A stretch of 30,903 nt of DNA from a virus (lineage: Duplodnaviria > Caudoviricetes). The stretch covers positions 1 to 30,903 of IMG/VR virus record IMGVR_UViG_3300031851_000110; one strand, written 5' to 3'. A program made the position numbers and the translations under genes. The notes beneath the pieces are model-generated. The model saw only the letters and a list, made by a program, of their open reading frames with translations. It had not been told where the DNA came from and did no database searches. This document shows positions 1 through 30,903 of this stretch, piece after piece; positions within the stretch are counted from its first letter, which is position 1, and every line of letters starts with the position of its first letter.

Positions 1-3000
1 TGAACGTGTGAGTAGCACTAAATGGATCAACGTATGTTCCATAAACACTAACTTCACCGGTCCCTATATTCTTATTATCAATTCTGTATATACCACTATA
101 TAATCCCATGTTGTTTATTTTCATTGTGCTGAATAAACCAACATTAGTTAGATCCATATCTGTTGTAAATTTAAGTCCGCTGTTTACTTGTGCTCTTAGA
201 GAACTACTGCTTATATTTGCACTTACATTTGCATCTTCAACTGTAAACGAAGTTGTTATAACATTTGATATTGCAAAAACATCCTCTCTTGTAGCAAATC
301 CAATAGCAACACCGTTACCCATTGTTACTGATGTAGATAGTGTATAATTTTTATTATCTGTAATAGCAGAAACTGTTGTGTTTGCAGGTACGCCTGTACC
401 ACTTACTATTTGACCTACTTGTATATTGAAACTTCCTGTTGTGAGCACAATATTAGTACTGGATACTGCTCCATCTAATGTATCAGTATGTATAATGTTA
501 TCTGATGTTCCTGTTTTTGTTTGCTTGGTTGTTAAAGGACTAACACTAACATTACTTGCTTTATATTCAACACCGCTTTGACTTTTATCTAGTGGGTATG
601 TGTTTGCTGTATCAGTAAATGTTATATAAGAACCATCTTCTAGGTCTGCAATTTGTTCTGTGCCTTCATGTGTTATTTTAATTGTGTTACCAATACCAGT
701 TAGGTTTGCATCAACATTCCATACTTCAGATGATGCAAGGTAGTATGAAACATTACTAATATTTCCACTTAGTGCAGGTTCTACTTTTTCAATTTTTAAT
801 CTTAATGGCTCTTTATATCCTATCCCTGATATTTGAATAGAATTTTTTATAATTTGGTTTTCGTTTAAAAACAATGCTACAGGTGTATTAACATCCATAA
901 GTGATGTATCAAATGCTTTTTCCCCATCCGGTAATTGTACGTTTGCATAATAAGGATCTATATCTACATCTCGTTTTAATGCAACTACATAATCATAATA
1001 GTTTGTAATGTTTGCTTCAACTTCTGCATTACCCAAATAGTTTGCATTTGCATATTCATTTAAACTTATATCTGTGTATAAGAAACTTGTTCCTCTATTT
1101 GGGTCTTCTTCGATATATGCAATATTTGAATTTGCAGGTTCTACTAATTTGTAAACATCAAACTCTGAGTGTTCGCTTTTTGCAAAATGTACTACATCAT
1201 TCTTTTGTGGAATTTTACTTGCAGGTCTTGTATCTCTATTAAATAATCGTTCAAAGTTTGGCAAATCCATTGCTTGATATTGTACATTATATGTAGAAAC
1301 ATATCCAGCATTTGGTAATGGAGTATATTTACTATCTACTATACCCACATGACTAACACTTGATGTTGTGGGCCACAGATTTTTTGTTCTCATATCTGTT
1401 GGTCGTTGTACCATTCTAGTATTGTCGTCTACATCAATTAATATTGTTGCATCAGTTTTTACATCAGGTGTTATTTCTAATGTTCTAATTTGTTTTAGTT
1501 TTGCCGCTAAAGCATCTTTGGCTTTAACTTTAATGTTTAGCGACTGTCCAGGTAAATCTCCTTGATAGGTATCCTCAAAGTCTACTGTAGCCAATTCTAT
1601 AATTTCTATAGGTGTGTTAGAGTTTAATTCTTGTTGTGGTAATTTAGTTACGTCATGGAATGTAATACGGTTTGTATTACTGTCTACATTGGTTACACTA
1701 AATCCACTTACTGTATTTCCTTCTAGTGTATCACTTAATAATACACCGTTAACTTTAACTTCTATATGGGGATAATCTCCGTTAATAATTTGTAAGTTAT
1801 CTGATGCTATAGCACCTGAAGTAATTCCACCTATAGGTGAAAGTGTTGTACTTGTACCTGACATTGGTGTAAAGTCAAACGATATAGAACCTGATGTTGT
1901 TCGTTGTGTTGGATTGATAGTTGTTCTACTACCTGCATCAAACAACCAATCTGTTCCGTTTGTTGTAGCAGTATCGTTTACATTCACTAATACTTCAGAT
2001 TGTGTAGTAGTGTTAGCAGTTTCAAAACTGTATCGTTGCCTTGGTTGATAACGTTTTTCTTGTAATTTTAATTTGTTAGTGATATCATCTATAACTGCCG
2101 CATCTGAATTACCACCAATTGTAAAGTCGTTTGCACTAATCTGTAACATATGATTATTAACAGTTGTGTTACCACTTGCAGTACTAATTGTAATTACTTC
2201 TGCTTTAACATTAGCATTTGTATTAGCATTGGTATTGATTGCATCTGCAACTAAACTAATATTACTTGCTGAACTTAAATTAACAAAAGAAGCCGCATTT
2301 GCTGAGAAATTGTCTGTCAAGTAAATTCCTGTTAATGCATTACCACTAAATGAACCTGCATTAGGAACGTATGCACTACTAATTGCATATGGCTTACTAA
2401 AGTAAGTTGTAATATTTGCTGTTAGTAATTGTGCCGCAATAACTGTTACTGAAGGATTAATAGTATAACCATATCCTGGTTCTGTGACTGTTATGTCTTT
2501 AATTGTGCCAGACGTATTAAGATTGACAGTTGCTTTTGCTGTCGTACCTCCACCATATTGGAAAGATCCTGGAATCTCTGCAGGTGGTGGCTCAATTTCT
2601 AATATAGGTACACTATAAAATTTATTAACTCTTCCTAAAACTTCTACTTCGCTAACTGTACTAACAATATCTTCTGGATAAACAATTTGTATTAATTGTT
2701 TTTCACTTGTAATTTCTGTGTCTGCTATTTTTACATCTAGTCTTTGATGGTTTTGCACGTCACCAAAGTCACCTGCCTTCAACGCCCACTCGTCATATAC
2801 AGCAAGACTACCAGGAACTAGAACCTTATCACTGTTTAATAGTTTTTCTAGACTGCCTTTTGTTCCTTTATCTCGAATCATACCACTATAGAAATCAAAT
2901 TGATTATCGTCTACCAGTTCAAATTCTCTGAGGTACTTCCTTTCGTTGTACCCATATTGTCTTCTACTTGCTTCATACACTTGTCTTTCAACAGGCAGAT

Positions 3001-6000
3001 AACCTGTTTCGTTGTATCGGCCCATGTCTTGTGCTAAAGTATCAAAGTTAGGTTTGAGACTATCTTCGGTAACTAAATACCCCTCACTCATTAATGAGCC
3101 ATCCCAATTTTTAGTTCTTTTAACTTTTACTTTTAAACGTTTTTGTCTATGATTAAACACAGGATCATAAATTGTGTCACCAAATACTGTTTTATTATTA
3201 ACAAGCATAGCATGTTCTATACTATTTGTATGAATTATAATACCAAATATTTGTGAACCTTCTGGTGGAGAAACTGTTATTATTTGTCCTTCTCTTGTAA
3301 TTGCACATTCTGTTGGCAATATCTTTTTACCAGTTTCATCTAATATGCTAAACTGTCCTTTGAAGGATTCTTTAATGTCGCTTATACGTCCTTCTTGAGA
3401 TACAAATTTAATTTTACTAGCCATAGGACTTAAACTTAAAGTATTTCCTGCTGACCAATTACCTAAACTCCAGAATAAGAATTGCTTACCTGAATACAAC
3501 CAATCGTTAACGTCACCTATTTCGTTATTGAAATCATTAAAGTCGTACCCCATTACTTTTTGGTATCTTCCTAAGTCTATTAAGAATTCAAAAAGCTCAT
3601 GTGATGTTTTGTATACTGTTCCGTATTCTACACGTTTAACTTCGCCTGTATCTTCTAGATAGTATGTTGCTTCTGCAGAGCCTATAGTAGGTAGTTTAGA
3701 AAGTCTTTGATAAAATTCTGTATTTGTTACAGATGTTCCTGCAGGTATTTGTTCTTTTGCCTGATAATAATTGTAACCTGATTTTACTATGTCACCTGCA
3801 ACATAGTCTCTACTCATATCAAATCCACTAAAGTTAGCAGGTTCCCCACCCACAGAAATTTCAGTTTTCGGACCATCTTTATTAGGAACACCAACTTCAA
3901 AATATCTTTTTGTACTTGCAAATCCGCTTATTTTATAATATCCATCTGTAGTTAATTCTACATTAACACCCGTATAATGATTTGTTGTACTCATCGGACC
4001 ATGATGTATATTAACTTGAATATCTTCATGAGGTAATATTAAACTAGAACTATCTCCAGTTGTACTATAACTATCACTGAATACCGTCATAGTATCTTTG
4101 TCAATAAAGCCTGCAAACTTATGTCCTAATTTTCCGTTAACGGATTTAAATGGTATAGCAAATTCGTTTTGTGTGCTTATACCTTGGAATCTTAAATAGG
4201 AATCTATAAATTGTGTATACCCTGTATTTGTTAATAATGTTTTCTTATCTAATGCCATGTTACCATGCACTATTGCATCTTTAATTTTGTAACGTTTTAA
4301 TGTTGTTTTATCTAACAACTGAATGGCATTTGCAGAGCCACGAATAATTTTTTCGGGTTCTGCAAATACACTGGCAAACTTACCGGGTTTGGTAAGAAAT
4401 AGTGCCTCCGCTATAGCGAAGGGATATTGTTCTGAATATTTCCATGCATTTTCAACTGGTGCACCATCTCCAAACTTCCAGTCGGAGCCTGTTAATGTTG
4501 TATCAGATGCATACGCAATGTTTAATGTATTTGTTCTTACATAAGTTACTGAGCCTGCACTTGAATGTGTGCCTGCACCTATTATATTATTTGCTAAATC
4601 TGTTGGCGCATATCTATATTTTGGACCTGTTGTATATGGATATGCTGGATTGCCGGCGGCATCTAATGTTGCAACGTAATAGTATGTACCACCCGGGAAT
4701 TCCGGTGTTACTCCATACCTGCCGTTAAATTCGTCTAGGTCACCTGTTGCAGAATCGTACACATAGTCCTCGATGAACTCGCCTGAGGGTGTTCCACCAA
4801 CTCCTGGTGCTATTGCTGACCTTGGTCCTGTTCTTAAACTATAACTGCTTTCCAATCGTTTAATTGCACTGGTATCATTTAATCTATCGGTATATCCATA
4901 TGGACCATAAATTGGTAAGCCATCAAATGCCCAACCTAGTATAGTTGAGTGTGTATCTAATTGCCAATTAGATAATCCAACCACTTCTGGTCCCGGTTGT
5001 ATATAACCATAAATATTGTTTGAATCTGGATTACCTCCAACTGTATCTCTCCCGGATTCATTTCTATACATGTTGTTATAATGCCAATTGCTTGTAGTAT
5101 CTATTGTTACACCTGCATTAGCATTAAAAAGTAATGCGCCATTTACTGCAATTCCTACAGAAGTACTTGATGTACTTGTTGCACTTGCAAAAGATGTAAC
5201 TGTATTAGATGTTGCATTTGATTCTATAACATATTTTAATTCTTTACTTTCTATAAATGCCGTACTTCCTTCTATTGGGAATGTACCAACTGTATGATTT
5301 TGTAAATTGTTTGTGGTTATGTTTAAAAATGTATTTGCACCACTAGTCCTTTCAGTTAAATTAAGACCGTCGGTAGTATTAATAAATGGTGATGCATTAG
5401 CACTAGCAGTTCCTGTATCTGTATTTGACCAAGAAACTGTTTTAGTTGTTGCACCCGTGTTTACAATATTTGCTGGTGCTAATCGTTCAGCATTTATATT
5501 AACAGGTAATTCTAAACTTAGTCCTATACGTCTGTAAGAATTATTAAGTTTGTATACATCATTAGTAACATTTTCTCTTGTGCCTTGTCTAATAATTCCT
5601 TCTTCTAAATCTTTCCACATTGGTTTATTACCACTACCATAATTGGTATATGTTGTAGTAATATATTGAGTATCCCACCATGTTGGTTTTTTAATAAAGC
5701 CAAGCATTTCCCAAGGATGAGTATGTGGTCTTTCTGTATCGTAACAGGCTTCAAATATTCCTCTCCAATAACTAGGAGATGCTGTTCCAAAATTATAATT
5801 CCATGTATTAGAATCATTAGCATCATAATATTCATTTGAAACAAAATCTACTTCATTTCTAGAAACAAATTTATTAAAGTTTTCTCTTAATATATTATAG
5901 TATGTTGTTCTATCTATGCCTGTAGTTCTAAACTGCCCTGGTCTAATATCATGTACATTTAAGTCTGGATGTTTTATTCTTTCTCTATAAACAGTTTGTA

Positions 6001-9000
6001 TACTATTATAAACACGTTTTTCAAATTCTAATAGAACTGTGTCTTGTGTGTCATTGTCTGCTATAGTTCTACTTCCATCGTGACCAACAATAACATTAAT
6101 AGCATCTTTAAAACTTGTGTCTGATAATATTTCGGGAATGTAAACAGGTGTTAGTCCCATTGCCGCTGTTGTTGGAGGACACTGAGCACTTTCTCTATTT
6201 TTATTAAAGAATCTAACTTTAATTGTATTACCTAATGTTAAATTATAATTTTCTGTAAATGTTAATGTGCATACACCTGATGCAGATGTTATTGTATAAT
6301 CGTTATCAACTAGCAACATAATATCATTGCCATTTACGTCTTGGTCATAAACTAATATAGTGTTTTCTATATTTGTTTTATCTGCATAGTTTGTAAGAGT
6401 ATATTCTTTTTGTACTATATTATTTGTAATGATTGTTTCTTCGTCATATCTATCACCTAATGCTAACATGTAACTGTAATCAAATACTAGTTTTCCAGGA
6501 TTGTAAGATATAACATTTTGTAATACATCTTCTAAAATATCATGATTAGTCATGTTAGATGTATCATTATTATCGATATAACGTTTAATTTCTTTCTTTA
6601 ATCTGTTTTTATATTTGAGGTATTCTTCACCGTTAAATCTCATAGCATCAACAATATTAAAATTATCGTTGCTTATTAAAAATCCTGCCATTTGCAAGTC
6701 ATCGTCTGTTTGAACAATTCTGTCTGCAAATGTTTTATCATCTGTTATGTTTATAAAATTATTTGTGCCTAGAATATTACCTGTTATAGTTTCTTGCCCG
6801 CCTACATAATTTACAATATGCTCTAAATATTGAGGCTCACTGATTGTAAGTACATCAGCCTTTTCAGTATTAGAATACCAACTAATAGGTAATTCAAATC
6901 TACCTTCTCTTTTAGCATCTTTAATAATACCTGTATCAGATGTTGTTCTTACTTCTATTACATCGTTAAGTGCTAAATTAAAACTATTAAATGTAACACT
7001 TTTTAAATTTGTATTATATGTCCAGTCTGTTCTTTTTAACCCATTTACTTTTACATTAAGTTGTGTATTGTTATTTGGTATTGCTGTGATTTCCCAAACA
7101 AGTTTTTTTGTATCTAAATTATTTTGAGTAACAATAAATGTATCTTCTATTTTTTGTTTGAACGGTTGTTTGTGTCCTACCCAAGTTGTGTCATATGTAA
7201 CATCTCCGTTAGGTAATATTTTCTTGTAGTAAATGTAACCTTTAGCAAAGTTTGTTGAGTTACCACCAAACGGTATGTAACTTATAACGTCTCCTGATAA
7301 ATTATTATCGTAAACTATTTCACTAAAGTTATTAAAATTTTTGTAGTGTAACGGAAAGCCTAAAACACTATCATTAACAGTATTTGTTAATCCAGGTTTG
7401 TATGAAAATATTTTAGTACCTGCAAAAGATGATTGCGGGTATGTTAAAGTGTCTCCTAGAGACTTTTTATTAACATCATATCCTTGAAATAATGGAGCAG
7501 TATTTACTTTAGTTTTTTGCTGTCCGACCAACCATCTTGTTCCTGACCAATAATATTCTTTACCTTGATGGTTATTACCAAATAATATTGAAACAATATC
7601 GCCTACTTCTGGTGAGTAAGGAACAAAGTTTCCATCTCCGTCTATTGCTCCTGTAGGATTTGTATCTGCAGGAAGCCTTGTTAATTTAACTCTATCTTTG
7701 AATGTTAGTTCGGTACCATCTGCAATAGTATCTGCATTTGAAGATGTTATTGTATTTGTACTTCTATCAACTGTTAATACCAGGGAGCCTTCAGAAATAC
7801 CTGTTCCTGATATAGTTGCTCCTATGTATACATCGGTTGTTGATGTTAATACAATAGTAGCAGACGCACTAACAGAACCGTTTACAGTTTGTTTTTGCTC
7901 GTCTTCTACAACATAGATATATCTAGATACTGCTGTTTCTTCATCCGGTATAATAATTTTATTATTAATTTTTAAACCTTGGCTATCTAGTGGAGCACTT
8001 ACAGGTCTGCCTTCTATTTCAGATAGAGTATAATCTTCTCCACTTAAATCTGCACTAAAACTTAAACCCTTATTACCAAAGTTATATAATTCTAAATTTC
8101 TATCAAATTCTAAAATAGGTCTTTTTGCTCTATATTTTTTAGCAGGCAAAGAACTTCCTGCTTCTAAAAATCTATCTTTGTGATGCCAAAAGTTAATTCT
8201 ACTCCAGGTATTATTATCCGTTGTTCCTCTTTGCATTAACATATAGTCTGGTGTTTCTTGTGTGTTACCACCGTCCCATGGACTGTTATCAAATCCATAT
8301 TCACCGTCATTTATATAAGATAAAAATTCGCCTGCACCTGTAACATAACCTTTCCAGTAAGTATCTCCTGATTCAGTTATATCGTCTAAGGTATTAAAAA
8401 CTGTTCCTGTTAATTGTCCTAATGCATCATAGTATGGTCTGCCTGATAACCCTATCGCTGTAATGGCGCCTGAAGGTTTATCCGTAGCAATTAAATTTGA
8501 TTCTGCTGTGATTATTTCTTGATCCCACGGTACAAAAGCCGGAGTTGAGAACACAGCACTATAGTTTTGTTCTTTTGCATATAATATAATGCTTTCCCCA
8601 ACACCCTCTACAATATATCTAGCACCCATGTAAGATTCAGGTATTACATGTTCTCCAGTAAACTCTACTACAGCACCATTCTTTAATTCGATACCGTTAG
8701 GCGAAGTATAAGACTTCTTGCCTAATATATCTTTTAATACATTGATAGGTGTTGCTAAGGTTCCGTTAATGGAAATAGTTCTTGGGCCTTCTGTACTCCA
8801 AAAGTATTCTTGATAGTTTATTAACTTATCATAATTAATTGGTGGAAGGAAACTGTAAAAGTTTGTGTCGAATAAAACGTTTTGTTTGTTTGTATCAGCA
8901 CCATAACTGCTTAGTTGGTTTAAAAAGTCCTCATAGAACAATATGTTTGTAGAATCACCTTCTACTGGATCTAAAGAATTAACAACTGGTTCTAAACTAT

Positions 9001-9202
9001 ATTTTTCTCTTTCTGGTGTATGCTCTTGTACATAAAAATCATTATTAGGGTTGAATTGCTCAAATTCTTTTCTACCTACGTAGGCTGAAATAGATTCAAT
9101 ATTACTTTTACTGAATAATTGCTCAACTGTAGTTTCAAAAAAGTTTTTCAGTACAGTAGTTTGTAACTGTCCTGGTAACTTTTTAATTTGCTTGTCAGCC
9201 AT
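1..9202 (-). CDS. Giant baseplate wedge/structural protein (T4 gp7-like position), >=3067 aa, 3' end beyond window
   Basis: Not in the ORF track because no stop falls inside the window. ATG at 9202 with AGGA upstream, 8 nt after the stop of the gp6-like gene. Starts MADKQIKKLPGQLQTTVLKNFFETTVEQLF. Spot translations at several places stay in frame to the edge (...YVDPFSATHTF). Contains FYSGMIRDKGTKGSLEKLL (KGT motif as in gp7/P2 gpI-type wedges), IKDITVTEPGYGYT-type beta segments and a YHYH-like domain. Confidence 0.85.
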   Translation of the reverse strand, partial: MADKQIKKLPGQLQTTVLKNFFETTVEQLFSKSNIESISAYVGRKEFEQFNPNNDFYVQEHTPEREKYSLEPVVNSLDPVEGDSTNILFYEDFLNQLSSYGADTNKQNVLFDTNFYSFLPPINYDKLINYQEYFWSTEGPRTISINGTLATPINVLKDILGKKSYTSPNGIELKNGAVVEFTGEHVIPESYMGARYIVEGVGESIILYAKEQNYSAVFSTPAFVPWDQEIITAESNLIATDKPSGAITAIGLSGRPYYDALGQLTGTVFNTLDDITESGDTYWKGYVTGAGEFLSYINDGEYGFDNSPWDGGNTQETPDYMLMQRGTTDNNTWSRINFWHHKDRFLEAGSSLPAKKYRAKRPILEFDRNLELYNFGNKGLSFSADLSGEDYTLSEIEGRPVSAPLDSQGLKINNKIIIPDEETAVSRYIYVVEDEQKQTVNGSVSASATIVLTSTTDVYIGATISGTGISEGSLVLTVDRSTNTITSSNADTIADGTELTFKDRVKLTRLPADTNPTGAIDGDGNFVPYSPEVGDIVSILFGNNHQGKEYYWSGTRWLVGQQKTKVNTAPLFQGYDVNKKSLGDTLTYPQSSFAGTKIFSYKPGLTNTVNDSVLGFPLHYKNFNNFSEIVYDNNLSGDVISYIPFGGNSTNFAKGYIYYKKILPNGDVTYDTTWVGHKQPFKQKIEDTFIVTQNNLDTKKLVWEITAIPNNNTQLNVKVNGLKRTDWTYNTNLKSVTFNSFNLALNDVIEVRTTSDTGIIKDAKREGRFELPISWYSNTEKADVLTISEPQYLEHIVNYVGGQETITGNILGTNNFINITDDKTFADRIVQTDDDLQMAGFLISNDNFNIVDAMRFNGEEYLKYKNRLKKEIKRYIDNNDTSNMTNHDILEDVLQNVISYNPGKLVFDYSYMLALGDRYDEETIITNNIVQKEYTLTNYADKTNIENTILVYDQDVNGNDIMLLVDNDYTITSASGVCTLTFTENYNLTLGNTIKVRFFNKNRESAQCPPTTAAMGLTPVYIPEILSDTSFKDAINVIVGHDGSRTIADNDTQDTVLLEFEKRVYNSIQTVYRERIKHPDLNVHDIRPGQFRTTGIDRTTYYNILRENFNKFVSRNEVDFVSNEYYDANDSNTWNYNFGTASPSYWRGIFEACYDTERPHTHPWEMLGFIKKPTWWDTQYITTTYTNYGSGNKPMWKDLEEGIIRQGTRENVTNDVYKLNNSYRRIGLSLELPVNINAERLAPANIVNTGATTKTVSWSNTDTGTASANASPFINTTDGLNLTERTSGANTFLNITTNNLQNHTVGTFPIEGSTAFIESKELKYVIESNATSNTVTSFASATSTSSTSVGIAVNGALLFNANAGVTIDTTSNWHYNNMYRNESGRDTVGGNPDSNNIYGYIQPGPEVVGLSNWQLDTHSTILGWAFDGLPIYGPYGYTDRLNDTSAIKRLESSYSLRTGPRSAIAPGVGGTPSGEFIEDYVYDSATGDLDEFNGRYGVTPEFPGGTYYYVATLDAAGNPAYPYTTGPKYRYAPTDLANNIIGAGTHSSAGSVTYVRTNTLNIAYASDTTLTGSDWKFGDGAPVENAWKYSEQYPFAIAEALFLTKPGKFASVFAEPEKIIRGSANAIQLLDKTTLKRYKIKDAIVHGNMALDKKTLLTNTGYTQFIDSYLRFQGISTQNEFAIPFKSVNGKLGHKFAGFIDKDTMTVFSDSYSTTGDSSSLILPHEDIQVNIHHGPMSTTNHYTGVNVELTTDGYYKISGFASTKRYFEVGVPNKDGPKTEISVGGEPANFSGFDMSRDYVAGDIVKSGYNYYQAKEQIPAGTSVTNTEFYQRLSKLPTIGSAEATYYLEDTGEVKRVEYGTVYKTSHELFEFLIDLGRYQKVMGYDFNDFNNEIGDVNDWLYSGKQFLFWSLGNWSAGNTLSLSPMASKIKFVSQEGRISDIKESFKGQFSILDETGKKILPTECAITREGQIITVSPPEGSQIFGIIIHTNSIEHAMLVNNKTVFGDTIYDPVFNHRQKRLKVKVKRTKNWDGSLMSEGYLVTEDSLKPNFDTLAQDMGRYNETGYLPVERQVYEASRRQYGYNERKYLREFELVDDNQFDFYSGMIRDKGTKGSLEKLLNSDKVLVPGSLAVYDEWALKAGDFGDVQNHQRLDVKIADTEITSEKQLIQIVYPEDIVSTVSEVEVLGRVNKFYSVPILEIEPPPAEIPGSFQYGGGTTAKATVNLNTSGTIKDITVTEPGYGYTINPSVTVIAAQLLTANITTYFSKPYAISSAYVPNAGSFSGNALTGIYLTDNFSANAASFVNLSSASNISLVADAINTNANTNANVKAEVITISTASGNTTVNNHMLQISANDFTIGGNSDAAVIDDITNKLKLQEKRYQPRQRYSFETANTTTQSEVLVNVNDTATTNGTDWLFDAGSRTTINPTQRTTSGSISFDFTPMSGTSTTLSPIGGITSGAIASDNLQIINGDYPHIEVKVNGVLLSDTLEGNTVSGFSVTNVDSNTNRITFHDVTKLPQQELNSNTPIEIIELATVDFEDTYQGDLPGQSLNIKVKAKDALAAKLKQIRTLEITPDVKTDATILIDVDDNTRMVQRPTDMRTKNLWPTTSSVSHVGIVDSKYTPLPNAGYVSTYNVQYQAMDLPNFERLFNRDTRPASKIPQKNDVVHFAKSEHSEFDVYKLVEPANSNIAYIEEDPNRGTSFLYTDISLNEYANANYLGNAEVEANITNYYDYVVALKRDVDIDPYYANVQLPDGEKAFDTSLMDVNTPVALFLNENQIIKNSIQISGIGYKEPLRLKIEKVEPALSGNISNVSYYLASSEVWNVDANLTGIGNTIKITHEGTEQIADLEDGSYITFTDTANTYPLDKSQSGVEYKASNVSVSPLTTKQTKTGTSDNIIHTDTLDGAVSSTNIVLTTGSFNIQVGQIVSGTGVPANTTVSAITDNKNYTLSTSVTMGNGVAIGFATREDVFAISNVITTSFTVEDANVSANISSSSLRAQVNSGLKFTTDMDLTNVGLFSTMKINNMGLYSGIYRIDNKNIGTGEVSVYGTYVDPFSATHTF

Positions 9203-9210
9203 GGTATTCC

Positions 9211-12200
9211 TTAATATCCGCTGTAGCCGCCGCCAGATCCGCCTGATCCGCCTGAGCCGTTATTGCTGGAACTACTATTTCCAACAGAGTTATTTAATGT
9301 AATTGTATTACCTAAAGTGGTGTCTGCAACACTTTGATCTAACACATACGTTCCATGATAGAATGTTACACCGTTAGGCATATAGAATGTTTGTCCAAAG
9401 AATATATGTGAATGACTTGTACCATCTCCTGCAAAGTTTGCCGCTTCTGATGTTGCATATAACGGATAGTATCCATTAATTGCATACGGTCCTGTTGATT
9501 TTTCCGCTCCGTCATACGTTGTAAATAGTCCTGAACTTGACTTATCTGGTTTGATATTTCCGTGTGTTAATTTATCTACAACATCTATATCATCTATAGA
9601 TGCAGTACTTAAAAATAGTTCATCCGAATCTGCTTTAACTTGGAACAAGTCCCCAAATACTCCGTTTGCTTTTTTAGGTACAATAACAATACTTCCTATT
9701 GAGTTACCTACCTGTTGATGTATATAACTGCTTAATTCTGTAAAGTAAAAAGTATCTCCAAAGTCCCAGTTATCTACATCAAAATATTTATTAATTGCAG
9801 TAACTACTTGGGTTTTAATTTCGTTATCGCTTAAACTTGTACCTGGCAATCTAACTACTTTAAATCTTGCTTGTAATTCATTCAATGCATCTGCTCCAAA
9901 TAACATTTTAAACTTTCCACTTTTAAATACTAATTGGTCACTTGCAGATTTAAATTCTTGTAATACTGCAAATTCATTTTCTAACATCGAACTTGTGGGC
10001 GGTGTTGGAAATGCTGTTCCAGGTACATTAATATATGCTTGTACTTGCGAGTGGTAAGAAGTTGTTAGTAAGAAAAATTCGTGTATATTACTAATGCTAG
10101 GATCTATTCTTACACTATTATCTGCAATATGTGTCCATTTAAATATGACGCCGTTCTGCCTTGCAGACTTTGTATTCTGTGTAAAACTTCTTCCTTTTTT
10201 AGCAAAATGATTTGAGCTTTCGTAATTTGATACTCTTGATAAGTCTGTACTACTTTTTGACATAATATAAACTTTGCCTGTATTCACGGAGTATACTTTT
10301 TTATTGTGGAGTCCGTTAGATGCACCCAGCCCTTCTGTATTATCAAATGTATCAACTATTGTTTTGTTTTTAACTAAGAAGTATTCGTAGTCTGATGTAT
10401 TATGAACAACACCTGAAACCGTTTGTCCGTTACCTCCTGCATTACCAATTGAGTCTCCTGCAATTTTAGTGTAGTCATCACTAAAATTAACTCCGTTTTC
10501 TCTTCTCAAATCTAATATTCCTGATTTAACAGGTCTTGTATAAGTGTAACCATCAAAGTCTTCGTAGTTTTCAAATAATATAATATCATCATCTCCAACA
10601 AACTTTTCAAATTGAATAGGATCATCTGGACTATCTGACGATTGTGTGTTTACTGGTGTAACTTTAACTTTTTTAGGATCTGTGTACCCGTCCGGATATT
10701 GGAAGTTGCCAATTGCACTATATAAAATTGGGCTGTCAATTCTTGCATTGTCGTTAACATATTTAATACTAATAGTATCACTTCTATTATTTCTTGTAGT
10801 ACTATCTACAGCATAATGATGTCTAGTATTCAGTTCTATTTTAATATTACCTGTTTGTTCAGTAGCATCACTATCTAGTAGATAAAATCCATTACCATCT
10901 CCTACCACACTAGGCGCCAATGAAGGCTGGTTAACATTATTATATCTATATCTAATGTTTCCAGAGCCGTCTAATATATTGCCACCGAATGTTGTATTAC
11001 TAAAAGGTATAGTGATAGTTGGTAGTGAATTAACAACACCAGTATCATCTACAATAACTACGTTGCCGTCATCTGTTGTAGCAGAACTAGTGCCTAATTC
11101 TATATTTGCTTGTTCTACAAATTCACCTACAGTTCCGTTTTTGTATATTCCAAAGTTAGATGTTAAAGATACTTGTACATCAGAGAATTTAACATTTCTA
11201 GAAATTAATGGAATATTTTGAAAATATGATCCTGTTGTAGGCAAATACCATCTATCGCCAAGTGTTGTACCATCTTGGTCGACCCAACTAAATCCTTCTG
11301 TAAAACTTGGTTTTAGGTTTAAAGTTGGCAATTCAATAGTATCGTATTTTGCTAATCCTGTTGCATTGTCTTGTATTCTGTTTTGATTAACGTCATAAAA
11401 ACGTATATCTTCTAAACTTTCAAATACAAACTGCGTACCTCTTATTTCTATGTCATATCTATAAGACAATGTGTCTATTGTAGTATAGTTAAATCTTAAT
11501 ATCCAACTTGCATCAGCACCTGTACCTGTAATATCGCCTGTGTTTCCTGCACTAAATTCTATTGAAGAAGATAAGTTATTATTTTCTATAATGTAGTATC
11601 TGTTTTCACTAGGCATAAATCTTAAGCCAAATGTTGCTCTATTAGTTAATGCATTTCTTAATTCTTGTTCTTCAAGTGCGAATAGTGTTTTTCTTAATAC
11701 CACTATAAGTTCGTCACATTTCCATCCGTTTTTAATTTCTTTGTTAAGTTTTACTGGTCCGTTAGTAGTACTGCTGGAAGAATTTCTAACACCATTATTA
11801 TCTATGCTTATAATTTTAACCCATTCATAACTTGACTTGTCAGCAGGATCATAGAATCTTAACATATAACCTGGCTGTATAATTTTAAAATTGGTATTTG
11901 CAGTATTAACGTCTGTGGCAGTACCTGAATTAGTGAATAACTCTGTTAGGTAACCAAATTGTCCTACACTTTTTCTTGGCAATGTATTCCACGATATGCC
12001 ATATATGGAAATATCAAACATGTCTTGATATTGTGGCTCTTCCTTAATTGCTGTCCTATACGAACTGTATATAAAATCGTTTAATTTTAAATTCTTTACT
12101 ATTATTGGGAATTTAGTATTAATAAAATCCTGTGCTGTATTAGTTTGCGTAATAGTAAATGTATCGCTAGAGTTACTTGCCTCCTCATACAATGCTCCGT

Positions 12201-13647
12201 CTTCTGCAATGTTTGTTGTAGTCTGGAATGTGCTAGTAGGATCGGTAATATCAATATATCTACTATGCCCTGCATGTGTTTTATTAGTAACTTTTAGTTT
12301 TTTAATATTTGTACTTTTAGCCAACGGTAGTACTTGATAATCTTGTGCTGTTATCATTCTGTCTTGAGCATAGTAAGCCTTAGGTGCTCTTTCTTTAATG
12401 CCTGCTAAACTTTCTGCTGGTAAACTATTTGTTACAGCATTTTCTAATCTGGTTGTTATTGTTAAATTGTATTGTTTTCCGTCTTGTGTTAAGTAAGGTA
12501 TTGTTGTAACAGTTGCTCTAACATCATCTGGTTGCAGTTGGAATCTTTCGTTATCACTTACTCTATAAAATGCTCTATATTTTCCTACTGGTACATTTGC
12601 AAAGTTACCGTCTGCAAATTGTAGTTTAATACCACCTGTACCTAAGTTTTGTACAGCATATAGCAACGGTGTGTTTTTTGCTTTAGTATTATACATAAGT
12701 GTTTGTCCAACCGTATTTGGCACTTTAGTCCACTTTGATAATACGTTATTAAGTGAGTCTACTTCTTGTAGGTATACATCGAACTCATTAATGTTTTCAA
12801 CATTAATATCTTGTTGTCTGTTTTCAATTGGTTGTGCAAAGTTAAATTCTTGTACATTTAATGTTCCTTGTTTGAACATCATAAAGAATCCTGTGTTCTT
12901 ACTTAAAAGACCTAAGCCGTCGTTTCTATGAATAATTGAAAAGTTATTTGTAGCATCAGGATGTTTTTCTGCAAATACACCTGCATCTTCAAAATCCATA
13001 TTTACAAAATCAAAATTTCTATTTACACCGTTAACGTTTACACTGAAGTTATGTGCTAGTGGAGAATTGTTAGGAGTATTAATATCATATCTATCTGTTA
13101 GTATGCCTCCAATTGTTCCTGTTTTAACAGGTTTACTAAATCTGTTTACATTTCCAAATGCACTATTCATAATAGTTATAAACTGTTCGTAACTATCTGG
13201 GTTGTTGGCATCGTTCCAACTAATTGTTCTATCGTTTAAATTATTTCCTGCACTATCTGTTAATGGCTCATTGGTTGAAACACTAACAATTTTCATTAAG
13301 CCACTAGCAGGAATATTTCTTTTAGGATTGTAACCTAATTGTCTAGCAAGTTTAAATACTGAATCTTTTCTTTCTGCTGTTTCTAGAAAGTTTTCTCTAG
13401 TATTAATATCCATTCTAAATGCAATACTCTGACCTAAGTAGGCAAGCAATTCTATAATTGCTATAAATTCTGAACTTTCAATATAGTCATTGAAGTTTTC
13501 AGGAAAGTTTGTTTTAATATATTCGACCATTGCATTTCTAATGGTATCGAAATCATATGCTTGAAAGTCTACTTGACTGTATGCCTGATAGGCTACGGAC
13601 CAATCCTCTGCCGCAAATAAATTGTTTTGTCTACTGTTTACTGCCAT
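9211..13647 (-). CDS. Baseplate wedge subunit (T4 gp6-like)
   Basis: N-terminal DFDTIRNAMVEYIK...FNDYIESSEFIAIIELLAY...ENFLETAERKDSVFKLARQLGYNPKR, plus FADG and AQDRMITAQDY motifs typical of gp6/baseplate-J proteins; directly after gp25-like gene. Confidence 0.9.
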   Translation of the reverse strand: MAVNSRQNNLFAAEDWSVAYQAYSQVDFQAYDFDTIRNAMVEYIKTNFPENFNDYIESSEFIAIIELLAYLGQSIAFRMDINTRENFLETAERKDSVFKLARQLGYNPKRNIPASGLMKIVSVSTNEPLTDSAGNNLNDRTISWNDANNPDSYEQFITIMNSAFGNVNRFSKPVKTGTIGGILTDRYDINTPNNSPLAHNFSVNVNGVNRNFDFVNMDFEDAGVFAEKHPDATNNFSIIHRNDGLGLLSKNTGFFMMFKQGTLNVQEFNFAQPIENRQQDINVENINEFDVYLQEVDSLNNVLSKWTKVPNTVGQTLMYNTKAKNTPLLYAVQNLGTGGIKLQFADGNFANVPVGKYRAFYRVSDNERFQLQPDDVRATVTTIPYLTQDGKQYNLTITTRLENAVTNSLPAESLAGIKERAPKAYYAQDRMITAQDYQVLPLAKSTNIKKLKVTNKTHAGHSRYIDITDPTSTFQTTTNIAEDGALYEEASNSSDTFTITQTNTAQDFINTKFPIIVKNLKLNDFIYSSYRTAIKEEPQYQDMFDISIYGISWNTLPRKSVGQFGYLTELFTNSGTATDVNTANTNFKIIQPGYMLRFYDPADKSSYEWVKIISIDNNGVRNSSSSTTNGPVKLNKEIKNGWKCDELIVVLRKTLFALEEQELRNALTNRATFGLRFMPSENRYYIIENNNLSSSIEFSAGNTGDITGTGADASWILRFNYTTIDTLSYRYDIEIRGTQFVFESLEDIRFYDVNQNRIQDNATGLAKYDTIELPTLNLKPSFTEGFSWVDQDGTTLGDRWYLPTTGSYFQNIPLISRNVKFSDVQVSLTSNFGIYKNGTVGEFVEQANIELGTSSATTDDGNVVIVDDTGVVNSLPTITIPFSNTTFGGNILDGSGNIRYRYNNVNQPSLAPSVVGDGNGFYLLDSDATEQTGNIKIELNTRHHYAVDSTTRNNRSDTISIKYVNDNARIDSPILYSAIGNFQYPDGYTDPKKVKVTPVNTQSSDSPDDPIQFEKFVGDDDIILFENYEDFDGYTYTRPVKSGILDLRRENGVNFSDDYTKIAGDSIGNAGGNGQTVSGVVHNTSDYEYFLVKNKTIVDTFDNTEGLGASNGLHNKKVYSVNTGKVYIMSKSSTDLSRVSNYESSNHFAKKGRSFTQNTKSARQNGVIFKWTHIADNSVRIDPSISNIHEFFLLTTSYHSQVQAYINVPGTAFPTPPTSSMLENEFAVLQEFKSASDQLVFKSGKFKMLFGADALNELQARFKVVRLPGTSLSDNEIKTQVVTAINKYFDVDNWDFGDTFYFTELSSYIHQQVGNSIGSIVIVPKKANGVFGDLFQVKADSDELFLSTASIDDIDVVDKLTHGNIKPDKSSSGLFTTYDGAEKSTGPYAINGYYPLYATSEAANFAGDGTSHSHIFFGQTFYMPNGVTFYHGTYVLDQSVADTTLGNTITLNNSVGNSSSSNNGSGGSGGSGGGYSGY

Positions 13648-13648
13648 A

Positions 13649-14020
13649 TTAGTTCTCTACATTGTCTCTAGCATACTCTACAAATAAAGTGTCTTCGTTT
13701 AAGAAAGGTTTAAACTTTAAATGTACAGTTACTCTAATAGTATGGTCGAGTACTTGCGTGAACATGTCTGTGATTTCAACTCTAGGATCTTTAGAAACTA
13801 CTCTGTCTATATCTTCCTTGATTTCTTCCACCACAAATTCATCCAATGGGTTCATTAGTATATCCCAAATGCGTGTTCCGTAGTTTGGTCTCATTACTCG
13901 TTCGCCCTTTCTTGAATAGAGCTCGTTGAGTAAGTCTGATTTAATTAGTTCACCATCAATTTTAGTAAATGGTGCCCTTACCTTCCCTACCGTGCTAAAG
14001 CCTCGATAAATGTTTGCCAT
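13649..14020 (-). CDS. Baseplate wedge subunit, gp25/GPW family
   Basis: IKSDLLNELYSRKGERVMRPNYGTRIWDILMNPLD...DPRVEI is the gp25 signature. Start at 14020 (MANIYRGFST) preferred over 14035 because the late promoter overlaps the upstream codons. Confidence 0.9.
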   Translation of the reverse strand: MANIYRGFSTVGKVRAPFTKIDGELIKSDLLNELYSRKGERVMRPNYGTRIWDILMNPLDEFVVEEIKEDIDRVVSKDPRVEITDMFTQVLDHTIRVTVHLKFKPFLNEDTLFVEYARDNVEN

Positions 14021-14025
14021 ATCAA

Positions 14026-14033
14026 TATTTATC
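14026..14033 (-). promoter_or_regulatory. Putative late promoter GATAAATA
   Basis: Variant of the T4 late box TATAAATA, 5 nt upstream of the gp25 ATG; same octamer recurs upstream of other structural genes. Confidence 0.7.
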
Positions 14034-14040
14034 ATAAACG

Positions 14041-14058
14041 ATTAAAACTAGTTTTAAT
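14041..14058. promoter_or_regulatory. Perfect 18-bp palindrome ATTAAAACTAGTTTTAAT, putative operator
   Basis: Lies between a late promoter and a divergent sigma70 promoter; 16-bp core repeated at 29944-29959. Confidence 0.6.
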
Positions 14059-14073
14059 ATGCCTAAAAAAAGG

Positions 14074-14102
14074 TTGACTTTGTAAATAGTTGAATACATA
14101 AT
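14074..14102 (+). promoter_or_regulatory. Sigma70-type early promoter
   Basis: TTGACT (14074-14079), 17-nt spacer, CATAAT (14097-14102), A-tract upstream. Confidence 0.7.
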
Positions 14103-14147
14103 AGCATAGTAAGAATTATCTTGCTTATAAAACTAAGGAAACGTAAA

Positions 14148-14426
14148 ATGCGTAATATCATTGACCGATTTGATGGAATCTGCAAAAAAGCCGACGACAT
14201 CAATAGGAAAATTAAACTTACTGATGGTTCTCGAGGTTACGGCCCGAGATTTTTTAAAATGCAACACAAAAAGCAAAACCGTCTACATTCTGTAGGCATT
14301 TATGATTACTATACTAAGAACTATGTTCTCTTTGAGATGGTCAACTTAGTTGGTCAAAAAGGTAAAGTGCCCCAAGAATTTTATGACATGGAAAACATGT
14401 TGAAAAATGCACTACCACAACTGTAA
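14148..14426 (+). CDS. Hypothetical protein (92 aa)
   Basis: ATG 14148 preceded by AAGGA; first gene after sigma70 promoter; overlaps the next gene. No motif recognised. Confidence 0.7.
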   Translation: MRNIIDRFDGICKKADDINRKIKLTDGSRGYGPRFFKMQHKKQNRLHSVGIYDYYTKNYVLFEMVNLVGQKGKVPQEFYDMENMLKNALPQL

Positions 14427-15036
14427 GAATATAGTATTCATTCACGGCAGTGGGCAAAGTGGATTAAGTTTTAATTTCTTACGAATATTTTTACCTGAAC
14501 ACAATCTAATTACAGTAGAATACGATACCCAAACAGCACCCGATGTGATATCCAGAAACATATACACAGAGGTATATGAAGCCTTTGGTGATGAACCGTT
14601 TTCTGTTATTGCACATAGTTATGGTTGTATTGTTGGTTTACATGCTATAAAATCTTTACATAACTGTAAAACATTTATAGCCATGAGTGCCCCATGGGGA
14701 GGAAGTAGAACTGCTAAATGGTTAAGTTTAGTTTTTAGGCAAAGCAAACTGTTTGAATCTATGAAGCCGGGAAGTGCTATTTTAACAGCATTACAAACCA
14801 TTTCAAATAACTTTAAGATAATTAATATAGTAACAACAGGATTTAACGCAAGTGGTAACGACCTTGCCGGTATGGGAGAGTCTAACGATGGTCTTCTAAC
14901 TGTTAAAACACAAAAGGCGATTCCTGAGAATCTTAATAATGTCATTGAAATAGAAATGACAACCAGCCATAATGAAGTTTTATTTAATTATGATACTGTT
15001 GAAATTATAAAAACACAGGTATTTCATGATGACTAA
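14407..15036 (+). CDS. Alpha/beta hydrolase (lipase/esterase-like)
   Basis: VFIHGSGQ oxyanion loop, AHSYG nucleophile elbow, APWGGS, NDGLL (Asp), SHNEVL (His). Confidence 0.85.
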   Translation: MHYHNCKNIVFIHGSGQSGLSFNFLRIFLPEHNLITVEYDTQTAPDVISRNIYTEVYEAFGDEPFSVIAHSYGCIVGLHAIKSLHNCKTFIAMSAPWGGSRTAKWLSLVFRQSKLFESMKPGSAILTALQTISNNFKIINIVTTGFNASGNDLAGMGESNDGLLTVKTQKAIPENLNNVIEIEMTTSHNEVLFNYDTVEIIKTQVFHDD

Positions 15037-15223
15037 TACATCACTTAATAATACATTAGAAGAGCAACTTCGCACAATGCTCGTTGATAAGAACAACGAG
15101 TGCCAGGCTCTTAAAGAAGAAATTAAACAACTTAAAATGATGGTTGCTGAAGAGCAAGAAGGCAAATATCGTGCTTATATTAAGTTTGCTGATTTACAAA
15201 GAGAATTGAAACAACAAATTTAG
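15026..15223 (+). CDS. Small coiled-coil hypothetical protein
   Basis: 65-aa E/K/Q/L-rich ORF coupled to the hydrolase; its stop overlaps the stop of the convergent spike gene. Confidence 0.65.
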   Translation: MMTNTSLNNTLEEQLRTMLVDKNNECQALKEEIKQLKMMVAEEQEGKYRAYIKFADLQRELKQQI

Positions 15224-16776
15224 TTGTCTTTTTCTATTTCTTTATCTCTATCCAAATGTCCTGACCAAGGTTCTCTAGTTGGTAATTCAGGTATAATACT
15301 TTGTGTTGTTAAAGCCTCACCGTTTCGTTCACCTTGTGTAGGGAGAGGATTGTCTTCTGTAGTATCCTGGAATTCATATTCCCACTCTGGTTTTTGGATT
15401 TCTTCTTCTGGTATTACATATTGTTGAACTGTTAAAGCCGGTTGTGCATTTTGTCCACTACTTGCGGATCCACCATCATTTAAGTGTACTTCTGAACCAA
15501 GCACATTTGTTAAACCACCAGATTCAATATTTGTTTCACTACCACTTCTTATATGTGTACCATCGTTTGCAGATAGGAATGTTGAGCCTTTTGCAACATA
15601 ATGTGCATCTTTTTTTGCTGTAAAATGTGTATTATTTTTACTTAATACATGCATACTTCCCAAATCATCTGCTGTTAATTTGAAATCTTTTTTAGCAATA
15701 GCATTTATTTCTGCACCAGCATTGATATTCAACATACCGTGTTGTTCTCCTTCTGCTGTAGTTACTGCATGTGCTTCGCCGTATACTCCAGCATTTATAT
15801 TAACAGCAACATTACCATCTATATTAATATTTTTTTCTGCTCTCATATTAATATTACCCATTGCTCTATAGTTTATATCTTTTTCACTATAAATTTGAAT
15901 ATCACCATCTGCTCCTAATTCTATCCAAGCAGTACCTTTTGCATTTATAACATATATGAGTCCATTAGTGTCGTCCATTAATATTTGATTGCCACCGCCA
16001 GTTCTAATTCTTATGTTTTGGTCATTACCTAATACATCTCCGTCATCCATTACAAAACTATGTCCGGCGCCTCTATGAGTGCCGTCTTTCTTTGCAGTAT
16101 CTAAGTTGATGTATTCTGGTCCTGGTGTACTAATACCATAAACTCTACTAGGTGATTCTCTTCTAGCACTTGCGTTAGATACTCCTCTTAATGGATCTAA
16201 TATTAAGCCTTGGTCCAATATTGGTTTCGTTATGTACGGATGTAAAGGTCTAGTAGCATTTTTGCCATGGTCTATATCTGGTGTATTTCTATTTACTTCT
16301 CCGACAGGTAATTTTATGTCTGTACCAAAAGTTTTACCACCTGCTAGTCCTGGTACCATATTTTGCATTTGATCCGGGAATAAACATCCTATACAAAATG
16401 GAAATTTAGATTTTCCATCAGCAAAACAAATTAATACCCAATTACCTGGATCAGGCGGAACCATCCACATGCCATATGTTTTTTGTGTTTCTGTATAAGC
16501 GGCTAAATTATCTCCAATTTTATTACCAGGGGTACTTCCAGCAAAAGGAGAACTCCAATAAGCATTTACATAGTTACTAGGGTTGTCTCTATCTTTTCCT
16601 AGAGCAGGTAACCATACGGTTAAACGACCACTATTAGTATCATCTTTTGGACGAACAATAATTTCACCTAAGTAAATACCAAAGTCTAAGTCAGCCTGTT
16701 TTTTAAGACTTTGCGTAGGGTTTGATAAACTTTGTTTAAATTTATCTGCTGTATATCTTCCGCTTTTTAATCCCAT
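15220..16776 (-). CDS. Baseplate central spike (gp5/VgrG C-terminal-like), no lysozyme domain evident
   Basis: N-terminal OB-fold-like region (DDTNSGRLTVW...GMWMVPPDPGNWVLICF), GHSFVMDD / GNQILMDD motifs, then beta-helix-like repeats ending GSEVHLN. Confidence 0.8.
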   Translation of the reverse strand: MGLKSGRYTADKFKQSLSNPTQSLKKQADLDFGIYLGEIIVRPKDDTNSGRLTVWLPALGKDRDNPSNYVNAYWSSPFAGSTPGNKIGDNLAAYTETQKTYGMWMVPPDPGNWVLICFADGKSKFPFCIGCLFPDQMQNMVPGLAGGKTFGTDIKLPVGEVNRNTPDIDHGKNATRPLHPYITKPILDQGLILDPLRGVSNASARRESPSRVYGISTPGPEYINLDTAKKDGTHRGAGHSFVMDDGDVLGNDQNIRIRTGGGNQILMDDTNGLIYVINAKGTAWIELGADGDIQIYSEKDINYRAMGNINMRAEKNINIDGNVAVNINAGVYGEAHAVTTAEGEQHGMLNINAGAEINAIAKKDFKLTADDLGSMHVLSKNNTHFTAKKDAHYVAKGSTFLSANDGTHIRSGSETNIESGGLTNVLGSEVHLNDGGSASSGQNAQPALTVQQYVIPEEEIQKPEWEYEFQDTTEDNPLPTQGERNGEALTTQSIIPELPTREPWSGHLDRDKEIEKDN

Positions 16777-19253
16777 TATCCGCCTCCCCTATTCTCTTCG
16801 AATTCTCTTTGTTGTTGTGCATTTACTTCATCTGCCATTGCGGCTATTTCCGCATCTGTTAATTCGTCATCGCCTTCTGATTGTCCGTAATCAACATTAG
16901 TCATGTCGAAGTTGGCTAAACTTAATGCTGTTTGTTTTTTAGCATTTAGTTCACAATCAAACATGCCGTTACTAAAGTTTGCAGTAACTTGGAATATCTG
17001 ATATACTCCACTCAAAAAGTATGCTGTTCCTTGTTTAGACATGTAACCAGTGTTATTATCTTCATCGTCTAAATCAGGATCTATAACACGTGGTGTTTGC
17101 ATTGTAAACAAAAAGTAGTTATCATTGCTACTATACGATATAGCATCATTATCGGTAACTGCTTGAGCATCTTCTACAGCAGATGTAAGACCTGACGGTT
17201 TCATTGGGTCTACTGGCATTGGACCCAGGTACCAAGGATCACCCCTAACAGTTAACCCTAAGTCTACAAGTATACTAGCATCGTTTACATTATTATACAT
17301 ATATCCAAATAGTGTTGCTTTAGGAGTACCATCACTTGTATTACCACTAGTTGCAACCACACTCTTTGTATAGTCAAACGATGGTTTAGAATCAGTAGCA
17401 ATATCTCCACGTATCTGAGACACAAGAGTATTAATGGCTTGTTGTCCAGATAGTTCGCCTATAACTGTTTCTGAGCCACCTGCATTATCTAATAAATCTG
17501 CACCATAAATATACCCACTTGCCTCAGGTGTGTATGGTATTTCCATTGGATTACTATAGTCTTGGTCTACAGGCGTATTAAAGTCTGCATTGCCGTTTGC
17601 ACTTTTATAATACCCTAACGGATTTTGTCCGTTATTGTTTAAAAATATTATTGCTTCTGCTAAGTTGTTTTGTTTTTCTTTAGAATCTTTTAATTCTTCA
17701 GCCTCTGCGTTTGTTAATCCTAATGTATCTTGGATACGTTGCATTGTACTAGGATCGTCCATTGCTTTTATTATACCGTCTTTCTCTTCTTGCTTGGCGG
17801 CTACTTCGGCTTTTTTATTCTTGCCGTCTAGGTCTCCGTCACTGACAGGAGCACCTGGTTTATTAGGACTAGTTGATGTATCACCTATTAAGCCTCCGCC
17901 CGGAGCACCTAATAATAACTGTCCTGCTTTATATGATATATCTGCTTTTAATATTTGGTCATTTAACCCTGTATACATATAATGATATGCTTTTTTAATA
18001 TTCATTTCTTTTATACGTTTTGTTACATTATCTTTGTCTAAGTTAAACTCTCCCGGACTAATTGATAAATCTTGATCTGCTGTTTGATATATCATAGGTT
18101 TGTATGTTACACGTCTTGCGTATGTATTTCTTCTTTTGTCGTAATCTAAATATTCGATATCTGCTTCTATTTTATACCAATGTGTAAATGTTTGATTTAA
18201 GTCTACGCCATCTTCATCTATGTTAGGACTATCAAACTTTTTCTTTCTGGTACACTTTTCTAAAAATTCGTCATTCATTACAAATAATGTTGTAAAAATT
18301 TTGTGAAAGTTTGTACCTTCTTTAAGTTGTATTCTGTCTCGTTTCCAGATTCCGCCAGTTGCTTTAACGCCACCGTCTAGACTTTCTGGATTATCTTCTA
18401 AAACTTTTTCGTACTCTTCTCTAGTCTTAATGCCTTGTGCTTCAGCATTCATTAACCTGTTTATTTGTTCTGCATTTTCATAATTTGAATATTTTATTTT
18501 ACCCTTACCTAACATTTCTTCTATTTGTGATAAATCAAAAACTACTTCGTCATGAACTTGTTCTTCTTTGTAATTGTCTTCTCTGTATTTCTTTAATGTT
18601 TCTTCTAAATCTTCCATGCACTCTTTAATAGTACTACCAGTCATACTAGTATCTGCAGGAATAGTGTAAAAGGTATCTGAATAAGCACTATCACTTCCTA
18701 TTACAACTGAAAAATCGTAAGTGCTACCATCTTCTGTTATTGCAACATCGATAGTTGCTATCTCTAATTGCCAGCACCACGGGCCTTGAATTTTTACAGG
18801 GGCACCTGCTCCTTCTACATCATCGAGGTCTTCTTCATAACCTTTGAATGTAATTTCTAAAAATATAGGTGCATTTGCAAACATGCCTGCTTGTATACCT
18901 AAAACTTTTTTTGCTATTTGTATTTGATCTAATAAGTCTGCGGCACCCGGTTGGTATAACGTAAAAGTACCATTAGTTACAAAGGACCCTGATGCACCTT
19001 GTACAATATTTAAAGACAAGTTATCTATTTGTATTCCTGTAACACCTGTTTGTGCTATAATAACAGTTTCTTCTGGTTTTGCTTGTAAGGCACCATTTTT
19101 ATAGCCGCCGCCGTCAGCAGTTACATCGGGTATCATATATAATCGTAAATTATATGATGCATTGTTGTATGCATCAAGTCGGTTGCCTAATACACTTCCT
19201 AAGTATCTGTCTTCTACTACAGTTTTTTCACTTTTAGGATTTTTGTCAGTCAT
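16776..19253 (-). CDS. Putative baseplate hub protein (gp27/Mu gp44/late-control-D-like)
   Basis: Position between LysM-like gene and spike; C-terminal LTVRGDPWYL and SGVYQIFQVTANFSNGMFDCELNA segments typical of hub proteins. Confidence 0.6.
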   Translation of the reverse strand: MTDKNPKSEKTVVEDRYLGSVLGNRLDAYNNASYNLRLYMIPDVTADGGGYKNGALQAKPEETVIIAQTGVTGIQIDNLSLNIVQGASGSFVTNGTFTLYQPGAADLLDQIQIAKKVLGIQAGMFANAPIFLEITFKGYEEDLDDVEGAGAPVKIQGPWCWQLEIATIDVAITEDGSTYDFSVVIGSDSAYSDTFYTIPADTSMTGSTIKECMEDLEETLKKYREDNYKEEQVHDEVVFDLSQIEEMLGKGKIKYSNYENAEQINRLMNAEAQGIKTREEYEKVLEDNPESLDGGVKATGGIWKRDRIQLKEGTNFHKIFTTLFVMNDEFLEKCTRKKKFDSPNIDEDGVDLNQTFTHWYKIEADIEYLDYDKRRNTYARRVTYKPMIYQTADQDLSISPGEFNLDKDNVTKRIKEMNIKKAYHYMYTGLNDQILKADISYKAGQLLLGAPGGGLIGDTSTSPNKPGAPVSDGDLDGKNKKAEVAAKQEEKDGIIKAMDDPSTMQRIQDTLGLTNAEAEELKDSKEKQNNLAEAIIFLNNNGQNPLGYYKSANGNADFNTPVDQDYSNPMEIPYTPEASGYIYGADLLDNAGGSETVIGELSGQQAINTLVSQIRGDIATDSKPSFDYTKSVVATSGNTSDGTPKATLFGYMYNNVNDASILVDLGLTVRGDPWYLGPMPVDPMKPSGLTSAVEDAQAVTDNDAISYSSNDNYFLFTMQTPRVIDPDLDDEDNNTGYMSKQGTAYFLSGVYQIFQVTANFSNGMFDCELNAKKQTALSLANFDMTNVDYGQSEGDDELTDAEIAAMADEVNAQQQREFEENRGGG

Positions 19254-19552
19254 TAGCCAGTTACTCTATCAACAGTTTCTTTAGTAGGCAAAAATATAGA
19301 TAATCCTGAAGTAAAATCTTCTAAAGGATCTACTAGCAAGTCTGGGTTCCTTAAAGCAAACACCCACCATAGATTTACACTTCCGTATAATTCGTGTGCT
19401 AATAAGTCTGGTCTATTTGCATACCTTGATTCTATTGTATAAAGTCTATCGGCTCTACTTTTAGGTATTTTAGGTAAGTCATTAACATCTAAGTAAAAGT
19501 CATTCACGCCTGCTCGATATAAAAAACTATTTGTATTATGAAAAGTTGCCAT
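19253..19552 (-). CDS. Baseplate wedge protein, gp53/LysM-like
   Basis: YTIESRYANRPDLLAHELYGSVNLWWVFALRNP matches the gp53/P2 gpX LysM-type pattern. Confidence 0.85.
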   Translation of the reverse strand: MATFHNTNSFLYRAGVNDFYLDVNDLPKIPKSRADRLYTIESRYANRPDLLAHELYGSVNLWWVFALRNPDLLVDPLEDFTSGLSIFLPTKETVDRVTG

Positions 19553-20292
19553 TAAATAAATCCGTCTTTTAATTGTTTACCACTAGTAAATGCTTGTAGG
19601 TTAAATTTCTTCCTTGTTTTTCTGTATGTGTATTGTGGTGCTAATTCTATCATCACACTTGTTTCTGTAGGCATCATTGTTGTAGTGCCTTTATACTTAA
19701 CAGGTACATAATCTACATCAGGTGGTAATTGGAAGTTATAGTTCCTAATAATTACTGGAACTTTATTAAAACCAAATTCTCCTAGGTATTCAAAAAGTAA
19801 CACCGGAGGAGGTGTACCATAATATCCAGATTTGACAGCAGAGTCTCCATAGAATGCTTTAGTAACACTTCTAAGAAAATGGAAAATGGCTAACATATAT
19901 TGTCCTTCTTCTACTGTATTTGCAGTAAACACACCTGTAATAGGTAATGTTGTAGGTCTACTATTAATATATGTGTAAAAAGGATAGTTTGAACCGTGTT
20001 GCATCGACTCGTTGTAATCGACACTAGCCTGCAAAAAGATATCAGGTGTATAAGGATAGACTATTCCGCCTCTTTCTTGTAAAGGCTTTAATACACTATC
20101 TGTTATCTCTTTTGTTGGGTCATCGGGATCTACGAGCCCGTAAGCCCATTTCTCTCCGCCTTTCTTAGGACGAATCCTTGCTCGCCAATCTTTTTTATCA
20201 AATTGTGTTCCATCACTCGCTTGAACGAATTGAGAAAACTCATCGCCGCCACCTATTTGTAAGCCTTGATTGAATTCTGTTTCATTTGCCAT
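19552..20292 (-). CDS. Putative tail tube initiator / baseplate tube cap (gp48/gp54 or CIS-tube-like)
   Basis: GTPPPVLLFEYLG...VPVIIRNYNFQLP motif, position upstream of LysM-hub-spike genes, AGGAG RBS. Confidence 0.6.
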   Translation of the reverse strand: MANETEFNQGLQIGGGDEFSQFVQASDGTQFDKKDWRARIRPKKGGEKWAYGLVDPDDPTKEITDSVLKPLQERGGIVYPYTPDIFLQASVDYNESMQHGSNYPFYTYINSRPTTLPITGVFTANTVEEGQYMLAIFHFLRSVTKAFYGDSAVKSGYYGTPPPVLLFEYLGEFGFNKVPVIIRNYNFQLPPDVDYVPVKYKGTTTMMPTETSVMIELAPQYTYRKTRKKFNLQAFTSGKQLKDGFI

Positions 20293-20309
20293 ATTAGTCT
20301 CCTATAACA

Positions 20310-20327
20310 TATTTATCACGATAAATA
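20310..20327. promoter_or_regulatory. Back-to-back late promoter boxes TATTTATC-AC-GATAAATA
   Basis: Inverted pair of GATAAATA octamers in the divergent intergenic region between the baseplate operon and the gp55-like gene. Confidence 0.65.
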
Positions 20328-20367
20328 ATAGTACGTTTTAATTATTAGTATGAATATAAGAAAACAG

Positions 20368-20396
20368 TTGACTTTTACCACTTTCGGTACTATAAT
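20368..20396 (+). promoter_or_regulatory. Sigma70-type early promoter
   Basis: TTGACT (20368-20373), 17-nt spacer, TATAAT (20391-20396); AGGAG RBS at 20407-20411. Confidence 0.85.
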
Positions 20397-20416
20397 GCTG
20401 TTTAACAGGAGATTTT

Positions 20417-21289
20417 ATGACTACACCACAACCAAAGAAAGTCAATTATTTGAACAACAAAGATATCCTTAAACAGATACATGCAAGTAAAATGTCTTAC
20501 TGCTATGTTCAGGACGACAAATATTTTAACGTTGACCTTATATTAGACGACGTTAAAAAAATTAATAAAACAGCAATTAGTGAAGCACGAGCCAATCGTG
20601 CATCTAAAGTTCAATCAGAAGGCTATCAAAAAGCAATGGCAGAAGGAGGCTGGGATAAAAAACCTAAGCAGAAAGATTTTGCTATTGATCCTGAGTCTGT
20701 ACCAGTAGATGAATTGGTATTCAGGGTAATGGGATATGACCATATTCCGGATGAGCCTGGCAGAAAGAAAACTACAAAAACTATTGCAGACACAAAAGCA
20801 AAGTTAAACTTTCCACCTTTTAAACATTATATTTTAGATAGTGCTGGAAGTAATCCTAGAGAAGTTGCTAGAAGTCATTGGGTAGGTGGACTACACAATG
20901 GACATTTTTCAGTTGACCATGGCAAGATTACTAACACATTAGGTAGCATGTTTATGAAACTTGTCGAGCGATACAGTCAACGAGGTAACTGGAGAGGTTA
21001 CACTTATGTAGACGAAATGCGTGGACAAGCATTAGTGCAACTTGCACAAATAGGACTACAGTTTAACGAAGCAAAATCAGATAATCCATTTGCATATTAT
21101 ACTGCAACAGTTAATAACAGTTTCACAAGAGTTTTAAATTTAGAGAAACGTAATCAAAACATTAGAGACGACATATTAATTGAGTCAGGACATTTACCAA
21201 GTTACGGAAGACAGATTGCTCACGAAAATGCTATGAAAGAACTTCGTTCAGCGGCTGAAACTGAAGTAGAAAATACAAATACCGAGTAA
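20417..21289 (+). CDS. gp55: Sigma factor for late transcription (T4 gp55-like)
   Basis: N-terminal NYLNNKDIL, and NWRGYTYVDEMRGQALVQL...FNEAKSDNPFAYYT core motif; T4-like order gp55-gp47-gp46. Confidence 0.85.
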   Translation: MTTPQPKKVNYLNNKDILKQIHASKMSYCYVQDDKYFNVDLILDDVKKINKTAISEARANRASKVQSEGYQKAMAEGGWDKKPKQKDFAIDPESVPVDELVFRVMGYDHIPDEPGRKKTTKTIADTKAKLNFPPFKHYILDSAGSNPREVARSHWVGGLHNGHFSVDHGKITNTLGSMFMKLVERYSQRGNWRGYTYVDEMRGQALVQLAQIGLQFNEAKSDNPFAYYTATVNNSFTRVLNLEKRNQNIRDDILIESGHLPSYGRQIAHENAMKELRSAAETEVENTNTE

Positions 21290-21297
21290 CATAATAT

Positions 21298-22317
21298 ATG
21301 GCAAACCTTTTTGAAAGGGCCGCATGTTTTACTGATATACATTACGGCTTAAAACAAAATAGTAGGCAACACCTACAAGATTGTCAAAACTACATTGACT
21401 GGTTTATTGCAGAAGCAAAAGCCAGAGATTGTGAGACATGTATCTTTTTAGGTGATTGGCATCATCACAGAGCAAGTATTAATATTGCTACTATGAATGC
21501 AACTATTAGAGACTTAAAAAAATTAAACGAATCGTTTGAAACTGTTTACATGATTTTAGGTAATCATGATTTATATTATAGAGAAAAACGTGACCTAAAC
21601 AGTATTGAGTTTGCTAGAGATTTACCTAACATTGTAATGATAGATGAACATTTTTTACAAGATGATGTTGCTATTATACCTTGGCTAGTAGGTGATGAGT
21701 ACAAACAAGTTGCTAAAATGAAATGCAAATATATGTTTGCACATTTTGAATTACCTTATTTTAAAATGAATGCAATGATTGAAATGCCGGACCATGGTGG
21801 TATAAACGATAAAATGTTAAGTGGTCCAGAATATGTGTTTAGTGGTCACTTTCACAAACGACAATACAAGAACAACATACATTATATAGGTAATGCTTTC
21901 CCACACAATTATTCAGATGCAGGTGATAACGAACGTGGTGCTATGTTTTTAACATGGGGAGAAGAACCTGTATATGTTAATTGGGATAACTGTCCTAAAT
22001 ATGTTACAATGGGACTTAGGCAACTATTAGAAAAGCCAGAAAATTATTTAGACTCACAAACACATGCTAGAATAAAATTAGATGTAAACATTAGTTACGA
22101 AGAAGCAAATTTTATTAGAGAAACATTTGCGGAAAATTTTAAAGTTAGAGAAATACAACTACTGCCTGTAAAAGAAGATGAGGAAGTATTTGAAGGTGGT
22201 GAAATACAGTTTGAAAGTGTGGACCAAATTGTTATACAGCAACTAGAAACTATAGAAAGTAATTTAGTTGACACCCAAGAACTAATAGAGATTTACAGGA
22301 GTTTGGAAACCCTATAA
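21298..22317 (+). CDS. gp47: Recombination endonuclease subunit (gp47; Mre11/SbcD family)
   Basis: Metallophosphoesterase motifs TDIHYG, FLGDW, GNHD, AHFE, SGHFH. Confidence 0.95.
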   Translation: MANLFERAACFTDIHYGLKQNSRQHLQDCQNYIDWFIAEAKARDCETCIFLGDWHHHRASINIATMNATIRDLKKLNESFETVYMILGNHDLYYREKRDLNSIEFARDLPNIVMIDEHFLQDDVAIIPWLVGDEYKQVAKMKCKYMFAHFELPYFKMNAMIEMPDHGGINDKMLSGPEYVFSGHFHKRQYKNNIHYIGNAFPHNYSDAGDNERGAMFLTWGEEPVYVNWDNCPKYVTMGLRQLLEKPENYLDSQTHARIKLDVNISYEEANFIRETFAENFKVREIQLLPVKEDEEVFEGGEIQFESVDQIVIQQLETIESNLVDTQELIEIYRSLETL

Positions 22318-24086
22318 TGTTAACGATTAAAAATGTAACAGCAAAGAATTTTATGAGTGTTGGAAACAACACACAGGCAGTAACGTTTGATACTGAGCAA
22401 CTTACTCTTGTTCTCGGACACAATCTAGACTTGGGTGGTGATGGTAGTAGAAACGGTACAGGTAAAACTACTATTATTAATGCACTTAGTTACGGACTTT
22501 ACGGAGAAGCACTAACAAATATCAGACGTGATAACTTAATTAACAAAACAAATGGTAAAGGCATGATTGTTACCGTGGACTTTGATATCGATGGACGTGA
22601 ATATCGTATCGAACGAGGCAGACGTCCTAATACTCTAAAATTTTATATTGATGGTGTTGAAAATGCAGATGACGAACAGCAAGGCGACAGCAGAGAAACA
22701 CAAAAAGAAATAGAAAGAGTAATAGGTTTTCCGCATAATATGTTTAAGCACTTGATTGCACTAAACACATACACGGAACCGTTCCTTAGTATGAAAACCA
22801 ATGACCAACGTGATATGATTGAGCAGTTGTTAGGTATTACAGAAATTAGTGAGAAGGCAGAATTACTTAAAGAACTTTTAAAAGGCACAAAAGATAATAT
22901 TAAGGAAGAAGAACTTAGAATACAGGCAGTTAATAATGCAAACAAACGTATCCAGAAAAATATTGAAGAAATAGAAAGCAGAAGTAAAGCATGGAACAAA
23001 AATAAATCGGATAAAGTTAATGCCCTACAGAATAGTTTAGACACCTTAAAAGAAACAGATATTGAACGTGAGTTAGAAAAACACAGAGCAATGGATGTTA
23101 TTAGCAAACAATATGCTCAAATGCAAGGACTAAACAGTGAACTATCTCAACTTGTAACTAGTAGCAAACGAAGTACTAGCACATTAGACACACTTAAAGA
23201 GAATATACAAAAAGCAGAAGACGGTGTATGCCCTGCATGTGGACAAGAAACAGCACACTTAGAAACACATGAAGAGTACACAGCAGAACTTAAAGAGAAA
23301 GAACAAAAAGAAATAGATTATTTTGCAGATTTAGAAATTAAAATTACAGATGTGAAAGGAAAACTACAAGATATAGGAGAGTTGCCTGAATCGCCTATTA
23401 CATTTTATTCTAGTATGGAAGATGCGTTACAGCACAGACACAATCTAGAAACAATTACTGCTCAAATCGAAGAAAATATTAAAGATACAAATCCTTACAC
23501 AGAACAAGTAGAGCAACTTCAAGATACAGGATTAGAAGATGTTAGTTATGACACAATGAATGAACTAACTAGACTAAAAGACCATCAAGAATTCCTATAT
23601 AAATTATTAACAAGTAAAGACAGTTTTATAAGAAAGAAAATTATTGACCAAAACTTACAATATTTAAATTATAGATTAGGTTACTATTTAGAAAAATTAG
23701 GACTACCACATGATGTTAAATTTAACTCAGACTTATCTGTAGATATTACAGAGTACGGAAGAGATTTAGACTTTGATAATCTAAGTAGAGGTGAGCGTAA
23801 TAGACTTATACTTGGTATGAGTTGGGCATTCCGTGACATCTACGAGAGTCTTAACCAGCCTATGAACTTAATGTGTATTGATGAACTTGTAGATTCGGGA
23901 ATGGATACAACTGGTGTAGAAAGTGCATTAGCCGTTCTCAAAAAAATGGGAAGAGAGTCGAAGAAAAATGTATTCTTAATATCTCACAAAGAAGAATTAC
24001 AAGGAAGAGTTAGCAATGTTTTATATGTTGTAAAAGAAGGTGGGTTCACTTCTTATGCAAACGATATAGAAATATTGGATAACTAA
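22317..24086 (+). CDS. gp46: Recombination ATPase subunit (gp46; Rad50/SbcC family)
   Basis: Walker A NGTGKTT, coiled coil with CPAC zinc hook, signature LSRGE, Walker B MCIDE, ISH. Confidence 0.95.
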   Translation: MLTIKNVTAKNFMSVGNNTQAVTFDTEQLTLVLGHNLDLGGDGSRNGTGKTTIINALSYGLYGEALTNIRRDNLINKTNGKGMIVTVDFDIDGREYRIERGRRPNTLKFYIDGVENADDEQQGDSRETQKEIERVIGFPHNMFKHLIALNTYTEPFLSMKTNDQRDMIEQLLGITEISEKAELLKELLKGTKDNIKEEELRIQAVNNANKRIQKNIEEIESRSKAWNKNKSDKVNALQNSLDTLKETDIERELEKHRAMDVISKQYAQMQGLNSELSQLVTSSKRSTSTLDTLKENIQKAEDGVCPACGQETAHLETHEEYTAELKEKEQKEIDYFADLEIKITDVKGKLQDIGELPESPITFYSSMEDALQHRHNLETITAQIEENIKDTNPYTEQVEQLQDTGLEDVSYDTMNELTRLKDHQEFLYKLLTSKDSFIRKKIIDQNLQYLNYRLGYYLEKLGLPHDVKFNSDLSVDITEYGRDLDFDNLSRGERNRLILGMSWAFRDIYESLNQPMNLMCIDELVDSGMDTTGVESALAVLKKMGRESKKNVFLISHKEELQGRVSNVLYVVKEGGFTSYANDIEILDN

Positions 24087-24091
24087 TATGC

Positions 24092-24517
24092 ATGAGCGAT
24101 TGGACATATCAAGGTAAAAAAGTAGACAGCATACCAGAATGGTGTGAAGGATTTGTATACCTAATTACCAATACTAAGAATGGTAAAAAGTATATAGGCA
24201 AAAAACTAGCAAAGTTCAAAACAACCAAACCGCCCTTAAAAGGCAGAAAGAATAAACGTAGAGGCACAAAAGAAAGTGACTGGCGTACTTATTGGGGTAG
24301 TTCGGATCACTTACTAAACGATGTTGTAGCACAAGGCGAGAAACAATTTACTAGAGAGATATTAGAGTATTGTGCCACTAGAGGCGTAATGAGTTATGTT
24401 GAAGCAGAGTTACAATTTAAACATAAAGTGTTGCTAACTGACGATTACTACAACGGAATTATCAACTGTCGCATAGGTGGTTCAAAAATCCTTAAAGAAA
24501 GTTTGAAAGATAGATAA
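24092..24517 (+). CDS. Short GIY-YIG family endonuclease (Seg/EndoII-like catalytic domain only)
   Basis: GFVYLITN...KKYIGKK, YWGSS, FTREIL, conserved E (YVEAELQ), YYN; no C-terminal DNA-binding repeats. Confidence 0.85.
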   Translation: MSDWTYQGKKVDSIPEWCEGFVYLITNTKNGKKYIGKKLAKFKTTKPPLKGRKNKRRGTKESDWRTYWGSSDHLLNDVVAQGEKQFTREILEYCATRGVMSYVEAELQFKHKVLLTDDYYNGIINCRIGGSKILKESLKDR

Positions 24518-24589
24518 CTATTTGCTGACTAACACATAATAGACACCACGTCATACTCACAAGGCACACACGGCACACATAGGACTATA

Positions 24590-24930
24590 CACCTGCCCCA
24601 ACCGAGGCATATTAAATCGGTCTCTTTGACAATCCAGTAATCCTGGTGCGGGAACTAGAGATGTATAGCGGCAAAGATACAAACACACGACAAACAGTAT
24701 TAAAAGGATGTAGGCTCTGAGAAAAAGCAACCTACAAGTTAGTGTAACTAAACTCTTCAAGGTTATATTAATTTCCGTGAGATTCGAGACGGTAGTGTAT
24801 GGGGACAAAAAGCTCACTGGTTCCTAAAAGCACCCGAGATAGAGATGGCGATGCTCATCATGATGACATCACATTGTTCTCCTTGCTTAAGGAGAATTAT
24901 GGCTTAACTTTCATGATAACGTTTATCGTG
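24590..24930 (+). ncRNA. Candidate large structured non-coding RNA (family not recognised)
   Basis: 486-nt gap in an otherwise gene-dense region. Nested helices found by eye: 24645-24658/24817-24834, 24662-24666/24677-24681, 24709-24714/24731-24736, 24737-24749/24761-24773 (4 G-U pairs), 24775-24778/24789-24792, 24857-24863/24911-24917, 24877-24884/24889-24896. Boundaries approximate. Confidence 0.65.
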
Positions 24931-24949
24931 TTAAAAAAATTTCCAACAA

Positions 24950-24976
24950 GAAATGAAATGAATGAAATGAATGAAT
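24950..24976 (+). repeat. Short tandem repeat (GAAAT/GAAT)x6
   Basis: gaaat gaaat gaat gaaat gaat gaat, enclosed by inverted repeat TTTCCAAC (24940-24947) / GTTGGAAA (24983-24990). Confidence 0.85.
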
Positions 24977-24987
24977 TTAGTAGTTGG

Positions 24988-25005
24988 AAAAGACACGAAG
25001 TGTCT
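24988..25005 (-). terminator. Possible intrinsic terminator of the oxygenase-like genes
   Basis: Hairpin AGACAC-TTC-GTGTCT overlapping the stop codon at 25004-25006, followed by a short T run on the minus strand. Confidence 0.45.
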
Positions 25006-25528
25006 AAAGTATTGTATCTAAATATGCTATAGTATCTTTATAGTTCTTCCGCAAGTTAATAGAAAACATTTTAGATTCTTTATTAACTTGTCTCATATCA
25101 CTTCCATGTGACTTTTGAACATTTAACACAAGACATTGTCCAGGGTTTATGAATTTTGATTCTGTCTTCTTTCCGTGGGTAATAGATATAGGGTGTTGTT
25201 CTAGATTAAACAAAATATTACATTTACGCACAAACGGATTACTTTCCCAGCCAATTAAAAAGTCTTCATGATTTTTAACTTGCTGATTTGCAGGAACAGT
25301 TTCAAACCCCACACTATGTTCTTCTGTAACTTCTATAGGACTTAATAATTTTTGTACAGTTTCTAGACAAGATAAGTCTTTTAACATTAATATATCTTGA
25401 ATAATATCATTTCTGTCTGGATCGTTGTGCATGTAAAATTCGTGCGTAGGTGTCGTGCTTTCTATTTCTTCTTTTAGTTCTAGAATTGCTTGTATGTCTA
25501 ATGGGAAATTGTATACTTTACTAAACAC
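25004..25528 (-). CDS. Putative 2OG-Fe(II) oxygenase / cupin-fold protein
   Basis: HED (HxD) ... RKCNILFNL ... LVLNVQKSHGS distal His; GTG start with AGGAG RBS. Confidence 0.65.
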   Translation of the reverse strand: MFSKVYNFPLDIQAILELKEEIESTTPTHEFYMHNDPDRNDIIQDILMLKDLSCLETVQKLLSPIEVTEEHSVGFETVPANQQVKNHEDFLIGWESNPFVRKCNILFNLEQHPISITHGKKTESKFINPGQCLVLNVQKSHGSDMRQVNKESKMFSINLRKNYKDTIAYLDTIL

Positions 25529-25964
25529 CTAATTGCTCCTTTGCTTTCCAAAAATCTTGCCTTGTATTTATTGTTAAAAATTTATAGTTGTATGAGTGTG
25601 TATTTTCGGACCCATGTTCTTTCCTGGTGTTTAACAAAAACATATCTCCGTGTTTTAATATCACAGTTTCTTTCACGTCATTGTTGTGATGGAATATACT
25701 TGCAGTATTTCCTACGTTAATTAACAAATTACTTTTTCTTATATGGTCTATGTGACCGTCTAATATTTGATTTGCAGGAATAGTTTCTGCTCCAATTAAA
25801 TGCTCATCTAGTAAGTTAAACTGTTCTATAAATTCTGCAGGAAACCATTTTGTTGTTTTGATTCTTTCTATAGGAAAAACACATTGTATAACATTGTTGT
25901 ATTCAAATTCCCATCTCCCAAAACCCTTAGTTTCTAACAGGTTAGTGAATATATCCTTGTACAT
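25521..25964 (-). CDS. Putative 2OG-Fe(II) oxygenase / cupin-fold protein (paralog of neighbour)
   Basis: ETIPANQILDGHID...RKSNLLINV...FLLNTRKEHGS aligns with the neighbour. Start at ATG 25964 preferred over 25982 given the promoter position. Confidence 0.65.
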   Translation of the reverse strand: MYKDIFTNLLETKGFGRWEFEYNNVIQCVFPIERIKTTKWFPAEFIEQFNLLDEHLIGAETIPANQILDGHIDHIRKSNLLINVGNTASIFHHNNDVKETVILKHGDMFLLNTRKEHGSENTHSYNYKFLTINTRQDFWKAKEQLGV

Positions 25965-25969
25965 ACCAG

Positions 25970-25977
25970 TATTTATG
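25970..25977 (-). promoter_or_regulatory. Putative late promoter CATAAATA
   Basis: T4-late-like box 5 nt upstream of ATG 25964. Confidence 0.6.
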
Positions 25978-26042
25978 TACAATATTTGTATAAAATGCTA
26001 GGTTTGTGGTAAAAAAGTTACCAGAAAAAGTGGTAAAAAAAC

Positions 26043-26070
26043 TTGACAATGCACTAGATTTCTGTATAAT
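26043..26070 (+). promoter_or_regulatory. Sigma70-type early promoter
   Basis: TTGACA (26043-26048), 16-nt spacer, TATAAT (26065-26070), upstream A-tracts. Confidence 0.8.
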
Positions 26071-26100
26071 AGTATGTATATTAAAAGATGTAGGAGCGTC

Positions 26101-26430
26101 ATGATAGATATATTGCAAGAAGTAACAGACTGGGGCAAATACAAGGTAAACAATGGCATTTACCATGTTAACGGCGCCGGTAAGTTAATAGCATACCAAC
26201 CAAACAAAGATGCTGAAATACAGGTATTAAATGTGCCTAGTAATCAGTTTAGTAAAGCAAGACGTAAGTTTGTTAAAATAGGCGAAAGAGCAGAAGAAGT
26301 ACCTAGTCATGTTATTGAAGTGACTGGATCTAAGGGCAACATTTATTTCGTAGATACGGAAAAACGTACTTGTACTTGCCCAGGTTTTACATACAGAGGA
26401 GACTGTAAACATGTTAAAGAATATTGCTAG
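26101..26430 (+). CDS. SWIM zinc-finger protein
   Basis: GSKGNIYFV...CTCPGFTYRGDCKH (CxC...CxH); AGGAG RBS before ATG 26101. Confidence 0.85.
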   Translation: MIDILQEVTDWGKYKVNNGIYHVNGAGKLIAYQPNKDAEIQVLNVPSNQFSKARRKFVKIGERAEEVPSHVIEVTGSKGNIYFVDTEKRTCTCPGFTYRGDCKHVKEYC

Positions 26431-28756
26431 TGTTTTAATAATTTTATTACTTGGTGCCTGTGCTAGTGGCGGAGGTTCTGCTGGTTTAGTTATGGAAACT
26501 ACCATTACACCACCTCCAACAACTACAACTAATCCAAATGACAAGAGGCATCAGTTTGAATCGTTTTTCGATGAATACACAGAATCCTCTAGTTCTCTTG
26601 GTTACAACAGAGTAACGTATCAAGTAGGTGAGTTTAACGATACACAATGGGTTAACGGAAAATATACTGTAGAAGATTTTTCATTTTTACAAGTTATAAT
26701 TGACGGTAGTCATGGTGGTAAGGATCAAAATGATCCAAATAGTGACGAGTATTCGGAACCCGGAAATTGGATGACTAATGCAAGTTTAGTTATTGAAAAT
26801 GACATCAATCAAGATGGGCACAGCGACTTTGTAATTTACATGCAAACATTCGGTGATAGAAATACACTACCTGGTATGAGAATGTTACAGTTTGTAAATG
26901 ATGGTAGCGGACATTTCCAATTAGACTGTAGTGTGTTTGAAAATAACACTTGCCCTATTGTGTTTGGCGAAGGTTCTACTATGAACAATTTAGGTTGGTG
27001 GCACAACGAAGGTGCCCCAGTTCAAGAATACAATATGGGTGTTGCACATCAATATGATTTGAATGGTGACGGTAATAAAGATATTTTTAATGTTAGTCAA
27101 CTATGGCTTACAGAAAATGGACAGTTTGTTAATTCGCATGATAACTTGCCAGACTTTATGTTTGAAAACTTAAATGCTGATGGTGTTAATGTTGGTATTT
27201 TTGTTCACGACCATGCAGTAGGTGACTTAAATGGCGACGGTTACAATGATATATTCATGCCTAACACCACTCCTATAAGTACACACAACAACGGCTACAA
27301 GTTTTTTATGCTAAACGATGGCACAGGTAACTTTAAAGATGTTAGTTTTAAAGTAGGGCACTCAGCCTACTTTGCTACATCTACAACTATTGCAGATTTT
27401 GACAACGATGGATTTGGCGATATTGCATTAGGTTGGAGTGCTTCTGCTTATAGAGACTTAGGTGGTAATAGTGTCGGCGGAATATATTGGGGCAATACCG
27501 ATATGGATTATACCCGAGACTATACAGCATTACCTCCAGGCTATTATGAGAATAATATTGCATTTGATATGCAAGTAATAGACTCGAACAATGACGGACT
27601 GTTAGATATTCTTATTGCTAATACAAACGGTGATCCTTATTATCAAGGGCATGTTTTACAATTGATTATGAATGACGGAAATAGACAGTTTTTTAATTGT
27701 TCATTCCTAGACGACGGTGCTACTGACAGTGATATAGGTGCAGGACATATTTACGTTTTAGACTTTGACCATGATGGTGATATGGATATTTTTGTAGGTC
27801 CTGGACAAGACTCGTATGTACTTTACAACAACGATGGCGACTGGAGTTGCAAAAATTGTGAATTTGCTAGACCTGATAATGGTGCAGTAATGAGTTTGTT
27901 ATTTCCTGTAGAAGTCGATGGCATGTATGAGTATGACTTTATTGGTATTGACATTATGAGTATGGGTGATACACAGACTGTTAGTAATTTTTATATTAGT
28001 TTAGATCCTCCAGCACAATTAGGAGAAATGCGTACTGAACTTTTTGATAAGTCTAAGAATTATGCTCAAACGGTGTTTACAAATAAAACAATGTTTCATA
28101 ACATAAAAAATGCAACTAAATCTAGTAGTGTGTTTTATGTCGACAATCAGTTTAATAGCATAGCAGGATATTCACACAACTTTGATGATTTTGGAATTAC
28201 TGTAGGTCAAACAAACGAAGGTGCAATGTTTTATTTAGACAAACAACAAGGCACATATCATTATGGTATTGGATATTTTAACAATACAATCGATGCACAA
28301 AATTATGGCAAGTGGTATGGAACAGGTACAGCAGAATTAGATTTTCAAACACTTAATATGTTTGCAGAAAAGATTTCGCCTATATCAAATAATTTGTACA
28401 TCACGACAGGTGTAGCATATTATAATACAGATGTTGCAAGTTTTACAGAAAACCACAGTCAATATAATGTAAGTGTAAAAGATTTTACATTAAACGATAT
28501 TGAGTTGTATGTGGATGTTACTTACAATTTACATAGTAAGTTTGGAGCAACATTTATTACTGTAGGTGCTAGTTCACATAAAAGTTTATCTACAACAAAT
28601 ATACAATGGGACGGTGGTCTGGTATCACAGTTTGATTATGATAAGCATGTTAGTAGAACTACTATAGGTCATGTGTATGGTCCGCTTTATGCAAAAGCAA
28701 CTTTTAGTTCTGTTGAAATGGATACTTATGAAGTTGGTTTCCAATTAAAGTTTTAA
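26411..28756 (+). CDS. Predicted lipoprotein with FG-GAP/VCBS repeats and autotransporter-like C-terminal beta-barrel
   Basis: Signal peptide with lipobox LGAC, P/T linker, six DxDxDG-type loops (DINQDGHSD, DLNGDGNKD, DLNGDGYND, DFDNDGFGD, DSNNDGLLD, DFDHDGDMD), amphipathic beta C-terminus ending YEVGFQLKF. Confidence 0.75.
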   Translation: MLKNIASVLIILLLGACASGGGSAGLVMETTITPPPTTTTNPNDKRHQFESFFDEYTESSSSLGYNRVTYQVGEFNDTQWVNGKYTVEDFSFLQVIIDGSHGGKDQNDPNSDEYSEPGNWMTNASLVIENDINQDGHSDFVIYMQTFGDRNTLPGMRMLQFVNDGSGHFQLDCSVFENNTCPIVFGEGSTMNNLGWWHNEGAPVQEYNMGVAHQYDLNGDGNKDIFNVSQLWLTENGQFVNSHDNLPDFMFENLNADGVNVGIFVHDHAVGDLNGDGYNDIFMPNTTPISTHNNGYKFFMLNDGTGNFKDVSFKVGHSAYFATSTTIADFDNDGFGDIALGWSASAYRDLGGNSVGGIYWGNTDMDYTRDYTALPPGYYENNIAFDMQVIDSNNDGLLDILIANTNGDPYYQGHVLQLIMNDGNRQFFNCSFLDDGATDSDIGAGHIYVLDFDHDGDMDIFVGPGQDSYVLYNNDGDWSCKNCEFARPDNGAVMSLLFPVEVDGMYEYDFIGIDIMSMGDTQTVSNFYISLDPPAQLGEMRTELFDKSKNYAQTVFTNKTMFHNIKNATKSSSVFYVDNQFNSIAGYSHNFDDFGITVGQTNEGAMFYLDKQQGTYHYGIGYFNNTIDAQNYGKWYGTGTAELDFQTLNMFAEKISPISNNLYITTGVAYYNTDVASFTENHSQYNVSVKDFTLNDIELYVDVTYNLHSKFGATFITVGASSHKSLSTTNIQWDGGLVSQFDYDKHVSRTTIGHVYGPLYAKATFSSVEMDTYEVGFQLKF

Positions 28757-28992
28757 TCGTCCATCCAGTCGCCATCTTTTTGACCACTCTTCTGTTTATT
28801 ATATTTGTTGAGTGTTTTAACTAGTAGCATTCTTTCGTTAGGACTTAATTGCCATGCTTCAGAATATGACACGGCGCCCTCACTATAAATAGCCAACTCT
28901 ACTACTTGTTTGGTAATTGCTGTTTGGTCTTTTTCGAGTTTGCCTAAGTATCCTGAGATTTTCTCAGGATCGGCTGACCCTAGGTACCCGTG
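28753..28992 (-). CDS. Start-less ORF (gp51-like / tail chaperone T-segment), probably reached by -1 frameshift
   Basis: 79 open codons HGYLGSADPEKISGYLGKLEKDQTAITKQVVELAIYSEGAVSYSEAWQLSPNERMLLVKTLNKYNKQKSGQKDGDWMDD, filling the gap exactly; no start codon near its 5' end. Confidence 0.7.
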   Translation of the reverse strand, partial: HGYLGSADPEKISGYLGKLEKDQTAITKQVVELAIYSEGAVSYSEAWQLSPNERMLLVKTLNKYNKQKSGQKDGDWMDD

Positions 28993-29858
28993 AAAAAATT
29001 TACAGGATCGAAGTTGATATCATTCTCCCACTCGTTCCCACATTCTTCATTACTGCATGTAACTCTAACTTTGTTGTTTACACCTTTAGCATTTATACCA
29101 TTAATAAATTCTTCAATTTCTTTACCTGTATTATTATCAGTGTTTTCTAAAAACTCTCTAATAATAGTTTTATCATCGAGGGTTACATCTTTGCCTTCCT
29201 CATTTTGATAGGTAATGTTATGTATTGCATCTATTAGTAGTTCAAAGTTCAAGTCTGCTAGTTTTACAAAACTTTCATTGAATGCACTTAAACGATCCAT
29301 GTCGTCTTTCATTTCTGAGATACTTTGCATACTTCTTGTACTTTGGAAACTGGCAATACCTGCCTTAATAGTATTTTTGTAACTAAAAGGTGCACCTGCA
29401 ATTTTTAATCCATTATTTAATGTCATAGAGTATAAGTCATCTAGGTCTTCCATTTGACTTAGACTTTCTGTAACACTAATTTGTACGTCTGTTATTGTCT
29501 GACATTTAGGACATTCAGCGGCAACATCTACGTCATCACCACCACTTGCACCTCTAATTGCAATTAATAATGCGTCAACATCTGCACTAAACAATTCTCT
29601 TGCATTCTTAACTTCTGGTACGCATGAGTGAATTAAACTTGCTACTGCTTCACCATTCAGCAATGCATCTGGGTTTTTCAATAGTAATTCATCTTTTGTA
29701 GTCATTGGATAAATTGCTAGTTCGCCATTACTTTCTCCACCAAAGTCAACTATACCCTCTTTATAAAATCTGCCTCCGCTGGGAATAGCAGTATATAGTT
29801 TAGGTGACCTAAAATAGGCACTTAACGGATTTTGCGGATTGTTCATATTTTTGCTCAT
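28980..29858 (-). CDS. Baseplate hub assembly / tail assembly chaperone (T4 gp26-like)
   Basis: NPLSAYFRSPKLY..IPSGG, PMTTKDELLLKNPDALLNG, DVDALLIAIRGAS, CPKC and CSNEEC motifs, ending DPVNFF; AGGAG RBS. Confidence 0.75.
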   Translation of the reverse strand: MSKNMNNPQNPLSAYFRSPKLYTAIPSGGRFYKEGIVDFGGESNGELAIYPMTTKDELLLKNPDALLNGEAVASLIHSCVPEVKNARELFSADVDALLIAIRGASGGDDVDVAAECPKCQTITDVQISVTESLSQMEDLDDLYSMTLNNGLKIAGAPFSYKNTIKAGIASFQSTRSMQSISEMKDDMDRLSAFNESFVKLADLNFELLIDAIHNITYQNEEGKDVTLDDKTIIREFLENTDNNTGKEIEEFINGINAKGVNNKVRVTCSNEECGNEWENDINFDPVNFFTGT

Positions 29859-29881
29859 TAAAACTCCTGTTAATTCTTCTA

Positions 29882-29889
29882 GATAAATA
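29882..29889 (+). promoter_or_regulatory. Putative late promoter GATAAATA (toward tape-measure-like gene)
   Basis: Same octamer as at 14026 and 20310. Confidence 0.55.
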
Positions 29890-29931
29890 CGTTTGTGTAG
29901 TTAAATTAGTATCTAGGAATAACGTAGTACT

Positions 29932-29939
29932 TATTTATC
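29932..29939 (-). promoter_or_regulatory. Putative late promoter GATAAATA (toward gp26-like gene)
   Basis: Same octamer, intergenic, next to the palindrome. Confidence 0.55.
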
Positions 29940-29943
29940 TTCA

Positions 29944-29959
29944 TTAAAACTAGTTTTAA
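29944..29959. promoter_or_regulatory. Perfect 16-bp palindrome TTAAAACTAGTTTTAA, second copy
   Basis: Identical to the core of 14041-14058. Confidence 0.6.
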
Positions 29960-29971
29960 AGGATTTCTTGA

Positions 29972-30903
29972 GTGGCAGTAGAATTTAACATAGAAGGACA
30001 ACCGTATCGCTTTCCAGATTGGGCGACAGAATCCACACAGGAACAAGTTCTAGGCATTCTCACATCTATTGCAAAAAAGAATGGAGTAGATACAAAAACA
30101 CTTACAGCAATAGAAACATCTAACAAAGAATTAGTTAAACAACTAAAAGATGATGCTAAAAAAGGTAAAGCCGACACAGCAGAACAAGTAAAGGCTGACA
30201 AAGACCTTAAAAAAGCAGTAGAAACTATCACACATGCTGTTGACAAAGGCACAGAAGCAACACTTAAAAAACAATCTGAAGATTCGAAAGAATATAAAAC
30301 CTATATAGACAAAGTTATTGATAACTTGGAATCAGACGGCGAGCAATTACTAGGAACTATCGGTAGTGTTACATGGGGACTCGGTAAGTTTTCTTTATTC
30401 GTAGGCGGTGCATTATTAACTGGAGCAACATACGTTGGTGCCAAGTTAATGGAAGCAGGTTCTACAATTAACGAAATGACTAAAGCCGGTGTTGGCTTTA
30501 GTTCTATGTATTCTGATGTAGGTAAAGGTACTACTGAAGCAGTAGCAGGATTGGGAGCATTAGGATTAGGATTTAAAGGTGCGGCCCAAATGATGATTAA
30601 TAGTAGTAATGTTATTGCTACTCAAGGTTTTGGCAGATTTGAAGAAACAATGAAATTTGCCGCAGATACTTCTGAAGAACTCGGAATGAGTTTTGAAGAC
30701 AGTATGGAAAGATTTGGCGATGCGTTAAACAGGCGTCAAGGTTTATTAAACTTAGGTAATATAGACCAGCAAAGATTAAACAAACAAATACAAACAACAA
30801 CTAAATTCCAACAAGGATTCGCTACAGCATTAGGTGTTGGTACAGCAGAGATGCAGAATTTTGTAGATTCATTAATAGACGGAAACGGATTATTAGTGTC
30901 TTC
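29972..30903 (+). CDS. Tape-measure-like protein, N-terminal part (runs off window)
   Basis: Not in ORF track. GTG start with AAGGA RBS; MAVEFNIEGQPYRFPDWATESTQEQVL...; helical A/G/K/E-rich sequence with a hydrophobic segment (FSLFVGGALLTGATYVG); open to the window end; adjacent to the chaperone-like gene. Confidence 0.7.
   Translation, partial: MAVEFNIEGQPYRFPDWATESTQEQVLGILTSIAKKNGVDTKTLTAIETSNKELVKQLKDDAKKGKADTAEQVKADKDLKKAVETITHAVDKGTEATLKKQSEDSKEYKTYIDKVIDNLESDGEQLLGTIGSVTWGLGKFSLFVGGALLTGATYVGAKLMEAGSTINEMTKAGVGFSSMYSDVGKGTTEAVAGLGALGLGFKGAAQMMINSSNVIATQGFGRFEETMKFAADTSEELGMSFEDSMERFGDALNRRQGLLNLGNIDQQRLNKQIQTTTKFQQGFATALGVGTAEMQNFVDSLIDGNGLLVS

Follow-up and report, generated by a model that had tools for sequence, protein, structure and literature searches.

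The longest gap in the window, by which we mean the whole 30,903-nt stretch of viral DNA that was analysed, holds a conserved large structured plus-strand RNA whose predicted fold, drawn from sequence comparison, contains two pseudoknots. The RNA itself is large and partly catalogued, and its core is, by the sequence models described below, a distant relative of the Polynucleobacter-1 motif; its 3' module appears to be undescribed. By analogy with known origins we propose that the element is an RNA-primed, R-loop replication origin, a reading to which we give a probability of about 0.45. The GIY-YIG protein encoded beside it is probably a nuclease for branched DNA that can be exchanged for others, and probably not RNA-guided.

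The window, 31 kb long and 9% complete, is a piece of a T4-like jumbo phage genome, and the sequencing runs that contain this stretch are marine. Baseplate genes occupy the minus strand, and the plus strand carries a late sigma factor, gp47, gp46 and a small nuclease. Judged by the sigma factor, the nearest cultured phages are PA5oct, Paride, CBB, GAP32, BF, Phosso and EJP2, at 42-48% identity. A sequence-only reading that preceded this analysis had singled out the gap behind the nuclease gene as the longest in the window; it extends 486 nt to the next minus-strand gene and is indeed the longest between the main ORFs listed, and all the letters quoted in that reading are found at their coordinates. 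That reading missed the 3' module, which consists of two repeat copies with a hairpin between them; an A+T-rich stretch and then GA-rich hairpins come after it. The features are as follows.

20417..24086, plus strand: upstream operon; the phage is a T4-like jumbo phage and a relative of the PA5oct/121Q/GAP32 group
20417-21289, plus strand: late sigma factor, gp55-like, by profile matches
21298-22317, plus strand: gp47/SbcD-like, by profile matches
22317-24086, plus strand: gp46/SbcC-like, by profile matches
24092..24517, plus strand: Seg-type stand-alone GIY-YIG protein of 141 aa (PF19835, phrog_447)
24511..24540, plus strand: weak sigma-70-like promoter match (9/12; 4 found against 4.5 expected by chance)
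24518..24580, plus strand: variable-length leader rich in A and C, in which GGCA words recur
24581..24700, plus strand: 5' domain of the window type, by covariation; in other members the equivalent slot holds the RF01718 domain
24585-90/24663-68, 24602-05/24617-20, 24634-37/24643-46 and 24677-80/24697-700, plus strand: 5' domain helices
24709..24736, plus strand: hairpin with a highly conserved A-rich loop
24737..24773, plus strand: long hairpin, the loop of which (24753-56) pairs with 24841-44 as pseudoknot 2
24777..24844, plus strand: core, including the 3' strand of pseudoknot 2
24777-81/24813-17, plus strand: pseudoknot 1
24790-97/24831-36 and 24801-06/24820-25, plus strand: core helices
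24858..24867, plus strand: direct repeat copy 1, by identity covariation
24877..24896, plus strand: hairpin separating the repeats
24911..24920, plus strand: direct repeat copy 2, by identity covariation
24921..24939, plus strand: A+T-rich stretch (75% over 40 nt in the window)
24940..24990, plus strand: covarying stem around GA-rich repeats
24991..25005, plus strand: terminal hairpin with a C-GAA-G triloop (two-sided change in 4/6 pairs, no G-U)

Several genes downstream of the element deserve mention in their own right. The small proteins encoded at 25004-25982, and neighbouring ones in loci L028, L107 and L108, match no Pfam or PHROG family and have by eye the look of 2-oxoglutarate/Fe oxygenases; such genes are variably present around the element. 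A SWIM zinc-finger protein is encoded at 26074-26430, and a relative of it lies directly behind the element in locus L136. The interval 26411-28756 encodes a 781-aa FG-GAP repeat protein with, by eye, a lipoprotein-like start and the look of an outer-membrane barrel at its C-terminus.

About half of the 80 loci that were fetched by their nuclease protein conserve the gap at 70-92% in DNA. The alignment comprises 41 non-redundant window-type elements, taken from 71 full-length ones among 153 candidates. It yielded a plus-strand structure of 70 pairs in which 95% of cells are paired, and the covariation check that had been proposed for the regions behind homologous nuclease genes came out in favour of a structured RNA, with two-sided change in 44 of the 70 pairs. 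None of 500 shuffles equalled the real value and slid controls were 32-43% paired, although the structure was drawn from the same sequences and these controls therefore flatter the result somewhat. Both pseudoknots of the predicted fold have all their cells paired, and pseudoknot 2 shows two-sided change in 4/4 pairs. Left out of the 70 counted pairs were a mis-drawn 3-pair helix at 24630/24650 and the helix 24623-26/24657-60, which looks real by eye but falls in a gappy part of the alignment (93/124 cells). Paired columns contain 198 G-U against 35 A-C combinations, which indicates that the plus strand folds; the sequence-only reading had likewise taken G-U pairs to favour a plus-strand RNA. 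Single-sequence folding energies had z values of -0.69 and -1.12 for the plus strand and -1.98 for the minus strand. Since the plus-strand energy does not exceed that of shuffles, the single-sequence fold was no evidence.

Among the helices that had been drawn by eye, the hairpins at 24709-24736 (237/243 cells paired, two-sided change in 3/6 pairs) and 24737-24773 (501/522 cells, 12/13 pairs) are borne out. The proposed closing helix 24645-58/24817-34 finds no support, being 76.5% paired with covariation equal to that of shuffles; nor do hairpins 24662-81 and 24775-92, which lack two-sided change and face competing pairings that covary. The two sides of the outer helix of a supposed second domain (24857-24917) do covary, but through identity and not complementarity. 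A net frameshift in the 5' half, seen in 28 of 40 homologues, and stop-free stretches that shrink to at most 35-39 codons led us to reject a hidden protein in the gap (86-aa and 77-aa frames). Likenesses seen by eye to group I/II introns, RNase P and tmRNA found no support in Rfam. The leader holds 121 GGCA words against 1 TGCC in 77 class A loci; this one-strand bias upstream of the element, expressed against the reverse complement, is 121:1, 130:3 and 62:2 in three classes, and locus L350 has long runs of GGCA-type leader repeats. Locus L006 seems to carry the 5' part of the RNA twice, to judge by two overlapping BLAST matches to the window element that lie some 150 nt past its nuclease gene.

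Column pairs linked by identity (24860/24913, 24855/24909, 24858/24911 and 24867/24920) outrank all other signals in the alignment. In window-type elements the two repeat copies are identical at 9 of 10 positions in 41/41 homologues, against a shuffle mean of 6.2; the exception is position 8, a G in every copy 1 and an A in every copy 2. We extended this comparison to 287 non-redundant loci in three motif-defined classes, of which 220 could be anchored via the fixed flanks with identity left unused; the 67 unanchored loci are mostly class A with other flanks. The 7-mers of the two copies are identical in 216 of the 220 anchored loci (shuffle mean 31, maximum 45). There are 26 different 7-mers among these loci, and the motif, 7-10 nt long, differs between phages. 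The usual difference between copies at position 8 speaks against one repeat having simply been copied from the other. Genome G003 has two elements with different 7-mers, each matched internally. Copy spacing varies continuously from 47 to 68 nt without helical phase. The 7-mers share a loose consensus and fixed flanks. Sharing of a 7-mer is commoner between loci with more similar GIY-YIG proteins, as kinship alone would produce, and phages with 92-96% identical nucleases carry different 7-mers.

A search of 154 loci from -800 to +500 found no reverse complement of a locus's own 7-mer at any fixed place, so that the partner of the 7-mer lies outside the transcript. Antiparallel pairing of the two repeats with each other was rejected (144/164 cells, no two-sided change), and most 7-mers of the other classes are non-palindromic. 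Beyond copy 2, the A+T-rich stretch averages 72% compared with 61% for whole loci (n=220). C-GNA-G loops are stable in DNA; the best tail hairpin with such a loop falls on the plus strand in 88/211 loci and on the minus strand in 29, tails with other loops account for 89/211, and 5/211 have no loop.

The Rfam comparison that had been suggested earlier gave a divided answer: the window matches no family, but the core of its RNA is distantly related to RF01718 (Polynucleobacter-1, 141 positions, gathering cut-off 37 bits). This family does not match the window at its gathering cut-off, nor does it at E<=10; it matches 15/20 class C loci. A search of Rfam with 20 chosen loci gave 0 matches, and one with 20 short class A loci gave a chance match only. 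The Polynucleobacter-1 motif comes from Weinberg et al. 2010 (PMC2864571), and the available part of that paper gives no function, phage context or nuclease link for it. In the long rows of its alignment we recognize by eye the same A-rich linker, hairpin and long hairpin, the loop of the latter being pseudoknotted with a 3' segment as in the window. Rfam models the 141-nt 5' domain only, and the 5' domain of the window is different. The alignment, in the part available, stops before the repeat module and has one of the two pseudoknots drawn.

Loci that match RF01718 likewise have the repeat module and, in most cases, the nuclease as a neighbour. We built a Polynucleobacter-1-type model solely from 34 loci chosen by their 5' motif. 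It ranked window positions 24713-24924 first in 94 kb, weakly (E 0.023), and retrieved window-type relatives over their full length at E 3e-5 to 2e-4; a pooled profile that includes the window-type relatives gave E 3e-16 for the window. The extended core feature, the long hairpin with its 3' pseudoknot (24753-56/24841-44), is present in the window and covaries. That a Polynucleobacter-1-type model finds window-type elements points to at least three interchangeable 5' domains on one core with one 3' module. Locus L349 (2352-2562) holds a Polynucleobacter-1-type element with the window-type A-rich hairpin, linking the classes. A literature search short of full-text level turned up neither an account of the repeat module nor a proposed function, and the RNA is not named in the available part of the main text of PMC10690425. 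A short-motif scan of bacterial and archaeal genomes returned 121 loci, none with a full-length element by model R1.

The 141-aa protein matches PF19835 (E 3e-33, 115 bits against a cut-off of 25) and phrog_447 (E 3e-37), and its residues Y23, Y34, G36, E104 and N121 are invariant in 30 homologues. The nearest fold to its model (mean pLDDT 82) is the I-TevI catalytic domain (Z 8.6, rmsd 2.6, 81 residues aligned); Foldseek with the model returned nothing at E<=0.001, and a sequence search for solved structures found none. Profiles and model thus agree with its earlier description as a stand-alone GIY-YIG protein with a basic insert, the latter being predicted to form a beta-hairpin (strands 41-46 and 56-61). 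The protein belongs to the Seg-type GIY-YIG proteins, a family in which 7996 of 8000 scored candidates are relatives and 837 phage records contain one; pairing with an RNA is seen only in this jumbo-phage group. We note that phrog_447 is labelled 'NAD synthetase' in PHROGs and many records and is actually a GIY-YIG domain. The insert is a family trait, present in phage Melnitz (71% identical) and shorter in phiM12, ACP17 and P-SSM7, and none of these four isolates has a long gap behind its nuclease gene.

The sequence-only reading had placed a structured RNA beside a nuclease and proposed for the two an RNP in which the RNA gives scaffold or targeting. In searches that started from the RNA, a GIY-YIG gene lies within 2.5 kb in 67/73, 73/73 and 60/68 viral loci among the matches listed, these being counts of loci and not of independent lineages, with some contigs recurring between sets. 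Each viral locus had at least 1200 nt upstream, and one of the 68 is a chance match in a gene. For metagenome loci the corresponding figure, within the available 1.3-6 kb and again among the matches listed, is 52/61. In 12 loci the pair is found apart from gp46, and 2 have it arranged head-to-head, so the linkage exceeds operon order. In L126, L128, L184 and L191 the nuclease gene and the RNA stand head-to-head 170-180 nt apart, and the RNA must there have its own promoter. In L028, L033 and L045 a minus-strand ORF about 500 nt behind the nuclease gene separates it from the RNA, which is preceded by an apparent copy of the last bases of the nuclease gene.

Searches that started from the protein gave 80 loci, 64 with the element by profile or repeat pattern and 3 more by eye (L024, L053 and L054); 8 end too early to call, leaving 72 callable. 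Thirteen of these 80 contigs (L001-L080) end within 560 nt of the nuclease gene, probably at assembly breaks in the element. The element is absent from 5/72 callable loci, whose proteins are 70-76% identical to that of the window and share its basic insert, and near which gp46, gp47, gp55 and hub genes are all missing; Melnitz likewise has a close homologue with this insert and no element. A PD-(D/E)XK resolvase-like gene takes the upstream place instead in 6 viral and 2 metagenome loci and lies downstream in one more. Complete elements with no nuclease gene in the available DNA were found in 4 class A and 7 metagenome loci, the 7 representing about four lineages and including one cut at its 3' end; most records are fragments, and a distant copy of the missing partner is possible. 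Those of the nuclease-free metagenome elements that were tested match RF01718 (5/5). Searches with PF19835 in 5 nuclease-free records and with R1 in 4 isolate genomes returned nothing, and gave no positive-control signal; R1 does not detect elements of class B or of the EJP2 type. Behind gp46, cultured relatives carry in this slot either a PD-(D/E)XK gene (PA5oct, Phosso) or one of EndoVII type (EJP2, 121Q, GAP32), and a gap of roughly 1 kb comes next.

RNA and nuclease are therefore usual neighbours, as first claimed, but not obligate ones, each occurring without the other nearby. The further claim, that the RNA serves as scaffold or guide of an OMEGA-like nuclease, is weakened. In its favour are the close linkage in most viral and metagenome loci, the 12 pairs away from gp46 and the 2 head-to-head, and a protein with only the catalytic domain and a basic hairpin. 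Against it stand close homologues with the same insert and no element, elements with no nuclease, and two other nuclease folds in the slot. The check for a guide-length variable segment with targets found none: the only constrained variable part is the 7-10-nt motif, with its matched 7 nt, mobile-element signs are lacking, and the best matches elsewhere in the near-complete genome G002 are 13-14 exact nt or 16/17 (E>=0.7). According to the available part of PMC13565253, IscB/omegaRNA (HEARO) and TnpB OMEGA systems have a compact nuclease gene beside a large structured RNA. The window has this arrangement too; however, the fold is GIY-YIG and not RuvC/HNH by profile and fold, and we see no transposon, no flank-derived guide and no obligatory partner. 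We consider an RNA-guided nuclease quite improbable; our preferred reading of the slot nuclease is an enzyme for branched DNA, possibly active at the site of the element.

Look-alikes of the element occur in cultured jumbo phages. The gap of the E. coli phage EJP2 matches 62 phage records, duplicate GenBank and RefSeq entries included, at 271 places; of the 60 rows listed, 59 have 4-5 such places per genome. EJP2 itself has five dispersed copies at 37, 91, 170, 250 and 293 kb, all on the same strand, each preceded by a TGATATAAT extended -10 and terminated by a repeat pair around a hairpin. The extended -10 is found at 5/5 EJP2 copies compared with 2/221 marine and freshwater loci. Eight copies examined share a layout of a long hairpin with a complementary 3' segment, repeat, hairpin, repeat and GA-rich tail, and a pseudoknot-2-like complement of at least 7 nt is present in 8/8. 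The EJP2 repeat is shorter and nearly the same in the five copies, one pair differing at position 6. Four of the five copies lie between a strong promoter and same-strand genes. EJP2 has no detectable relative of the GIY-YIG protein, and the four dispersed copies have no annotated nuclease beside them, most neighbours being hypothetical. Sequence profiles in both directions and covariance models failed to join the EJP2-type elements to the marine family, so that we infer homology from position and layout only. The gaps of PA5oct and Phosso show no clear repeat pair; that of Phosso (L584, 15560-16574) is a structured 1-kb gap between Holliday junction resolvase and RNase HI genes, and the four ncRNAs listed for PA5oct in the available part of PMC7318152 lie outside its syntenic gap.

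A replication-origin RNA had been a minor alternative in the sequence-only reading. It is now the best reading of these data, for a putative origin whose activity we infer. The identity rule, together with the lack of a complement in the RNA, implies that both copies meet the same partner, either the template strand or a protein, and different 7-mers within one genome and the unphased spacing favour the DNA strand. In the proposed mechanism, the RNA would arise when transcription of the gp55-47-46-nuclease operon reads through, or would have a promoter of its own, and folding of the scaffold would hold the 300 nt at the 5' end away from the template. The RNA would then pair through its copy 1 with the template strand at copy 2, 53 nt further on, since the template strand is the only complement of the 7-mer. 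The hybrid would open the A+T-rich stretch, and the displaced plus strand could fold its GA-rich and GNA-loop hairpins as single-stranded DNA, leading to helicase/primase loading. A processed RNA 3' end would prime the leading strand, and branched DNA that forms at the origin may be a substrate for cutting or resolution by the slot nuclease, with gp46/47. An R-loop origin fits with the A+T-rich stretch, with the tail of hairpins and with the several dispersed copies that cultured relatives have; in Phosso an RNase HI gene follows the syntenic gap.

The literature search found no described replication origin for this jumbo-phage group, and two known systems offer comparison. T4 has at least five origins, and oriF and oriG comprise a promoter, a transcript, an A+T-rich unwinding element and a persistent R-loop, as set out in the available part of PMC3016281. 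The present phage is also T4-like, with a predicted transcript followed by an A+T-rich stretch and dispersed sites in the cultured look-alikes. T4 origins are about 100 bp and their R-loops need no specific sequence or folded RNA (PMC3016281, available part), so that the conserved 300-nt knotted scaffold and matched repeat pair of the element, whose origin role is predicted, have no T4 counterpart. The second system is the ColE1 RNA II preprimer, a long folded RNA that hybridises to its own template and is cut to give a primer (PMC4555960, available part). The element resembles it in being a long folded RNA with a predicted template hybrid and primer, and differs in having two pseudoknots, an identity-linked repeat pair and no sequence or Rfam match; no counterpart of the antisense RNA I is seen at the element.

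Some observations count against an origin. Most marine and freshwater records have one copy, where genes converge, and the near-uniform EJP2 repeat would fit protein binding equally well. No base-skew switch occurs at the element in G002 (345 kb, 99% complete) and none is visible at the EJP2 copies; at least two T4 origins also lie outside base-skew-shift regions (PMC3016281, available part). The co-occurrence with the GIY-YIG gene, including the 12 loci away from gp46 and the 2 head-to-head, is not explained by an origin alone. Contigs from RNA runs cover parts of 24513-24867 and the nuclease gene in 8/8 libraries at depth 2-8, with strand, ends and level not readable from them. None falls in 24868-25320, where the method skips repeats near 24945-24981; this coverage therefore counts neither for nor against an origin.

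If the partner of the repeats were a protein, they would be tandem dsDNA sites for a phage initiator or regulator, and the RNA would merely open or mark the site. The loose 7-mer consensus with fixed flanks and the nearly single motif of all five EJP2 copies agree with this, as does the sharing of 7-mers among similar GIY-YIG proteins, for which kinship suffices. We nevertheless judge it unlikely in view of the 26 variants, the different 7-mers in one genome and where nucleases are 92-96% identical, and the unphased spacing. Identity between variable cores is also typical of the crossover sites of tyrosine recombinases, and in a recombination or packaging site the matched repeats would be crossover cores, the junction being resolved by the slot nuclease. 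Three nuclease folds in the slot, two of them annotated junction resolvases, and the adjacent gp46/47 would suit such a site; about 55 bp between the repeats is short for looping of duplex DNA, no recombinase gene is seen beside the element, and among the aligned loci there is no form without the middle segment, all of which make it improbable.

The size of the RNA, its two pseudoknots and its many invariant unpaired bases would be in keeping with a ribozyme or self-processing RNA that acts on the repeats in turn by cleavage, circularisation or ligation. Such activity seems very doubtful given that the RNA has no internal guide complementary to the repeats and no Rfam ribozyme match. Nor did a reverse transcriptase turn up in five large records (49-99% complete), which we searched with PF00078 only, as a test for retrons, DGRs and DRTs, with positive controls. 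Finally, a cis-acting antiterminator or terminator insulator would act on RNA polymerase during its own synthesis, and the four EJP2 copies between a strong promoter and same-strand genes are placed as this would require. The next genes lie on the opposite strand in the window and many relatives, and the repeat identity rule would be left unexplained; we regard this as highly unlikely.

The Polynucleobacter-1 motif has been without a function since 2010. Going beyond the R-loop origin as such, we tentatively suggest a new kind of jumbo-phage origin, possible though doubtful as a whole, in which a double-pseudoknot primer RNA would anchor itself via a free but matched 7-nt register, the 5' domain and the junction nuclease would be swappable, and the cultured look-alikes would be multiple origins. 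A programmable nuclease is unlikely to come from the element. The repeat identity rule is an unusual constraint that is sharply testable, and the look-alikes in cultured E. coli phages make the test possible. If the proposal is true, the origins of these phages would be named and a new primer-RNA architecture would be added.
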